Below the pieces are notes generated by a model that saw nothing but the letters and a program-made list of their open reading frames with translations, was not told the origin of the DNA and made no database searches. Below, piece after piece: positions 1 to 64,000 of a stretch of 64,000 nucleotides of DNA; position 1 is the stretch's first letter, and the number at the start of each line of letters is the position of its first letter. A program made the translations under genes and the position numbers. Source of the stretch: an uncultured bacterium (GTDB lineage Bacteria > Acidobacteriota > Aminicenantia > Aminicenantales > UBA4085); contig CALMMC010000124.1 of NCBI GenBank assembly GCA_937868205.1, positions 33,046 to 97,045 on the forward strand, given 5' to 3'.

Positions 1-2
1 CG

Positions 3-482
3 GTGATCGAGGGCGATATCGAGACCGAGCGCGACGCCGAGCGGATCCGAGCCCGGGGAATCCCGGCGTGGCAGATCACCACGGGCGGCGCCTGCCATCT
101 CGAGGCGAAGATGATCGGCAAGGTTCTGCCGGACATCCCGACCGACATCGACTTCTTGTTCATCGAAAACGTCGGCAATCTCGTTTGCCCGGCCGGTTAC
201 GATCTTGGAGAACGGCTCCGCGTGGTTCTTCTTTCCGCCCCCGAGGGAGACGACAAGCCGAAAAAATATCCTCTGGCCTTCGTCACGGCCGATGTCCTCC
301 TCCTCTCCAAGTCCGACCTTCGCCCCTTCCTTCCTTTCGACGCGGAGAAGGCCCAGGCCGAAGCCTTGGCCCTCAATCCGAAGCTCCGGGTGTTCATCAT
401 CTCGGCCGTCAGCGGCCAGGGGCTGGACGATCTTGTCGACTTTCTTTTCCGCGCCCGGGAGGAGATCGCCTCCCGTGCATGA
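3..482 (+). CDS. hypB: Hydrogenase maturation nickel-incorporation GTPase HypB (5'-partial, C-terminal part only)
   Basis: ORF runs off the left edge; C-terminal HypB-like motifs (GGACHLEA..., IENVGNLVCPA, LLSKSDL) typical of the HypB/UreG GTPase family. Confidence 0.8.
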   Translation: MIEGDIETERDAERIRARGIPAWQITTGGACHLEAKMIGKVLPDIPTDIDFLFIENVGNLVCPAGYDLGERLRVVLLSAPEGDDKPKKYPLAFVTADVLLLSKSDLRPFLPFDAEKAQAEALALNPKLRVFIISAVSGQGLDDLVDFLFRAREEIASRA

Positions 483-840
483 GCTTTCTCTGGTGGCCTC
501 GATGTTCGAGACCCTCCTCGAACAAGCCCGCCTTCATAAGGCCCGCCGCATCACCGGAGTGAGGATCCAGGTCGGGGCCCTGGCCGGAGTGGTTCCCGAG
601 CTTCTCGAAAGCGCGTTCGACTCGTATAAGAAGGGGACGATCGCCGACGGAGCGGTTTTGACCATCGTCAAGCCGCCGTTTACCATCCGCTGCCGTGCCT
701 GCGGCGACGAAACCGTCCGGGAAGACTTTGCCCTGGCCTGCCCCGCCTGCGCCTCCACCGACCTCGAGATCGTTCACGGGATGGAGCTGGTCCTCGAAAA
801 AATCGAGATGGAGACGGACGACCCGCTTCCGGCGCCTTAG
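475..840 (+). CDS. hypA: Hydrogenase nickel insertion protein HypA
   Basis: GTG at 475 gives MHELSLVASMFETLLEQA..., matching the HypA N-terminal consensus (MHE.SL); two CxxC pairs (CRACGD...CPACAS) form a Zn ribbon; the start overlaps the hypB stop by 8 nt. Confidence 0.75.
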   Translation: MHELSLVASMFETLLEQARLHKARRITGVRIQVGALAGVVPELLESAFDSYKKGTIADGAVLTIVKPPFTIRCRACGDETVREDFALACPACASTDLEIVHGMELVLEKIEMETDDPLPAP

Positions 841-912
841 ACGACGATGGCGCCGGAGGCCCCTCGGCGGCTTCCGGCCGGATAAAACATCCCGTTTCGC
901 GAGAGACGTCGA

Positions 913-2961
913 TCAGCGCAGATACCCAAGCGATCTCAGCGTTTCCCGCGTTTTTTCATCGGCCGTCGGGCCGGGGGGTTCGGGTGAAAAATGCGGGATA
1001 TGAAGGCCCGCCCGCCAATGCTCGAGAAGACGCTCGAGCCGCGCCCCCTGGGGCGAGGAACGGGGATCCAAGGGGATTTCCTCTCTGGGATCCGCGGCCA
1101 GGTTATAAAGAAAGGATCGTCCGTCCGAGCGGGAGACCAGCTTCCAGGAATCCGTCTGGATCGCCTTCTGGCTGAGGCAGAAGGCGGAGGCATCCGCGCC
1201 GGGCAGCTCGGCAAGCGCCCCGAGCTCGGAGAGGGGAAGTTCGTATTCAGAAACGGCGGCTTCCTCCTCCGGGGCGATTCCCGCCGTCGGGCCGGCGTCC
1301 GGAAGAAGCCCGAAAGCGCTGGGCCAGTTGTCCGCCGGCGAGACGCCGGCGAGCTTCAAAACAGTCGGGAAGATCGATCCCGTCGACACGACGCCCGCGT
1401 ACCGCTTGTTTTTCCCGAAAACCCTCGGATACCTCACGATCAAGGGAACGCGGAGAAGGGTCTGGTGGATGGAGAACGAATGATTCAACAAGCCGCCGTG
1501 CTCGCCGAGGTTCTCCCCGTGATCGGAGGTAATGATCACGACGGTCTCCTCGAGCAAATCCCTCTCCCGAAACATCGCGATCAGGCGCTCCAAGCAGGAA
1601 TCCAGGAAAGCAAGCTCGCCGTCGTACAGCTCGGCCAGCCGGCCGTAATCGGCCGGCCTCATCAGGGTCGGGAACGCGATCAGCCTCCAGACCTCCGGAT
1701 AGCAAGCGTCGGTCATCAGCTTGCGGACGGGAGGAGAAGGCCGATTCTTCAGGAAGCGTCGGCGATACGCCGGAGGCGGATTATAGGGAAGATGGGGCGG
1801 CATGTAGTTGACGAAAATGAAAAACGGCCGGTTCTTGTCCCGCCGGTTTTGCGAATCGAGCCACCGGGCGATCCAAGGCTGCGTCTCGGCGGCCGCCCGG
1901 TCGGACCGCTTTTTTCGGGGCGATCCCAAGGCCGCGCCCAGCCCCTTTAGGATTTTCAGGTTCTCGACGGGATCCAGGCCTCTTGCATCCCACAGCCCGG
2001 AGAGCCGGAACATTTCATAGAAGCGGTCGAATCCCTGGTCGAAGTGAAACAAAGAGGACACATTCGGATTGGAGGAAAAAGCGGCCGTGGAATAGCCGGC
2101 GCTCCTCAAGAGTTCGGCCATGGTTTCCAATTCCGGACGGAGCGTGCGATGCTCGAAGGTCGCTTGATGAACCTCGGCGTACTGTCCGGTGAAAAGGGAA
2201 GCGTGGGCCGGAACCGTCCAGGGGCTGGGAGAAACCGCCCGCTCATAAACGGCGCTTTCGGCCGCCAGCCGGCGGAGAAACGGCATCGTTTCCCGCTCCC
2301 CTTCCCTTAAGGAAACATGATCCGCCCTGGCCGTATCCATCACGATGAGCAGAACGGACGGGGATCCGGCCGGAGGAGCGGGTCGGCCCGCGGGGGCGCC
2401 GCCGCCGGCATCAATTTTCCCGGCGCGGGTTCCTCCTCTGTCCAGGGCGATGATTATTAGGACGAGACCGAGGCCGGCAAAACCGGCGATCCGTAAAAAA
2501 CGCGTCCGCCTGCCGGGAGGTTGTCTCCAGGTCGCGATCCCGGCGGCCGAGAGAACGAAGGCCGTGGCCGCGACTCCGGCCGCCAGCCCCGCGAAATCCT
2601 TCGCCCCTGACACGAGGATGGCCGTCCGGCCGGCCAGGAGGCCCGCCGCCGAAACGAAAAGAACGGTCAAAACAAAATCAAAAAGAGCCTTCTTGCAAAA
2701 AGAAATCACGGTCGTTTTCTGCCGGGCGGGCGCGTCTCCGCCGGCCTCGGGAAAAACGGCGCCGACGGCGGCCGTCCCCAGTCCTCCGATCATTCCCCAC
2801 AGGGAAAGGGAGATAAGGAACGCCGCCAATGATGATCCGGCCAGGCCGCCGCCGGATTGGGCGACGGCGAAGAGCGCGTCGACGAGCCCGGCCGCCAAGC
2901 CGGCCGCGAACCCCGTCCGGAGCCCCCCCCAAACTGTTCCTTTATTCACCGCTCCTCCCAA
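913..2961 (-). CDS. Membrane-anchored sulfatase-like hydrolase/transferase (alkaline-phosphatase superfamily; LtaS/EptA-like architecture)
   Basis: Hydrophobic N-terminal ~180 aa followed by IVMDTARADH, SPSPWTVPAHASLFTG and TSDHGENLGEHG motifs characteristic of the sulfatase domain; no Cys/Ser-x-P-x-R signature, so not a classical arylsulfatase. Confidence 0.65.
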   Translation of the reverse strand: MGGAVNKGTVWGGLRTGFAAGLAAGLVDALFAVAQSGGGLAGSSLAAFLISLSLWGMIGGLGTAAVGAVFPEAGGDAPARQKTTVISFCKKALFDFVLTVLFVSAAGLLAGRTAILVSGAKDFAGLAAGVAATAFVLSAAGIATWRQPPGRRTRFLRIAGFAGLGLVLIIIALDRGGTRAGKIDAGGGAPAGRPAPPAGSPSVLLIVMDTARADHVSLREGERETMPFLRRLAAESAVYERAVSPSPWTVPAHASLFTGQYAEVHQATFEHRTLRPELETMAELLRSAGYSTAAFSSNPNVSSLFHFDQGFDRFYEMFRLSGLWDARGLDPVENLKILKGLGAALGSPRKKRSDRAAAETQPWIARWLDSQNRRDKNRPFFIFVNYMPPHLPYNPPPAYRRRFLKNRPSPPVRKLMTDACYPEVWRLIAFPTLMRPADYGRLAELYDGELAFLDSCLERLIAMFRERDLLEETVVIITSDHGENLGEHGGLLNHSFSIHQTLLRVPLIVRYPRVFGKNKRYAGVVSTGSIFPTVLKLAGVSPADNWPSAFGLLPDAGPTAGIAPEEEAAVSEYELPLSELGALAELPGADASAFCLSQKAIQTDSWKLVSRSDGRSFLYNLAADPREEIPLDPRSSPQGARLERLLEHWRAGLHIPHFSPEPPGPTADEKTRETLRSLGYLR

Positions 2962-3004
2962 GACGAGGGGAAGCCGAGGACGCCTCAGGCGCGCGGCGGT
3001 TTCC

Positions 3005-3766
3005 TCAGGAAATTTCCCCGGTCAAGTAGGCTTTCATCCGGGGATCCTTCGGCTCGGCAAAGACCTCGGCCGCCGGGCCGTGCTCGACCAGCTCCCCCAG
3101 GTACATGAAAACGATATAATCCGCGATCCGCCGGGCTTGGCGGAGAATATGGGTCACGACGATGACCGTATAATCGGTTTTCAGGTCGATCAACCGCTGC
3201 TCGACGGTGCGGCTGGATTGCGGGTCAAGGGCGGAGGTGGGCTCGTCGCCCAGGATGATCTCCGGTTCGACGGCCAGGCCGCGGGCCAGGCACAGCCGCT
3301 GCTGCTGACCGACGGACAGCCGGGAGGCGGGCTCATGAAGACGGGTTTTCACCTCGTCCCAGAGCCCGGCGGCCGCAAGCTGGCGCTCGACAATCTGCCG
3401 CAGCTTCGCTTTCTCCCGAACGCCGTGGATCCGCGGACCATAGGCGATGTTGTCGAAAATCGACATCGGCAGAACCTGCGGTTTCTGGGACAACAGCCCC
3501 ATTTTCTTCCGGATCCGCGTCACCTCGATCTTCGGATCGTAAATGTTTTCCCCGTCGACCAGGACCTGACCCTCGACCTTCACGCCATCCACTTTGTCCA
3601 AAAGCCGGTTGAGGGTTTTAAGCAAGGTCGTCTTGCCGCAGCCCGAGGGGCCGATGATGGCCGTGACCCGGTGATCAGGGAGATCCACCGAGACGTCCTT
3701 AAGGACTTTCTGCCGGCCGAAGGTCACCGTCAGGTTCTTGATGGAAATATGCGTCTTGGCGTTCAT
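3005..3766 (-). CDS. pstB: Phosphate ABC transporter ATP-binding protein PstB
   Basis: Walker A GPSGCGKTT, ABC signature LSVGQQQRL, Walker B ILGDEPTSALD, and the PstB-typical C-terminus. Confidence 0.95.
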   Translation of the reverse strand: MNAKTHISIKNLTVTFGRQKVLKDVSVDLPDHRVTAIIGPSGCGKTTLLKTLNRLLDKVDGVKVEGQVLVDGENIYDPKIEVTRIRKKMGLLSQKPQVLPMSIFDNIAYGPRIHGVREKAKLRQIVERQLAAAGLWDEVKTRLHEPASRLSVGQQQRLCLARGLAVEPEIILGDEPTSALDPQSSRTVEQRLIDLKTDYTVIVVTHILRQARRIADYIVFMYLGELVEHGPAAEVFAEPKDPRMKAYLTGEIS

Positions 3767-3779
3767 GGCAATCCTTCGG

Positions 3780-4640
3780 TCAAATGGCGGAGTTTTTTCT
3801 GAATTTCCGGCTGTACCACCGGGAGAGAAGGCTGATGACGAGAATGATGATCGTCAGGATCGCGGCCGACGCATAAGCCCGCTCCTGGACCTCCGGGTAG
3901 GGCGTGCCGAGCTGGAAGAAAATCGCCAGCGGAAGCGTCGCCGCCGGCTGGAGGAGCGCCCCGGGGACGCGGTCGCTGAAACCGGCGGTGTACAAGACCG
4001 AGGCGGCGTCGCCGATGCCGCGGCCGAAGGCGATCAAAATCGCGGTGATGATGCCGGGAAGGCACTGACGGACGATAACGTGGACGGCCGTTTCAAGCTT
4101 CGTCGCCCCCAGGGAGGCCGAAGCGTCCTGGAGCGAGGAGGGGACGAGCCGGACGACCTCGTCCATCGCCCGGGCCATGATCGGAAGCTCCAGGAGGGCC
4201 ACGGCGATGATGCCCGCCAGGAGCGACGTCCGCAGGCCGACCATCATCATCAGGATGAAGCCGAAGGCCCCGTAGACGATGGAGGGGATGCCCCAAAGGA
4301 CGTCCAGGGAGAAGCGGACGAAGACGGCAAACCGCGATTTCCGCCGCTTGTAGAGATTAATGTACAGGACGATCGGCAGGCTGAACAGGAGAGCCAGGAG
4401 GGTGGCCCCGCCGGCCAGCTCCAGGGACCCAACGATGGCGTTGAGAATGCCGCCCTCTTTTCCCAGGTAGTACCCGCCCTTGGGCGTCTGAGTGATCATG
4501 GCCAGGTTCATGGCCGGGAATCCCTTGACGATGACCGTAGCGATGATGAGGAGAAGGCTTCCGATGACGATCACGGTCGAGCCGATCATCAACACCTTGA
4601 AGATCGATTCCTCCAGTTTCCGCCGCCGGAAGCCCATCAT
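3780..4640 (-). CDS. pstA: Phosphate ABC transporter permease PstA
   Basis: Multi-TM permease with an ABC transporter inner-membrane motif region; sits between pstB and pstC; ATGA overlap with pstC. Confidence 0.9.
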   Translation of the reverse strand: MMGFRRRKLEESIFKVLMIGSTVIVIGSLLLIIATVIVKGFPAMNLAMITQTPKGGYYLGKEGGILNAIVGSLELAGGATLLALLFSLPIVLYINLYKRRKSRFAVFVRFSLDVLWGIPSIVYGAFGFILMMMVGLRTSLLAGIIAVALLELPIMARAMDEVVRLVPSSLQDASASLGATKLETAVHVIVRQCLPGIITAILIAFGRGIGDAASVLYTAGFSDRVPGALLQPAATLPLAIFFQLGTPYPEVQERAYASAAILTIIILVISLLSRWYSRKFRKNSAI

Positions 4641-5524
4641 TCCGCCTTTTGCTCGGCCCGGATCAGGACCACGCGGGCGCCGATGTTGAACACAAGGACG
4701 ATCAGGAGAAGGACGAAGGCGGCCAGCATCAGAGCTCCGTCGTACAGGGGAATGGACATCATTTCCCCGTAATTATTGGCCAGAAGAGCCGGCAGGGGAT
4801 AGGCGCTGTCGAAGACGGATTTCGGGATGATGGGCGTGTTGCCGACGACCATGAGCACGGCCATCGTTTCGCCGAAGGCCCGGGAAAATCCGAGGGCCAC
4901 GGAGGCGATGATCCCGGCCAGCCCCTTGCGTAAAACGACGTGCTTGACCGTCTCCCATTTCGTCGCCCCCAGCGAGAGGGAGGCGTCGCGGAGGGATTGA
5001 GGCACCGAGGCGAAGACCTCCAAGGAGACATGGATGATCGTCGGAAAGACCATGATGGCCAGGACGATCGCTCCGGCCAGCACCGAGTACCCGGTGGAAT
5101 ACGCCCCGAACGCCGGAGCGATTTTCGCCACAAAGGGGACGATCATCAGGACGCCCCAGACGCCGAAAACAACCGAGGGGATGCCGGAAAGGAGGTCGAC
5201 GATGGGCTTGATGGTCTCCCGAATCCGCCGCGGCGCGTATTCGGACAGGTAAATCGCGCTCAGCAGGGAAACCGGGACGGCGATGGCCATGGCCGCCAGC
5301 GTCACCCAGACCGTCCCCATGAGGAACGGGTACAAGCCGAATTCGCCCTTCAAGGGGAACCAGGACGAACCGAAGAGAAGATCGGAAAAAGAATGAAGGG
5401 CAAGAATGCTCCGCGACCGGGAGTACAGCCCGAACAGCATCAAAAAGACGAGCGCCCCCGGCAGGATGGTGACGAGAAACATCAGCCGCCGGGCGGCAAG
5501 CTCTTTAAACAGCCGTTTGACCAT
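4637..5524 (-). CDS. pstC: Phosphate ABC transporter permease PstC
   Basis: Multi-TM permease, paralogous to PstA; conserved pstSCAB order. Confidence 0.9.
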   Translation of the reverse strand: MVKRLFKELAARRLMFLVTILPGALVFLMLFGLYSRSRSILALHSFSDLLFGSSWFPLKGEFGLYPFLMGTVWVTLAAMAIAVPVSLLSAIYLSEYAPRRIRETIKPIVDLLSGIPSVVFGVWGVLMIVPFVAKIAPAFGAYSTGYSVLAGAIVLAIMVFPTIIHVSLEVFASVPQSLRDASLSLGATKWETVKHVVLRKGLAGIIASVALGFSRAFGETMAVLMVVGNTPIIPKSVFDSAYPLPALLANNYGEMMSIPLYDGALMLAAFVLLLIVLVFNIGARVVLIRAEQKAE

Positions 5525-5583
5525 GCCTTGACCGTCTCCGGAAAGGGCGCATCATATCAGAAAACAGGGGTCGATTTCATCCC

Positions 5584-6534
5584 TTATTTATCGAGAAGGG
5601 CGAGTCCCGCCTTGAGCTTGTCCTCGCTCAGCCGGATATAACCGGTTTCGGGGACGTATTTTTGCCCTTCTCCGAGGATCCACCGAAGGAAGGCGGCCGC
5701 CGCCGGCTTGGCCGGCACGCCCTTGGAAACCAGGTAAAGGTCCCGGGCGGGGGGAGAGGGATACTTGTTTTCGCCGATGGCCTTCGTCAAGTCATCGCGC
5801 GTCCCGTAGAACCGCTCGACCGGATCGATCATGCCGTTGCCGTCGAGATCGATGGGCACGGCCACTAGGCCGGCGATCGGGGCCAGCGTTTTCGGGTCAT
5901 AAGCGAAATTGACGTTGTTGAACCCGATGCCGAGGGGATCCCGGCGGACGGCGTCGGCTAAGCCGGGATCGCCGTAGACGGCCACGCCGCCCAAGTCTTC
6001 TTGGCGCTTGTCAAGAAACAAGGCCCAGGTTTCGGCCGCGCCACAGGCGTCCGAGCGAGTGAAGACATGAATCGGCGCCGGCGCCTTGCCGTCCAGGACG
6101 TCGCCCCAGACGGTCGCCGACTTCGTAATCCAAATGTCGATGAACGCCTGGCGGGTCAGCCCTTTCCGCAGGATTTCGGGGAGATAGGGATTCTTGGAGT
6201 TGATCATGGGAACGACGGCGTCCTTGGTGACGGCGAACGGCAGAGCGCCCTTCTCCATCTCCACGGGGTGAACGTCGCGCGAGACCATGCCGAAATCGAC
6301 CATGTCGGCGATCACATCGGCGATCCCCTTGCCGGCGCCGCCGGCCTGGACATCGATCCGCACCCGGGGATGCAATATCTGAAATTCCTCGGCCCACTTG
6401 ACGACCATGGGATAAAGAGCCCAGGCGCCGGAAATCGAGACCTGGCCTTCCAGGACGGGGGCTTGAGCCGGGCCGGCGGCAAAGCCGCCCAGGACCGAGA
6501 CGGCCAGGAGAACCGCGATCATCAGTTTTTTCAT
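5584..6534 (-). CDS. pstS: Periplasmic phosphate-binding protein PstS
   Basis: Signal peptide MKKLMIAVLLAVSVLGGFAAGPAQA followed by a PBP-fold protein; first gene of the pst operon. Confidence 0.85.
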   Translation of the reverse strand: MKKLMIAVLLAVSVLGGFAAGPAQAPVLEGQVSISGAWALYPMVVKWAEEFQILHPRVRIDVQAGGAGKGIADVIADMVDFGMVSRDVHPVEMEKGALPFAVTKDAVVPMINSKNPYLPEILRKGLTRQAFIDIWITKSATVWGDVLDGKAPAPIHVFTRSDACGAAETWALFLDKRQEDLGGVAVYGDPGLADAVRRDPLGIGFNNVNFAYDPKTLAPIAGLVAVPIDLDGNGMIDPVERFYGTRDDLTKAIGENKYPSPPARDLYLVSKGVPAKPAAAAFLRWILGEGQKYVPETGYIRLSEDKLKAGLALLDK

Positions 6535-6552
6535 GGATCTCTCCTTCTTTAA

Positions 6553-7542
6553 TCAGAATCCGGCCTGAAATTGAACCAAGAGGGCTTTATTCACCGTCCC
6601 CCCCAGCTCGTTTCTCAGGTATTCATAATTAACCTGAAGCTTCGTTTTGCCGGAAATCATCCAATTCAAACCGGCGGTATAAAGGTTGGTTCGGTCATCG
6701 TCCAAAGCCGTGTTCTTGTCGTACGCATCCACCTTGGCGACGATCTGCAGCTGCTTGGGAAGAACAAACCAGCCGGCTTGGACGAACCATCCCCGGCGGT
6801 CCATCTCGCCGTCGGCCGCCCAGATCATCTCCCCTTTCAGCGACACGTCCTCGAAAGAGACGCCGGCGTGGAGCCCGGTCCGATCCCGGCGGATGAGCGG
6901 CGCTCCGGCCGCGGCGTCGGCTTTTCCCTTGTAGAGGGACGCGCCGATCGTGAGAAAGTCAAATGGCTTCACCCCCACCCGGCCGGCGAAATCCTTCGCG
7001 TCGTTCGTATCGGTCTTGTTGGCTCCGGCGCCGTTGAAGAGCCCTAGGCTGTAATCAAAAACGGAGACTTGTCCGGTCAGCATGGCGCCCACGTCGCGGC
7101 CCATCGTGCCGACGTCGCGGCCCGGGGCCAGCTTGCTGACGGGTTGGGAAAAATTAATCGTATCCAAGTCGGCCGAGGACGTGTCATTTTCCGCGCCGAA
7201 AGGAACCCGGAATTGGCCGAAGCGGAGAGCCGCAGACTCGGCGAAAACCACGTCCACCATGGCATCGACAAGGATGGGATTTCGGACGGCATCGACCGTG
7301 AACTTGGCCTTGATATTCTTCATGAGATCGGCGGACAGGCTGAAGCGCGAACGGCGGACGCTCAAGGCGTCGACGCCTTGGTCCTGCAGAGCGCCGAGGA
7401 CTTGGGTGAAACCCGAAAGCTTGAGGGTTTTCCCCGCCGTCACCGATGGGGGCGGCGTTTTTTCCTCGGCGAAAGCCGCCGGGATCAGGGCAAGGACCGC
7501 GATCAGGAGCCCGGCCGTCTTCTTCCATTTCGACATGATCAC
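6553..7542 (-). CDS. Outer-membrane porin, probably phosphate-selective porin O/P (OprP-like)
   Basis: Signal peptide, alternating beta-strand pattern, C-terminal aromatic residue (…FQAGF); 18 nt upstream of pstS on the same strand; GGGAGG Shine-Dalgarno 6 nt before the ATG. Confidence 0.55.
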   Translation of the reverse strand: MIMSKWKKTAGLLIAVLALIPAAFAEEKTPPPSVTAGKTLKLSGFTQVLGALQDQGVDALSVRRSRFSLSADLMKNIKAKFTVDAVRNPILVDAMVDVVFAESAALRFGQFRVPFGAENDTSSADLDTINFSQPVSKLAPGRDVGTMGRDVGAMLTGQVSVFDYSLGLFNGAGANKTDTNDAKDFAGRVGVKPFDFLTIGASLYKGKADAAAGAPLIRRDRTGLHAGVSFEDVSLKGEMIWAADGEMDRRGWFVQAGWFVLPKQLQIVAKVDAYDKNTALDDDRTNLYTAGLNWMISGKTKLQVNYEYLRNELGGTVNKALLVQFQAGF

Positions 7543-7554
7543 CTCCCGGTATTT

Positions 7555-7586
7555 AGTTGATATAGTCTATTGTTAATATCGACTAT
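7555..7586. promoter_or_regulatory. Inverted repeat TAGTTGATATAG-n8-TAATATCGACTA in the AT-rich leader of the porin-pst operon; candidate Rrf2 operator and/or promoter element
   Basis: 10 of 12 positions match between the arms. The 8-mer TTAGTTGA recurs exactly at 8081-8088 on the other side of the Rrf2 gene. Confidence 0.3.
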
Positions 7587-7599
7587 TCCTAAAAAAATT

Positions 7600-8067
7600 T
7601 TATCCCTTATCCGGCGTCTTTTGATTTCCGTTTTCATTATTGGCCCTCATCGCTTTTCGCGTCATTTCTGCGACATCGGCAAAGGAAGTGCTTTCCAGGA
7701 TTTCGGCGATCGCGTCCCGGTTTCTCTTCCAAAGCCAGCGGAGGCCGCACGATTTTTCCCGTGGACAGACTTCGCGGGCGGTGACGCTGACGCAGTCGAT
7801 CGGGGCGAGGGGACCATCCATGACGCGGATGATCTCCGCCACGGAGATCTCTTCGGGCGGCTTGGAGAGCATATATCCGCCGTTGGGCCCCTTCCGGCTG
7901 CGCAGGTATCCGGCCCTTTTGATTTGGAGGAGGATTTGCTCAAGGAAACGTTCCGGAATGTCTTGGACCCTGGAAATGTCTCGGATGTGAAGAGGCGGTC
8001 CGCCGTAATGCAACGTCAGCTCGAGCATCGCCCGGCTCGCATACTCGCCTTTCGTCGACAGTCTCAA
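7600..8067 (-). CDS. Rrf2-family transcriptional regulator (IscR/NsrR-like, probably Fe-S cluster binding)
   Basis: N-terminal wHTH (LSTKGEYASRAMLELT...IRDISRVQDIPERFLEQIL) and three C-terminal Cys (CVSVTAREVCPREKSC) as in cluster-binding Rrf2 proteins. TTG start with an AGGA Shine-Dalgarno. Confidence 0.8.
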   Translation of the reverse strand: MRLSTKGEYASRAMLELTLHYGGPPLHIRDISRVQDIPERFLEQILLQIKRAGYLRSRKGPNGGYMLSKPPEEISVAEIIRVMDGPLAPIDCVSVTAREVCPREKSCGLRWLWKRNRDAIAEILESTSFADVAEMTRKAMRANNENGNQKTPDKG

Positions 8068-8080
8068 AAGAACTATCCTA

Positions 8081-8096
8081 TTAGTTGACTATACCA
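8081..8096. promoter_or_regulatory. Second copy of the TTAGTTGA-containing motif, overlapping a candidate extended -10 (TGgTATAGT on the minus strand) of the Rrf2 gene
   Basis: Exact 8-mer shared with 7554-7561. It lies 14-29 nt upstream of the Rrf2 TTG start in the divergent region shared with the sensor-kinase operon. Confidence 0.3.
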
Positions 8097-8145
8097 ATCG
8101 GCCATCTGATTTATCATTTCCCGGGCCTTCTGTCAAGTTCATTTA

Positions 8146-8154
8146 TGATAAAAT
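8146..8154 (+). promoter_or_regulatory. Candidate extended -10 promoter element TGaTAAAAT for the kinase operon
   Basis: TGnTAnAAT match 17 nt upstream of the kinase ATG. Confidence 0.25.
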
Positions 8155-8170
8155 AACTGCGGCGGAAAAG

Positions 8171-10120
8171 ATGCCTTTCCGGTTTGTCGATCTCCCTCTC
8201 AGGCGAAAAATGATCCTCGCCATTCTCGCCATCGTTCTCTTCGGAGGGATTGTTTTCGGCATCCTCGGCCTGCGACTCGAACACCAGACGATCATGTCCC
8301 TGGCGGAAAACCGGATCCACCACGATATGGACTCCGCCCGGACCATTTATTCCTTTTACTTGGACAATCTGCTGACGGCCGTGACCCTGACGGCCGAATC
8401 GGAGCTCTTGCGTCTCCCCCGCTCCGCCCAGCCGAACGCCGAACTGGATTTCCATCTGGCTCGGGCCGCGGAAGCGGGACGTTTTGATTTTCTATCGTTC
8501 GCGGCCGCCGACGGAAGACGGATCGCTCTCTCCGATCCGGCCGTTCCGGCCGGCGGATTCCGGGACCGGGATTCTTTTTTCTCCCGGGTCCTCGAGGGAA
8601 AGCGGCTCGCCGCGACGCGGCTTCTCCCCCTGGATTCCCTCCGCCGGGAAAGCACCCGGTTCGGAGAATCCGCGGCCGGGGACATCCTCGTCCTTGTCGC
8701 GGCGGCGCCCGTCCGCGGCCCGGAAGGAAGGATCATCGGCGTCCTGGAGGGCGGACGGCGGATCAACGGCGACAACGAGATCGTCGACCGGGTCAAAGCC
8801 GCGATTTTCGATCCCGAAAAACGCGGCGGCCGGGACACGGGCGTCGTCACGATCCACCAAGGCGACATCCGGGCATCGACAACCCTCAAAAACCCCCAGG
8901 GGAGCCGGTTGAACGGAACGCGGGCGGATCCCCGCTTCCGGCAGGAGGCGCTCGAACGAAGGAAAGCTTGGGCCGGGCGGGCCGTCATTCTCGGGGAACG
9001 GTACATCAGCGCTTCCGAGCCCCTGGCCGATTACGACGGGACCGTCGTCGGAATGCTGAGCATCGGTCTTTTAGAACGGCCGTTTCTCGCTCTCCGCAAC
9101 CGGGTGATCACCCAAAACGCCGCCTGGGCCGCGGCCACGGCGGCCGTTCTGCTGATCCTCCTTTCCCTCATGGCGACGCGTCTCGTCCGGCCGTTGGGAG
9201 ACTTGGCCGCGGCCGCGTCCCGGATCGCCCAAGGCGACCTGAACCTGAAAGTCCCGGTCGGCGGCCGCGACGAAATCGGAGAGCTCGGCGGGGCGTTCAA
9301 CCGAATGACCGCCGAGCTTCGCAAGGCCAAGGAAAATCTTCTCCAATGGACGTGGACTCTTGAAAGCCGGGTCGCCGACCGAACCCACGCCCTCCGCAAC
9401 ATCCAGGAATCCATGGCCCGATCGGAAAAAATGGCCTCCCTCGGGCAACTCGCCGCCGGCATCGCCCACGAAATCAACAATCCCCTGACGACCATCCTCA
9501 TCAACGCCCATCTTCTGCTGGAAAAAGCTCGGCCGGACGATCCGGCCGCGGCCGCTCTCCGCCTGATCGCCGAGGAAACCGAGCGCTGCGGCCGGATCGT
9601 CAAGGGGCTTCTCGAATACTCCCGGCGGACGCCGCCCGAAAAATCCGCCCTCGACGTCAACGCCGTCGTGGAACGCACCATCGGCCTGCTTTCCGGCCAG
9701 GCCTGGGCCCGCAACGTCCGTCTCTCCCATCATTTGGACCGGACGCTCCCTCCGCTCTTTCTCGACAGAGCGAAAATCCAACAGGTGTTCTGGAACCTGA
9801 TCCTCAACGCCTGCGAGGCGATGCCCTCGGGAGGAACGATCGATGTTTCCAGCCGCCGCTCGGCCGACGGCCGGTCGATCGAGGTCGTATTCGCCGATTC
9901 GGGGCCGGGAATCCCGGAGGAAAACCTCGACCGGATTTTCGACCCCTTTTTCACGACCAAATCCTCGGGAACGGGCTTGGGGCTGGCCGTCGCCGCCAGG
10001 CTCGTCGAGCAGCACGGCGGAACCATCTCCGCCCGAAACGGGGCTGGCCGCGGCGCGGTCTTTACGATACAATGGCCGCTGGCGGACACGGAAACCGGGG
10101 ACAGAGGAATTGGACCATGA
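8171..10120 (+). CDS. Sensor histidine kinase (N-terminal TM, periplasmic sensor, HAMP, HisKA, HATPase)
   Basis: H-box HEINNPLTTI, N-box, and G-boxes DSGPGIP / GTGLGLAV; coiled-coil HAMP-like segment with GDLNLKVPVGGRDEIGELGGAFNRM. Confidence 0.9.
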   Translation: MPFRFVDLPLRRKMILAILAIVLFGGIVFGILGLRLEHQTIMSLAENRIHHDMDSARTIYSFYLDNLLTAVTLTAESELLRLPRSAQPNAELDFHLARAAEAGRFDFLSFAAADGRRIALSDPAVPAGGFRDRDSFFSRVLEGKRLAATRLLPLDSLRRESTRFGESAAGDILVLVAAAPVRGPEGRIIGVLEGGRRINGDNEIVDRVKAAIFDPEKRGGRDTGVVTIHQGDIRASTTLKNPQGSRLNGTRADPRFRQEALERRKAWAGRAVILGERYISASEPLADYDGTVVGMLSIGLLERPFLALRNRVITQNAAWAAATAAVLLILLSLMATRLVRPLGDLAAAASRIAQGDLNLKVPVGGRDEIGELGGAFNRMTAELRKAKENLLQWTWTLESRVADRTHALRNIQESMARSEKMASLGQLAAGIAHEINNPLTTILINAHLLLEKARPDDPAAAALRLIAEETERCGRIVKGLLEYSRRTPPEKSALDVNAVVERTIGLLSGQAWARNVRLSHHLDRTLPPLFLDRAKIQQVFWNLILNACEAMPSGGTIDVSSRRSADGRSIEVVFADSGPGIPEENLDRIFDPFFTTKSSGTGLGLAVAARLVEQHGGTISARNGAGRGAVFTIQWPLADTETGDRGIGP

Positions 10121-10503
10121 CCGAGACAAAACGGAGAATCTTGATCATCGACGATGAACGCTCCGTTGTCCAAAGCATCGCCCTGGCCTTGGCCGGGGAA
10201 GGCGTCGAAATTGAGACCGTCCTTTCCGGAGAGGACGCGCTCATCCGGACGGCCGCCGTCCGCTACGATCTTATTATCTGCGATTTGATGATGCCCGGTC
10301 TGAGCGGCCTCGACTTGTTGAAGTCCCTCCGGACATACCGGCCCACCACCCCTGTTCTGATGATCACCGGCTATCCGACGATCAAAACGGCCCAGGAATC
10401 CTTGAAAATGGGCGCCTTCGCCTTCATCACCAAGCCGTTCACGCCGGCGGAAATCCGGAGCGCCGCGGCCCGGGCCCTCGCCCAAGCGGATTCGAAGGAA
10501 TGA
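10117..10503 (+). CDS. Single-domain response regulator (CheY-like receiver)
   Basis: ILIIDDE...DLIICDLMMPGLSGLDLL...ITKPF receiver motifs; ATG overlaps the kinase stop (ATGA). Confidence 0.85.
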   Translation: MTETKRRILIIDDERSVVQSIALALAGEGVEIETVLSGEDALIRTAAVRYDLIICDLMMPGLSGLDLLKSLRTYRPTTPVLMITGYPTIKTAQESLKMGAFAFITKPFTPAEIRSAAARALAQADSKE

Positions 10504-11408
10504 CCGGCCGTTTCCTTCGCGCCGGGGCTTGCCCCGTTTGCCGCGGCCTCGACATTCGTCCATGGAAAAAAGGGACGTTCGATTTCTCCGGCCTCCGATC
10601 CGACCAGATTAAAATCACGGACAGCGAATACGGGAAAACGTGGGACCTTCAAGCCTGCGGCGCCTGCGGCCACATCTTCGCCGATCCGTACCCGGCGCCG
10701 GATTTCCTTGCCTCCCTTTACGGGGAAGTGGAAGATCCGCTTTATGACCAGGAGGCCGAAGGACGGACGCGGAATTTCCTGCCCATCCTGAACCGGCTGG
10801 ATCTCTTCCGTCCCGGCCGCGGAGCCCTGTTCGACGTCGGCGCGGCCACGGGCATCCTGGGCGACGCCGCCCGCCGGCGCGGCTGGCGGGTCGACGGCGT
10901 GGAGCCGAGCGCCTGGGCCGTCCGGAAGGCCGCGGAAAAGTATGGCTTGATCCTCCGCCGGGGAGGATTCGAGGACATCGCCGCCGCCGGCGATTCCTTC
11001 CAGGCCGTGACCATGGTCGATTTCATCGAGCACACGCCCCGCCCGTCCGAGGCGGCCGCCATGGCCTTCTCCCTTCTGGCCCCGGGCGGCGTCCTGTGCC
11101 TCGTCACCCCTGACATTCACAGCCCGGCGGCCCGCCTGGCCGGCCGGCGCTGGTGGCACCTGCGGCCGGGCCACCTGGCTTATTTTTCCAAGAGAAGCCT
11201 CCGGGTTCTTCTTGAGGGAGCGGGATTCCGGATCGTCGAAATCCGCCGCTATGCCTGGACATTCAGCCTTCATTATCTCGTCTCCCGCTTCCGCTGGATG
11301 GATTCCTTCGCCCGAAGCCGGGCCTCTTCATTTCTCCGCAAGATCCCGATAAAATTGGCCCTCGGCGATTCGTTCGAGATATACGCCGTCAAGGATCCAT
11401 TTTCGTGA
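10500..11408 (+). CDS. Class I SAM-dependent methyltransferase with N-terminal C4 zinc ribbon
   Basis: CPVCRG...CGACGH Zn ribbon; LFDVGAATG (motif I) ... LAPGGVLCLVTP (post-II); ATGA overlap with the regulator stop. Confidence 0.75.
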   Translation: MTGRFLRAGACPVCRGLDIRPWKKGTFDFSGLRSDQIKITDSEYGKTWDLQACGACGHIFADPYPAPDFLASLYGEVEDPLYDQEAEGRTRNFLPILNRLDLFRPGRGALFDVGAATGILGDAARRRGWRVDGVEPSAWAVRKAAEKYGLILRRGGFEDIAAAGDSFQAVTMVDFIEHTPRPSEAAAMAFSLLAPGGVLCLVTPDIHSPAARLAGRRWWHLRPGHLAYFSKRSLRVLLEGAGFRIVEIRRYAWTFSLHYLVSRFRWMDSFARSRASSFLRKIPIKLALGDSFEIYAVKDPFS

Positions 11409-12313
11409 ACGCCTATCTGCGGGCCCTGCGCCTGGAGCGGTGGCCGAGAAGCTCGGCCATTTTCCTGGGCAGCGCCGTCTTCGTTTTCCTTCACCGGGAG
11501 GATGTCGCCGCGCTCTCTCCGGCGGAAACCATCTGGAGGCTGGCCGCGGCGTTCCTTCTGACTTGGGGCATCTCGACGGCCAATTACGTCCTCAACGAAA
11601 TCGTCGACCGCCCCTTCGACGTCCACCATCCGACCAAGCGTCTCCGGCCTCTTGTCAGCGGTGAAATTAAAGCCTTTCCCTTCGCTCTCATCGGCCTTCT
11701 TCTCGTCGCCGCCTGCGGCGGGGCGGCCGTCCTCTTGTTCGACCGGACATTCACCCTCGCCCTGCTGTCCCTGCTCGCCGCCGGGATTGTTTACAACGTC
11801 CCCCCCATCCGGACCAAGGACATCCCTTTCCTCGACTCCGTCTCCGAATCGGTCAATAATCCGATTCGTTTTCTCATCGGCTGGTCGGCCCTGGCTGTTT
11901 CCGGAAAGCTTCCTCCCCTCTCCGTCCTCGTCTGCTGGTGGGCGTTCGGCAATTTTCTCATGGTCGCCAAGCGGCTGTCCGAGTTCCGTTTCCTCAAGGA
12001 GAAAGCCGGAGAATACCGGATATCCCACCGGAAATACTCGCGGACGTCGCTGGTGATCGGCATGTCCGTCAGCGCCCTGATCTGTCTTCTGGCCTTTCTT
12101 TACTTCGGCTGGATCTTCAAGCTTCAATCCTTTTATGCCATCGCTCCGTTCCTCCTCGTTTTCTTCGGCTTGATTTTCCGGAAAACGCTCCGGGAGGCGG
12201 AGATGATGGAGGAGCCGGAAAAGCTTTTCATCCATCCGAAATACGCGCTCTATGCGCTCTTTCTTGTTCTTCTGTTCGTCCTCGCGTTCTTAAAGGACGC
12301 CATCGGACAATGA
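11405..12313 (+). CDS. UbiA-family integral-membrane prenyltransferase
   Basis: About 8 TM helices; aspartate-rich motif NEIVDRPFD (N/DxxxDxxxD) plus a second Asp-rich region; overlaps the neighbouring genes. Confidence 0.7.
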   Translation: MNAYLRALRLERWPRSSAIFLGSAVFVFLHREDVAALSPAETIWRLAAAFLLTWGISTANYVLNEIVDRPFDVHHPTKRLRPLVSGEIKAFPFALIGLLLVAACGGAAVLLFDRTFTLALLSLLAAGIVYNVPPIRTKDIPFLDSVSESVNNPIRFLIGWSALAVSGKLPPLSVLVCWWAFGNFLMVAKRLSEFRFLKEKAGEYRISHRKYSRTSLVIGMSVSALICLLAFLYFGWIFKLQSFYAIAPFLLVFFGLIFRKTLREAEMMEEPEKLFIHPKYALYALFLVLLFVLAFLKDAIGQ

Positions 12314-12930
12314 CATCCGCGGCCGGCCCGGGAGAGCCCCTCCTGATCGCGACGACCAACCGCGGGAAAGCCCGGGAGATCGCCGCTGCCCTGGCGATGC
12401 AAGCCGTCCGCTTCGTCGCCCTGGACGACGCGGGCATCGAAGCCGTCTGCCCCGAAACAGAGAAAACGCTCGCGGCCAACGCTCGGGCCAAAGCCGAATT
12501 CTACAGCCGCCGAAGCGGCCTCCTGACCCTGGCCGAGGATTCCGGCCTGGAAATCAAGGTCCTCGGAGGAGAACCGGGCGTCCGCTCCGCCCGGTTCTCC
12601 GGGCCGAAGGCGACGGACGCAAAGAACGTCTCCAAGGTTCTCCGCCTCCTTGCCTCCGTTCCCCGGTCCGGCCGGCGGGCCCGCTTCGTCTGCGCCATGG
12701 CTCTGGCCCGAAACGGCCGGATCGTCGCCGCGGCCCGCGGCGTCGTCCGCGGAACAATCGCCGTCGGACCCAAGGGAACCGCCGGCTTTGGATACGATCC
12801 TATTTTCTACTACCACCCCCGGGGCAAGACATTCGCAGAGCTCTCTCCCGAAGAGAAAAACGCGGTCAGCCATCGCGGCCGGGCCCTGGCCGCCATGAAG
12901 GTCCGTCTCCGTCGCTTTCTCTCGAAATAA
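12310..12930 (+). CDS. rdgB: Non-canonical purine NTP pyrophosphatase RdgB/HAM1 (dITP/XTP pyrophosphatase)
   Basis: LLIATTNRGKAREI ... GFGYDPIF ... LSPEEKNAVSHRGRAL are the Ham1 signature motifs; ATGA overlap with the upstream stop. Confidence 0.85.
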   Translation: MTSAAGPGEPLLIATTNRGKAREIAAALAMQAVRFVALDDAGIEAVCPETEKTLAANARAKAEFYSRRSGLLTLAEDSGLEIKVLGGEPGVRSARFSGPKATDAKNVSKVLRLLASVPRSGRRARFVCAMALARNGRIVAAARGVVRGTIAVGPKGTAGFGYDPIFYYHPRGKTFAELSPEEKNAVSHRGRALAAMKVRLRRFLSK

Positions 12931-12964
12931 AAAAGGCGGCCCTCCCCTTCCGGGAAGGGCCGCC
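12930..12964 (-). terminator. Rho-independent terminator for comEA (GC-rich 13-bp stem, 4-nt loop, followed by a T5 run on the minus strand)
   Basis: GGCGGCCCTCCCC-ttcc-GGGAAGGGCCGCC pairs at 12 of 13 positions and is flanked by AAAAA on the plus strand; it sits in the 73-nt convergent gap between rdgB and comEA. Confidence 0.45.
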
Positions 12965-13003
12965 GGCGGGATATTCCCGCACGCGTGGAGGGAGCGCCGG
13001 ATC

Positions 13004-13306
13004 TTAAACGCTCAACTGGTCCTTGAATCGGAGAAAAATCTTCTCGCCGATTCCTCGGACTTTCATCAAGTCTTCGATCTTCTTGAACGGACCGTTCATC
13101 TTGCGGAAATCGATGATCCGCTGAGCGATCGCGGCGCCGACGCCGGGGAGCTTTTGCAGCTCGTCCAGCGGCGCCGTGTTCAAATTGATCTTTCCGCCCG
13201 CGGCCTTTTCGCCGCCGGCGGCGGCCGCCTGTTGGGCCAAGGCCGGAACGACCAAGAGAGCGGCGATGATTCCCAAAACCGCCCCTTTCATCCACAAGCT
13301 CTTCAT
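13004..13306 (-). CDS. comEA: Competence protein ComEA (helix-hairpin-helix DNA-binding)
   Basis: Signal/anchor sequence followed by NLNTAPLDELQKLPGVGAAIAQRIIDFR...KVRGIGEKIF tandem HhH motifs. Confidence 0.8.
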   Translation of the reverse strand: MKSLWMKGAVLGIIAALLVVPALAQQAAAAGGEKAAGGKINLNTAPLDELQKLPGVGAAIAQRIIDFRKMNGPFKKIEDLMKVRGIGEKIFLRFKDQLSV

Positions 13307-13465
13307 GTTGAGCCTCCTTTCGCCCTTTCTTTAGCGAGCGGCATGCCAAAACCGAAATTTTATTATCTCCATTTATTGCAATGACTTGAATCGAACCGCG
13401 GCTCCGCCCCCGGCAATTTTTGGAGACGGATGGCGATTCGGGCGTCAACGGCGGGAGACGGGACG

Positions 13466-14350
13466 TCAAGCCCGCGGATGGCTCTTGCGGTAGACGGCGA
13501 GCAACTGGGGCAGGTCCAGATGGGTGTATTTCTGGGTCGTCCCCAGGCTTTCGTGGCCGAGCAGCTCCTGGATGACCCGAAGATCGGCCCCCCGGCCGAG
13601 GAGATGGGAAGCGAACGAATGCCGAAGGGAATGGGGGCTGATTTTTCTCCGGATGGCCGTTTTTCTGATATATTTGGCGACCAGCCGCTCCACCGAACGG
13701 GACGTGATCCGTCCCCCCCGGTAATTCAGGAACAAGGCCGCTTGGTCGAGAGGTCCCTTCAAAAAGCCGGGCCTTGTTTCAAAATAAGCCGCCAGGCTGG
13801 AGGCCGCCGTCCGCCCGAACGGAACGATGCGCTCCTTTTTCCCCTTGCCCCGGACGCGGAGGAGGCGCTCCTCCAAGCCGACGTCGGAGACGTCCAAGCC
13901 GGCCAGCTCGCCGACCCGGATGCCGGTGGCGTAAAACAACTCGAAAATGGCCCGGTCCCGCGGCCCCAGACGGTCGTTTCTATCCGGAAGATCCAGAAAC
14001 CGCTCGATCTCCCCCTCCGAAAGAAAACCGGGGACGGGACTGTCGAGTTTCGGCCGGGTCACGACCACGGCCGGATTATCATCGCAAATCCGTCGCTTGA
14101 GGCAATACTGGAAAAACGACCGGACGGCGGCCAGCTTGCGGGCGACGGACGTCTTGGAAAGGCGCCGGTCGTGAAGATCCGCCATCCAGCCGCGCAAAAT
14201 GATGTTATCGACCCGGGCCAGGCGGACTTTTCGGCGGTCAAGATAAGCGGCCATCTGGAGAAGATCGCGCCGGTAGGCGGCCACGGTATGGGCCGAGGCG
14301 TTTCTTTCATACCGGAGGTACTCGAGGAACTCATCGATGTTTTTGCGCAT
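13466..14350 (-). CDS. xerC: Tyrosine site-specific recombinase XerC/XerD family
   Basis: N-terminal SAM-like domain; catalytic R...HxxR...Y (HSLRHSFASHLL ... GHESLGTTQKYTHL). XerC versus XerD cannot be distinguished by eye. Confidence 0.8.
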   Translation of the reverse strand: MRKNIDEFLEYLRYERNASAHTVAAYRRDLLQMAAYLDRRKVRLARVDNIILRGWMADLHDRRLSKTSVARKLAAVRSFFQYCLKRRICDDNPAVVVTRPKLDSPVPGFLSEGEIERFLDLPDRNDRLGPRDRAIFELFYATGIRVGELAGLDVSDVGLEERLLRVRGKGKKERIVPFGRTAASSLAAYFETRPGFLKGPLDQAALFLNYRGGRITSRSVERLVAKYIRKTAIRRKISPHSLRHSFASHLLGRGADLRVIQELLGHESLGTTQKYTHLDLPQLLAVYRKSHPRA

Positions 14351-14515
14351 GCGTCCGGATCCGGCGCCGCCGGCCCTGTTTCATTTTAACGAAATCCGTC
14401 CGCATATCCAAAAAAAGGGCGGATCGATATTTCCGGTTTATTCTTCCCAGACTCCTCGGGCGTTCTCCCTCAAGGCGGAGAAGCTGCGCCACGGCCGCGA
14501 TTTTGGGAATTGATC

Positions 14516-16852
14516 TTAGACCCCGCCGGCTTCCGGCCCCGGTTTGTCCGGAGCACCCCCCCCGTCTTCCCTCGAGTCGCCGTCTTTCCCGGCCGGCTCG
14601 GGTTCTTCCCCCGCCGGACGAGGCGGGACGGCCGGAGGAGACGCCGGCTCGCGCCAGCCGCAGTTCTCGTCGACACAGTGCTTGTACGTCCCGTCCTTCT
14701 TGGTCGTTTTCCGGAGGACGAACGGCCGGCCGCATTTCGGACAGGATTCCGGAAGCGGCTCGTCCCAGGTGGCGAACCGGCACTTCGGGAAGGAGCTGCA
14801 GCCGTAAAAGAATTTCTCCCGTTTCGTCTTTCTTTTCAAAAGCGTCCCGCCGCACCCTTGGGGACAGGCGATCCCCGTATCGACCTTTTCCTTCCCCTTG
14901 ATGAACCGGCATTTCGGATAGTTCGAGCAGGCCACGAACATCCCGTAGCGGCCGACCCGCTGGACCAGGTTCGCCCCGCACGTCGGGCATTTTTCCTCGA
15001 GGGGAACGGGCTCGCTTTTTTTATAAAGATCATCCGAGTAATCGCATTCGGGATATCCCGAGCAGGACTTGAACCGTCCGAACTTGCCGCCCTTGTTGAC
15101 CAGCGGCTTCCCGCATTTCGGGCACTTTTCGTCCAGGGGGATTCCTGTCCCGGCGACGCTTTCGACTTTGCCCGCGGCCGCGAGATCATTTTGGAGCCGG
15201 CCGTAGAAATCCCGCATCGCCCCGACCCAGTCCAGCGTCCCCTCGCTCACTTCATCCAGCTCCCCTTCCATCCGGGCCGTGAATTTGTACTCCATCAGGT
15301 CGGGGAAATGCTTGACCAGGAAATCGGTGACGAACATGCCGAGATCGGTCGGAACGAACTTGTTCTCCTCCTTGACGACATACACGCGGTTCTGCAGGGT
15401 GACGATGATCGGGGCGTACGTCGAGGGCCGGCCGATTCCCTTGGCTTCAAGTTCCTTGACGAGCGTTCCCTCGGTATAACGGGCCGGAGGCTGGGTGAAG
15501 CTCTGTTTCGGCTCAAGCTCGGCCAGGGTCAGCGTTTCGTCTTTCTTGACCGGCGGGAGGGCATCTTCCTCGTCCTCCTCTTTTTTGGGATAAAGCTCCC
15601 ACCAGCCCTTAAACTTGATCACGCCGCCCTTAACCGTAAACAGGAACCGCTCGCCGGCGGCGATGGTCAGGGCCGTCTCTTCGAGAACCGCCGCGCTCAT
15701 CTGGGAGGCGAAGAACCGGTTCCAAATCAGCTGGTAGAGGCTGAATTCCTCTTTTTTCAAATAGGGCCGGACCGCCTCCGGCGTCAGTTCGGGCGAAGTC
15801 GGCCGGATGGCCTCGTGAGCGTCCTGGGCCTTGCCTTTGTTGGCGTGAACCCGCGGATGAGAGGGAACGTGAGCCGCCGAAAAGGACTGGACGATGGCCG
15901 CCCGGGCCCACGCCTGGGCCTCGGCCGAAATCCGGACTGAATCAGTGCGCATGTAGGTGATGAGGCCCATCGGCCCCCGTTCACCCAGCGGAAGCCCCTC
16001 GTAGAGCTTCTGGGCGACGGACATCGTCTTCTTGACGGGGAAGCGGAGAAGCCGGAAAGCTTCCTGCTGAAGAGTGCTGGTGATATAGGGCGGCGGCGGA
16101 TTCCTCTTCTTTTCGGTGACGGCGACGTCTCGGACGACATAGCGGGCGCCTTTCAGCGCATCGACGATCGCCTGAGCCGAGGCGCCGTCGGGGATTTTGG
16201 CTTTCTTTCCGTCGATTTTGGACAACGCCGCCTTGAACCGGGGGGGGAGCGAGGCCTCCAGGTAGGCGAAGATCGTCCAGAATTCCTCTTTTCGGAAAGC
16301 CCGGATCTCGCGCTCCCTCTCGACGACGAGGCGAAGGGCGATGCTCTGGACGCGCCCGGCGCTTAAGCCCCGGCCGATCTTTTTCCAAAGCAGCGGGCTG
16401 ATCTTGTAGCCGACAAGCCGGTCGAGAACGCGGCGGGCCTGCTGGGCTTCGAACATATGAACATTTAATTCGCCCATGTGCCGGACGGCGTCCTCCACCG
16501 CCTGCTTCGTGATTTCCTGGAGCCGGACGCGGAACACCGGCTTCTTCCCGTCATCGAAAATCGCTTTTAGATGCCAGCAGATCGCTTCTCCCTCGCGATC
16601 CGGATCGGCCGCCAGGATGATCGATGAGGCCGTCCGGGCCGCCGCCCGAAGCTCGCCGACGACCTTCTCGCGCTCGGGAATGATGATGTATTGGGGTTCG
16701 AAATCCTTGTCGACGTCCACGCCGAGCTTGCTTTTCGGAAGATCCCGGACGTGCCCCATCGAGGCCATCACCCGATAGCCCGAACCCAGGTATTTATTGA
16801 TCGTCTTGGCCTTGGCCGGCGACTCGACGATCAAGAGGGCCTTGTCCATCAC
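14516..16852 (-). CDS. topA: DNA topoisomerase I with C-terminal zinc ribbons
   Basis: Toprim LIVESPAKAKTI, active-site region, and multiple C4 Zn-ribbon repeats (CPKCG, CPTCG, CSNYPKC...). Confidence 0.95.
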   Translation of the reverse strand: MMDKALLIVESPAKAKTINKYLGSGYRVMASMGHVRDLPKSKLGVDVDKDFEPQYIIIPEREKVVGELRAAARTASSIILAADPDREGEAICWHLKAIFDDGKKPVFRVRLQEITKQAVEDAVRHMGELNVHMFEAQQARRVLDRLVGYKISPLLWKKIGRGLSAGRVQSIALRLVVEREREIRAFRKEEFWTIFAYLEASLPPRFKAALSKIDGKKAKIPDGASAQAIVDALKGARYVVRDVAVTEKKRNPPPPYITSTLQQEAFRLLRFPVKKTMSVAQKLYEGLPLGERGPMGLITYMRTDSVRISAEAQAWARAAIVQSFSAAHVPSHPRVHANKGKAQDAHEAIRPTSPELTPEAVRPYLKKEEFSLYQLIWNRFFASQMSAAVLEETALTIAAGERFLFTVKGGVIKFKGWWELYPKKEEDEEDALPPVKKDETLTLAELEPKQSFTQPPARYTEGTLVKELEAKGIGRPSTYAPIIVTLQNRVYVVKEENKFVPTDLGMFVTDFLVKHFPDLMEYKFTARMEGELDEVSEGTLDWVGAMRDFYGRLQNDLAAAGKVESVAGTGIPLDEKCPKCGKPLVNKGGKFGRFKSCSGYPECDYSDDLYKKSEPVPLEEKCPTCGANLVQRVGRYGMFVACSNYPKCRFIKGKEKVDTGIACPQGCGGTLLKRKTKREKFFYGCSSFPKCRFATWDEPLPESCPKCGRPFVLRKTTKKDGTYKHCVDENCGWREPASPPAVPPRPAGEEPEPAGKDGDSREDGGGAPDKPGPEAGGV

Positions 16853-17982
16853 AGTCTCCTCAAATAGCGCTTCCCGGGGAGCTGGGCGGCGACGCCCTTG
16901 ATCTCCAAGGAAAGCAATATGGTCAGGAGCTCCGAAATCGAGAGCTCCGTCCGTTCCAGCAATTCATCCACGTGAACCGGGGACTCGGGCGAAAGAAGCC
17001 TCCGGACGGCCGCTTCCCCGCTGGAAAGCAGCGGCAGAGGCTCCCGTGGTTCGTCCTCTTCCCGGCTCAGCAACGCCTCCCGGACCGGGGCCGGCAGCTC
17101 TTCGGCCACATCCTTCCAGGTCTCGACTAGCTTCGCCCCGGCCTTGATCAGGCCGTTCGTTCCGCGGCTGACCTCGGAAGTGATGTTGCCCGGCACGGCC
17201 ATAACCTCCCGGCCCTGCTCGAGGGCGAAACCGGCCGAAATCAACGAACCGCTCTTTTCCGCCGCCTCGACCACGATCAGGGCCCTGGAAAGCCCGCTGA
17301 TGATCCGGTTGCGCCGGGGGAAATTCGCCGCCAGCGGGTCCGTTCCCAGAGGAAACTCGGATATCACAGCCCCCTCCTCGGTGATCCGCTCGAACAACCG
17401 GCGGTTGGCCCGCGGATAAGGCACGTCGAGACCGGATCCCAGAACGGCCACGGTTTGTCCTCCGTCCAGGGCGCCCTGGTGTCCGGCGGCGTCGATGCCG
17501 ACCGCCAAGCCGCTGACCACCACGATCCCCCGTCCGGACAGGTCGCGGGCCAAACGTTCGGCCACGTTCCGTCCGTACGGCGTCGGCCGCCGCGAACCGA
17601 CCAGGGCGACCGCCGGCCTCTCGAGGATGTCGGTCCGTCCCGCGCAATACAGGACGGCCGGCGGATCGAATATCTCTCTAAGAAAGGAGGGATATTCGGC
17701 GTCCCCGAGAGTCAGGAGAGAATATCCTTTCTCCTTGGACCTGTCAAATTCCTTTTCGGCCCGGTCCAGGAGCCCGGGCGCGCCGAGCCGGGCCGCGATC
17801 TGCGGCCTGAAACCGATGGCCGACCACTCCTCCGAGGAGAGAGCGAACGCTCCGGCCGGGTCGGGAAACAGGGTCAGGATTTTTTTCACGGCCGCCAACC
17901 GGTCCCAAAGAGCCAGGTTGAGGGCCAAGAAAGCGATTTTCTCCGGAGAACGGCGTCCTTTGAAGAGCGGCATCACCATCAA
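16849..17982 (-). CDS. dprA: DNA processing protein DprA (Smf)
   Basis: Rossmann-like DprA core VALVGSRRPTPYG...VVVSGLAVGIDAAGHQGAL...VAVLGSGLD; ATGA overlap with topA. Confidence 0.9.
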   Translation of the reverse strand: MMVMPLFKGRRSPEKIAFLALNLALWDRLAAVKKILTLFPDPAGAFALSSEEWSAIGFRPQIAARLGAPGLLDRAEKEFDRSKEKGYSLLTLGDAEYPSFLREIFDPPAVLYCAGRTDILERPAVALVGSRRPTPYGRNVAERLARDLSGRGIVVVSGLAVGIDAAGHQGALDGGQTVAVLGSGLDVPYPRANRRLFERITEEGAVISEFPLGTDPLAANFPRRNRIISGLSRALIVVEAAEKSGSLISAGFALEQGREVMAVPGNITSEVSRGTNGLIKAGAKLVETWKDVAEELPAPVREALLSREEDEPREPLPLLSSGEAAVRRLLSPESPVHVDELLERTELSISELLTILLSLEIKGVAAQLPGKRYLRRL

Positions 17983-18043
17983 AGGACGGCCCGGAACCGG
18001 ATTTTTCTCAGGGCCCGGGAACCGCCTCGGAGTCCGACGCGGG

Positions 18044-18814
18044 CTACTTAATGATGGTTTTGTATTTTTCGAAAATCTGCTTCAGCTGAAGCTTGGTCAC
18101 GACGTATCCGCTGAGAGTCATCGAAATCGTCGACCGGAGGGGGTCGTTGGTCTTAAAAAGAATGAATTCACGGACGAATCCCGCCCGGCCCGCCAGCGGG
18201 AAACGGACGGTGATCTCCGCTTCTTTTCCAGCCGCGACCTTGATGGGAAAGGCGGCCGGCTTTCCCTTGGCGAAAAAGGCGGCTCCCGGCAGGGCGCATT
18301 CAAACGAGAGCTCCAGCTCGCCGCGGTTCTTGACGACGACGGGAGTCTCCAGGGATTCCCCTTCAACGATCAGCCCGGCGTCATAAGTATACTGGCTCAA
18401 GTCGATCTTCGGCTGAGGGGGGACATCCACGGCCGCTTGGACTTTAAGCTGGATCCGGCGGGCGTTCGGGTCGTTGGACTCCACATAGATATATTTGACG
18501 ACTTCGCCGCTGTAGCCGGCGGATTTGAACGTGACCTGAAGCTTCCCCGCTTTGCCGGGATTTACTTTTTTGTCCGAGACCAAGACCGCGGTGCAGCCGC
18601 AGGAGGACTCGACGTTGCCGATCTGGAGCACGTCGTCGCCCTCGTTCGTGAAAACGAAATCAACCGAGACGTCCTGACCTTGCTTGATCTTGCCGAAATC
18701 CCACGATTCCGTCTTGAACACGATTTTCGGCTTCACGGCCGCGGCCGCTCCGGCGGCCAGAACGGCCGCGAGGCAAAGGGCGACGGCCGTTTTAAGCGAA
18801 CGGTTTCTGCTCAT
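18044..18814 (-). CDS. DUF1573-domain secreted protein (two tandem DUF1573 repeats)
   Basis: Signal peptide MSRNRSLKTAVALCLAAVLAAGAAAA; VFTNEGDDVLQIGNVESSCGCT, the hallmark DUF1573 motif; start chosen at the ATG with a GGGAGG Shine-Dalgarno rather than the longer ORF. Confidence 0.7.
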   Translation of the reverse strand: MSRNRSLKTAVALCLAAVLAAGAAAAVKPKIVFKTESWDFGKIKQGQDVSVDFVFTNEGDDVLQIGNVESSCGCTAVLVSDKKVNPGKAGKLQVTFKSAGYSGEVVKYIYVESNDPNARRIQLKVQAAVDVPPQPKIDLSQYTYDAGLIVEGESLETPVVVKNRGELELSFECALPGAAFFAKGKPAAFPIKVAAGKEAEITVRFPLAGRAGFVREFILFKTNDPLRSTISMTLSGYVVTKLQLKQIFEKYKTIIK

Positions 18815-18939
18815 GGGAACCTCCCTGACGACCAAAATGTACATCATTTCAACCCCCCTCTTCAAGGAGGCAAGCGAACGCCTCACGAAGTCCCTCCAGG
18901 GAAGGGAGGGGATGAATGAGGCGTCCCTTCATCGGGAGG

Positions 18940-18961
18940 TTGCCGCGGAACGCCGCGGCAA
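18940..18961. repeat. Perfect inverted repeat TTGCCGCGG-aacg-CCGCGGCAA in the divergent intergenic region
   Basis: 9-bp arms are exact reverse complements with a 4-nt spacer, 59 nt upstream of the OMP gene at 19020. Confidence 0.5.
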
Positions 18962-19019
18962 GTAAGATAGGCGTCCTCATGGCTGCCGCCAACCCTTTGA
19001 GGTTCGAACGGATGACAAA

Positions 19020-19916
19020 ATGAAACGGTCTCTCTTTCCAGGCGTTGTTCTGGCCCTGGCGGTCCTGGCCGCCGGCCCGGCGGCCTCCCTCGGCCGGGAA
19101 TCCGCCCCGTCCACGGCCGGCGATGCTCCCCCCCGTCTCTGGGAACGGGTGGAAATCGTTGTTTTCGGCGGACTCGGCCTCCCGGCGGCGGAGGGAATGT
19201 CGCTCCATCGGGCCGAGACCGCCTCTCCGGCGGCTTCCCCGACGGTTGAGAACCGAATCCGGACATCCTCCGCCCCGGCCGTGTTCACCGGCGCGGCCGC
19301 GACCTTTTTCTTGAAAAACGGATTCGGGATCCAAGCGGGCTTCGGCTACCTCAAAGCCGGATTGGAAAGCGTCGGCCGGTTCTCCTGGAATCCGCCCGGA
19401 TCGACGCCGGCCTCGACCGCCGTCGACGGAGGGGGCGAAGGCGAGATCACGTCCGTCCCCTTTTTCATCGGGGTTTTCAAGAGCTTCGAATTCCGCTTCG
19501 CCGGAAAAGCTCTTCGGGCGCACGTCGCCGCCGGTCCGGCTCTTTTTTTCCATTCGATCCTGACCTCGAGCCAGGCGGGCGCGGTGGCGATCCGGGACGG
19601 CCTGACGGACGCGATCCTCGTCCCCGTCCGCGTGGAGGACACCACCTGGATCTCCCCCGGCGCGACGGCCGGGGCCGGACTCGATCTTCCGCTCTCTCCG
19701 GCCCTTTCCCTCGCCGTCGAGGGACGTTACGGCTTCGCTCCGCGGAAAGAATTTTCCTGGATTTGGACGCCGGGCGTCTATGACGGGATTTTTCACCGGG
19801 TGGCCGCTTTCAACTTCGACGAGGCGGCCGCGGCCCGGGAAGCCGGGCGGACGACACCCTTGTCCGTCGACCCGTCGTTTTTTCAGATCGCCATCGGATT
19901 GAAGCTGATTTTTTAA
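19020..19916 (+). CDS. Hypothetical outer-membrane beta-barrel protein
   Basis: Signal peptide MKRSLFPGVVLALAVLAAGPAAS, amphipathic beta-strand pattern, terminal …IGLKLIF (C-terminal Phe); paralogous to the C-terminal domain of the next gene. Confidence 0.5.
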   Translation: MKRSLFPGVVLALAVLAAGPAASLGRESAPSTAGDAPPRLWERVEIVVFGGLGLPAAEGMSLHRAETASPAASPTVENRIRTSSAPAVFTGAAATFFLKNGFGIQAGFGYLKAGLESVGRFSWNPPGSTPASTAVDGGGEGEITSVPFFIGVFKSFEFRFAGKALRAHVAAGPALFFHSILTSSQAGAVAIRDGLTDAILVPVRVEDTTWISPGATAGAGLDLPLSPALSLAVEGRYGFAPRKEFSWIWTPGVYDGIFHRVAAFNFDEAAAAREAGRTTPLSVDPSFFQIAIGLKLIF

Positions 19917-19937
19917 GCCGCCGCCCGGCCGCAAACG

Positions 19938-19946
19938 TGCTATACT
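19938..19946 (+). promoter_or_regulatory. Candidate extended -10 element TGcTATACT
   Basis: 29 nt upstream of the ATG (19975) with a GGAGG Shine-Dalgarno in between; the identical 9-mer recurs at 26746-26754. Confidence 0.3.
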
Positions 19947-19974
19947 GAAGGCGAATCCGGATCGGAGGTTGGAA

Positions 19975-21219
19975 ATGGAATATCGCGCGACCCGCATCCT
20001 CCCGATCGCTTTCCTGGGATTCATCCTCGCCGCGGCAGCCGCCTTCGGCTCGCCTGTCATCAAGCTCAAAGTCACGGCCGAAATCGCCAACGTCCGGGTC
20101 AAGCCGTTTATCGGCAGCAACATCGTCCGCCAGTTCCCCGAAGGCACGGTTCTCGAGGCCGCGCGCAAGGAAGGGGAATGGTTCCTGGTCAAGATGGAGC
20201 CCGACGAGACCGGCACGATCTCCGGTTATGTTCACGAAAGCCTGGTTTTGGCTCTCGAGGACATTCCCATCACCGAGCCCGTTCCCGCTCCGGTCGTCGA
20301 GATCCCTCCGGTCGAGGAAGTCGAAAAGGAAGAGCCGCCGCCGGCCAAGGCCGTCCCCCGGCCGAAAGCGACCCAACCCGCCCCGGTCGAGCCCCCGCCG
20401 TCCGTCTACGAGGCGACCCGGGAAATCATGGTCGCGGCGGCCGCCGAAAGTCCCGTTTCACTCTTCCTTTGGGGCGGCGGCGGAATAACGGCCGTCGGGG
20501 ATTTGAACGACGGCATCCAAGGCCTGGCAGATTTCTATGCCGACCAGATCCATCGGCCGGCCGGCGGAGAGACCGCCCCCCTCCGGACCGGGCTGCAATA
20601 CGGCGGCGAAATCGGATTCAAGCTTCTCCCGCGGCTGCGTCTCTCGGTGGGCGCCGAATTTCTCCGGGCATCCAAGAAAAACGTCCTGGCCTTTGCCGGC
20701 GATTCCGAAATCCCGTCCGATCTGACGGTCAAGCCCTCGTTTTCCGCAATTCCCGTACATCTTACGCTCGCTTATTATCCCCTGGACTTCCTCTATCTCA
20801 AGGCCGGAGCCGGCTATTTCTTCACCCGGGCGGAATACCGTTATGTCTTCACTCATGGAGACATCCTGCGGGATTGGGAAGGGGAGGCGACCGCTTCGGG
20901 AGCCGGCTTCCTGGCGGGAATCGGCCTCGATTTATCCTTAGGCCGCTATTTCTGTCTCACGGCCGAAGCGAGCGGGCGGTACGCGAAAATTTCCGGATTC
21001 TCGGGAACCAACGCCTACCGCGACGAGATTTCAACCGAACCGTATCTTGAGACGGGCACCCTCTACGCTTTTGACGTTCGAACCACGAGCCGGACCGCGT
21101 ATCCCCTGGTCTTCATCCGGAACGGGAAACCGTTCGAAAGCGGCGTGGAGAACGCCCGGGAAGCGCGGCTCGATCTGACCGGGCTCTCCGTCCGGATCGG
21201 GTTGAAATACCGATTCTAA
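19975..21219 (+). CDS. SH3b-domain / proline-rich linker / outer-membrane beta-barrel protein
   Basis: Signal peptide; SH3b-like N-domain (ANVRVKPFIGSNIVRQFPEGTVLEAARKEGEWFLVKM...GYVHESLV); about 60-aa Pro/Glu/Val linker; beta-barrel ending …RIGLKYRF. Confidence 0.55.
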   Translation: MEYRATRILPIAFLGFILAAAAAFGSPVIKLKVTAEIANVRVKPFIGSNIVRQFPEGTVLEAARKEGEWFLVKMEPDETGTISGYVHESLVLALEDIPITEPVPAPVVEIPPVEEVEKEEPPPAKAVPRPKATQPAPVEPPPSVYEATREIMVAAAAESPVSLFLWGGGGITAVGDLNDGIQGLADFYADQIHRPAGGETAPLRTGLQYGGEIGFKLLPRLRLSVGAEFLRASKKNVLAFAGDSEIPSDLTVKPSFSAIPVHLTLAYYPLDFLYLKAGAGYFFTRAEYRYVFTHGDILRDWEGEATASGAGFLAGIGLDLSLGRYFCLTAEASGRYAKISGFSGTNAYRDEISTEPYLETGTLYAFDVRTTSRTAYPLVFIRNGKPFESGVENAREARLDLTGLSVRIGLKYRF

Positions 21220-21905
21220 TCCGCCGGCCGCTTTTTCAACAAGGCCAGATGGTAGGCGTGGATTCCGCCGAACAGCGGAAGGACGCGGACGACGGAGAAT
21301 CCCGCCTCGCCGGCGGCTTTTTCAAACACCCCGGGCTCGACCATCTTGATGTTCGTCCGGCTCTTGCCGAAGGCCCGGCGGAGACGCCGCTGAACCTCGT
21401 GCAGGCCGTTGGCCCGGTAGAACGAAACGAGAGCATACGCCGAGGAGACCCGGGAAAACTCTCCCAGAATCGCCTCCCGGCTCTCGGGGGAGTGGATATG
21501 GTGGAACAAGCGGATGGAAAAAACGAGATCGAAGGCTCCGGCCCGGAACGGCAGCCGGCGCGCGTCGGCCGCGAGCACCGGAATCCCGCGTCCGGCCCCT
21601 CCCTCCTCCGGCGCCCCCCCGGCCGTGTTTTCCGCCGCCCGGCGGGCCATCTCGAGCGAGAGGTCCGCGCCGACGACCTCAAGCCCCCGGTCCCGGAGCA
21701 TCGCCGTGAACCGGCCGTAACCGCAGGGCATGTCGAGAACCCGCCTCATTCCGTCGCGGCCGGCGGCGTCTTTCGCGGCCTCGGCAAGCATCTTCCGGAT
21801 GATCTTCGTCTCCCGGGCATGGACGATCCTCTGGTCGAGTCCTCGATAGCGGCGCTTTTCATACTCCCGCACGCCACCCCCGGTGAATCTACTTGAAGAT
21901 GACAT
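21216..21905 (-). CDS. Class I SAM-dependent methyltransferase (Methyltransf_11-like)
   Basis: VLDMPCGYGRF (motif I), DLVFSIRLFHHI (motif II/III). Start chosen at the ATG with a GGGAG Shine-Dalgarno; the long upstream ORF extension is R/G-rich and not protein-like. Confidence 0.75.
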   Translation of the reverse strand: MSSSSRFTGGGVREYEKRRYRGLDQRIVHARETKIIRKMLAEAAKDAAGRDGMRRVLDMPCGYGRFTAMLRDRGLEVVGADLSLEMARRAAENTAGGAPEEGGAGRGIPVLAADARRLPFRAGAFDLVFSIRLFHHIHSPESREAILGEFSRVSSAYALVSFYRANGLHEVQRRLRRAFGKSRTNIKMVEPGVFEKAAGEAGFSVVRVLPLFGGIHAYHLALLKKRPAD

Positions 21906-23211
21906 AACGCGGACTCCCATCGAGACGGATAAGACCGCCGTCGCGGTCCTGGGCGAGGCCGCGGCCGCTCCGGTCCAAGACGCTGGCGACCGGCCGGTCG
22001 AACTCCCGGCGAAGCGGCCCTCCCCGCGTCCAGGCCAGGGCGAACTCCCGGCCGCCCTTGCGGAAATGATAGACTTCACCGCCCCGGCCGGCTGTCCCTC
22101 CGCCCCGGGGCGTCTCCTCCTTGCCGGTGAACACGCTTCCGGAAAGCATGGACGCCATGAAGGCGAACGCGGCGTAGCTCGGCCGTTTCCGCCAGGGCGA
22201 CTCCCGGCTGTCGACCAGGCCGTATCCGGGCGCGACGAGCTGCCACCAATAGGCGCGGTCGATCCATCCGCTCGCCAAGGCGATGACGTAATACCGCACC
22301 AGGAAATCCGCCTGGACGTCCTCTCCGACGTTGGGCTTGCCGGCCGCCGGCGACCAGGCCCCGGTGTTCTCCAAGGGCCAATTGAATTCCGTGATCCAAG
22401 CGGGCCGGCCGCCCGGGACGAGCACGTCGGCGCACGCCCGAAAGAAAGCGATTTTTTTCGCCGCCGTGAATCCATACTGGGGATTCTCCGGAGCGCCGAC
22501 GCGATCGACGTACAAAAGCGAGCTGATCACGTCGAAATCCACGGCCCTTAGAACGGGCGGATAGAGGTGATATTCGAAATCGATGACCGCCGGGCCGATG
22601 AGCTTGATGTTTTTTCGGCCGATCCGGTCGCGGGCGGCCGCGGCCGCCCGGGCCAGGCGGATATATTCCCGGTGGTCCCAAACCCCCCATTTCGTCCGGT
22701 TCCAAGCATGCCCGATTTCAAAATAGGGACAGGCCGGGCCGAGGCGGTCGAAAGCGGACTCCGCGAAATCCGTCCAGGCTTCCACGGCGAACACGTCCTC
22801 TCGCCGCTGCAGCAGGGCGGCCGCCGGTTCGAAGCCCTCTGAATGAAGGCGGCCGGCGAATCCGGCATAATCCTCGAGCCGATCCCTTTCCCACGAGGGA
22901 AAACGGAACAGCACCCGGCGGACGCCCGTTTCCCGAAGCAGGGCCAGGACGGCGTCCGTTTCGCCGGGACGGCCGAAGCGCGGCGAAACCGCCAGGCCGA
23001 ACATGCCGGGAGTGATGTCCACCGGCCGGCGGAACAGGCGTCGGCGGAGCGCCCGGTATCGCCAAAAAATCGCCGGGTCCCAAACGAGGTTGAGGCCGAT
23101 CAGCTCCAAGTAGGACGGCCAGCGGCGAAGATGATGCCGGGTCCGATCGGACCGCGGAGCGACATTGTGCGGCTGATCGGCCATGTCATTCCACTCGAAT
23201 TTGAACCTCAT
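21889..23211 (-). CDS. TIM-barrel glycoside-hydrolase-like protein (GH-A clan-like ITEFNWP nucleophile region, acid/base NEP motif not evident)
   Basis: Trp-rich sequence with an ITEF motif; the N-terminal 180 aa of the tracked ORF overlap the upstream kinase gene in another frame and are judged spurious; starts 7 nt after the kinase stop. Confidence 0.45.
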   Translation of the reverse strand: MRFKFEWNDMADQPHNVAPRSDRTRHHLRRWPSYLELIGLNLVWDPAIFWRYRALRRRLFRRPVDITPGMFGLAVSPRFGRPGETDAVLALLRETGVRRVLFRFPSWERDRLEDYAGFAGRLHSEGFEPAAALLQRREDVFAVEAWTDFAESAFDRLGPACPYFEIGHAWNRTKWGVWDHREYIRLARAAAAARDRIGRKNIKLIGPAVIDFEYHLYPPVLRAVDFDVISSLLYVDRVGAPENPQYGFTAAKKIAFFRACADVLVPGGRPAWITEFNWPLENTGAWSPAAGKPNVGEDVQADFLVRYYVIALASGWIDRAYWWQLVAPGYGLVDSRESPWRKRPSYAAFAFMASMLSGSVFTGKEETPRGGGTAGRGGEVYHFRKGGREFALAWTRGGPLRREFDRPVASVLDRSGRGLAQDRDGGLIRLDGSPRYVIFK

Positions 23212-23218
23212 GATCGAA

Positions 23219-24049
23219 TCACTGGATCCGGAGCCGGCGGGCGAGGGCCCGGAGGCGGAGCCTTTTTTTGAAAGCCAGCCAGGAGATAAAAACCCGCTTG
23301 GAAATCCGGTAAGACAAACCGAACCGTCGCCGCCGGAACCGGCCGCCCGCCGCCGCGGCGTATTGGTCGAGAAAAAACGGCTGGAGTCCGGGCGGCACGC
23401 CCAGGCGGACGAGATTCCGGGCCCGGTTGAAAATCCCCGGCCGCCGGCGCCGGACCCGGTTCGTATCGAGAAACAGAAACCGGAATCCGCCTCCGGCCGG
23501 AGCGGCCGCGGCCTCTTCGTTTTCAAAAACGAGAATGTTGCCGTCGGAAAGATCGCGATGGACGATCCCCCGGCCGTGCAGGCGGGCGAGAACCGGGGCC
23601 AACGAGGAAAGCAGGCGGCGCAAAACGATCTCGGAAGACTGGAGGAAGTGCTCCCGGATTTCCCGTCCGCCTCTGACGCGGCCGGAGATGAAGACGCTTT
23701 CAACGGCGATTCCGCCGCGGCGGCGTTCAAACACGGCGATCGGCTCGGCCGTTTCAAAGCCGTTTTCCACCAGAGCCAGGGCTCCCTTCCAGGCCCGAAG
23801 TCCTTTGGAGGGAAGAAGCAGGGTTTTCCACTTCTGAACCCCGCGCGTCCCGAAGATCTTCACGACGGCGTCCCGGTCCGGGGAAAGACGGACGGCGATG
23901 ACTTGATTTCGTCCGGCCTGGAGCGTTTCAGCCTCGGGCGAGCGGAGAAATCCCGGAAAATCCTCCAGAGCGGCGGCCGCCGCCTCTCCTTCCCGGGAGG
24001 CCGTTCGGAAGCCGCGGTAGGGCGGGACGGCGAGCGGGCGGATTTCCAT
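23219..24049 (-). CDS. Lipopolysaccharide kinase (Kdo/WaaP/InaA-like protein-kinase fold)
   Basis: HRDLSDGNILV catalytic loop and FLDTN(R) DFG-equivalent typical of the Kdo/WaaP family. The start ATG shares a nucleotide with the upstream stop (TGATG). Confidence 0.7.
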   Translation of the reverse strand: MEIRPLAVPPYRGFRTASREGEAAAAALEDFPGFLRSPEAETLQAGRNQVIAVRLSPDRDAVVKIFGTRGVQKWKTLLLPSKGLRAWKGALALVENGFETAEPIAVFERRRGGIAVESVFISGRVRGGREIREHFLQSSEIVLRRLLSSLAPVLARLHGRGIVHRDLSDGNILVFENEEAAAAPAGGGFRFLFLDTNRVRRRRPGIFNRARNLVRLGVPPGLQPFFLDQYAAAAGGRFRRRRFGLSYRISKRVFISWLAFKKRLRLRALARRLRIQ

Positions 24050-25200
24050 CACCGGCCTCCTCCCGGCGCCGGCGGAGAAAGGGCGAAAGCCGGCCCGAAG
24101 TGATCGGCCGCGAAGCCGGCGAGGCGGCGGGCCACGGCCTCCGGGGTGAACTCGCGGCGGACGAGGGAAAAGCCGGCCCGGGCGATCCGCTCCCGTCGGC
24201 CGGGATCTCGGGCCAACTCGAGAACGGCCCGGGCCAGGGATTCCGGATCCGGTTTGTCGCATAAAACGATGTTTTTGTCGTGGGCGAAGAATTCCTCAAC
24301 GGCCGGAGTCCTGAGAGTGACGACCGGACGGGCCAGGCCCATCGCCTGGAAGATTTTATGGGGAACGACCCGCCGCGTTTTCGCGGTCCGGCCGAAGATC
24401 CCCAGGCAAACGTCCGCCGCAGCCGCCGCCCGGGCGAGTTCCGTCATGGGCACGCGCCCCGAGAAATCGATGTTGGCTAAATCCGCGGCCGCCGCCCGGG
24501 TCGCAGCCGACGTCCGCCCCTCTCCGATCAGCCGGAAGCGGATCGACCGATCCCGCAGCCAAACCAAACGGGCCGCCTCGACAATGATCTCGACTCCGTG
24601 AAGGGGCAGAAACGAGCCGAAAAAGAGGACCTGAAAACCGTTGCCGGGCCGGAGCGCCCGGGAGAGGAGTTCCGTCTCCGCCGGCGGGCGGAAAACGTCG
24701 TCGTCGTAGCCCAAGGGCACAACCTCGACCTTGGCCGGCGAAAGGCCGTAGGTTTCGCAATAATACCTCTTATGGGCGGCCGTGTCGGCCAAGACGAGAT
24801 CGGCCAAGGCGAAGGATGCCCGGTCGATCTGGAAATTCCACCAGGCCCCGGGCGAGTCCGGGCGCCCCCAGCCCCAGTCAATGACTTTCGTCTCGTAGCG
24901 GGCGGCGAGCGGATCGAAAATCAACGGCCGGGCGGTCAAAGAGGCGAGCAACCGGGCCGGGGGGACGTCCTTGGCGCAGAACTCCGGGACGAAGAGACAG
25001 CGGCCGGCCGCCGCCCCCTCCGGCCGGAGAAGGCCCCGACGGAACGCATCCAGGAGAAGCAGCGGGTGACGGGCCCAGGATTTCAGCCCCGCCCCAAAGC
25101 GGCATTCGACGACTTCGGCTCCAATCCGGCCGAGACCCTTGCGGAGAACCGCGCCGCGCGGGTAGCCCGGAAGAAAACCGCCGAAAAATTCAAAACGCAC
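24049..25200 (-). CDS. Glycosyltransferase family 4 (GT-B, RfaG-like)
   Basis: GTG start; C-terminal donor-binding domain; motif region consistent with E-x7-E. Confidence 0.75.
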   Translation of the reverse strand: MRFEFFGGFLPGYPRGAVLRKGLGRIGAEVVECRFGAGLKSWARHPLLLLDAFRRGLLRPEGAAAGRCLFVPEFCAKDVPPARLLASLTARPLIFDPLAARYETKVIDWGWGRPDSPGAWWNFQIDRASFALADLVLADTAAHKRYYCETYGLSPAKVEVVPLGYDDDVFRPPAETELLSRALRPGNGFQVLFFGSFLPLHGVEIIVEAARLVWLRDRSIRFRLIGEGRTSAATRAAAADLANIDFSGRVPMTELARAAAAADVCLGIFGRTAKTRRVVPHKIFQAMGLARPVVTLRTPAVEEFFAHDKNIVLCDKPDPESLARAVLELARDPGRRERIARAGFSLVRREFTPEAVARRLAGFAADHFGPAFALSPPAPGGGR

Positions 25201-25333
25201 GGACCTGTTTTATTCCACGGCTTCGGCTCTTGTCAATCGGGAAGGCGCTTCTTAAGGCTTTATCTCGATTTCGGATCGGGGCAGCCGAAGCCGGGAGGAA
25301 GGAGGCGGGATTAGAGGGAAGCGACCCTGAACG

Positions 25334-25362
25334 ATTGACGGCGATCGAGCGGTGGCGTATCC
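25334..25362 (+). promoter_or_regulatory. Candidate sigma70-type promoter TTGACG-17-TATCCT for the trm112-heptosyltransferase operon
   Basis: Canonical spacing, 35 nt upstream of the AGGAG Shine-Dalgarno / ATG at 25397. Confidence 0.25.
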
Positions 25363-25396
25363 TTACGGCAGCGGAGACCATCCGCAGGAGTCCGTC

Positions 25397-25585
25397 ATGG
25401 CCCTCGACTCTTTTCTCCTCGACATTCTCGCCTGCCCGGAATGCCAGGGCGACGTCAAGATCACGGCCGATGAACAAGGCCTCAAGTGCCTCCGCTGCCA
25501 CCGGGTCTATCCGATCCGGGACGACATTCCGGTGATGCTGATCGAGGAAGCGGCGATCGAACCCGGGCGGGCCGTCAAAGAGTGA
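25397..25585 (+). CDS. Trm112/YcaR-family small zinc-ribbon protein
   Basis: LLDILACPECQGDVK...LKCLRCHRVYPIRDDIPVML is the Trm112 (DUF343) signature; AGGAG Shine-Dalgarno 6 nt upstream. Confidence 0.75.
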   Translation: MALDSFLLDILACPECQGDVKITADEQGLKCLRCHRVYPIRDDIPVMLIEEAAIEPGRAVKE

Positions 25586-25586
25586 T

Positions 25587-26651
25587 TTGAATCCCCGCTC
25601 CCTCCTCCTTCTCCGTTTCCGCCGTCTCGGCGACATCGTTCTGACGACGCCGGCCGTCTCCCTCCTCAAGAGCCGGTTTCCCGGCTCCTCCCTGACCTAT
25701 CTCGTCGAAGAGCCGTACCGACGCTTGGTCGAGGGCCATCCCGACATCGACCGGGTCATCGTCGTCCCGGCCAAGCAGAACCGGTCCGATTTCCTCCGCC
25801 TCATCCGGGAGATCCGCCGGGAGCGGTACGACGCGCTTTTGGATTTTCACGGCGGTCCCCGGGCCGCCTGGATCGCGCTCTTGGGAGGCGCCCGTCTCAA
25901 GATCGGCCACGCCATCAAGTCCAAGGGCTTTCTCTACCACCGGACGACGCCCCGGCGCGGTCTCGATTCGCCCCTTCATTCCGTCGAAACCCACGCCGGT
26001 CTCGTCCGGGCCCTGGGCGCGGATTTCCGGAAAGAGGACATCCCTCCCTTGATCCTTCCCCCCGCCCGGCCGGAGGAAATCGCCCGGGTCGAGGCCTTGA
26101 CCGCGGCCGTCGCCTCCGGACAAGCCGGACCGGGCGGCGGCCCCCTCCCCCTCGTCGTTCTTCACATCGGCGCCGGCAACGCCTTCCGGGACTGGGGCGA
26201 GGAAAACGCGGCCGTCCTGGCTTCCCGTCTTCTCGAAATCCCGGGGATCTCCCTCGCCGCTGTCGGCGGCGAAGGCGACCGGCCGCGGGAGGACCGGATC
26301 GCCGCCCGCTTGGGCTCGCCCCGATTCCTTTCCTTGTCCGGACGCTTGAATATGATCGAGGTGCGGGAGCTTGTCCGCCGGGCGGTCCTGTTCATCGGTC
26401 CCGACAGCGGCCCGATGCACCTGGCGGCCGGTACCGCCACGCCGATCATCGCTTACTTCGGCCCGACGCTTCCGGCCTTGTTCGGACCCTGGCGGCCGGG
26501 CCTCAACCCGGCGAAAACGGTGATTCTCGAGACGAATCCGGACTGCCGGCCCTGCCGCCAGCGCGTCTGCGAACCGGGGGATTACCGGTGCCTGCGGAAC
26601 ATATCTCCCGACGAAGTACTTGCCGCCGCCCGGCCGTTTCTTCCTTCCTAG
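25587..26651 (+). CDS. ADP-heptose:LPS heptosyltransferase (GT9, WaaC/WaaF/WaaQ family)
   Basis: LLLRFRRLGDIVLTTPAV N-terminus and GPDSGPMHLAAGTATPIIAYFGPT C-terminal motif typical of GT9; TTG start 1 nt after the Trm112 stop. Confidence 0.85.
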   Translation: MNPRSLLLLRFRRLGDIVLTTPAVSLLKSRFPGSSLTYLVEEPYRRLVEGHPDIDRVIVVPAKQNRSDFLRLIREIRRERYDALLDFHGGPRAAWIALLGGARLKIGHAIKSKGFLYHRTTPRRGLDSPLHSVETHAGLVRALGADFRKEDIPPLILPPARPEEIARVEALTAAVASGQAGPGGGPLPLVVLHIGAGNAFRDWGEENAAVLASRLLEIPGISLAAVGGEGDRPREDRIAARLGSPRFLSLSGRLNMIEVRELVRRAVLFIGPDSGPMHLAAGTATPIIAYFGPTLPALFGPWRPGLNPAKTVILETNPDCRPCRQRVCEPGDYRCLRNISPDEVLAAARPFLPS

Positions 26652-26745
26652 TCCGCCCTCCCGCCTTCCCTCCCGGCGGAGGATCCGGCCGCTTGAATCC
26701 GTCCTCGTTTCCCCTGAGACGGGCGTTCAATTCGCTGAAAATAAA

Positions 26746-26754
26746 TGCTATACT
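26746..26754 (+). promoter_or_regulatory. Candidate extended -10 element TGcTATACT immediately upstream of waaL (possible leaderless transcript)
   Basis: Same 9-mer as at 19938; only 7 nt before the ATG at 26762. Confidence 0.25.
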
Positions 26755-26761
26755 CCCCCCC

Positions 26762-28021
26762 ATGATGAAAATCATCCGTGATTTCGTCTCCGGACGCCCG
26801 GCCGGCGACGTCGTTCTCGCTTCCGCCCTGGCCGCCGCCCTCCTTTTCTCCATGATTTCCATCAGCTTAGCCCAAGGATTCCTGGCGATCGCCCTGATCG
26901 TCTGGCTCATCCTTCTTGCCCGGGGAAAACGCAGGTTCGAGACGCCGGTCTTCTTTTGGGCCTTGGCGGCTTACGCCGGTCTTTCGCTCCTTTCCTCGGC
27001 CGCTTCGGTCAACCCTCGGATCAGCTTTTGGGACTCGCGGGATCTCCTGCTCATCCTGGCCGTCCCGGTCACCCTCGCGGCCGTCCGCCGCCGGGCCGAC
27101 CTCACGCTCGCTCTGTCGGCTTTATTTTTATCGGCGGCCGTCAACGGCGTTTACGCCGTCTTCTGCCGCTTTGCGACGACGGCCGAGCGGATCCGGGCGT
27201 TCATGGGTCATTACATGACCCAGGCCGGCCTCACGGCCTTGTTCATCTCCCTGGTTCTGGGCTTGCTGTTCGCCGGATTCGGCCGGAGAAAAAGCGCGGC
27301 CGCCGGGCGCGCCGAGGTCAAGGGAATCCGGATCGAGCGGGCCGTTCTGGCGGCCGGTTTTCTTCTGGCCTCGGCGGCCAATATTCTGACATACACCCGG
27401 GGTGCTTGGATCGGGCTGGCGGCCGCCCTGGCCGTCGCCGTCTTTCTCTGGAAACCCAAGGCCTTGATTCTCCTGCCCGTGATCGCCGCCCTCGGATTCC
27501 TGGCCGCCCCCAAGCCGGTCAAAGACCGCGCCCTGAGCATTTTCACGATGCGCGACGATTCGAATGTCGCCCGCGTCCAGTATTTCAAGGCCGGGGTTAA
27601 GATCATCTCCGATTACCCCCTCCTGGGAACCGGACCGGACACCGTCGACATGGTCTTCCAGGACGAAAAGTACGGGCTCGGCTACTTGGCGAAACACAAT
27701 GTCCATCTGCACAGCAACATCATTCAGATCGCGGCCGAACGCGGCCTGGTCACGCTGGCCGCCTGGCTCGCGTTCATCGGCCTGGCCCTGGCGGGCCTCG
27801 GGCGCCTTTGGCGCCTCCCCGAGACCGGCTTCTCCTTTTGGGCCGCCCGGCGGAAGCTCGCCGCCGGCGGCCTGGCCGCCCTGACCTCTCTCTTTGTCGC
27901 CGGATTTTTCGAATACAACTTCGGCGACTCGGAAATCGCCCAGCTCCTTTTCATTTTGATCACCCTGCCTTTCGCCGCCCGACGGCTCGAACGGGAATCC
28001 CATGAATCCGCGCCGTCTTGA
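26762..28021 (+). CDS. O-antigen ligase (WaaL / Wzy_C family)
   Basis: About 10-12 TM helices with a large periplasmic loop containing the Wzy_C-like region (TYTRGAWIGLAAALAV); genomic context next to the heptosyltransferase. Confidence 0.7.
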   Translation: MMKIIRDFVSGRPAGDVVLASALAAALLFSMISISLAQGFLAIALIVWLILLARGKRRFETPVFFWALAAYAGLSLLSSAASVNPRISFWDSRDLLLILAVPVTLAAVRRRADLTLALSALFLSAAVNGVYAVFCRFATTAERIRAFMGHYMTQAGLTALFISLVLGLLFAGFGRRKSAAAGRAEVKGIRIERAVLAAGFLLASAANILTYTRGAWIGLAAALAVAVFLWKPKALILLPVIAALGFLAAPKPVKDRALSIFTMRDDSNVARVQYFKAGVKIISDYPLLGTGPDTVDMVFQDEKYGLGYLAKHNVHLHSNIIQIAAERGLVTLAAWLAFIGLALAGLGRLWRLPETGFSFWAARRKLAAGGLAALTSLFVAGFFEYNFGDSEIAQLLFILITLPFAARRLERESHESAPS

Positions 28022-29216
28022 AAAGAAAAGACGATGGGGCCGCCTCCTTCGGATCGTCCTCGGGACGGCGTTCGCCGTCTATCTCGCCTGGCTGGCTCTT
28101 GAAATCCTGTCGTATCGGAAATACGAGGCGCCGCCGAAGCCCGCCCGGACCGAGAGGACGATGGTTCCGCCCGGCGGCCCGGCGGAGGCCTCTCCCCTTT
28201 CCGCCGCCCCCCCGGAACCCGTCGAGCTCCGCGGCGCTTATCACCTCCATTCCCGGCATTCCGATGGATCGAAGACCCCCGCCGAGCTGGCCGCGGCGGC
28301 CGAACGCGCGGGCTTGGATTTCATCATTCTCACCGACCACGGCGTTCCCAATCTCGCTTCCCTCGAGGCCCAGGGGCGCGCCGGCCGGATCCTGGTTATC
28401 GCCGGTACCGAAATCTCCTCCAGCCGCGGTCATTTAGTCGCCCTGGGCTTTGACCCGCCCGCCCGGCCGTTCTCCCAGGAAGCCGGGGCGGCCGCCCGCG
28501 AAGTCCATGCCCAAGGCGGATTCACCGTCATCGCCCATCCCTATTCCAAAACCCGCTGGTCCTGGGGAAGCGCGAAGGACGCCGACGGGCTCGAGATCAT
28601 CAATCTTGACGGCGATCTTCGCCGGGGATGGGGCACCGCCCTGTTTTACGCCCCCGTCCTTCTCGTCAAACCCACGCTGGCCCTTCTGAAAATCCTGGAT
28701 CCTCCGACGGCCGCGGCCGGCAAGTGGGACCGGATTCTGGCCGAAACCGAAGAGCGCCTCGATCCCCCCGTCGCCGGATATTACAGCCTCGATACGCACC
28801 GTGTTCTCCACGAGACGGCCTTCGGCGTTCTCAACCTCCACATCCAGCTTGATTCCCTCATCCCCGCCGACGATGCCGCGGCGTCCCGGGCCGTGCTTGA
28901 CTCCCTCCGCCGCGGCCGGTTTTACAACGCCGTCGACGCCGCCGCCGATCCGGCGGGCTTCCGGTTCTGGGCCGAGGGCGGGCCGACGGCTCCCGCGACT
29001 CTCCACGTCCGCGCCCCTTTTCCCTTCGCCCATGAAATCCGCCTCCTGCGGCGGGGAGAGCCGGTCGCCGCCGGAACCGGGCCGGAGCTCGTCTTCAACG
29101 CCCGGGAACCGGGCGCCTACCGGGTCGAAGTGCATCTTCGGGCCCGGACGCCGCTCCCTCGCGGCGTTCCCTGGATTTGCAGCAATCCCATCATTGTTCG
29201 AAAGGAAGTCCCATGA
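28002..29216 (+). CDS. Membrane-anchored PHP-domain metallophosphoesterase
   Basis: N-terminal TM; PHP motifs GAYHLHSRHSDG, FIILTDHG, ISSSRGHLVALGF, VIAHP. Confidence 0.7.
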   Translation: MNPRRLEKKRRWGRLLRIVLGTAFAVYLAWLALEILSYRKYEAPPKPARTERTMVPPGGPAEASPLSAAPPEPVELRGAYHLHSRHSDGSKTPAELAAAAERAGLDFIILTDHGVPNLASLEAQGRAGRILVIAGTEISSSRGHLVALGFDPPARPFSQEAGAAAREVHAQGGFTVIAHPYSKTRWSWGSAKDADGLEIINLDGDLRRGWGTALFYAPVLLVKPTLALLKILDPPTAAAGKWDRILAETEERLDPPVAGYYSLDTHRVLHETAFGVLNLHIQLDSLIPADDAAASRAVLDSLRRGRFYNAVDAAADPAGFRFWAEGGPTAPATLHVRAPFPFAHEIRLLRRGEPVAAGTGPELVFNAREPGAYRVEVHLRARTPLPRGVPWICSNPIIVRKEVP

Positions 29217-30190
29217 CCACGATTTCTCTGTCCCTTCCCAAGGCCCGCCGGGCCGTTCTCGGGTTCCGCAACCGCCGGGTGCTCGTCCTCGGCGACCTGA
29301 TGCTCGACAAATACATTTGGGGCAGCGTTTCCCGCATATCCCCGGAGGCGCCCGTGCCGGTCGTTGAAGTCCAGAGAAGCACCACCGCCCTGGGCGGGGC
29401 GGGCAACGTCGCCCACAACCTGGAAGCCCTGAAAGCGGCCCCCCTGCTGGTCGGCGTCGTCGGGGACGACGAGGAGGGGCAGTGGATCAAGAAACACGTT
29501 CCGGACGGACGGGGGATCTTTCTCGACCCTGAACGGCCGACGACGGTCAAAACCCGGATCATCGCCCAGCACCAGCAGGTCGTCCGGGTGGACCAGGAAA
29601 AAAAGCAGGCCATTCCCGTGGGGATGGAGGACCGGATCGTCCGGCTCATCAAAAAGGAAAAATACGCCGGGATCATCATCTCCGACTACTGCAAGGGAAT
29701 CGTCACCCGGCAGATGATGACCCGGGTGCTGGCCCACGCGACGGAAGCCCGCATCCCCGTTTTCGTCGATCCCAAGGTCGAGAATTTCTCCCTCTTTTCG
29801 CCGGTGACGCTCATCACCCCCAACCATCATGAGGCCGAGCGGGTCGTCCGCCATTCCTGCCGAACGGACGAGGAGGTCGAACAGGCCGGCCGGGAAATCA
29901 TGGAGATGATTTCCTGCCTTTACCTGATCCTGAAGCGGAGCGAGCAGGGAATGTCGATTTTCGAGCGGGGAAAGAAGCCCGTCCACATCCCGACGATCGC
30001 CCGCGAAGTGTTCGATGTGACCGGGGCCGGGGATACGGTCATCGCCACGGCCGCCCTGGCCATGCTCGGCGGGTTGTCGATCCGGGAAGCGGCGGTCATG
30101 GCCAACGCCGCGGCCGGCGTCGTCGTCGGCAAGATCGGCACGGCGACCTGCGCCCCCGAGGAGCTCTTAGCCGCCGTCGAAGACCATTAA
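29213..30190 (+). CDS. hldA: D-glycero-beta-D-manno-heptose-7-phosphate kinase (RfaE domain I / HldA, pfkB family)
   Basis: VLVLGDLMLDKYIWGSVSRISPEAPVPVV and GAGDTVIATAALAMLGG, the ribokinase-family anion-hole motif; ATGA overlap with the PHP gene; no adenylyltransferase domain. Confidence 0.8.
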   Translation: MTTISLSLPKARRAVLGFRNRRVLVLGDLMLDKYIWGSVSRISPEAPVPVVEVQRSTTALGGAGNVAHNLEALKAAPLLVGVVGDDEEGQWIKKHVPDGRGIFLDPERPTTVKTRIIAQHQQVVRVDQEKKQAIPVGMEDRIVRLIKKEKYAGIIISDYCKGIVTRQMMTRVLAHATEARIPVFVDPKVENFSLFSPVTLITPNHHEAERVVRHSCRTDEEVEQAGREIMEMISCLYLILKRSEQGMSIFERGKKPVHIPTIAREVFDVTGAGDTVIATAALAMLGGLSIREAAVMANAAAGVVVGKIGTATCAPEELLAAVEDH

Positions 30191-30218
30191 AGCCCGTCGA
30201 AGCGGAAGTTCCGTTCGG

Positions 30219-31262
30219 TCAACGGATCATCTTGGCTCTCCAGTCGTTGAGAAGATCGGAGAGCGTTGTTTCCAGGGGGATGCGGGGGCGCCACCCGGTC
30301 TCCCGGGTGATCTTGGCGTGGCTTCCGGAAAGAAGCGGGATATCGGACCTGCGGACCCGGGCCGGGTCGACCTCCACGACGATCTTCTCCCGGGAATCCC
30401 GAAGCAGCATCTTGAGGATCTCCCGCAGGGGACGGGCTTTGCCTGAACAAATGTTGTACGCTTCGCCGGGCCGTCCTTTCTCGATGAGCAGGGTGTACGC
30501 CCGGACGACGTCCCGCACGTCGCTGTAGTCGCGCCGGACGGAGGTATTTCCGACCTTGAGGACCCTCGAGGGTCCGCGGCCGCTCTTTTTCCCCGTCGCC
30601 GCCGCTTCGATGACGGCGATTTGACGAGCCCAGTCCGAGCAGACGAAATCCGGGCTCTGCCCCGGGCCGGTATGGGTGAACGGCCGGGCGATGACGACGG
30701 CCGTTTTTTCCGCCCGGGCGTAAAGCGCGGCCAGGGCTTCGGCGCTCAGCTTCGTGAAACCGTACGGGCTGGCCGCGTTCAACGGAAATGTTTCCCGAAG
30801 CGGCATCCTCCGGGACGGCTGGTTTCCGTAGACATCCGAGGAGCTGATGATCAGGAGTCGGGCTTCCGGAGCCCGAAGCCGGGCCGCCTCGAGGAGGTGG
30901 AACGTCCCCATCAGGTTCGTCTCGATCGTTTCCCGCCGCTGGTTCCAGGAAGCCCGGACCTGGGAGATGGCGGCCAAGTGGAAAATCCGGTCGGGCCGGC
31001 AGGCGGCCACGGCGGCCGAAACGGCGGCCGCGTCGCGGAGATCAAGCGGAAGGAGGGTCACCCGGGGGGCCGCGGCCCGGAAATCAGGGCATTCCTCCGG
31101 GCGCTCGGGATAACACGTGCCGGTGATTTGGAGCCGGGGGTGGCGCCCCGCCTTTTCCTCCGCCTCGAGACGGGTGATGAGATGGCGGCCGACGAAACCC
31201 GTCGCTCCGGTGATGAGAACGCGGAGGGTTTTCCGAGGTCGCGGCGAAGCGGCGGACGTCAT
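30219..31262 (-). CDS. NAD-dependent epimerase/dehydratase, GDP-4-keto-6-deoxymannose reductase (Rmd/Fcl)-like
   Basis: VLITGATGFVGRHL Rossmann motif, catalytic YxxxK (SPYGFTK); start taken at the internal ATG. Confidence 0.65.
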   Translation of the reverse strand: MTSAASPRPRKTLRVLITGATGFVGRHLITRLEAEEKAGRHPRLQITGTCYPERPEECPDFRAAAPRVTLLPLDLRDAAAVSAAVAACRPDRIFHLAAISQVRASWNQRRETIETNLMGTFHLLEAARLRAPEARLLIISSSDVYGNQPSRRMPLRETFPLNAASPYGFTKLSAEALAALYARAEKTAVVIARPFTHTGPGQSPDFVCSDWARQIAVIEAAATGKKSGRGPSRVLKVGNTSVRRDYSDVRDVVRAYTLLIEKGRPGEAYNICSGKARPLREILKMLLRDSREKIVVEVDPARVRRSDIPLLSGSHAKITRETGWRPRIPLETTLSDLLNDWRAKMIR

Positions 31263-31288
31263 GATGTTTCCCGGATCGAGGAAAGAGC

Positions 31289-32251
31289 TCAGAGGGCGGA
31301 CCGCCAGTATTCGAGGAGATCCCGCAGAGTCGTCTCGAAGGTGATTTTCGGAGACCAGCCGGTGGCCGCCTTGAACTTGGAGACGTCGGCGCACAAGATC
31401 TGGACATCGGACGGGCGCAGGCGGTCCGGATCTATCCGGACCTCGACTTTCGCCGGGCTGAGAGCGAGCAGCCGGTCGAGCAAGTCCTTCATCGAGACGG
31501 CGTTCCCCGTGCCGATGTTGTAGACCTCGCCGGACGCGCCTTTCTCCAAGGCCAGCCAGTACCCGCGCACCGTGTCCCGCACGTCGGTGAAATCGCGCTT
31601 GGCCTCGAGGTTGCCGACGTGGATGACCGGAGGGACGAGGCCCTTCTCGATCATCACGATCTGGCGGGCGAAATTGGAGGTGACGAACACCTCGCCGCGG
31701 CGGGGTCCGGTATGGTTGAAGCCGCGCGTCCGGACGACGCGGAGTCGGTAGCTTTGCCAGTACTGAAAGCCCAAGAGGTCCTGGGCGACCTTGCTGACCG
31801 CGTACGGGCTGAGCGGCCGGAGCGGATTGGTTTCCTTCATCGGGACTTCATCGGGGTGGACCAGCCCGTATTCCTCGCTCGAGCCGGCGATCTGGATCCG
31901 GGGATCGAGCTTCTCGGCCATGACCGCCTCGAACAGGTTGATCTGCCCGACGGCGTTGATCATGAACGTCTCGGCCGGAAGCTTCCAGGAGGCCGGGACG
32001 AAGCTCTGGGCGGCCAGGTGGAAGATCCGGTCCGGGCGGGCGGCGGCCAACGCTTTCCGCAGGGAGCTCATGTCCTTGAGGTCGGCTTCATAAAGGGTGA
32101 TTTTCCCCGTATGGAGGAGCGGGGCGATGTTCTCCATCCGGCTCCGCCAGCGGACGAGGCCGTGGACCTTGACGCCGGGATGATGGGCCAGGATGTACTC
32201 GGCCAAGTGGCTGCCCGCGAAACCGGTGATTCCCGTGATCAGAATGTTCAT
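31289..32251 (-). CDS. GDP-mannose 4,6-dehydratase family SDR
   Basis: MNILITGITGFAGSHLAEYIL...VHGLVRWRS resembles the GMD N-terminus; SPYAVSK catalytic YxxxK; ATGA overlap with purF. Confidence 0.65.
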   Translation of the reverse strand: MNILITGITGFAGSHLAEYILAHHPGVKVHGLVRWRSRMENIAPLLHTGKITLYEADLKDMSSLRKALAAARPDRIFHLAAQSFVPASWKLPAETFMINAVGQINLFEAVMAEKLDPRIQIAGSSEEYGLVHPDEVPMKETNPLRPLSPYAVSKVAQDLLGFQYWQSYRLRVVRTRGFNHTGPRRGEVFVTSNFARQIVMIEKGLVPPVIHVGNLEAKRDFTDVRDTVRGYWLALEKGASGEVYNIGTGNAVSMKDLLDRLLALSPAKVEVRIDPDRLRPSDVQILCADVSKFKAATGWSPKITFETTLRDLLEYWRSAL

Positions 32252-33720
32252 GTGATGTTCAACTCCATCTGGCCGGAAGACGCCTTCCGGCGCTGGTCTT
32301 CGATCGATTGAAGCATTTCGGGGGTGACGTCCCCCGTGATGTAATTTCCGTCGAAACAGGCCGCGCAGAACCGGCCGAGGTTCGGATTTTCCATCCGAAT
32401 GGCCTTGACCAGGTTCTCCTGCGTTTGATAGATGACCCGGTCCGCCCCGATCCGGAGGGCGACCTCCTCCTCGTTGCGGTCGCGGGCGACGAACTCCTTC
32501 CGGGTCTGCATGTCGACGCCGTAGACGCAGGGATAGCGAAGCGGCGGGGAGCAGGAGGCGAAATAGACGTTCCGGGCTCCGCAGTCCCGGACAAGACCGA
32601 CGATGGCCCGGGCGGTGTTGCCCCGGACAATGCTGTCGTCGACCAATAGGACGTTGCGGTCCTTGAATTCCGCGGCGATCGGATTGAGCTTGAACCGAAC
32701 CATGTTCTGCCGATCGTTGACGGCGGGCATGATGAACGTCCGGCCGATGTAGCGGTTCTTCACCAGGGCCTCGCGGTATTTCAGGTTGAGCTTTCGGGCG
32801 ATCTCGATGGCCGCGTCCCGGGCCGAGTCGGGGATCGGGACGACGATGTCGATCGGCAGCCCGGCTTTGCGGATCTCCTCGGCCAGGAGCTCGCCGAGGT
32901 GGACGCGGGCCCGGTAAACATTGACGCCGTCGATGATCGAATCGGGCCGGGCGAAGTAAACCCATTCGAACAAGCAGGGCGAATGGGGCTTGTCCCAGAT
33001 CCGCTTCATGTGGATTTCCCGGTTGTGATCGAAGAAGATCGCCGAGCCGGGAGGAATATCGCGGATGTCGCTGAAATTCATGATGTTGAGAGACACGCTC
33101 TCCGAGGCGATCGCGTAGGACGGGACGACGCCGTCGCGGCGCTGGCCCCAGGACAGCGGCTTGATCCCGAAGGGATCGCGGAAGGCCGCCATCCCCTGGC
33201 CGGCGATGTAGGCGACGACGGAGTAGCCGCCGATGACCTGTCGAAAGACGGACTCGACGGCCCGAAAGACGATCTCAGGGGTCAAGGAATCGGGATTCTG
33301 GGCTTCCAGGGCGACGGCGAACACGTTCAGGATGCTCTCGACGTCATTGTCCGAATTGAGGAGGCGATGGTGCCTCTCGGCAAGGTGCTTTTTAAGGGCG
33401 ACGTAATTCACGACGTTGCCGTTATGGGCCATCATGAGGCCGAAGGGGGCGTTCAGCTGGAAGGGTTGGGCGTCCTCGCCCCGGCCGCCGCCGATCGTCG
33501 GGTAGCGGGTGTGGCCGATTCCGATGGCCCCGGTCAGCCGCTCGGCGTGGGCGGCTTTGAAGATGTCGCGGACCAGCCCGTTGCCCTTCTTGGTGTGAAA
33601 ACGGCCGTCATAGGTGATGATCCCGGCCGCGTCCTGGCCCCGGTGCTGGATCGCCAGCAATCCCTGGTAAAGGTCCCGGAAGACCTGTCCGTTGGCCCAG
33701 ATACCGATAACGCCGCACAT
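32248..33720 (-). CDS. purF: Amidophosphoribosyltransferase
   Basis: N-terminal MCGVIGI nucleophile, Ntn glutaminase domain, PRTase motif VLLVDDSIVRGNT, and C-terminal Cys cluster for the 4Fe-4S centre. Confidence 0.95.
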   Translation of the reverse strand: MCGVIGIWANGQVFRDLYQGLLAIQHRGQDAAGIITYDGRFHTKKGNGLVRDIFKAAHAERLTGAIGIGHTRYPTIGGGRGEDAQPFQLNAPFGLMMAHNGNVVNYVALKKHLAERHHRLLNSDNDVESILNVFAVALEAQNPDSLTPEIVFRAVESVFRQVIGGYSVVAYIAGQGMAAFRDPFGIKPLSWGQRRDGVVPSYAIASESVSLNIMNFSDIRDIPPGSAIFFDHNREIHMKRIWDKPHSPCLFEWVYFARPDSIIDGVNVYRARVHLGELLAEEIRKAGLPIDIVVPIPDSARDAAIEIARKLNLKYREALVKNRYIGRTFIMPAVNDRQNMVRFKLNPIAAEFKDRNVLLVDDSIVRGNTARAIVGLVRDCGARNVYFASCSPPLRYPCVYGVDMQTRKEFVARDRNEEEVALRIGADRVIYQTQENLVKAIRMENPNLGRFCAACFDGNYITGDVTPEMLQSIEDQRRKASSGQMELNIT

Positions 33721-33757
33721 GGATCGACCTGCCTGGAATTATATCAAATCCGCCGAC

Positions 33758-34876
33758 TTATTTCCGGTCTTTATAATAGCTCTCGTAGAAGGATTTGAAG
33801 GCGGCGTTTTTTTCCTTGATCCTCGTCCACCAGGCCCGGTTATCCATGTACCACCGCACGGTCGCCTCGAGCCCTTCCTCGAAATCGACCTTCCGCTTCC
33901 ATCTCAAAGCCTTGATTTTATTGATGTTGACGGCATACCGGGTGTCGTGCCCAAGCCGGTCGGGAACGAACTTGATCAGGTCCTTGGAAGCCCCCGTGAG
34001 CTTGACGATCCTCCGGGCGACCTCGATGTTCGTCCGCTCGTCGTTGGCTCCGACGTTGTAGACCTCCCCGAGCCGGCCCCGCCGGATGAGGCATTCGATC
34101 GCCCGGCAGTTGTCCTCGACGTGCAGCCAGTCGCGGACGTTCCGGCCCTTCCCGTACAGGGGCAGCGTTCGTCCCTCCAAGGCGTGGGTGGTGAACAGCG
34201 GGATGAATTTTTCGGGATGCTGATACGGACCGTAGTTGTTGCTCGGGCGGAGGATGATCGTCGGCGCGCCGTACGTCGTGTGATAGGCCTGGACCATCCG
34301 GTCGGCTCCGACCTTGCTGGCGGCGTAGGGCGAGGAGGGATTCAAGGAATCCGTCTCCCGGAAAAAGCCTTTCTCCCGGCTGCCGTAGACCTCATCGGTC
34401 GAGATGTGGACGAAGAATTCGACGCCGGGCGCTTTGCGCAGGGCTTCAAGCAAAATATACGTCCCGAAAACGTCCGTCAGGACAAATTCCCCCGCGTCGA
34501 CGATCGACCGGTCGACGTGGGTTTCGGCGGCGAAGTGGACGACGCCCTGGACGCGTTCGAAACAACCGGCGACGAGGGCCGCATCGCGGATGTCGCCGTG
34601 GATGAATTCGTGTCGCGGATCGCATGAAACGTCGGCCAGGTTTTCCAGGTTTCCGGCGTAGGTCAGCTTGTCGAGATTGATCACGCGGAGCCCGGGATAT
34701 TCGGCCAGCATCATCCGGATGAAGTTGCTGCCGATGAAACCGGCTCCGCCGGTGACGAGAATCGTTCTCCCGTTCAAGGCGCGCTCGAGAACGGAGGGAG
34801 CCGCTTTGAGCCCGGACGCCCGGCGGCCGGCCGACGGAACGGCTTTTTTCACGGGACGGCGTTTCGTCTGCTTCAT
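33758..34876 (-). CDS. rfbB: dTDP-glucose 4,6-dehydratase
   Basis: ILVTGGAGFIGSNF, SPYAASK (YxxxK), and the RfbB-typical C-terminus; about 35-aa basic N-terminal extension; GGAGAG Shine-Dalgarno. Confidence 0.9.
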   Translation of the reverse strand: MKQTKRRPVKKAVPSAGRRASGLKAAPSVLERALNGRTILVTGGAGFIGSNFIRMMLAEYPGLRVINLDKLTYAGNLENLADVSCDPRHEFIHGDIRDAALVAGCFERVQGVVHFAAETHVDRSIVDAGEFVLTDVFGTYILLEALRKAPGVEFFVHISTDEVYGSREKGFFRETDSLNPSSPYAASKVGADRMVQAYHTTYGAPTIILRPSNNYGPYQHPEKFIPLFTTHALEGRTLPLYGKGRNVRDWLHVEDNCRAIECLIRRGRLGEVYNVGANDERTNIEVARRIVKLTGASKDLIKFVPDRLGHDTRYAVNINKIKALRWKRKVDFEEGLEATVRWYMDNRAWWTRIKEKNAAFKSFYESYYKDRK

Positions 34877-34968
34877 CTTCTTCTCTCCACGGGTCTCGTT
34901 TTGGATTCCATCCCGCCGGCGACGGGACGAGGATTCACGGCAACGACGGGAATCAAACGAATTCCGTC

Positions 34969-35424
34969 TCAGCCGTCCTTCCGCTCCCATTCATACGGTA
35001 TCTCTCCGGAATGGGGATCGAGCCGCTGCTCGTCCGGCTCCTTGTAGTTGTACGGCTCGGTCGGGACATTGACGACGATCGCTTCTTCCGGGCTCGTGCA
35101 CATCCAGCCATGGTAAACGCCGGCCGGAATATGGATGAGGAGGGGATTATGGACGCCCATGTAAAACTGGTTGATCTCGCCCTTGGTCGGCGAGCCTTCC
35201 CGGGCGTCGCAGAGGGCGACCTTGACCATCCCGTGGACGCAGGCCATGTTGTCGGCCTGCCTCTCGTGCTTGTGCCAGGCCTTGATGACGCCGGGATAGG
35301 TCGTCGTCATGTAGGCCTGGCCGAACTTCTCGAAACACTCGTCGTCGGCCCTGAAGATCTCCATCAGCCGGCCCCGCTCGTCGGGGATGACCCGGAGCTT
35401 TTTTACGCTCACGCCTTGAATCAT
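34969..35424 (-). CDS. rfbC: dTDP-4-dehydrorhamnose 3,5-epimerase-like cupin
   Basis: Cupin-fold motifs (…RGIHYH-like [13 protein letters not shown]) and short RmlC-like length; sits between rfbA and rfbB. Confidence 0.7.
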
Positions 35425-36305
35425 GGCTTCTTTCCTCCCATCGGCTCGCGGGACAACCGGAGCAGGTACTCGCCGTAGGCGTTCGGGATGGCCTCGGCCA
35501 AACGGCGCAGTCTCTTAACGTCGATATAGCCCAGGCGAAAGGCGACCTCCTCGGGACAGGAGATCATCAGGCCTTGCCGGTCCTCGACCGCTTGGACGAA
35601 ATTGGCCGCCTGAAGAAGAGATTCATGGGTCCCGGCGTCGAGCCAGGCCGTGCCCCGCCCCATCTCCTCGACCCGGAGCTCGCCCCGCCGCAGGTAGACG
35701 AGATTAAGGTCGGTGATCTCGATTTCGCCCCGGGCCGAGGGCTTGAGGCCGGCGGCGAAATTTGAAGCCCGGCCGTCGTAGAAATAAAGCCCGGGAACGG
35801 CGAAATGCGACCGGGGCTTGGCCGGCTTCTCCTCGATGCTGACGGCCCGGCCCCGGCTGTCTAACTCGATGACGCCGTAGCGCTCGGGATCCTTCACCGG
35901 GTAGGCGAAAACGATCGCGCCGGTCTTCAGCCGGGCGCATTTCCTGAGCTGTCCGGGCAATCCGTGGCCGAAAAAGATGTTGTCGCCGAGGATCAGGCAG
36001 GACGGCTTGCCGCCGATGAAATCGCGTCCGACGAGAAAGGCGTCGGCCAGGCCCCGCGGCTCACTTTGCTCCCGGAACTCGAACCGGAGCCCCCATCGCC
36101 GCCCGTCCCCGAGGAGAGCCCGGAACGCCTCGAGCGACTCCGGCGCGGAGATCACGAGGATGTCCCGGATCCCGGCCAGCATCAGCAGGGACAGGGGATA
36201 ATAAATCATCGGCTTGTCGTAGACCGGCAGAAGCTGCTTGCTGACCGAATGCGTCAGCGGATGGAGGCGGGTGCCTTTGCCTCCGGCCAGAATGATTCCC
36301 CTCAT
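35421..36305 (-). CDS. rfbA: Glucose-1-phosphate thymidylyltransferase
   Basis: [18 protein letters not shown] nucleotidyltransferase signature; RmlA-length protein; ATGA overlap with rfbC. Confidence 0.9.
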
Positions 36306-36349
36306 CGGATTGTCCTTTGCCCGGGATTCGCCCGAAAATATAACATAGA

Positions 36350-36378
36350 TTGACAGTTTTTTCCAAAACGCATAATCT
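36350..36378 (+). promoter_or_regulatory. Near-consensus sigma70 promoter TTGACA-17-TAATCT (alternatively CATAAT with a 15-nt spacer)
   Basis: Consensus -35 hexamer with canonical spacing, 36 nt upstream of the ATG at 36414, in the divergent rfbA/membrane-protein intergenic region. Confidence 0.35.
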
Positions 36379-36413
36379 GTCCATAGTCATGAAAAACGGG
36401 GCGGAACGACCGA

Positions 36414-38546
36414 GTGGATAATCCAAGCCATCGACGTCTTCTTCGCGGACTCGCGGTCATTTTATATTCCTTGCTGCTGGCTCTTTTCTATTGGAAGTAT
36501 GTGCCCCTTGTCGCCGCTTACCAGGCCGTTCTTATTCCCCTTCTCCTTTTCGTCGCCGTCGCCGCGGCGACCGACGTCCGAAAGGGCTTGCTGGGATTTC
36601 TTTTTCTATTTCCGCTGATCAACAATCTCCCGTATTTTTTCAAGCTCTACGATCCGCTTCCCATGGCCCCCTCGGCCTTGGTCCTGTTTCTCTTTTTCTT
36701 CCTGGGCCGGCTGATCCACGGGGTCTTCTTCCCTTTTCCGCCGGAAGAAAGCGGAAAAGGACCGAAGGAACCTCTCTTCACGCCGCTCCGCCTCTTTGCC
36801 GGCCTCGTCCTTTTCTCCGCCCTGATCACGTTTTGGCGCTACACGAATTTTTTCCCCCTCTGGCGGCCGCGGATTTATGAGCTTGTGACGAACGTCAAGG
36901 GCGTCAGCGCCGGCGGGGCGATCATGAGCGTCGTCTTCTACAGCCTGACGTACCTGACCGGCATCGTTTTTTTCACCCTTTGCGTCCGGGTTCTCCGGAC
37001 GGAGGGGTTCATTAAAAAAGCCGTCGCGGCGTTTGGGGTCGGATCATTTCTCTCGATCGGTTTCGGGTTTATTCAAAAATTTCATTCCCCCGCCCTCGGC
37101 AATCTTCCGGCCAGTCTCCGTCACGGCCTTCTCAACGCGACCTTCAAGGACGCCCTGTCCTTCGGGGCTTTTCTCTCAATGCTCATTCCCTTCTTGGCCG
37201 GACTCCTGCCCGCCGTCAAGGGAAGGACGAGGCTGACGGCGGCCGTCATGACGGCCGCGGCCGGCTATTTCTTGTTCCACGCCGGCTCCAAGAGCGCCCT
37301 CATCGCCGCCGCCGCCGCCCTTCTCTTCCTGGGAATCCTCATGCTTCCGGCGATTCTCGAGCGGCGCGGTCCGTTAGCCCGCCTGGTCATCCCTCTGGGG
37401 CTGGCGGCCGCCGTATTCGCCGGCGCCTCGATCTATCTCTTGATATCGGGAAATTTCCCCTCCGAGAACGGACAGCGCACGGCGACCATCGAACGCATGG
37501 AGGATTTCGCCTCAGCCCTCGAAATCCGCACCGCCGGCCACTGGAGGATCGCGGGCCAGATGATCCGGGATTATCCCCTAAGCGGCGTCGGGGTCGGGGC
37601 CTATATCATCGAAATGGCCAACACGGCGAAAACCCTCAAGATCTCGATCGGAGTTCCCGAATCGGCCGAAAACCTTCCTCTCCACGTCGGGTCCGAACTG
37701 GGGATTCCCGGCATGCTTCTATTCCTTTGGATCCTTTGGGAGATGGGAAGGCGGATTTTTCTCTCGTTCCGGGCGGCGCCTTCCGGGACGTTCCCCAGGG
37801 CCCTCATCGCCGCCTCGGCCGCCGGATTGTTCGCCTTCCTTGTGAATTCCCAGTCGCATTCCTACATCGGAAGCTATGAAATCCAGTACCTCTTCTGGTT
37901 TCTCGGCTCCCTGGCGTTCGCCGGGGACGTCCCTTCGCCCGCCGCCGCGGCAGGGCGGAAGCCGTCGAGCCGGCGCTTGGGACGCCTCTTCGGAACAATC
38001 CTCCTTTTTCTCGGCACGGCGGGGCTTCTTTGGAATTCAGCTCATTCGCTCTCGCTCAACGCCCGCACCGAGCGCTACCGGCTCCGGCAGGGATTCGGCC
38101 TCGGTCCCTATGAAAAGGACGCGGACGGACGGCGTTTCCGCTGGAGCGGACGATATGCGGGACTGACCGGCCGGGCCGGCGCTCCTCCGCTCAAGGCGTG
38201 GCTCCTCGCTTCTCATCCGGACATCCGCGTCCGGCCGGTCCGGCTGCGCCTCTTCGCCGCCGCCGACCTGGCCACGAAACCGGTCCTTCTCCAAGACCTC
38301 GTCCTTAAAGAAAACCTATGGAAAAGGATCGAGCTCCAGGCCCCCCCCGGCTTCCCGGAATCTTCCCTTTTTCTGTTCGAGGTGGATCGGACGTGGAATC
38401 CGCGTAAGGCGGGCGTATCGGACGATCCCCGGGACCTCGGCCTGGCGATCGGGATCATCCAGGCGGCCGGCCCGATCAAGCCGAAGGAAAAAACCGAGGC
38501 GGCCAAGCCCGCAAACAGTCCTCCGGAAAAGAAGGAAAACAGTTAG
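36414..38546 (+). CDS. Large Wzy_C/O-antigen-ligase superfamily membrane protein with about 200-aa C-terminal periplasmic domain (candidate polymerase or PglL-like O-oligosaccharyltransferase)
   Basis: About 12 TM helices, Wzy_C-like loop (FLFHAGSKSALIAAAAALLF); 710 aa is much larger than a typical WaaL; adjacent to a bacillosamine-like sugar pathway. Confidence 0.55.
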   Translation: MDNPSHRRLLRGLAVILYSLLLALFYWKYVPLVAAYQAVLIPLLLFVAVAAATDVRKGLLGFLFLFPLINNLPYFFKLYDPLPMAPSALVLFLFFFLGRLIHGVFFPFPPEESGKGPKEPLFTPLRLFAGLVLFSALITFWRYTNFFPLWRPRIYELVTNVKGVSAGGAIMSVVFYSLTYLTGIVFFTLCVRVLRTEGFIKKAVAAFGVGSFLSIGFGFIQKFHSPALGNLPASLRHGLLNATFKDALSFGAFLSMLIPFLAGLLPAVKGRTRLTAAVMTAAAGYFLFHAGSKSALIAAAAALLFLGILMLPAILERRGPLARLVIPLGLAAAVFAGASIYLLISGNFPSENGQRTATIERMEDFASALEIRTAGHWRIAGQMIRDYPLSGVGVGAYIIEMANTAKTLKISIGVPESAENLPLHVGSELGIPGMLLFLWILWEMGRRIFLSFRAAPSGTFPRALIAASAAGLFAFLVNSQSHSYIGSYEIQYLFWFLGSLAFAGDVPSPAAAAGRKPSSRRLGRLFGTILLFLGTAGLLWNSAHSLSLNARTERYRLRQGFGLGPYEKDADGRRFRWSGRYAGLTGRAGAPPLKAWLLASHPDIRVRPVRLRLFAAADLATKPVLLQDLVLKENLWKRIELQAPPGFPESSLFLFEVDRTWNPRKAGVSDDPRDLGLAIGIIQAAGPIKPKEKTEAAKPANSPPEKKENS

Positions 38547-38595
38547 GGAGAGGAAAGGGGGATTCGCCGCGCCTCCGGTCCGCCGGACGCGCGGC

Positions 38596-40527
38596 TCACC
38601 AATGATTGATCGAGCTCGTGTCCGGGCCCGGGACGTAGGTGGGCACGATTTCCCGTAAAAGAGGAATGATCTCGGATTTCCGGCAGGACCCCGATTCGCA
38701 GGCATCAATCAGCCGGTCCACGCTTTTCCAGATATGGGCGGCATTCAAGGGTTTCGAATTCCTGGCCAGGAAGATTTTTCGATGTTCCGTGGGCATCGCC
38801 CCTTCCTCGGCCATGATCAGCTCTTCGTAAAGCTTTTCGCCGGCCCGCAGTCCCGTGTAGACGATCATGATGTCGACATCCGGCTCCAATCCGCTCAGCC
38901 GGATCATCTCCCGGGCGAGTTCATCGATGGACACGAGCTCCCCCATGTCCAAGACGAACGCCTCGCCGCCTTTCCCCGCCGTCGCCGCCTCGAGGACGAG
39001 AAGGACCGCCTCCGAGACGGCCATGAAGTACCGCTTCATGTCGGCGTGGGTGACGGTGACCGGTCCGCCTTTCCGGATCTGCTCTTTGAACAGCGGGATA
39101 ACGCTTCCCCGGCTTCCCAGGACATTGCCGAACCGGACGGAGATGAACCGGGTTCCGCCCATCGCGTTCAGCGCCCGCAGGATTTCCTCCCCGGCCCGCT
39201 TCGAAGCCCCCATGACGCTCGTCGGGTTGATCGCCTTGTCGGTCGAGATGTTCACGAACCGTTCCGCCCCGTACCGCATGGCCGCTTCGCCGAGAATCCG
39301 GGTCCCCCGGATATTCGTCTTGACCGCTTCCTCGGGGTAGTGCTCCAGAATCGGGACGTGTTTGAGGGCGGCCGCGTGGAGGACGATTTCCGGCCGCGTC
39401 TGCTCGAAGATCCGATCGATCTTGGCTTCATCGCGGATCGTCGCGACCACCGGGAGGACCCCGGCGACGGCGTTTTTCAGCCTGTTCACGACGTAGAAAA
39501 GCTCGGTCTCGTCGTTATCGAGAAGGATCAGCTCGCCCGGCTCGAATTGGCTGATCGTCCGGGCCAGCTCGCCGCCGATCGATCCCCCCGCCCCGGAAAC
39601 GAGCACGCGCTTGTTCTTGAGAAACGCCCGGATTCCCTCAAAGTTGATTTGAACGGGCGCCCGGCCAAGGAGGTCCTCGACCTCCACGTCCTTGATGTCC
39701 ATCAGGGATACTTTCCCCTCCACGATGTCGTGGATGCCGGGAAGGAGCTTGATGCTCCGGACTTCCCCCGTCGAGCGGACCAGCTCGACGATTTTCCGAA
39801 TGTCCTTCGAATTCACCGTCGGAATGGCGATCAGAACCTCGTCGACGCCGTTGCCGTGAAGGATTTGGGGGATATCCTGTCGTTTTCCCAGGACTTTCAC
39901 CCCATGGATCTCCGTTCCCCGCTTCGCTTCGTCGTCGTCGACGAATCCGATTGGGAAATGGGCCGATTTCCGGTTTCCCGTCATTTCCCGGGCGATCTGC
40001 TCTCCGGCCGTCCCCGCCCCGACGATCAGGACTTTTTTCCGACCCCGGCTCAAGCCTCTTTTGCGGAAATGGTACTCCCTCAAGGCGCGCTTGGATATCC
40101 GGAGCATCCCGAGCAGGACCAGGGTGAAATTGTAGTTGAGGAGAAGAACCGAACGGGGGATTTCCCTCATTCCGGCCAGCCAATTGAACGCATAAATGAT
40201 GACGATCAGCAAAAGATAGGACAAGGTCACGGCCTGCAGGAGCTTCAGCATGTCCTTCAGGCCGAAGAATCTCCAGGCGACATTGTAGAGGCCGTGGAGG
40301 GCGATCATCGTGATCGTCACGACCACGACGACGCAGATCCTCACCCACAGGCCTTTGGTGAACGTCGCCGGGATGCGGCCGTCGAAGCGAAGCCAAAAGG
40401 AAAGATAAACGGACAGGGCGATCAGGACGGCGTCGGCGGTTAAGAAAAAAACCTTCCTTTTGAGCACCGTGGGCCGGAAAACCGGCGCGATTTTTGATTC
40501 GAAACGGGCGGTTTCGCTTTTTCCCAT
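38596..40527 (-). CDS. Membrane-bound UDP-N-acetylglucosamine 4,6-dehydratase (PglF/WbpM/CapD family)
   Basis: N-terminal 4 TM, two Rossmann regions (VLIVGAGTAGEQI; VLVSGAGGSIGGEL), catalytic region of the Polysacc_synt_2 domain. Confidence 0.85.
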   Translation of the reverse strand: MGKSETARFESKIAPVFRPTVLKRKVFFLTADAVLIALSVYLSFWLRFDGRIPATFTKGLWVRICVVVVVTITMIALHGLYNVAWRFFGLKDMLKLLQAVTLSYLLLIVIIYAFNWLAGMREIPRSVLLLNYNFTLVLLGMLRISKRALREYHFRKRGLSRGRKKVLIVGAGTAGEQIAREMTGNRKSAHFPIGFVDDDEAKRGTEIHGVKVLGKRQDIPQILHGNGVDEVLIAIPTVNSKDIRKIVELVRSTGEVRSIKLLPGIHDIVEGKVSLMDIKDVEVEDLLGRAPVQINFEGIRAFLKNKRVLVSGAGGSIGGELARTISQFEPGELILLDNDETELFYVVNRLKNAVAGVLPVVATIRDEAKIDRIFEQTRPEIVLHAAALKHVPILEHYPEEAVKTNIRGTRILGEAAMRYGAERFVNISTDKAINPTSVMGASKRAGEEILRALNAMGGTRFISVRFGNVLGSRGSVIPLFKEQIRKGGPVTVTHADMKRYFMAVSEAVLLVLEAATAGKGGEAFVLDMGELVSIDELAREMIRLSGLEPDVDIMIVYTGLRAGEKLYEELIMAEEGAMPTEHRKIFLARNSKPLNAAHIWKSVDRLIDACESGSCRKSEIIPLLREIVPTYVPGPDTSSINHW

Positions 40528-40586
40528 TCCTTCGTCACGTCCTTTTCAGGGGACGGTAAACAATATACTCTTTCGGCCCGGGCATT

Positions 40587-41783
40587 TCAAACCGCCTCTT
40601 CCCCGCCCCGGGCGGAAAGAATCTCTTTCAGGGACCGGCAGATGTACGCCAGCTCCTCCAGCCGCAAGTCCGGATAGATGGGGAGGGAAAGGCAGCCGTT
40701 CCAGATCCGCTCCGAATTCGGATAGTCGGCCGGATTCAGACCGTACCTTTCCCGGTAATACGTCATCCGGTACAAGGGTTTATAATGGACGGACGTCCCG
40801 ATGCCGCGATCGGCGAGCCGCTCCACGCACCGGTCCCGGGAGAGCGGGGCTTTCGGCGTGAGAACGACCGGAAACAAGTGCCAGGCATGATCCTCGAATC
40901 CGACCTGGAGCTTTGGCAGATCGAGCCCCGGGATTCCGGCCAGCGCTTCCATGTAATAGCGGGCGCAGCGTTCGCGCCCTTTCCGCAGCGCCTCGGCCCG
41001 CTCCAATTGAGCCAAGCCGATGGCCGCGGAGACGTCGGGCAGGTTGTATTTGAAGCCGGGGGCGACCACGTCGTACTCCCAGGACGGCTTGTCGGACACG
41101 TAGCGGTTCCAAATATCGCGGTCGATGCCGTGAAGCCGCATCACTTTCGCCCGGGCGGCGACGCGATCGTCGGCCGTGACCAGCATCCCGCCCTCGGCCG
41201 TGGTGATCGTCTTGTTGGCGTAGAAGCTGAAACACGTGACGTCGCCGAAGGTTCCGACCAGGCGGCCGCCGCGCCGCGAGGGAAAGGCATGGGCCGCGTC
41301 CTCGACGACGCGGATTCCCTTCCGCCGGCAGACGTCGAGGATCCCCGCCCCTTTCTCAACGGTCATAGCCGCCGCCTGGCCGCCGTAATGTACGACCACC
41401 ACCGTCTTCACTTCAGGGAAACGCCGGACGGCTTCTTCCAGGATCTCCGTCGTCAAAAGCGAAGTTCCGTATTCAACATCCAGGAAGACGGGATCAGCAT
41501 TAAGGTAACGGATGACCTCGGCCGAGGCGGTGAACGTCATCGCCGGGACGAAGACCTTTGAGCCGGGCCCAACGCCGATCGCTTCCAGGGCCAGGTGGAG
41601 GGCGGCCGTGCCGGAATTGACGGCGCAGGCATGGCGGGCCCCGACCGCCGCCCCGAACTTTTTCTCGAATTCCAGGGTCTTGGAAGCCGTCGTCAGCCAG
41701 CCGCTTTCGAGGACCTCCCGGACGTAGGCCAACTCGTTCCCGTCGCACAAAACGCGGCTGTAAGGGATTTTCATCTCAGCCAT
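40587..41783 (-). CDS. DegT/DnrJ/EryC1/StrS-family PLP-dependent sugar aminotransferase (PglE/WbpE-like)
   Basis: NSGTAALHLAL, ...SFYANKTITTAEGG (PLP-Lys region) typical of the family. Confidence 0.9.
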   Translation of the reverse strand: MAEMKIPYSRVLCDGNELAYVREVLESGWLTTASKTLEFEKKFGAAVGARHACAVNSGTAALHLALEAIGVGPGSKVFVPAMTFTASAEVIRYLNADPVFLDVEYGTSLLTTEILEEAVRRFPEVKTVVVVHYGGQAAAMTVEKGAGILDVCRRKGIRVVEDAAHAFPSRRGGRLVGTFGDVTCFSFYANKTITTAEGGMLVTADDRVAARAKVMRLHGIDRDIWNRYVSDKPSWEYDVVAPGFKYNLPDVSAAIGLAQLERAEALRKGRERCARYYMEALAGIPGLDLPKLQVGFEDHAWHLFPVVLTPKAPLSRDRCVERLADRGIGTSVHYKPLYRMTYYRERYGLNPADYPNSERIWNGCLSLPIYPDLRLEELAYICRSLKEILSARGGEEAV

Positions 41784-41801
41784 GCCGGCACCTGCCTTCC
41801 T

Positions 41802-42395
41802 TCAGAACTTGAGGACGGCCGCGATCGTTTTAAAGATCAGGCCGAGGTCGCGGCCGAAGCGGGGCGGGCCCTCGGCGTATCGCTCGTAGAGATCCAGCTT
41901 GCGGGGAAGGATCTCGTTTCGGTAGACGGCTTCCGGATCGGCCGCCGCCGCCAGCAGCTCCTCCTCGTTCCGGTAGATGATGGACGCCGGATCGGTGATC
42001 CCCGGCTTGACCCGGTGGACGACCGCCCACCGCCGCGGATAGGCCGCCACCCACTTCGACACCTCGGGCCGGGGACCGACCATCGACATGTCCCCCTTCA
42101 GCACGTTGAACAGCTGGGGCCACTCGTCGATTTTGGTCTTGCGAAGAAACCGGCCGAAGGATGTCACCCGGCGGGAATCGCCGGGCTCGAATCCGCCGCC
42201 CTCGCCTTCCGAGGCCGGGATCATCGTTCGAAACTTGAAAAGCGAAAACGGCCGCCCCGCCCTTCCGATCCGCGTTTGGCGGAAAAGGACCGGCCGGCCG
42301 TCGGCGAGAAAAATCAAGACGGCCACGAGCAGGAAAACCGGCGAAAGCAAAAGCAGCCCCAGCCCGGACGCCCCGAGGTCAAACGCTCTTTTCAT
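41802..42395 (-). CDS. Small phosphoglycosyl transferase (PglC/WbaP C-terminal 'bacterial sugar transferase' domain)
   Basis: Single N-terminal TM, FKFRTM, DEWPQLFNVLKGDMSMVGPRP signature. Confidence 0.8.
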   Translation of the reverse strand: MKRAFDLGASGLGLLLLSPVFLLVAVLIFLADGRPVLFRQTRIGRAGRPFSLFKFRTMIPASEGEGGGFEPGDSRRVTSFGRFLRKTKIDEWPQLFNVLKGDMSMVGPRPEVSKWVAAYPRRWAVVHRVKPGITDPASIIYRNEEELLAAAADPEAVYRNEILPRKLDLYERYAEGPPRFGRDLGLIFKTIAAVLKF

Positions 42396-43056
42396 CACTC
42401 GCCGCGGCCGACCGAAGACCGAGCTCCCCGGCAAAGGCCTCATCCAAATAGGCGACATAGAAGACCGTGTCCTCGGTTTCCAATTCCGGCGTTTCGATCC
42501 ATCGGCCCTTGATAAAAACCCTGCGGCTCGGCTGGTTGATCTTGTAACTTCCCGCCCGAATCGCCCGGCTTCTCCGTCTTCGGCTGTCGGTTTTCGTCTC
42601 CTCGACCAGAGCCGGGAAAATGCCCCGACCGCGGCAATTCTTGTCGACGACCCCGATCGTCATCTGGGCGAATCCGGGCTGGTCGGCGATTTTTCTGCCG
42701 GCGCTCGTCACATCCGGCCGGCGGAAAAGACGGCTCCAGAGCTTATGATTGAAAAGCAGCGCCGGCCTCCGGACCAGGCTGACGGCGAACGCGGGAAGGC
42801 AGGCCAGAAACATCGGCCGGGTGAACGGGCCGTCGCAGACGGCCACAATCCCGACGATTTTTCCTTCTCTCTCGGCGACCAGGGCATAGGACACCGCGCT
42901 CGTCACGAGCCAGCGGTACATCGCCCGGACATAATGCCGGCCGAGCATGGCCGGGACGTGCTCGCCGAATTTGAAGGAATCGCAATGGAGAGCCGTCATA
43001 TCCTCCAAGTCCCCCCGCCCGGCCAGCCGAATAACGGGATCGTCGGAATGAGTCAT
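42379..43056 (-). CDS. GNAT-family N-acetyltransferase (probable sugar N-acetyltransferase)
   Basis: GNAT motif A IGVVDKNCRGRGIFPALVE; ATGA overlap with the upstream GT4 gene. Confidence 0.6.
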   Translation of the reverse strand: MTHSDDPVIRLAGRGDLEDMTALHCDSFKFGEHVPAMLGRHYVRAMYRWLVTSAVSYALVAEREGKIVGIVAVCDGPFTRPMFLACLPAFAVSLVRRPALLFNHKLWSRLFRRPDVTSAGRKIADQPGFAQMTIGVVDKNCRGRGIFPALVEETKTDSRRRRSRAIRAGSYKINQPSRRVFIKGRWIETPELETEDTVFYVAYLDEAFAGELGLRSAAASDEKSV

Positions 43057-44318
43057 CGTCCCCCTTCCTTTCTCCGCGGCCGGACGGCCGCCTCTTCGAA
43101 TACCGCCGTCATCCGGCCGACGCCGATGGAAAACGCCAGCTCCTTCCGGTAGAACTCGGCGTTTCTTCTCCCCATCGTCTCCCGCTCATTCCAGGAAAGG
43201 GAGGCCAGCCCCAGGACCGCCTCGGCCAGGGCGGCCGGATCTTCGGGGCGGCATGTCCAGGCTCCTCCGGCCCGGGCCGCCAGCTCGGCCGCGCTTCCCC
43301 GGATCGCCAGGAGAACCGGTTTTCCCGCGGCCAAGGAGGCTTGGGTTTTCTGGGGAATCCCCATCCGGGCCAGGGGATCGTCCTTCAGATGCACGAGAAG
43401 CACGTCGGCCCGGGCCGTGATCCGGCCCAGGCTCTCCGGCGCCTGCCGGGGAATGAACAGGACGTTTTTCTGCCCGCGGCCGTCGGCCTTTTTCTTCAAG
43501 GCCGATTCCTCCACTCCGTCTCCGACAAAAACGAAGCGGATGTCCGGACGTTTTTCCTCGATCAAGAAAGCGGCGTCTAAGACGCCGCCCAAGGCCTGGA
43601 GCGCTCCGAAATTGCCGGAATAAACGACATTGAACCGGCCGGCGAGCCCGAACGGATCGGATCCCTCCCCGTCCGTTTCCCCCGGAAGCGACCGTTCGTC
43701 GCACCAATTATAGACGACCTCGATTTTCTTCTCGGGAACGCCCCGGGCCTCCAAGCATTTTTTGTATCCGTTCGAAAGAACGATGATTTTCCGGGCCAGC
43801 CGGTAGGTCGCCTTGCTCCAAGCCCCCAAAACGGCTGAAACGCCGGGAAGAGAAAGCATTCCAGTCACGGTCACGCTTTCCGGCCACATGTCCTGGACGT
43901 CGAGGACGTACGGCGTCCCGAACATCATCCGGAACACCATCGCCGGCCAGGCCAGCGTGGCCGGCCCCTGGTAGACATGAACGACGTCGGGGCGGGCGAC
44001 CAACGGCGGCCCCAGCAGGGCGGCCGTGCCGGCCAAACTCAGATATCCTGCCGTCCGCCGGACGGCCGAACGGTCGTGGCTCGGATACATCATGACGCGG
44101 GTGACGGGGACGCCGTCGAGGATTTCCCGCATCCACGGCCGGATCCGGTAGCCGGGATAGACTTTCCCGGCGGGATAATGGGGGAATCCCGTCAACACTT
44201 CGACGTCATGGCCGCGGCGGACCAACTCCCGGGCAAAGGCCAAACCCTTCAAATGGTTCGGCTCCGGCTGGAACAGCGGCGTCAGGAGAAGAACGCGCAT
44301 CAATCGGCCGCGCGCCAC
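43053..44318 (-). CDS. Glycosyltransferase family 4
   Basis: GT-B fold, E-x7-E-like region in the C-terminal half. Confidence 0.75.
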   Translation of the reverse strand: MARGRLMRVLLLTPLFQPEPNHLKGLAFARELVRRGHDVEVLTGFPHYPAGKVYPGYRIRPWMREILDGVPVTRVMMYPSHDRSAVRRTAGYLSLAGTAALLGPPLVARPDVVHVYQGPATLAWPAMVFRMMFGTPYVLDVQDMWPESVTVTGMLSLPGVSAVLGAWSKATYRLARKIIVLSNGYKKCLEARGVPEKKIEVVYNWCDERSLPGETDGEGSDPFGLAGRFNVVYSGNFGALQALGGVLDAAFLIEEKRPDIRFVFVGDGVEESALKKKADGRGQKNVLFIPRQAPESLGRITARADVLLVHLKDDPLARMGIPQKTQASLAAGKPVLLAIRGSAAELAARAGGAWTCRPEDPAALAEAVLGLASLSWNERETMGRRNAEFYRKELAFSIGVGRMTAVFEEAAVRPRRKEGGR

Positions 44319-45433
44319 ACCGTCCGGTTCACATAGTCCGTGTAGCTCAGGACGATCCGGAGGACTTTTTCGGACACGTTGGGAACGTCATAATCCGCGA
44401 CGATCCGCGGTCCCCGGCACTCGCCGCGCGGCTGGGTGGCCAGGACGGCCAAGCCGCGGCGGACGTTTTCGTAATCCAAGCCGGTCATCATCACCGCTCC
44501 TTCCTCCATCCCCTCGGGGCGCTCATGGGCTTCCCGGATGTTGAGGGCCGGGAAGTTGAGGATGGAGGATTCCTCGGTGATCGTCCCGCTGTCGGAAAGG
44601 ACGGCGCAGGCCTCGAGCTCGAGCTTCACGTAATCCGTGAATCCGAACGGCTTTTCCAGCATTATCCCAGGGGCCAAGGCCGGTTTCCGGGCCTCGATGA
44701 TTTTTCGGGTCCGGGGGTGGGTGGTCACGACGACTTTCTTTTTTCCGTCTCCGGCCAGGCCGTTGAGGATTTTCATCAGCCCATCGAACGGCTTGGACGA
44801 ATCGACGTTTTCCTCCCGGTGGGCGCTGACTACGTAATACTCGCCGGGCCGGAGCTTCAGCCGCTCGAGAACGCCGGATTTCTTAATCTTGGGAAGGTAA
44901 TGATGCAGGACTTCGAACATCGGGCTGCCCGTCTTGATGACCCGGTCCGGCGGAAGCCCCTCGCGGAGGAGGTACTCTCGGGAAATCGCGCTGTAGGGAA
45001 GGTTGACGTCGGCGAGGTGGTCGACGATCCGCCGGTTGATCTCCTCGGGGACGCGCTGGTCGAAGCACCGGTTGCCCGCTTCCATGTGGAAAATCGGGAT
45101 TTTCCGCCGCTTGGCCGGATAAGCGGCCAGGCAGCTGTTCGTGTCTCCCAGGACAAGCAGCGCGTCCGGGCGGTCGCGGTCCAGGACGGCGTCCATCCGC
45201 TCGATGATCCGCCCGATCGTTTCGCAGGGGGTCGCCCCGGCCGCTTCCAGGAAGCGGTTCGGCTTGCGGATCTCGAGGTCCTCGAAAAAGACCTGGTTCA
45301 GCTCATAGTCGTAATTCTGGCCGGTATGGACGAGGACATGCTCGCATTCCCGGTCCAAGGCCGGAATCACCCGGGACAGGCGGATGATCTCGGGGCGCGT
45401 TCCGACGACGGTCATCACCTTAAGCTTTTTCAT
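44300..45433 (-). CDS. fnlC: UDP-N-acetylglucosamine/UDP-2-acetamido-2,6-dideoxy-hexose 2-epimerase (WecB/FnlC/CapG family, non-hydrolysing)
   Basis: MKKLKVMTVVGTRPEIIRLS...HTGQNYDYELNQVF is the WecB family N-terminus; context with the fnlA/fnlB homologues. Confidence 0.8.
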   Translation of the reverse strand: MKKLKVMTVVGTRPEIIRLSRVIPALDRECEHVLVHTGQNYDYELNQVFFEDLEIRKPNRFLEAAGATPCETIGRIIERMDAVLDRDRPDALLVLGDTNSCLAAYPAKRRKIPIFHMEAGNRCFDQRVPEEINRRIVDHLADVNLPYSAISREYLLREGLPPDRVIKTGSPMFEVLHHYLPKIKKSGVLERLKLRPGEYYVVSAHREENVDSSKPFDGLMKILNGLAGDGKKKVVVTTHPRTRKIIEARKPALAPGIMLEKPFGFTDYVKLELEACAVLSDSGTITEESSILNFPALNIREAHERPEGMEEGAVMMTGLDYENVRRGLAVLATQPRGECRGPRIVADYDVPNVSEKVLRIVLSYTDYVNRTVWRAAD

Positions 45434-46550
45434 TTCTCACCTTTGCCGCGAACGTGTCGGGCCGGGCCGGGTCGAAGATCTCGCTGGCCCAGAAAAGAAC
45501 GATCATCTCCGCGGTCCCGACATTCTCGATGGAATGGGTCCAGCCGGGCGGGATGTCCACGACCCGCATCTCCCGTCCGCAGACGGGATATTCGATGATC
45601 TCGCCCGTCGTCAGGCGACGGAAGCGGATGACCGCCTCTCCTTCGAGAACAACGAACTTTTCAACCTTGGAGTCGTGATAATGATTTCCCCGGGTGACTC
45701 CCGGACGGGTCCGGGAAACGAAGATCTGGCCGTGGCCGCCGAGCTTGAGCAGCTCGGCCAGCGCCCCCCGTTCGTCTTCCCGGACCGCCAGGTCGTAGTC
45801 AAACTCCTCTTCGGGAAGGTAAGAGACGTACGTCCCGAAGAGCCGGCGGTCGAAAGGATCGTCCAAGGCCGGCTGGGCCAGGGTTTCCCGGACGGCCCGG
45901 AACGCCTGGATCTTCCCGGCCAACGCCCCCAAAGAGACGCGGAAGACCGGCGTCACGGAAAGAAAGGACGCGCCGCCGGGGCCGGGGCCGGCCTTGAGAG
46001 CGGCCAGAAAGGCGGCGACGACGTCGTCCACATGGACAAGATCGATTTCCCGGTCCGGATCGGATATCGAAATCGGCAGATCCCGGGCGATATTGTGGCA
46101 GAACGTGGCCACGACGGAGTTATAATTCGGCCGGCACCATTTGCCGAAGACGCCGGGCAGGCGGAAAATCCGGACGGCCGCCCCGGTTCGGCGGTGGAAA
46201 TCGAGGAGAGCGTCTTCAGCCCGTTTCTTGGAGCGGCCGTAGGGATTGTCCAAGAGGGCCTGGATCGAGGAGGAAAGGACGACCAGCGGACGGCGGCCGC
46301 GGCGCTCGAGGCCCGCAAGGACCGCCGCCAGGGAGCCGACGTTTCCGTCCTCAAATTCGTTTTCCTTTTCCGGCCGGTTGACTCCGGCCAAGTGAATGAC
46401 GGCTTCCGCTTCGTCAAGGCCGCGCTCCAGGACCGCGGCCGCCGTCCCGAGATCGACGCCGATGATTTCGGTCCCGGCTTCGCGGCCCAAGGCCAGCCGG
46501 AGATTCTTTCCGATGAATCCCTCGGCCCCGGTGACGAGTACCCGGTTCAT
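45420..46550 (-). CDS. fnlB: Bifunctional SDR reductase plus C-terminal cupin (CapF/FnlB/WbjC-like)
   Basis: N-terminal VLVTGAEGFIGKNL Rossmann domain without a classical YxxxK, plus a C-terminal cupin (HYHDSKVEKFVVLEGEA), the CapF architecture. Confidence 0.75.
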   Translation of the reverse strand: MNRVLVTGAEGFIGKNLRLALGREAGTEIIGVDLGTAAAVLERGLDEAEAVIHLAGVNRPEKENEFEDGNVGSLAAVLAGLERRGRRPLVVLSSSIQALLDNPYGRSKKRAEDALLDFHRRTGAAVRIFRLPGVFGKWCRPNYNSVVATFCHNIARDLPISISDPDREIDLVHVDDVVAAFLAALKAGPGPGGASFLSVTPVFRVSLGALAGKIQAFRAVRETLAQPALDDPFDRRLFGTYVSYLPEEEFDYDLAVREDERGALAELLKLGGHGQIFVSRTRPGVTRGNHYHDSKVEKFVVLEGEAVIRFRRLTTGEIIEYPVCGREMRVVDIPPGWTHSIENVGTAEMIVLFWASEIFDPARPDTFAAKVRNEKA

Positions 46551-47566
46551 TTCGATTCCGTCCCAAGCTCGTCCCGAACCAGGGCGAGCTTCATCAAGAG
46601 ATCGGCCATTTCGCCGGTGTCGAGACGCCGGGTGTTGTGGGAGTTATAGTCGTTTTCCTTCGAAACGCGCTCCTGCCCCTCGGTGAAATAAAGATTGTAA
46701 TCCAGTCCTCGGTTGTCGGCCGGGATGCGGTAGTAATCCCCGAGGTCCTCGGCCCGGGCCAGCTCCTCCCGGGTCAGCAGCGTTTCGTAAAGCTTTTCGC
46801 CGTGGCGGGTGCCGATACTCTGAAGGGGATTCCGGGCCTTGAAGATCTCCAGCAGCGCCCGGGCCAGCGTCTCGATGGTCGCCGCCGGCGCTTTCTGGAC
46901 GAAGATGTCCCCCGGCCGGGCATTTTTGAAGGCATAGAGAACGAGATCGACGGCGTCGTCGATCGTCATCATGAACCGGGTCATCTTTGGATCGGTGATC
47001 GTCAGCGGCTTCCCCTGCTTGATCTGCTCGATGAAAAGCGGGATGACCGATCCGCGCGAGGCCATGACGTTGCCGTACCGTGTCCCGCAGAAAACGGTCT
47101 TTTCGTTCCCGCCCAGGCGGGCCTTGGCGACCATGAGCTTTTCCATCAGGGCCTTGGACAACCCCATGGCGTTGATCGGGTAGACGGACTTGTCGGTCGA
47201 GAGGACGATGACGCTCGAGGCCCCGGCTTCGGCCGCGGTGTTCATGACATTTTCCGCGCCCAAGGCATTGGTCCGGATCGCCTCCATGGGATAAAACTCG
47301 CAGGACGGAACCTGCTTGAGGGCGGCCGCGTGAAAGACGAGATCGACGCCGGCCATGGCCGGCGCGAGGCTGTCGGCCTGGCGGACATCGCCGATGATAA
47401 ACTTGAGCTTGGGGCTCTTGTAGGCCAGCCGCATGTCCTCCTGTTTCTTCTCGTCCCGGGAGAAAACGCGGATCTCCCGGATGTCGGTCTTGAGGAAGCG
47501 GCCGAGGACGGCATTGCCGAACGTCCCCGTTCCGCCGGTGATAAGGAGAACCTTGTTTTTAAACAT
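46547..47566 (-). CDS. fnlA: UDP-N-acetylglucosamine 4,6-dehydratase/5-epimerase (inverting; FnlA/CapE/WbjB family)
   Basis: MFKNKVLLITGGTGTFGNAVL...IRVFSRDEKKQEDMR...FIIGDVRQ closely matches the CapE/FnlA N-terminal consensus. Confidence 0.85.
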   Translation of the reverse strand: MFKNKVLLITGGTGTFGNAVLGRFLKTDIREIRVFSRDEKKQEDMRLAYKSPKLKFIIGDVRQADSLAPAMAGVDLVFHAAALKQVPSCEFYPMEAIRTNALGAENVMNTAAEAGASSVIVLSTDKSVYPINAMGLSKALMEKLMVAKARLGGNEKTVFCGTRYGNVMASRGSVIPLFIEQIKQGKPLTITDPKMTRFMMTIDDAVDLVLYAFKNARPGDIFVQKAPAATIETLARALLEIFKARNPLQSIGTRHGEKLYETLLTREELARAEDLGDYYRIPADNRGLDYNLYFTEGQERVSKENDYNSHNTRRLDTGEMADLLMKLALVRDELGTESK

Positions 47567-47641
47567 GGGCGGATCATTTCCCCCTGAGGGCGTTTTTCAT
47601 CACAGCGATTGGATTCAAATTATGCCTCCTCCCGGATGAAG

Positions 47642-48592
47642 TCAAGGCGTTCGGCGGCGATCCGCGCGGGCGGAAAGAACCTCGCGCAGCTTGAGCAGGA
47701 CGTAAGGAGCGGCGTAAAGGCCGCGCGAAAGGATCTCGACGGCCCGCTTCGGAAGCCGGCCCCGCTGCTCGAGGCGCTTGACGGCCGCGTCGGCCCGATG
47801 GCACATCCGGTAGCCCAACCTCGTCGCGCCATCGATTCTTTCCGCCTCCGGACGCGCCCGGTCCCGGATGAACTCCTCCCAAATCTGGGCCTTGGCTTGG
47901 AGTTGGACGCGGGCCCGCCGGGCCGCGTTCCCCCCCCGGATCCGGACCCGGGTCAGGACTTCGGGAACCGCCGCCAGCGGATATCGGGCCGCCAGGTTGA
48001 TCCAGAAAAGACTGTCTTGGCCGTAGCGCATTTTTTCCGAAAAGCGCAGATTCGGGCTTTCTCTCAGGATCTCGGCCCGGATCATGACGCAGGGCGTGGC
48101 GATGGGGGCCGATCGAAGGCATCGGAGAAAGACATCCCCGCGGCAGGCCGAGACATCGACCGTTTTCTCGGCCCGGCGAGGATTTCCGCCGCGGAAAAGC
48201 GTATAACCGGTATGCGACCACGCCGCGCCCGTCGCCGTCATGAGGCCGAGTTGTTTCTCGATTTTCCGTTCCTCCCAGACATCATCCGAATCGAGGAACG
48301 CGATGAACTCCCCGGCGGAGTTCTCGATTCCGAGATTTCTCGCTGAGCCGGGACCGCCGTTGTCCTTGTGGAAATAGCGGATTTTTCCGGCGAAGCGGCC
48401 AAGGACGCCTCCCACATCCTCCGGCGAGCCGTCATTGACGAGGATGATCTCCGTGTTTTCATATGTCTGGCGGACGGCGCTTCCGACCGCTTCCTCCAGC
48501 CAGCCCGCCCCGGCGTAAAAAGGGATGATGACGCTGACTTTAGGCGTCAACCGCCCGTGAATCTGATCGAATCCCTTAAAAAGTCCAAGCAT
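47642..48592 (-). CDS. Glycosyltransferase family 2
   Basis: VSVIIPFYAG...VNDGSPED...LDSDD (DxD) GT-A motifs. Confidence 0.8.
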   Translation of the reverse strand: MLGLFKGFDQIHGRLTPKVSVIIPFYAGAGWLEEAVGSAVRQTYENTEIILVNDGSPEDVGGVLGRFAGKIRYFHKDNGGPGSARNLGIENSAGEFIAFLDSDDVWEERKIEKQLGLMTATGAAWSHTGYTLFRGGNPRRAEKTVDVSACRGDVFLRCLRSAPIATPCVMIRAEILRESPNLRFSEKMRYGQDSLFWINLAARYPLAAVPEVLTRVRIRGGNAARRARVQLQAKAQIWEEFIRDRARPEAERIDGATRLGYRMCHRADAAVKRLEQRGRLPKRAVEILSRGLYAAPYVLLKLREVLSARADRRRTP

Positions 48593-48659
48593 TTCTTATC
48601 CGGCCAAGCCATCGCATCGGCCGATTTGATATTTTTTCGGGAGACCCTATCAAAAGAAA

Positions 48660-49524
48660 TCAGCGCTTCTTCGCCAAAACGATATTAATCATCCCGGAAT
48701 TGGGAACAATCGACGAGGCCACACGATAAAGAGGATTCATCACATGTCGAAGAATCGACGCGCCTTTCGGCAGAGAGATATGCGTATCCGCAGAGCGTGT
48801 CATTAAAACATTAAATCCATAGTGATGGACAATATCGATTGTCTCGGCCATCGTGTACTCCCGCACATGACCGAAACCGTGGACCCAGATTCCGTCCCCA
48901 TGTGAAGACGCCGACTTTTCCTCTTTGTACACTCGATACACCGGATCGAGCACCGCCTTCCCCATAATCGCTTTGATGCGTTTGCTGAGCATCGCGATAT
49001 TTTGGAAGAGAAAAGACCAGAATCCCTCCCGCTCTAAGAATTTTTTTTATTTCCGAAAACACTTTTCCCGGGCCTGTATTCAAATGTTCAAAAACCTCCG
49101 TAAAAACGACCATGTCCATCTGACCGGGAGAAAACGGGATTTCATCTTTTAAAAGGTCACACACGCAATGCTCTATTCGATTTTTATGACATCGATCCGC
49201 TAGGAGCGAAGTGAGATCAATCGTGAACATCCGTACATTTGGAAAACACTTTCGATAAACAAACGTCATCGGCGAAGTACCAATATCAAGAATCGCCGAT
49301 TCCTTCCCTTTGGGCAATATCCTCAGGCCTTTTTGGATCATGAGGACATTCTGCCGGACAGATTCCTTATGGTTTATGAAATATTGTTTTTCGACGTTTC
49401 GGCTTTGTCCCAAACAGTTGTCGTCCGAAGAAAGGGATATTTCCATAATCACTTTTTCAAAAGAGGCCTTGAAATCCGGATCATCTTCGCGTGAATGCCG
49501 CCATTTAATACTACGGCGCGTCAC
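48660..49524 (-). pseudogene. Class I SAM-dependent methyltransferase interrupted by a single-base frameshift (extra A in a run at 49000-49003)
   Basis: N-part (ILDIGTSPM motif I ... FSEIKKILRAGGILVFSLP) in one frame; the protein-like continuation NIAMLSKRIK...WVHGFGHVREYTMAETIDIVHHYGFNVL lies in the +1 frame (ORF 48660..48992); the original-frame continuation is G/R-rich nonsense. Low-GC region. Confidence 0.6.
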
Positions 49525-49526
49525 GT

Positions 49527-50654
49527 TTATTTCATTCCTTTTTCTTCAAGGATTCTCACTAATTGTTTTGCGTGCCGTTCCTTTTTATCGCATAAATAAG
49601 CGATGATCGTCTTTGTTCCTTTTTCCGCGATGCTGGATTTATTATCGTAGTCCTGCAAAACACTCCGGATCGTTTTTGCAATATGCTCGGGATTTTTTCG
49701 CAAGATCCGGTAGCAATTATACCCATCTTTCATCAAATACGGGATCGTTCCGACGAACGTCGTGAGGATCGGAGTTCCGGCGATCATGGCTTCATACAGG
49801 ACCCGCGGAAAGCCCTCATGGTGCGTCGGGAGAACGAAGAGGTCGGCTTGCCGGTACATTCTTTTCAAGAAATCCCGATCGGAGACAACCCCGTGAAGGC
49901 GGATCCATCCGCCAAGGTCCTCCTCCGCGATGATTTGTTTGATCTTCGCCGCATCCGCTCCGTCGCCGACCATGTCGAGGCTGAAGTCGACTTCCCCCCT
50001 GTCCTTCAGGATTTTCACCGCTTGGACGAGATCATAGGAGCCTTTCGGCTCTTCGACGCGGCCTACATAGAGGAGGCGATAATGATCCCGTCGCTCATAC
50101 GTGCGGCCGGAAACGATATCCTTCTCCCCCTCTTCCATCATCGGACGTATTGTTTGCGCCTCGCCTCCTCCTTTCCTGATGATTTCAGTGAATTGAGGCG
50201 AGATTGTCAAAGAAATCATCGCTTTCCGAAATAATATTTTTGAGAGGCGAGACCGCATCCCTTTTTCCCCCCGGATATAAAAACCAAATGGTTTTCTCCA
50301 TAGGACGGCAAAGATGGCCATAAAGAGATTGATATTTCCGGGATAATATAGATAGAGAAAATCATATTTTCGGACGATTTTAAATCCAACAATCAACCCT
50401 TGGATATAGGCGGCGTATTTTATTTTCCCCCTCGATATCGATATGATTTTAATATCGCGGTCATTGATTTTGTAATCAAAGATACTGTTTTTTTCCTGGT
50501 TTTTAATACGAAATTGGAAAAATCCTACCTGTTCAACAAGATGGGACAATTCAACAAGGAATCGGCCGTCACTTCGAAAGATAAACAAATCGTTGCCTTT
50601 TTCAAGCATGACATTATTTCTAACAAGAAGGATTTTCATTTTTTTCCATGCCAT
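49527..50654 (-). CDS. Glycosyltransferase family 4 (low-GC, horizontally acquired)
   Basis: EGFPRVLYEAMIAGTPI (E-x7-E motif); about 45% GC against about 66% background. Confidence 0.8.
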   Translation of the reverse strand: MAWKKMKILLVRNNVMLEKGNDLFIFRSDGRFLVELSHLVEQVGFFQFRIKNQEKNSIFDYKINDRDIKIISISRGKIKYAAYIQGLIVGFKIVRKYDFLYLYYPGNINLFMAIFAVLWRKPFGFYIRGEKGMRSRLSKILFRKAMISLTISPQFTEIIRKGGGEAQTIRPMMEEGEKDIVSGRTYERRDHYRLLYVGRVEEPKGSYDLVQAVKILKDRGEVDFSLDMVGDGADAAKIKQIIAEEDLGGWIRLHGVVSDRDFLKRMYRQADLFVLPTHHEGFPRVLYEAMIAGTPILTTFVGTIPYLMKDGYNCYRILRKNPEHIAKTIRSVLQDYDNKSSIAEKGTKTIIAYLCDKKERHAKQLVRILEEKGMK

Positions 50655-50660
50655 TCCCGC

Positions 50661-52118
50661 TTACGCGCCGCTCCCCGCGAACGGGCTTCCTTCCGCCGCC
50701 GGTTTCCGAACGAATTTTTCAAACAACCAGACGATCGCCGCCGGCCAGAGGATGCCGCGCAAGGCGGTGAAGTAGCCCGAGCGGGGATAATAAATGGAAA
50801 ACGACAGGGAAACGACGTAAGCGATGAGGTAATAGAGATGGACCTTGTCGATCGCCCCCCTCTGGAATTTCATGTTGGCATAGCCGAACAGCATCATCAT
50901 CACGAGGACGCCCGCCGCTCCGAACGAAATATAAACGTCGGCGATGATCGTATTGCCGAGGCCGGCGCCACGAGCCCCCCCCTCGTACTCATGATACGTC
51001 AAAAGCTGCCCGGAGGAAATGTCCTGGAGATCGACATGAAAAAGCGTAACATACACGCTCTGCAAGCCGGGGACGACGCTGAGGATTTGAGTCAAGAATG
51101 TCCGCCCGAGCGTGCGCTCGTTATTTTGAACATAGCTCACGGCGAGATAGAGATTGCGGTTGTTGACGATCATGTCCCGCCCGAAATCAAAAACCGATTC
51201 CGGCACGAATCGTTCCGCTCCCCGCTTATAGTATGCGATGATAGTGCTTTCGTCTTCCCGCGTGTCGTCATAAACCGTTCTCGCCTGCGAGACGAACATC
51301 ATGAGATACATCCCGGCCGCAATGAGGATCGCGAAGACCATCAGCCTCAGGGGACGGAGGAACGTCGTGAACAAGGCGCCGTAGATCAGGACGATTTGAA
51401 TCGCCGGCCCGCGGTCTCCGACATAGAGGAAAACAAAAACGGCGAGGACCGACAGCCCGACGAGACGCGGCCGGAAGACCCGAAACAAGCTTCTCCCCCG
51501 TCCGTCATCGTGAGGCAGCCGACCGACGAAGGAGACCATGAGGGCCAGCGGGAAGATCCCTTGAAATGCGATCAAGAGATACTCCGAGGCCGCGCTGTAG
51601 GCGTTGAAAACGCCCCGGGCGATGTTGTCGCGGGAAAAGAAGACGAAGAGCGCGAACAGGGCCAAGGAAAGGACAAACAACGGCGTTTCGAGCGGTCGGT
51701 ACCGCTCCGCGTCCCAGCCGCCCGGCGGAACGTTCTTGATTTTTCCGCCGAACACCGCGCCCAGGATGTACGCGTTCATGCCGAGGAGGGCCAGGGCCGT
51801 CGAAACGGTGATGAGAGAGGGATCGAATCCCCTCTCGAAGACCTTGAAGAGAAACGGCCGGTTTGGATAAACGAAGACGGGATAGACGAAATGGACGAGA
51901 AAAAATCCGATGATGAAGAGGACATGAAAATTAAAATAGTTTCCGAAAAGACTCTTTTTGATGAACCAGGCCGTTGAAGCCAAGAACACCGCCAGCACGG
52001 CCGCGCAATATCCCAGGGAATAATCGTCCGGGGCGAACGCGTACAGGGCGAAGCTGAGGACGAGGAAGAAGAACGCGACGGCCAGAGTCAGGCGCTGAGC
52101 GGAAGGACGGGCGGTCAT
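50661..52118 (-). CDS. wzy: O-antigen/oligosaccharide repeat-unit polymerase Wzy
   Basis: 485 aa, about 11 TM helices, no soluble domains; sits between a GT gene and wzx as in Wzx/Wzy-dependent loci. Confidence 0.65.
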   Translation of the reverse strand: MTARPSAQRLTLAVAFFFLVLSFALYAFAPDDYSLGYCAAVLAVFLASTAWFIKKSLFGNYFNFHVLFIIGFFLVHFVYPVFVYPNRPFLFKVFERGFDPSLITVSTALALLGMNAYILGAVFGGKIKNVPPGGWDAERYRPLETPLFVLSLALFALFVFFSRDNIARGVFNAYSAASEYLLIAFQGIFPLALMVSFVGRLPHDDGRGRSLFRVFRPRLVGLSVLAVFVFLYVGDRGPAIQIVLIYGALFTTFLRPLRLMVFAILIAAGMYLMMFVSQARTVYDDTREDESTIIAYYKRGAERFVPESVFDFGRDMIVNNRNLYLAVSYVQNNERTLGRTFLTQILSVVPGLQSVYVTLFHVDLQDISSGQLLTYHEYEGGARGAGLGNTIIADVYISFGAAGVLVMMMLFGYANMKFQRGAIDKVHLYYLIAYVVSLSFSIYYPRSGYFTALRGILWPAAIVWLFEKFVRKPAAEGSPFAGSGA

Positions 52119-52823
52119 TTATCTCGCGTATTCAAAATGAACGAAATCCGGCTCGTAATATTTTTGAACCGCGTTCTTCATTTCCCCGGTATACCGTTTT
52201 TCCTTCGCCGCCGGGCGGAACGACAGGCGAAAGACGATTCCGGGGTGTTTTTTGATGATTCTCCAGCCCCGAACAGCATGAGTTCCCGGGCTCAAACCGC
52301 TCGAATCGTTGAGATTTTGAAGCCGCGCGCCGCCGAGGTTCAACCGCCGGGCGACTTGGGCGAAATCCTCGTTGATCGTCTCCAGCTTCCCGACGTAATC
52401 AACGAGCCGAGTCCCCGATTCATCATACACATAGGACGACATGGGCTTGATGAAGTAATGGAGACTCGGATCGCCGAACAGACGAGGAAGCTCGTCTAGA
52501 ATGAACGTTTCAAACGAGACTAGACGGGCGTATCCCAGGTACTTGTAAAAAGAATAAACCCGGTCATAGGGATTCCGGACGAACGCGAATTTAAAGTAGG
52601 CGTCGAACGTTTCTTGGTTGACATATCCATATTCCACATATTCCCGGGCCGTCAGGTGGGACAGGATCCCGGGCCCCCGATCTCCCCGGTTGACGATCCC
52701 CAGAAGAAGCGATTCCCGGCGGGCGAAGTCCAGGCCGAGCGCATCGAGAAAAACCTGCTCAATGCTGATGCCCGCCACTTTCGGGATGTGAACAAAAATG
52801 CATTTGTATTCATGAGACAACAT
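52119..52823 (-). CDS. Sulfotransferase (Sulfotransfer_2 / carbohydrate sulfotransferase-like)
   Basis: N-terminal PAPS 5'-phosphate-binding region (IFVHIPKVAGIS) and FVRNPYDRVYS 3'-phosphate-binding motif. Confidence 0.7.
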   Translation of the reverse strand: MLSHEYKCIFVHIPKVAGISIEQVFLDALGLDFARRESLLLGIVNRGDRGPGILSHLTAREYVEYGYVNQETFDAYFKFAFVRNPYDRVYSFYKYLGYARLVSFETFILDELPRLFGDPSLHYFIKPMSSYVYDESGTRLVDYVGKLETINEDFAQVARRLNLGGARLQNLNDSSGLSPGTHAVRGWRIIKKHPGIVFRLSFRPAAKEKRYTGEMKNAVQKYYEPDFVHFEYAR

Positions 52824-52850
52824 CGAAACGCCGTAACCTCCGTCCCGGAG

Positions 52851-54413
52851 TCATGGGATCTCCGTAGTGTTTTCCGCCTTGAGCCGCTTTTTTATTCTCA
52901 GGATCTGCGCCGCTTTTTCTCCGACCACCCGGCCGTAATCCAGAAACTGCCGCCGCTCGGCCTTCGTCGCGATCAGGACGTAACATCCGGCGAAATAGAG
53001 AAGGACGCTGAAAACGGCGACGGCCGCCCGGCCGAGGAATTGATCGAACCCGGCCAAGCGGATGATCCCCCAGGCCGGCAGCAACACGGCCGCCGTCATC
53101 GCCGATGACTGGCCGAAGATCCGGATCCAGACGCCGCGCCAGCGGGCCTGGACGGCCTTTAATCCATACACGATATTGAGACACCCGCAGAGGAGGCTGC
53201 CCCCGCACAGGCCGATGGTGACGGAAAGATAGGGGTTCCGCGTCAGATGAAACAGGGCGAGGATCGCGGCAAACGGCACGAGGACAAGGGCGATCAAGTA
53301 GATGAGCACGACGGTCTTCAACCGGCCCAGTCCCTTGAGCATGTGATGGGCCGAGGACGTACTGAGCTGGAAGGAGACGCAAGCGAACAAAGCGAACGCA
53401 TAGGGCGCCAGAAACGCATATCGGGACCCGACCCAGATCGTCAGGATGTTCCTCGTCAAAAGGCCGGCCGCGATCACCCCGGCCAGGACGAACATCGTCG
53501 TATACCGCATGCTGCGAATGAGCAGTTCCTTGAGCATCGGCTGGTTTCCGACCGCCTCGTAGGCGCTCGTCAACGGCATGACGGTGATCGTCATCGGCCG
53601 GATGATGTCGGCCAGCACCGAGACCGGCATCAAGATGCTCGCCAGGTGCGAGACGAAGCTGGGAGAGACCATCCCGCCCATCAACCACCGGACGCCCGTC
53701 GAATTGGCGGCGAGGGAAAAATTCACCAGGACCGTCGCTCCGCCGAAGGCGGCGATCAGCCGGAAGCTCGTCCAGTTGAAAAAGCGCGGCCGGTTCTGCA
53801 GTCCGGGGACAAGGCGATAGGCGATCGGGACCTGGGACGTCCGCGAGAGGAATAAAAACACCGCCGTGATGACGACGACGCTCTCGAGGGACGGCTTGAC
53901 CAGTTGAAACCAGGCCACGATGGCCAGGAGGCTGCCGTATTTCGAGACCGTGTCCAGGACGGCGCCGACGTAATAACGCTGCCGGGATTGAATCACGGCC
54001 ACATACGGCGTCAAGGGAACGATGAAGAGAACGATGAGGGCGACCACGGTCAGGGCGGTTCTCATCGGGCTGGAGGGCGCGATGAATAATATCGCCGCCG
54101 CCAACAACCCGCCGCTTGTCACCACCGCCAGGAGAAGGGAATAAACAAAGCTCGAGGAAACGATTTTTTTGACCTCGTCCAGGCGTCCCTGGGCGAGAAA
54201 ACCCGCGCTGTACTTGACCACGCCCTGCTGCAGGGCGATTTCGAGCTGAACGACCGACATCAGCAAAGACCAGATCAGGGCGTAGAGGCCGTATCCTCCC
54301 TCTCCGATCGTCCGGATCAAGTAAGGCACCAGAATGACCTGGGGAACGATCAGGAAAGCTCGGGTGATCCACATGATCGCGGCGTTGGAAAGAACTAAAT
54401 GGGACTGTCGCAT
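52851..54413 (-). CDS. wzx: Oligosaccharide flippase Wzx (MOP superfamily polysaccharide biosynthesis protein)
   Basis: 520 aa, 12-14 TM helices, typical Wzx-like N-terminus; the overlapping alternative-frame ORF 52810..54372 is R/G/P-rich and rejected. Confidence 0.8.
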   Translation of the reverse strand: MRQSHLVLSNAAIMWITRAFLIVPQVILVPYLIRTIGEGGYGLYALIWSLLMSVVQLEIALQQGVVKYSAGFLAQGRLDEVKKIVSSSFVYSLLLAVVTSGGLLAAAILFIAPSSPMRTALTVVALIVLFIVPLTPYVAVIQSRQRYYVGAVLDTVSKYGSLLAIVAWFQLVKPSLESVVVITAVFLFLSRTSQVPIAYRLVPGLQNRPRFFNWTSFRLIAAFGGATVLVNFSLAANSTGVRWLMGGMVSPSFVSHLASILMPVSVLADIIRPMTITVMPLTSAYEAVGNQPMLKELLIRSMRYTTMFVLAGVIAAGLLTRNILTIWVGSRYAFLAPYAFALFACVSFQLSTSSAHHMLKGLGRLKTVVLIYLIALVLVPFAAILALFHLTRNPYLSVTIGLCGGSLLCGCLNIVYGLKAVQARWRGVWIRIFGQSSAMTAAVLLPAWGIIRLAGFDQFLGRAAVAVFSVLLYFAGCYVLIATKAERRQFLDYGRVVGEKAAQILRIKKRLKAENTTEIP

Positions 54414-54500
54414 AAGGCGAGACTTGAAAGCGCGGGTCGTCAGAGAACGGCGTCAGCCTCCCTTTCGTTCTTCATCCCGCTGTTTTCAACGTTCAAATCG

Positions 54501-55610
54501 TCAATCCGTCGATGGATTTGATTTATCTCGGGCTCTGGCCTGGTCGCGGAAGAAAGCGATCCCCGAGGAAAGACAGAATCCGATGAAGGCCGCGACGAAA
54601 ACCATCATGGTCTTTCGCGGAGAGACGGGCTTGACCGAAGGCGACGGATCCTTGACCAGCTGGGAATAATCGATCCGGTTTTTCTTGTCTTCGAGAAGCT
54701 CGATGTCGTTTTTCGCGTTATTCAGCTCGATCTGGATCTGTTCGATCTGGTTGTCGACCTGTCGCATAAGCTGTTCGTTGTTTTTGATCGCATTCGTCAA
54801 GTCCTCGATGTTCACTTTCTCCGAGCTGACCTTGTCCTCGAGAACGGTCATGTACCGGATGTTTTGCTGGACTTCGTTGGAATAGAGAAGAAGAGCGAGC
54901 GTCTCTGTTCCGTTCTTCTTTTCGGCCAGCGTTTTCCGCTGAAGTTCGTCCAACTCGGCGATGCGCGTTCTCACCGACCTCATCTCGTCCTGGATGCCGG
55001 CGACACGGCGTTCGGAAATGGCTTTTTTGTTTTCGTCCGCGGCAATGTTCTGGCGGATCTTTTCCTTCTCGATTTTTTTTGATTCGATCCGGAGCTCATA
55101 ATCGAGGATCTTGTTTTTGGTTTGGTCGATTTGGTTGTTGATGTTGCTGAATTCGACATCGATTTTCTTGTCGAACTCGCTTTTCAAATGGTTGAAGAGG
55201 GCGAAAAGAATCTCCCGTCCTTTCTGCGGCTCCCGGACGCGGATGGAAATCCGGACAAGGTTCGTGTTCCGGATGTTATCGGATTTCAATCTCGGGAATT
55301 TCTTGTAATCGATGTTCATTTCGGCGGCGATCAGGGCGTTATAGGAACCCTCGCTGATTTGACTCGCCACCTGCCCGGGATTGACCGCCAGAATTTCCTT
55401 GAACTCGCCGGTTTCCGTTTGGGCGAGGAATTTGCTCGGGACGACGATCGCTTCCACCTCCCAGGCCTTGGGAAGGAAATAGGACAGGATTCCGGCCGCC
55501 ACGGCGAGGGCCGCCGTCGCGATCAGAATCCGCCAGCGGTGTTTCCAAGAAACGAGGATGTATTCCGTCAAATCAACTCCTTCAAAAGCTTTTTGATCTT
55601 GCTGGGGCAT
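54501..55610 (-). CDS. wzz: Polysaccharide co-polymerase / chain-length determinant (Wzz, PCP family)
   Basis: TM1 near the N-terminus, long coiled-coil periplasmic region (EKIRQNIAADENKK…), TM2 near the C-terminus (MMVFVAAFIGFCLSSGIAFF); lower GC; start taken at the ATG with an AAGGA Shine-Dalgarno. Confidence 0.75.
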   Translation of the reverse strand: MPQQDQKAFEGVDLTEYILVSWKHRWRILIATAALAVAAGILSYFLPKAWEVEAIVVPSKFLAQTETGEFKEILAVNPGQVASQISEGSYNALIAAEMNIDYKKFPRLKSDNIRNTNLVRISIRVREPQKGREILFALFNHLKSEFDKKIDVEFSNINNQIDQTKNKILDYELRIESKKIEKEKIRQNIAADENKKAISERRVAGIQDEMRSVRTRIAELDELQRKTLAEKKNGTETLALLLYSNEVQQNIRYMTVLEDKVSSEKVNIEDLTNAIKNNEQLMRQVDNQIEQIQIELNNAKNDIELLEDKKNRIDYSQLVKDPSPSVKPVSPRKTMMVFVAAFIGFCLSSGIAFFRDQARARDKSNPSTD

Positions 55611-55663
55611 CAAGCCGTCCTTTACATCAGATTTTTTTATCGATTACGAGCTTGGAAAAAGGG

Positions 55664-56149
55664 TCAACGCTGGCGGATATCCTCGGCCTCATAGGCCAGG
55701 ACATACGCATCGTAACCGTCGATGGGGACACGGCCGACTTTCTGCCAATCGCCCTCCGGCAGGAATGTCGTTCGGGCGTAGCATTTCTTCAAATCCGCCG
55801 CTCCCCTCGATTCATCCGCGGAAGCGAAATGAAAGGTGAAGCTGTGATACAGCTTCGGATGCGCGGCGATGATTTGATCCAAGGCGAGCCTCGAGATTTC
55901 CAGAAGCTTGTCCCTCAACGGCCGCCCCTCGACCTGGATCCAGTAGAACCGGTTGACCGGCGAGACCCCGACCGATTCCGTCTTCAGAACCCTAATCTTC
56001 ACGCCCGTCGCCTCCGAAACCGCGGTTTCGTTGATTTCCGCAATCACCGCCGCGGCCGGTGGCGCGGGGGCGTCTTGGGCTTTCCGGCAAGACGGGATAA
56101 GCAGGCTGCCGATCAGGACGCTGCAGGCAAGCAACCCTTCCCTTTTCAT
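55664..56149 (-). CDS. Hypothetical lipoprotein
   Basis: Signal peptide with a lipobox-like LIPSC; no recognisable domain. Confidence 0.45.
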   Translation of the reverse strand: MKREGLLACSVLIGSLLIPSCRKAQDAPAPPAAAVIAEINETAVSEATGVKIRVLKTESVGVSPVNRFYWIQVEGRPLRDKLLEISRLALDQIIAAHPKLYHSFTFHFASADESRGAADLKKCYARTTFLPEGDWQKVGRVPIDGYDAYVLAYEAEDIRQR

Positions 56150-56256
56150 GCTCTTCCTCCCTCACAAAGTCCTTCCTTGCCCCTAGTGTGGACTAAACGG
56201 CTTTGGGAATCAAGCTCTCTCCGAACGAAGCGCCGGGCGAAGGGAAGGAAGACGGA

Positions 56257-57669
56257 TCAGGCCGTCGGAGAGCCGACGGCGATGATTTTAAACCCCGCTT
56301 TGCGCAAGGGGCCGTAAGCGCTCTGGAGCATCCGCCGTCCGTCCATGAGGAGCGGCCGTTTTTTATGCTTTTTCAGAAGCTCGTCCAAACCGCGGAATTG
56401 GGGCCAGTCGGTGGCGATGATCACCGCGTCCGCCCCGGCCACGGCCTCCGCCTCCGAGGAGGCATAAACGAGGGCGGGCGAGGGAGGGAACAGCCGCCGA
56501 AAATTGTCCATGGCCGCCGGGTCGAAAATCCGTGTTTCCCGGACTTTTTTCCCGGCGAGGAACGGGACGATATCGAGGGCCGGGGAATTGCGGATGTCGT
56601 TCGTATTCCGCTTGAAGGCGACGCCGAGAAGGGCGACTTTCTTGCGCGTCCAGTCGAAGCGGGCCTCGGTTTCGGCCCGGTTGAGGAATCCCAGGAGCTG
56701 GCGGCGGTTAGCCCCGAAAATCTCCTGGACAAGGGAGGCGTCTTTCTTCCGGGCTTGAAGCTGGTAACGGAGCGAGCGGGCGTCCTTGATGAAGCAGCTC
56801 CCCCCGGCGTACAGGCTGTCGTAAAGGCCCCAAGCGCCGATCCGGGGATCGCTCGAGAGGATTCTCCGGACGTTTTCGAAATGAATGCCGGGGAACGATT
56901 CGCACGTCCGGCCGATCACGTCGAAACAAACGGCCAAGCGGCTGAAAAGAGTGAAATTGGCCAGCAGCTTGCCGGCCGCCGCCTCCCGGGGGTTGACCTC
57001 GATGTACCGGACCGTCGGGGCGTTCAGAAACCGCTGGTAAATGCGGCGCAGGACGGCGAAATCCTTTTCCTTCTCGGCCCCGATCACGATCCGGTCCGGC
57101 CGGAGCGCCCCCATGACGGCCTGGCCCTCGACGAGGAATTCGGGGTTGGATACAACCCCGGTGTTACGGACCCCGGCCTCCCGGAGGATCTTCCGGGTTC
57201 GGCTGACCGTGTCGATCGGGACGGTGCTCTTGTTGACGATGACGATATACTTTTCCTGGGCGCCTTTGTTCCGGCGACGGAGGGCGGCCGCGATTTTCCG
57301 GGCGGCCTCCAGGTAGTACGTGAGATCGCTCTCGCCCGTTTCATTGATTTCCGGCGTCGGAAGGCACATGAAAACGGCGTCGCAGCGGTCCAGGAATTTC
57401 TCGACCTTGGAGTAATCGGACGTGAATTCAATCCGGTCCCGGTTCCGGACGAGCAGATCGCCGAGGCCTTCCTCATAAATGCACGATTCGATCTGATCGC
57501 GGTCTCCGGAGCGGAGCTTGGCGATTTTTTTCGCGTCCACGTCATAAGCCAGGGTGGAGTGGCCGCTGTCGGCCGAGACGGCGGCCGAACAGGCCCCGAC
57601 GAAACCCGTCCCCAGATACAAGACGTTCATCCCGGACACGGAATCCTCAATCCTCGTTTTCTGCGACAT
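56257..57669 (-). CDS. Nucleotide-sugar dehydrogenase (UDP-glucose/GDP-mannose dehydrogenase family; possibly UDP-GlcNAc/ManNAc dehydrogenase)
   Basis: NVLYLGTGFVGACSA N-terminal NAD fold, catalytic Cys region (GGSCFIKD); start ambiguous between 57669 (GGAG Shine-Dalgarno) and 57630. Confidence 0.8.
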   Translation of the reverse strand: MSQKTRIEDSVSGMNVLYLGTGFVGACSAAVSADSGHSTLAYDVDAKKIAKLRSGDRDQIESCIYEEGLGDLLVRNRDRIEFTSDYSKVEKFLDRCDAVFMCLPTPEINETGESDLTYYLEAARKIAAALRRRNKGAQEKYIVIVNKSTVPIDTVSRTRKILREAGVRNTGVVSNPEFLVEGQAVMGALRPDRIVIGAEKEKDFAVLRRIYQRFLNAPTVRYIEVNPREAAAGKLLANFTLFSRLAVCFDVIGRTCESFPGIHFENVRRILSSDPRIGAWGLYDSLYAGGSCFIKDARSLRYQLQARKKDASLVQEIFGANRRQLLGFLNRAETEARFDWTRKKVALLGVAFKRNTNDIRNSPALDIVPFLAGKKVRETRIFDPAAMDNFRRLFPPSPALVYASSEAEAVAGADAVIIATDWPQFRGLDELLKKHKKRPLLMDGRRMLQSAYGPLRKAGFKIIAVGSPTA

Positions 57670-57880
57670 ACCGGGCTCCAATAGGAATCGTTTTCTCTCC
57701 ATCGACTTCGGATACAGGCTACCGCCGATGGGCTTGGGAGACCTCATGGACGGACATCGATTCAACGACGGAGGAAGGACGCCGGGCGACGACGGAAAGC
57801 CGGCCGGATATCCCCTCGCCTGATCACAAAAACATCATAGGAAAAATAACGCGAAAAAACAATTGACTTCATTTGATTTT

Positions 57881-60112
57881 TCACCGCCCCCTGCGTCCGA
57901 GGATATCCTCGGACGGCCCGATGTTGCCCAGCCCCAGGGAGAACAGAAATTGGATGTCCGGCGTTTCCCGAAAGAAAAACGCCCGGAGGCCCATCTGGAT
58001 GTCGATGCATTGGACATGCCAGACGGCGGCCAGGCCCGCGTAGAGCACCTTTTTCGCCTGGAGGTTGTATTCAAACTCGCCGAGCGTCTCCAGGCGGAGG
58101 GTGGAGAACTCCGCCCCTCCCCGAAGCCCGATCTGATGGCGGCTGATGCTCGTGTAGCCGCGATAGGGATTGATGCTTTTGTACCAGGAAACGGCCAGGT
58201 AAGCGCCGTCGGAGGCGTTTCCAAGACCGGCTGAAGCCCGAACGCTGGACAGGAATCTTTTATAAGTGTTGTATCCCAGGCTGAGGTCCAGGTTGACGCC
58301 GGAGACCGGGAAGAAGCGGAGCTTGTTGAGGATTTCCGAGAACCGCGGGATACTCCCGTCCTCGAGCCGGTACCGGCTCAAGGGGCTGTTTGCGGCGTCC
58401 ACATAGTAAGTCTGCTCCAGCTGCCAGGTCAGCAACTCGCGGGCCCTCTCCTCGCCCCGCTTGACCAGGATCTGGTTCTGCACCCCGTAGTTGACATAGT
58501 GGTATCGGAAGAAAAAGCCGCTCGTCGTGATGATCCGGTCGGAGTCGATGGCCGGCGTGTCGTACCGGTACGTGATCGTCGGCTCGATGACGTGTTTCAA
58601 CCGGGTCGAAGACTTCCGGATGTCGAAAATCCGGTACAAGACCGGGCCGGTCATCGTCGCCGAGAAGGATCCGTTTCCGCTTAGGAGCCCCCGGTTGAGG
58701 GTTTCATGGCTCTCCGGATCGCGGCTGTTTCCGTAATAATCGAGGTTGCCGGCGACGGAGAAATCAAAACCGAGCCAAGCGATCTCGGTGAAGGGCAGGG
58801 TGATCCTCGGCGAAAGGGACAGGACGCTCGATTTCACCTGGGTGCCCGCCTTGAACTGGTTGGTGAATCCATACTGCCAGTTGTCGTAGCCGGCGCTCAA
58901 GGAAAAATAGCTCGGCCCCCAGAGCTTTTTCTTGAACAGGCTGAAGCTGATTTGCGGAAGGGATTGGCGGATCCGGGCGAACGTCCAGGCGGGGTAGGTC
59001 GTCTCGAACCGGCTGAGGCGGACGCTCAAATTCGATCCGGTCCAGCTTTTCGTCACGTAGACCTGGGAGCTCCGGTTGTAAACCAGGGCCCGGGTGAAGT
59101 CGTTGTCGAACTCCCGGGTGAAGGAGAAGGAGTTCTGGTAGTCGACGTTGGCGACGATGTTGAGCTTTCCGGGAAGAGGCTGGTTGTGGCTCCAGCGAAA
59201 GATGACGGCATCTTCCGGCTTGACGCCCGTCGACGGAGTCCGGTAGCCGAAATAGAAGGCGTTGAGGCGGCCGCCCCATCCGCCCTCGAACAGGTAGCGG
59301 AATTCGAGGCCCCCGCCGGCGCCCTTGGCCGCGTAATAATCCAGGGAAAAGGTGGCGTCCATATTCCGGGCCATGGCCCAATAGAACTGCTGGGTCAGGT
59401 TCAAGCCTTTCTGTTTCGAATAACCGATCCGGGGGAAGAGAAAGCCCGTGGCCCGGTCCCGGTCAAGGGGATATTTGAGGTAGGGAAGATAGAAGATCGG
59501 AACGTCCTTGATCTTGAAGACCGGATCCCACATCTTAATGTATTCGTTCCGCACGAATTCGGCCCGGGAGGCGGAGAACTTCCAGCGGGGGACGGGCTGG
59601 GAGCAGCCGGTGATCGTGCTTTTCCCCACCCGGAACAGGTCGGGGCTTTCGCGCTCGACCCGGTCGGACTCGTACCGATATTCGGGTTGAACGAGCCCGA
59701 CGACGTTTTCGGCCCGGCCCAGGCCGGTTTCCATGTTCAAGGCGAACCGGTCGGCCGAGAACGTCTCGTCGGGCCGGATCAGGGTGACGTGGCCGACGGC
59801 CAGGGCGTCCTTGGTCGTCTCGTCATAGACGACCTGGTCGGCGCAGAGAATGATCTCGCCATAACGGATCTCCACGTTTCCGGAGGCGGTGATTTTGTTT
59901 TCGAGCCGTTCCTTGTAGTCCGCCTTGATGACGAGCTTGCCGACGGCGGTTTCGGCCGGGGACGGCGCGGCCGCCTGGGGCGGAACGGCCTGAGACCCGG
60001 TCTGCGGCCGGGACTGGGCCGAAGTCTCGGCCGCGGACCCGACCAGGGCGGCAAGGAAAATCACAATTCCGGCCAGGGCGGAAACAGTAAAAATGCTCCG
60101 CCGGCCCGCCAT
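57881..60112 (-). CDS. lptD: LPS-assembly outer-membrane protein LptD (OstA N-domain plus large beta-barrel)
   Basis: Signal peptide, OstA-like N-domain (GNVEIRYGEIILCADQVVYDETTKDALAVGHVTL), about 550-aa beta-barrel; start chosen at the ATG with an AGGAAGGA Shine-Dalgarno. Confidence 0.8.
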   Translation of the reverse strand: MAGRRSIFTVSALAGIVIFLAALVGSAAETSAQSRPQTGSQAVPPQAAAPSPAETAVGKLVIKADYKERLENKITASGNVEIRYGEIILCADQVVYDETTKDALAVGHVTLIRPDETFSADRFALNMETGLGRAENVVGLVQPEYRYESDRVERESPDLFRVGKSTITGCSQPVPRWKFSASRAEFVRNEYIKMWDPVFKIKDVPIFYLPYLKYPLDRDRATGFLFPRIGYSKQKGLNLTQQFYWAMARNMDATFSLDYYAAKGAGGGLEFRYLFEGGWGGRLNAFYFGYRTPSTGVKPEDAVIFRWSHNQPLPGKLNIVANVDYQNSFSFTREFDNDFTRALVYNRSSQVYVTKSWTGSNLSVRLSRFETTYPAWTFARIRQSLPQISFSLFKKKLWGPSYFSLSAGYDNWQYGFTNQFKAGTQVKSSVLSLSPRITLPFTEIAWLGFDFSVAGNLDYYGNSRDPESHETLNRGLLSGNGSFSATMTGPVLYRIFDIRKSSTRLKHVIEPTITYRYDTPAIDSDRIITTSGFFFRYHYVNYGVQNQILVKRGEERARELLTWQLEQTYYVDAANSPLSRYRLEDGSIPRFSEILNKLRFFPVSGVNLDLSLGYNTYKRFLSSVRASAGLGNASDGAYLAVSWYKSINPYRGYTSISRHQIGLRGGAEFSTLRLETLGEFEYNLQAKKVLYAGLAAVWHVQCIDIQMGLRAFFFRETPDIQFLFSLGLGNIGPSEDILGRRGR

Positions 60113-60155
60113 TATTTTCCTTCCTGGCAATTGCATAGGACCGCCCAAGCCTTAT

Positions 60156-60164
60156 ATTGTAGCA
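60156..60164 (-). promoter_or_regulatory. Candidate extended -10 element TGcTACAAT (minus strand) upstream of lptD
   Basis: Reverse complement of attgtagca; 44 nt upstream of the lptD ATG. Confidence 0.25.
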
Positions 60165-60214
60165 CAACGGAAGCGGCTTCGATTCCGCCGCGACGGGGGA
60201 TGCCTGGCCCTGAA

Positions 60215-61180
60215 TCAGAGGAGCGGGTGGCGTTCGCCCCGGCGGGGATCGACGGCGGCCTGCCGGATGTCGTGGACGATCTCGACCGCCCGGCGGTTTT
60301 CCTCGAGGCCGAAGCCGCGGCCGGCGAGGATCTCCTCGTAAACGCGGGAATGAAGGTCCGCGCAGCCCTCGGTGAAGTCCGCGGGCTCCCCGTCGACCGT
60401 GATCCGGCGGAACGCCCGCGGGCTCCGCGCACGGCCGGCGGCGGGAACGTCCCCGGCCCGGAGCGAGAGATACCACCGGATCCGGGCCCGGCGGAGCTCC
60501 AGGAAGCCGGCCGCCCTGTCCGGCTCCTTCAAGTGAACGATATTGCCGCCGGCGACCGCCTCCCCGAAGATCCACGTCAGGACATCGAAGAAATGGATGC
60601 CGATGTTGGTCGCGACTCCCCCTGATTTCGCCTCATCCCCTTTCCAGGAATAGAAATACCAGCGGCCGCGGGCCGTGACATTGGTCAGCTCGACGTCGTA
60701 AACCCGCCCGGCCGGGCCGGTCTCGACCCGCGACTTCAGCGCCCGAAGGGCCGGGTGGAGCCGCATTTGGAGGACGGTATACACCTTCCGGCCGTACTCG
60801 GCCTCGATGGCTTTCAAGGCGTCGAGGTTCCAAGGATTCAAGACGACGGGCTTTTCGCAGATCGCCGAGGCGCCCAGGCGGAGAGCAAACCGGATGTGGG
60901 CGTCATGGAGGTAATTGGGCGTGGCGATGCTCAGGCAATCGATCCCTCCGGCCGGATCCGCCCGCCGGAGTTTTTCCAGGAAACGATCGAAACGCTCGAA
61001 CTCGGTGAAAAAAGACGCCCCGGGAAAATAGGAATCGAGCACGCCGACGGAATCGGATTTGTCCATCGCCGCGACGAGGACGTTGCCGGTGTTCTTGATC
61101 GCCTTCAAGTGCCGGGGGGCGATATAGCCGGCGGCCCCGATCAGGGCGAATCGCTTGAGCGAGGGGATGAATTCCTGCAT
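60215..61180 (-). CDS. Gfo/Idh/MocA-family NAD(P)-dependent oxidoreductase (possibly sugar-nucleotide 3-dehydrogenase, WbpB-like)
   Basis: FALIGAAGYIAPRHL Rossmann N-terminus and EKP motif (ICEKPVVLN) typical of the family. Confidence 0.7.
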   Translation of the reverse strand: MQEFIPSLKRFALIGAAGYIAPRHLKAIKNTGNVLVAAMDKSDSVGVLDSYFPGASFFTEFERFDRFLEKLRRADPAGGIDCLSIATPNYLHDAHIRFALRLGASAICEKPVVLNPWNLDALKAIEAEYGRKVYTVLQMRLHPALRALKSRVETGPAGRVYDVELTNVTARGRWYFYSWKGDEAKSGGVATNIGIHFFDVLTWIFGEAVAGGNIVHLKEPDRAAGFLELRRARIRWYLSLRAGDVPAAGRARSPRAFRRITVDGEPADFTEGCADLHSRVYEEILAGRGFGLEENRRAVEIVHDIRQAAVDPRRGERHPLL

Positions 61181-61277
61181 CGACGGCTTCTCCTTCCGTC
61201 TCCGGGCTCCGGAGAAAATCATATCGAAAAAGAAACCGGAGCTCAACTCGAACCCTGGACAGGCAGGCGCCCGTGGA

Positions 61278-63881
61278 TTATTTTTTCCGGTTGGCCCGGC
61301 AAAAATCCATCATCGCCTGGAGGGCGTTTTCCACCGCTTCCGGCGAGCCGTCCTGGCGGGCGAACGCGTCGACGAAGGCCAGGAGGTCGGGGGCGGGCGG
61401 ACGCCGGCCGTAGCCGTGAAAGACGTTGACGATCGCCGCGTCCAGGCCGAGCTCCATGGCCCGGGCCAGGTAGGCGCGGGTGACGCCCGTCCGGCGGCCG
61501 GGCAAGTCGCGGACGGCGTTGGTCACGCCCAGGGAAAAATGAACCCCCCTGAACTCGGGATCGGCCTTGAGCCTCCGGATCGTCTCGAACGCCCGGAACG
61601 TATAGCCCGGTTTGGCCGCCTCCATCGGGACGTCGATCGAGAGGGGGAAGACGGTCGAATCCAGAAAGATATCGCCCGGGGCGAATCCGTGCGATCCGGT
61701 CGCGGCCCGGACGATCCGCCGGGCCAGCGCTTGAAGCTCCTCAACGCCGTAGGCGCCGTCGAGACCGGCCGTTTTCTCGTCTACGAGGAGACCGATGAAC
61801 TTGAAGGGGAAGCGGGCGCGCAGCGGGAGCAGCCGCTCCATCGTGTAGGTTTTGACGGAGTTGACGAGCGGGGCGGCCGACGGCCGGCCGCCTTCCCGCC
61901 CGCCCTCGTACCAGGCGGCCAAGCCCGCCTCCAGCATTTCCGTCGAGCCGCTGTCGATGCAGACCGGGACGCCCAAGGAGTGTCCGCGGATCAGGCGGAC
62001 GAAAAAGCGCAGGATCTCCTTCCGGAATTCCGGATCATCCTCGCTGAGGGCATCGACGTTGACGTCGATATAGGCCGCCCCCTGCTTGGCCTGCCGCCGG
62101 ATGAGCGAAACGAGATACCCGAGGGCGGCGGAGCCGGACGCCCGGACGGCCCCGGGCGGGGCGCCGATGAGGCCCTCCTTGATCACCTCCTGGACGGCCG
62201 CCGCCGTCCGGGGGATGCTGGCGTGGAGCAGCTCGGCGATTTGGATCAGCGGAAAGCCCCGGGCGTGGTCGCGGTCAAACACGTAATTCAGAACGCCGGA
62301 GGTGTGCTCGAGGGCGGCGATCCGCGGGGGAAGCGCGGTTTCCGCCAAGCCGTCGAGCTTTCCAGCCGCGGCGGCCGCTTGGAAGATCGGCTCGGCCACG
62401 CAGACGCGCGTCTCGTCGTTTCCGCAGCGGCCTTCCGGCGTGGCGTCGCCGCAGGGAGGATTGGGCAGCCCCTTGGCGCATTCCCCGAGCGTGCAATAGC
62501 CGAAGTTTTCCGGCAGGAAGCAGTCTCCGCAGTCCTCGCAAGCGAAAAGAACGGCCTTGGCCGCCGCTTCCGCTCCGTGAAACCACCGGTAAAGGCTCCC
62601 CTCCCCTTTTTCGAGTCCGAAGGCCCGGGCGGTCCCGGCGACCGCCGGACAGAGGCGCTTTCCCTTCGTCAAGAAGTTCCGGTGAAGAAAATCGAACCGC
62701 CGCTGGCGGAACGTCCGGGGCCGCGGGGACGGCCGGAACGGCGGCCTTGGGGCGGAACCTCCCTCCGTCTCCGGTCCGTAGAGGTAGAACAATCCCGGCC
62801 CGGAAGCGGGCGGGGGCGGCGGATAATCCAAGATGATCCGGCGTTGGCGCCAGCCCGGACCGATCTCGCCGGCCCGAACGGCGATCCGGACCAGGGCGTC
62901 GAAATCGGGCAAACCGCCGAGATCGACGCCGTCGGCTCCGAGATCGCGGTACATCGCGACCTGGCAGGCGGCCCGCTCGAGATGAGCCTCCGCTTTCTCC
63001 CGCCGGACGGCGGCCAGGAGCTCGTCGGAAACGAAGCAGCCGGGCATCCGGCCCTCGTTCATCAGCCGGGCAGCCGGGTTGGCGTTGGAGAGATAATAGA
63101 CATTGCCGAGGACGGGCGCGTCGAGGCGGGCTTGGCGGAAATACCGAAAGAGCTCCTCGGACTTGCGGGAGTCCCAGCCCATCTGCAGAAGAAAGGCTTG
63201 AGCGCCGGCCTGGAGTTTTTTGGCCGCTTTGAAATATTGCTGAAGGAGCGAGGCCTCGGTGTACTTGAACGGAGAAACCGCGGCCAGGGCGAAAAATTGA
63301 GGGACCGAGGAAAATCTGGAGGCGAAGGAGGCCGAACCTGGGCGCGGGCCGGCCAGCATCTCCCCGATTCTCGAGAAGCCGCCGGGGGCGGGCGGATGCT
63401 CCGGGGACGGAACCGTCCGCTTCGCCGGAGGGGAGACCGGAGCTCGCTGAAACGCGTCGAAATTCAGCTCGGAGACGAGCTCGAGCAGGCCGATGGAGTC
63501 CAGCTCGAAGACCCGCTTTCCGGACGCCGGCTTGTCGCCGGTGATCGCCAGGACCGTTGTCAGGCCCATGGCCCGGAAGCCCATCAGGGCGGACCGGAGG
63601 GCCTCGGCGTTCTGTTCCTTTCCGGTGACATGGGGAACGACGTCGAGATCATCCCACAGTCCCCGGCCCGACGGCCCCTTGGCCGCGATGATCGAAAAGA
63701 TGTCGGCCGGATCAAGCATGGGAATGCCCCGCGGATTCTGCGGAAGAGCGACGCCCGCCAAACGGAAGCCGGAGGGGATTTCAGATTTTCGGCCGGCGTA
63801 ATCCCGAAGAAAACATTCGATCGGCCGGACGTCGTCCCCCTGGGCGGGGACGAGCTCGGCCAGCAGTAAAAACGGTTTCAT
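61278..63881 (-). CDS. Fusion protein: methylenetetrahydrofolate reductase (MetF) + MTHFR_C/MetV-like Cys-rich domain + pterin-binding (DHPS/MeTr-like) domain
   Basis: MetF-like region (VLAITGDKP ~ ILALRGDPP; AGAQAFLLQ); Cys-rich CEDCGDC...YCTLGEC...PCGD...RCGND as in the MTHFR C-terminal domain; then YIDVNVDAL...PVCIDSGSTEMLEAGL...GLDAAIVN resembling the methyl-THF-binding TIM barrel of MetH/AcsE. Confidence 0.65.
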   Translation of the reverse strand: MKPFLLLAELVPAQGDDVRPIECFLRDYAGRKSEIPSGFRLAGVALPQNPRGIPMLDPADIFSIIAAKGPSGRGLWDDLDVVPHVTGKEQNAEALRSALMGFRAMGLTTVLAITGDKPASGKRVFELDSIGLLELVSELNFDAFQRAPVSPPAKRTVPSPEHPPAPGGFSRIGEMLAGPRPGSASFASRFSSVPQFFALAAVSPFKYTEASLLQQYFKAAKKLQAGAQAFLLQMGWDSRKSEELFRYFRQARLDAPVLGNVYYLSNANPAARLMNEGRMPGCFVSDELLAAVRREKAEAHLERAACQVAMYRDLGADGVDLGGLPDFDALVRIAVRAGEIGPGWRQRRIILDYPPPPPASGPGLFYLYGPETEGGSAPRPPFRPSPRPRTFRQRRFDFLHRNFLTKGKRLCPAVAGTARAFGLEKGEGSLYRWFHGAEAAAKAVLFACEDCGDCFLPENFGYCTLGECAKGLPNPPCGDATPEGRCGNDETRVCVAEPIFQAAAAAGKLDGLAETALPPRIAALEHTSGVLNYVFDRDHARGFPLIQIAELLHASIPRTAAAVQEVIKEGLIGAPPGAVRASGSAALGYLVSLIRRQAKQGAAYIDVNVDALSEDDPEFRKEILRFFVRLIRGHSLGVPVCIDSGSTEMLEAGLAAWYEGGREGGRPSAAPLVNSVKTYTMERLLPLRARFPFKFIGLLVDEKTAGLDGAYGVEELQALARRIVRAATGSHGFAPGDIFLDSTVFPLSIDVPMEAAKPGYTFRAFETIRRLKADPEFRGVHFSLGVTNAVRDLPGRRTGVTRAYLARAMELGLDAAIVNVFHGYGRRPPAPDLLAFVDAFARQDGSPEAVENALQAMMDFCRANRKK

Positions 63882-64000
63882 TCAAACCTTTTCCTTGGAA
63901 AGTCGGGCTTTATGATAAACGATCGCTCCCGGACTTACAACGTATTGATTCCCCGGCCGGCATGAATTGAGGAGGGGCCGTGTTTCTGGTATATTTTCGT

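Follow-up and report, generated by a model that had tools for sequence, protein, structure and literature searches.

A widespread fusion of an Fe-S-type folate reductase and a methyl-folate methyltransferase domain, with a probable function proposed from sequence

Introduction

The MetVF complex purified from the acetogen Clostridium ljungdahlii contains FMN and approximately two [4Fe-4S] clusters per MetV, and it takes electrons from reduced ferredoxin and none from NAD(P)H (PMC8760232). A second relevant system is the split methionine synthase, which has a separate pterin-binding subunit and to which DUF1638 proteins and RamA-like activators are genetically tied (PMC5764234). In Ruegeria the gene for the pterin-binding subunit of the split system adjoins a metF paralog (PMC12478193).

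The gene described here lies in a stretch of 64,000 nucleotides of DNA from an uncultured member of the Aminicenantes, referred to below as the window. It encodes a single polypeptide that joins a MetF-type methylenetetrahydrofolate reductase (MTHFR) barrel, a MetV-like Cys-rich domain, and a pterin-binding barrel. The same fusion is carried by Aminicenantes, anaerobic Phycisphaerae, Kiritimatiellota, and Lentisphaerota. These are large, mostly uncultured lineages of anaerobes, the dominant degraders of polysaccharides in sediments and digesters. They are saccharolytic fermenters, and the fermentative Aminicenantes and Phycisphaerae are not known to be acetogens.

Results

The fusion protein is encoded on the minus strand (61278..63881) by an open reading frame (ORF) of 867 aa plus stop, which runs unbroken from an ATG at 63881 to a stop codon at 61278-61280. 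The original prediction had named a coverage break at 62.0-62.4 kb as the mark of a possible assembly chimera. The GC content of the gene is even (0.64-0.70), without a break in that interval, and an identical protein is encoded on an ENA contig. There were 1079 homologs in the database; each of the best 120 aligned over 97-100% of the query, and the same three precomputed domains were present in nearly all of them. Collinear full-length homologs with 47-73% identity and 97-100% coverage were found in numerous independent assemblies, closed chromosomes among them, and a relative is encoded in 317 species-level genomes. AlphaFold produced a confident single-chain model of the whole protein (pLDDT 86.7, pTM 0.88). 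All of these results argue against an assembly or gene-calling artefact that joined separate metF, metV, and methyltransferase genes, an explanation whose sole support was the caution in the original prediction, together with the division of MetF and MetV between two subunits in acetogens. Such an artefact is vanishingly unlikely, and we conclude that the triple-domain gene is real and not a chimera.

A plus-strand ORF of 904 aa (61155-63869) overlaps the fusion gene. Because homology supports the minus-strand frame alone, we regard this second ORF as a high-GC antisense artefact.

The three domains that had been assigned to the protein in the original prediction were each detected by Pfam above the respective cut-off, and Foldseek searches with the AlphaFold model supported both barrels. 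The N-terminal domain, aa 1-335 (62877..63881, minus strand), is a divergent MetF/MTHFR-type (beta/alpha)8 barrel. Its Pfam match to MTHFR (PF02219) extends only from aa 79 to 125 (39.2 bits; gathering cut-off, 24), and an NCBIfam MTHFR match is longer (aa 78-319). With the NCBIfam equivalog TIGR00676 the score was 30.7 bits, far below the cut-off of 293.7. Judged by these matches, the N-terminal barrel belongs to the MTHFR superfamily but cannot be counted as an equivalog of NAD(P)H-dependent MetF. A profile of the family matched MetF sequences in the PDB with E=6.5e-9 (hmmsearch), hhalign gave a probability of 96.3% for the alignment with Escherichia coli MetF, and the model matched the Thermus, E. 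coli, and Haemophilus MTHFR structures with TM scores of 0.72-0.78 to the target. Residues E9, H84, D116 (in a TGD motif), and Q233 were invariant in 66 homolog sequences; in both the hmmsearch and the hhalign alignments they correspond to Glu28, His88, Asp120, and Gln183 of E. coli MetF, the catalytic and folate/flavin-site residues of that enzyme.

The barrel is interrupted by a Pro/Ser-rich insertion at aa 150-195 (63297..63434, minus strand), which is predicted to be disordered and has pLDDT values below 50 at aa 156-186. It falls opposite a gap in E. coli MetF in the hhalign alignment, is restricted to the closest Aminicenantes relatives, and is missing from the homologs of approximately 830 aa. 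A helical linker at aa 336-432 (62586..62876, minus strand), delimited by secondary structure, pLDDT, and invariant columns, leads from the reductase barrel to the Cys-rich domain. This linker contains an invariant residue, H400, and a short Pro-rich loop of low confidence (aa 372-379).

The Cys-rich domain, aa 433-530 (62292..62585, minus strand), is MetV-like. Pfam matched aa 433-515 to MTHFR_C/DUF5981 (PF12225) with 52.3 bits (cut-off, 23), and eight Cys residues (C448, C451, C454, C463, C468, C477, C486, and C494) are invariant in the 66 homologs. From the reports on MetV, we infer that these residues are ligands of Fe-S, and possibly also Zn, centers. The domain is not a separate subunit; it is fused to the C-terminal side of the MetF barrel in one ORF. 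A profile search up to an E value of 10 found no solved structure homologous to it.

The C-terminal domain, aa 545-867 (61281..62249, minus strand), is a pterin-binding TIM barrel of the type found in methyl-THF:corrinoid methyltransferase (MeTr) and in the folate domain of MetH (MetH-Fol), followed by C-terminal helices. Pfam matched aa 591-819 to Pterin_bind (PF00809) with 34.4 bits (cut-off, 25.5), and NCBIfam PRK07535, which describes methyl-THF:corrinoid methyltransferase, matched aa 594-821 with 82.9 bits (cut-off, 259). The score for CODH_ACS_meth (NF040758) was 35.5 against a cut-off of 370. The best sequence matches were of the MeTr type, with E=5.6e-19 for the family profile against PDB 2yci. 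Foldseek comparison of the model with MetH folate domain and MeTr structures gave TM scores of 0.76-0.80 to the target, and the O-demethylase methyltransferase component 4o0q was also among the structural matches. Among the 66 homologs, D643, N674, D741, and N788 were invariant and R802 nearly so; in alignments with PDB 2yci, 3k13, 4ccz, and 8g3h, methyl-THF:corrinoid methyltransferase has its DS, NS, D-P, GxSN, and Arg motifs at these positions. The fold and the motifs thus agree with the earlier assignment of this region as pterin-binding. A helical extension of 45 residues at the C-terminus contains an invariant Cys, C861. Identity with MetH itself was rejected: Pfam did not detect PF02574 or PF02607/PF02310, and TIGR02082 scored 52.9 against a cut-off of 1010.85, through the folate module only. 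Because all of the NCBIfam equivalog cut-offs were missed, no function could be transferred by equivalence.

One alternative is that the protein is a plain MetFV-type methylene-THF reductase in which the pterin barrel is structural, senses folate, or binds the product, with no methyltransferase activity. The Pterin_bind score is modest, a few members of the family fall under the precomputed Pfam threshold for this domain, a corrinoid partner was linked at none of the 77 loci described below, and non-catalytic regulatory domains are reported on the MTHFRs of other lineages (PMC13001107). Against this alternative, the pterin- and N5-contact motifs are invariant among homologs of 45-75% identity, close versions of the pterin domain are also encoded by stand-alone genes, and the homologous domain of a permuted fusion is embedded in corrinoid operons (see below). 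We consider a plain reductase quite improbable.

The family is named [quoted passage not shown] at NCBI. A literature search found no paper describing the triple-domain architecture, in agreement with the original prediction, in which it was not recognized as described, and found nothing on methionine synthesis in the host lineages. The description of the fusion as unusual, in the sense of rare, was not borne out, because 1079 database proteins and 317 species-level genomes have it.

Conserved neighbors were sought by all-against-all clustering of the proteins of 80 genome loci, with counts based on 77 loci. A GFO/IDH/MocA oxidoreductase gene lies 31 bp downstream of the fusion gene, and the downstream part of the window is a surface-polysaccharide locus. 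The original prediction had drawn attention to the oxidoreductase and lptD as an odd context; this context is incidental, because the adjacency is conserved in only two of the 77 loci, those of the two closest relatives. We therefore rejected the oxidoreductase as a functional or electron-donor partner, and lptD and the polysaccharide genes as belonging to a neighboring envelope locus. The most common neighbor, ThiD2-ThiE, was found in 19 of the 77 loci as lineage-local synteny, and nothing recurred more often; the neighbors in general are unrelated housekeeping biosynthetic genes that vary by lineage. A formate-THF ligase (FTHFS) gene is adjacent and co-directional in five loci, labelled Lentisphaerales, Pontiella, Pirellulales, or unclassified.

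Proteins of a permuted operon (the corrinoid protein, DUF1638, RACo, and URO-D) also served as queries in a search of the flanks of these loci (approximately 8 kb). None of the 77 loci contained a corrinoid protein, RACo activator, DUF1638, or URO-D/MtaA-like gene, and no CODH/ACS-type or hdr/mvhD/rnfC2 partner was present among the recurrent neighbors. Genes for CODH/ACS, a corrinoid Fe-S protein, or hdr/mvhD/rnfC2 were likewise absent from the window between 30 and 64 kb, and no SAM or cobalamin riboswitch was found upstream of the fusion gene in eight loci. Since the flanks of all 77 loci lacked a corrinoid or CODH/ACS-type partner, the acetogen (Wood-Ljungdahl) setting in which the protein had been placed found no support there.

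A distant relative, P0151, has the same three modules in a permuted order (Pterin-MTHFR-MetV). Its pterin domain is 35% identical to that of the query (E=8e-38), its MetF plus MetV portion is 27% identical (E=1e-32), and all eight Cys residues are retained. The P0151 operons (loci L087/L088) and that of a 64%-identical homolog (L093) contain genes for an MtgC/MtbC-like corrinoid protein, a RACo/AcsV activator, and MtaA/CmuA-family methyltransferases; DUF1638 is also present in the P0151 loci. Linkage to a corrinoid protein and an activator was thus found at both independent permuted-homolog loci (L087/L088 and L093) versus none of the 77 query-type loci. A metagenome scan for the permuted form yielded only one further full-length locus. 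In another variant, P0171, a pterin-like region is followed by MTHFR; the genomic contexts of P0171 and of variant P0133 were uninformative.

In the permuted relatives, the operons resemble systems for substrate demethylation, in which the chemistry would run in the opposite, oxidative direction. This raises the alternative that the query-type protein carries out the same chemistry catabolically: the C-terminal domain would transfer a methyl group from a methyl-corrinoid to THF, and the MetF/MetV portion would oxidize methyl-THF to methylene-THF, with the methyl group supplied from methylated substrates by corrinoid systems encoded elsewhere and the electrons leaving through the Fe-S centers. 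Besides the permuted homologs in operons of the substrate:corrinoid:THF methyltransferase type, this alternative is favored by the structural match to 4o0q and by work on a roseobacter, in which MtgD was reported to be bidirectional and the adjacent MetF2 was proposed to oxidize methyl-THF (PMC12478193). It is opposed by the absence of a substrate methyltransferase, corrinoid protein, or activator gene near any of the 77 query-type loci. Catabolic methyltransferase systems are usually clustered. In addition, the neighbors have a housekeeping biosynthetic character, and the one linked C1 gene, that for FTHFS, fits either direction and does not point to a methyl donor. We regard a catabolic role as unlikely.

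Discussion

On a slight balance of probability, we favor the view that the fusion protein is a bifunctional C1 enzyme, a ferredoxin-fed MetFV-type reductase combined with a methyl-THF:corrinoid methyltransferase, and that it acts anabolically in methionine synthesis. The MetF-type barrel would interconvert 5,10-methylene-THF and 5-methyl-THF, with electrons reaching it through the Fe-S centers of the fused MetV-like domain. By analogy with the acetogen enzyme, the electron donor would probably be reduced ferredoxin and not NAD(P)H; the cofactor content and the donor are extrapolated from acetogen MetFV across low sequence similarity. The C-terminal MeTr/MetH-Fol barrel would bind 5-methyl-THF, and the methyl group would be exchanged between the folate and the cobalt of a corrinoid protein with a gene of its own, the presumed acceptor in this lineage; there may also be physical channelling. 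Net flux would most likely be anabolic, from methylene-THF through methyl-THF and methyl-corrinoid to methionine, the last step probably being the work of a split, B12-dependent methionine synthase whose genes lie elsewhere in the genome.

The bifunctional reading is supported by a Rosetta-stone argument, in that the same modules are fused in another order in P0151 and, in part, in P0171. Both the domain content and the permuted relatives in corrinoid operons support the earlier suggestion that the fusion couples methylene-THF reduction to methyl transfer, and the corrinoid protein, RACo/AcsV, DUF1638, and MtaA/CmuA genes of those operons likewise point to a corrinoid protein as the likely acceptor, one of the two acceptors that had been suggested. 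The adjacent, co-directional FTHFS gene in five loci also counts in favor of a C1 enzyme. The unrelated biosynthetic neighbors, which vary by lineage and are of housekeeping character, fit an anabolic role. Weighing against the favored reading are the 77 query-type loci, none of which has a corrinoid-protein, activator, DUF1638, or MtaA-like gene within approximately 8 kb, the lack of a SAM or cobalamin riboswitch upstream in eight loci, the demethylation-like operons of the permuted relatives, and the missed NCBIfam equivalog cut-offs.

A more far-reaching version of this proposal is tentative, and in our estimation rather doubtful. It holds that the protein is the missing reductase-plus-folate half of an unrecognized, ferredoxin-driven split B12 methionine synthase in Aminicenantes, anaerobic Phycisphaerae, Kiritimatiellota, and Lentisphaerota. 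In that case, methylene-THF would be carried through to methyl-corrinoid by a single polypeptide; the MetV Fe-S centers, placed between the two barrels, might provide the low-potential electron for reduction of Co(II) to Co(I) and so replace a dedicated activation domain; and fusions that arose separately, with two arrangements of the domains, would show MTHFR and methyl-THF:corrinoid methyltransferase to be an obligate functional pair in anaerobes.

If the favored reading is correct, methyl-THF is made in several large, mainly uncultured lineages of anaerobes by an Fe-S-dependent reductase instead of an NAD(P)H-dependent MetF, and the methyl group is then passed on without leaving that polypeptide. 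A likely annotation gap in methionine and SAM synthesis in the carrier genomes would be filled, and MetFV-type reductases would extend beyond acetogenesis. The protein would also offer a natural fused model for the coupling of methylene-THF reduction to corrinoid methylation, which bears on what donates electrons to MetFV enzymes in vivo. The operon-embedded permuted relatives open a further, independent route to the subject, by way of demethylation systems. Because the component chemistries are all known, the fusion represents an informative new architecture and not a new principle.

The closest counterpart of the reductase portion is the type II MetFV of acetogens such as C. ljungdahlii (PMC8760232, PMC8515935), which likewise combines a MetF barrel with a PF12225 MetV module. 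The MetF catalytic residues and the eight Cys are kept in the fusion protein, and an electron path through flavin and Fe-S centers from a donor other than a pyridine nucleotide is probably common to both. The query differs in being a single polypeptide, with MetF followed by MetV and then a third domain, in lying outside a Wood-Ljungdahl cluster, and in its low similarity to canonical MetF (TIGR00676, 30.7). YitJ (NCBIfam PRK08645) is likewise a naturally occurring fusion, in which an MTHFR barrel is joined to a component of the methionine-synthase machinery; however, that component is the homocysteine-binding domain (PF02574), and YitJ has no MetV domain. PRK08645 matches the query through the MTHFR half, with a score of 64.6 against a cut-off of 453, and a YitJ-type identity was rejected because Pfam finds no PF02574 domain in the query.

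The C-terminal domain has the same fold (TM scores of 0.74-0.80 to the target) and pterin/N5 motifs as MeTr/AcsE and O-demethylase methyltransferase II (PDB 2yci, 1f6y/2e7f, and 4o0q). Unlike those proteins it is not stand-alone, scores far below the NCBIfam cut-offs, bears the 45-residue helical extension, and has no corrinoid Fe-S protein or CODH/ACS-type partner nearby. The uncharacterized permuted Pterin-MTHFR-MetV fusions share all three homologous modules with the query; they sit inside corrinoid methyltransferase operons, whereas the query-type gene stands alone and has a different domain order. The methyl-THF barrel is also that of the MetH folate domain and of the split-synthase subunit PGA1_c16040/MtgD (PMC5764234, PMC12478193), although MetH-type sequences (33-40% identity, E ~1e-11 to 1e-8) are more distant from the query than the MeTr types. 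A barrel of the MetH-Fol/MtgD type, like that of the fusion, must act on a corrinoid domain or protein encoded elsewhere, and the permuted fusion is also accompanied by DUF1638 and RamA-like activators, as the split system is. The Ruegeria mtgD gene and its adjacent metF paralog are the unfused equivalent of the fusion, in which the reductase partner is instead of the Fe-S-dependent MetFV type and is covalently attached. For the fusion family, the role in methionine synthesis is a putative one.

Sequence and domains of the fusion gene

The 867-aa fusion protein is encoded on the minus strand by an uninterrupted reading frame from an ATG at 63881 to a stop codon at 61278–61280. Matches above the Pfam gathering cut-offs were found for MTHFR (PF02219, aa 79–125), the MetV-like MTHFR_C/DUF5981 (PF12225, aa 433–515), and Pterin_bind (PF00809, aa 591–819), confirming the three-domain ORF of the original prediction. 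NCBIfam widened the MTHFR match to aa 78–319 and ranked PRK07535, a methyl-THF:corrinoid methyltransferase (MeTr) model, above MetH for the C-terminus. A 904-aa antisense ORF (61155–63869, plus strand) was rejected as a shadow ORF typical of high-GC coding sequence; its product is low-complexity, Arg/Gly/Pro-rich, and unsupported.

An assembly chimera with a break at 62.0–62.4 kb had been considered. The GC-content was 0.64–0.70 throughout the gene, and a GC scan showed no discontinuity at 62.0–62.4 kb. A word-indexed search of 5.8 billion proteins produced 1079 matches, of which the best 120 covered 97–100% of the query with 47–100% identity, nearly all with the same three precomputed domains. 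The even GC-content, the uninterrupted ORF, and these homologs argue against a chimera. An ENA contig record holds an identical protein.

Nor is the architecture rare: besides the 1079 proteins, when one genome was scanned per species, 317 genomes encoded a relative. The best 80 of these belonged to Aminicenantes/Acidobacteriota, anaerobic Phycisphaerae (Sedimentisphaerales and Anaerohalosphaeraceae, with one cultured isolate, L085), Pontiella (Kiritimatiellota), and Lentisphaerales; the implausible labels "Eubacteriales" and "Pirellulales" on some MAGs were read as submitter labels. The host lineages are anaerobic and saccharolytic and are not known to be acetogens.

Conservation of active-site residues

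Invariant positions were taken from an alignment of 66 homologs 50–75% identical to the query, and each of the three domains retained such residues. For the N-terminal barrel, E9, H84, D116 (in a TGD motif), and Q233 were invariant and corresponded in hmmsearch and hhalign alignments to Glu28, His88, Asp120, and Gln183 of E. coli MetF, which we take from the E. coli MetF literature to have catalytic roles. The hmmsearch match to the PDB had E=6.5e-9, and the hhalign probability was 96.3% with an E. coli MetF sequence that agreed with the PDB sequence over residues 61–269.

The MetV-like domain contained eight invariant cysteines (C448-x2-C451-x2-C454, C463, C468, C477, C486, and C494). Purified C. 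ljungdahlii MetVF contained FMN and an Fe-S content fitting two predicted [4Fe-4S] clusters in MetV, which is described as containing Fe-S and zinc; the enzyme used reduced ferredoxin but not NAD(P)H (PMC8760232). A PDB search found no solved structure resembling this domain.

In the C-terminal barrel, D643, N674, D741, and N788 were invariant and R802 nearly so; they aligned with the DS, NS, D-P, GxSN, and Arg motifs of MeTr (2yci) and MetH folate domains. PDB 2ogy (Asn199Ala MeTr), which was among both the structural and the sequence matches, carries a mutation of the GxSN Asn. Because these active-site motifs are invariant, a pterin barrel with a non-catalytic role is less likely than a catalytic one. 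Two positions outside the known MeTr motifs were also conserved: C861 (motif FCRANRK), in the C-terminal helix, was invariant, and position 801 was a near-invariant Cys that is Thr in the query.

An AlphaFold2 model made with the same alignment had a mean pLDDT of 86.7 and a pTM of 0.88; the high pTM suggests that the predicted inter-domain arrangement is fixed. In Foldseek searches of the PDB, the N-terminal barrel resembled MTHFR structures (TM to target 0.72–0.78), and the C-terminal barrel resembled MetH folate domains, MeTr, and an O-demethylase methyltransferase (0.74–0.80). The only weak segments were aa 372–379, a Pro-rich loop, and aa 156–186, which falls inside a Pro/Ser-rich insertion of the MTHFR barrel (aa 150–195; 63297–63434, minus strand). 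This insertion was predicted to be disordered and was restricted to the closest Aminicenantes relatives, whose proteins have 867–943 aa vs ~830 aa elsewhere.

Genomic context

In the window, 31 bp separate the fusion gene from a downstream GFO/IDH/MocA oxidoreductase gene, after which come lptD and a UDP-glucose dehydrogenase gene; past the window edge, the divergently oriented neighbors are a hexapeptide acyltransferase gene, a UDP-GlcNAc 2-epimerase gene, and ATP synthase genes. The adjacency remarked on in the original prediction is real, but with the oxidoreductase it was seen in just 2 of the 77 family loci and is not meaningful. A 73%-identical relative (L002) carries an insertion between the oxidoreductase gene and lptD (13951–16442) that encodes a nucleotidyltransferase (NTP_transf_5), an AbiEii-family protein, and a weakly matched PhdYeFM-type antitoxin; this insertion is missing from the window (60148–60215).

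Elsewhere in the window, a large surface-polysaccharide/O-antigen-type locus (30219–55613, mostly minus strand) encodes a Wzz chain-length determinant, a Wzy polymerase, an O-antigen ligase-like protein (36414–38546, plus strand), several GT1/GT2/GT4 glycosyltransferases, a sulfotransferase (52119–52823), a methyltransferase, a DegT aminotransferase, Polysacc_synt_2 dehydratases, a UDP-GlcNAc 2-epimerase, an RmlA-like nucleotidyltransferase, and multiple GDP-mannose-dehydratase-family enzymes. A 520-aa ORF (52810–54372) had no Pfam match.

In more distant family members, the gene adjoins housekeeping genes unrelated to it (guaA, prs, and smpB, for example). When all flanking ORFs of 80 loci were clustered, a co-directional formate-THF ligase gene (PF01268, E=3e-230) adjoined the fusion gene in five loci of different lineages (L027, L056, e.g. 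3779–5545, L064, L075, and L079; labeled Lentisphaerales, Pontiella, Pirellulales, or unclassified). The only other recurrent neighbor noted was a ThiD2-ThiE (ThiD2/TMP-synthase fusion) gene ~0.5–7 kb upstream in 19 Phycisphaerae-type loci (e.g. L034, 6366–7427), which probably reflects lineage synteny. A TPP riboswitch lies upstream of the fusion gene in L043 (6762–6882, minus strand; 62.9 bits). No SAM or cobalamin riboswitch was found upstream of the fusion gene in the eight loci searched, and the flanks of 77 loci with the query's domain order contained no linked substrate methyltransferases. Given the unrelated neighbors, the rarity of the oxidoreductase adjacency, the lack of such riboswitches in the loci searched, and the single link to formate-THF ligase, the gene behaves as a stand-alone housekeeping gene, and THF C1 metabolism is the sole function to which it is recurrently linked.

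Domain variants and proposed function

An exhaustive phmmer search of 1.84 billion representatives with the C-terminal domain alone gave 31 matches below 1e-30. These included full-length fusions, MetV+Pterin forms that may be fragments, and complete stand-alone proteins of about 304–324 aa. One of the latter, P0121 (320 aa, 54% identical), is a separate gene immediately following carB on a contig of 123 kb (L089, 10001–10963; also L090); a MetF-MetV half, if that genome encodes one, lies at another site. P0171 has a pterin-like region followed by MTHFR, and P0151 (849 aa) has the permuted order Pterin_bind, MTHFR, MetV-like. By BLASTP, query aa 545–822 matched P0151 aa 3–266 (35% identity, E=8e-38) and aa 82–528 matched aa 390–822 (27%, E=1e-32), with all eight MetV-domain cysteines present.

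The P0151 operon encodes, in order, a B12-binding corrinoid protein, DUF1638, a RACo-type activator, the fusion, and a URO-D-family protein. Permuted-fusion operons, which also encode a corrinoid protein, a RACo/AcsV activator, and MtaA/CmuA-family methyltransferases, were located in L087 (408–6785), L088, and L093 (1830–11802). L093, a 226-kb metagenome contig, has a 64%-identical P0151 homolog in nearly the same arrangement, with an MtgC/MtbC/MtaC-like corrinoid protein, MtaA/CmuA-family methyltransferases, and an AcsV/RACo activator; DUF1638 was present in L087 and L088, and no homolog was detected in L093. The L093 operon adjoins a molybdopterin dehydrogenase (13509–16512). These operons appear to be methyl-substrate:THF systems with a built-in methyl-THF oxidoreductase. 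Together, the two domain orders, the stand-alone forms, and the operon linkage argue that the three modules act jointly, with a corrinoid protein as the partner of the pterin barrel.

In the best-supported mechanism for the query, electrons would enter through Fe-S centers of the MetV-like domain, likely from ferredoxin by analogy with acetogen MetVF. A flavin in the MetF-type barrel would reduce methylene-THF to methyl-THF, which might be channeled to the C-terminal barrel for transfer of the methyl group onto the Co(I) of a corrinoid protein whose gene lies elsewhere. We favor this anabolic direction, in which the methyl group would go into methionine by way of a split B12 system, because the gene stands alone in biosynthetic surroundings, no C1 gene other than that for formate-THF ligase recurs beside it, and it has no linked substrate methyltransferases. 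Catabolic flow from methyl-corrinoid through methyl-THF to methylene-THF, the direction suggested by the permuted-fusion operons, is a serious rival. Ruegeria MtgD, a split methionine synthase pterin-binding subunit encoded beside a metF paralog, is reported to be bidirectional (PMC12478193).

Comparison with known systems

The original prediction did not recognize the architecture as described, and a full-text literature search likewise found no published description. The nearest mention, in a figure legend, was of a marine Chloroflexi hdr-metVF gene cluster with Pterin_bind, MTHFR_C, and MTHFR among its domains (PMC5736913). The sequence family itself is already known through generic annotation in public databases, NCBI naming the homologs [quoted passage not shown]; what is new is its interpretation in terms of function, together with the permuted relatives that lie in operons. 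In its working, the fusion protein may be likened to MetFV plus MeTr or a MetH folate module. It reached no curated NCBIfam equivalog cut-off, falling below those of MetF, AcsE/MeTr, and MetH, and a Pfam scan showed neither the homocysteine nor the B12 domains of MetH and YitJ. For these reasons we place it outside the MetF, AcsE/MeTr, MetH, and YitJ equivalog families but within their superfamilies, in a new combination.
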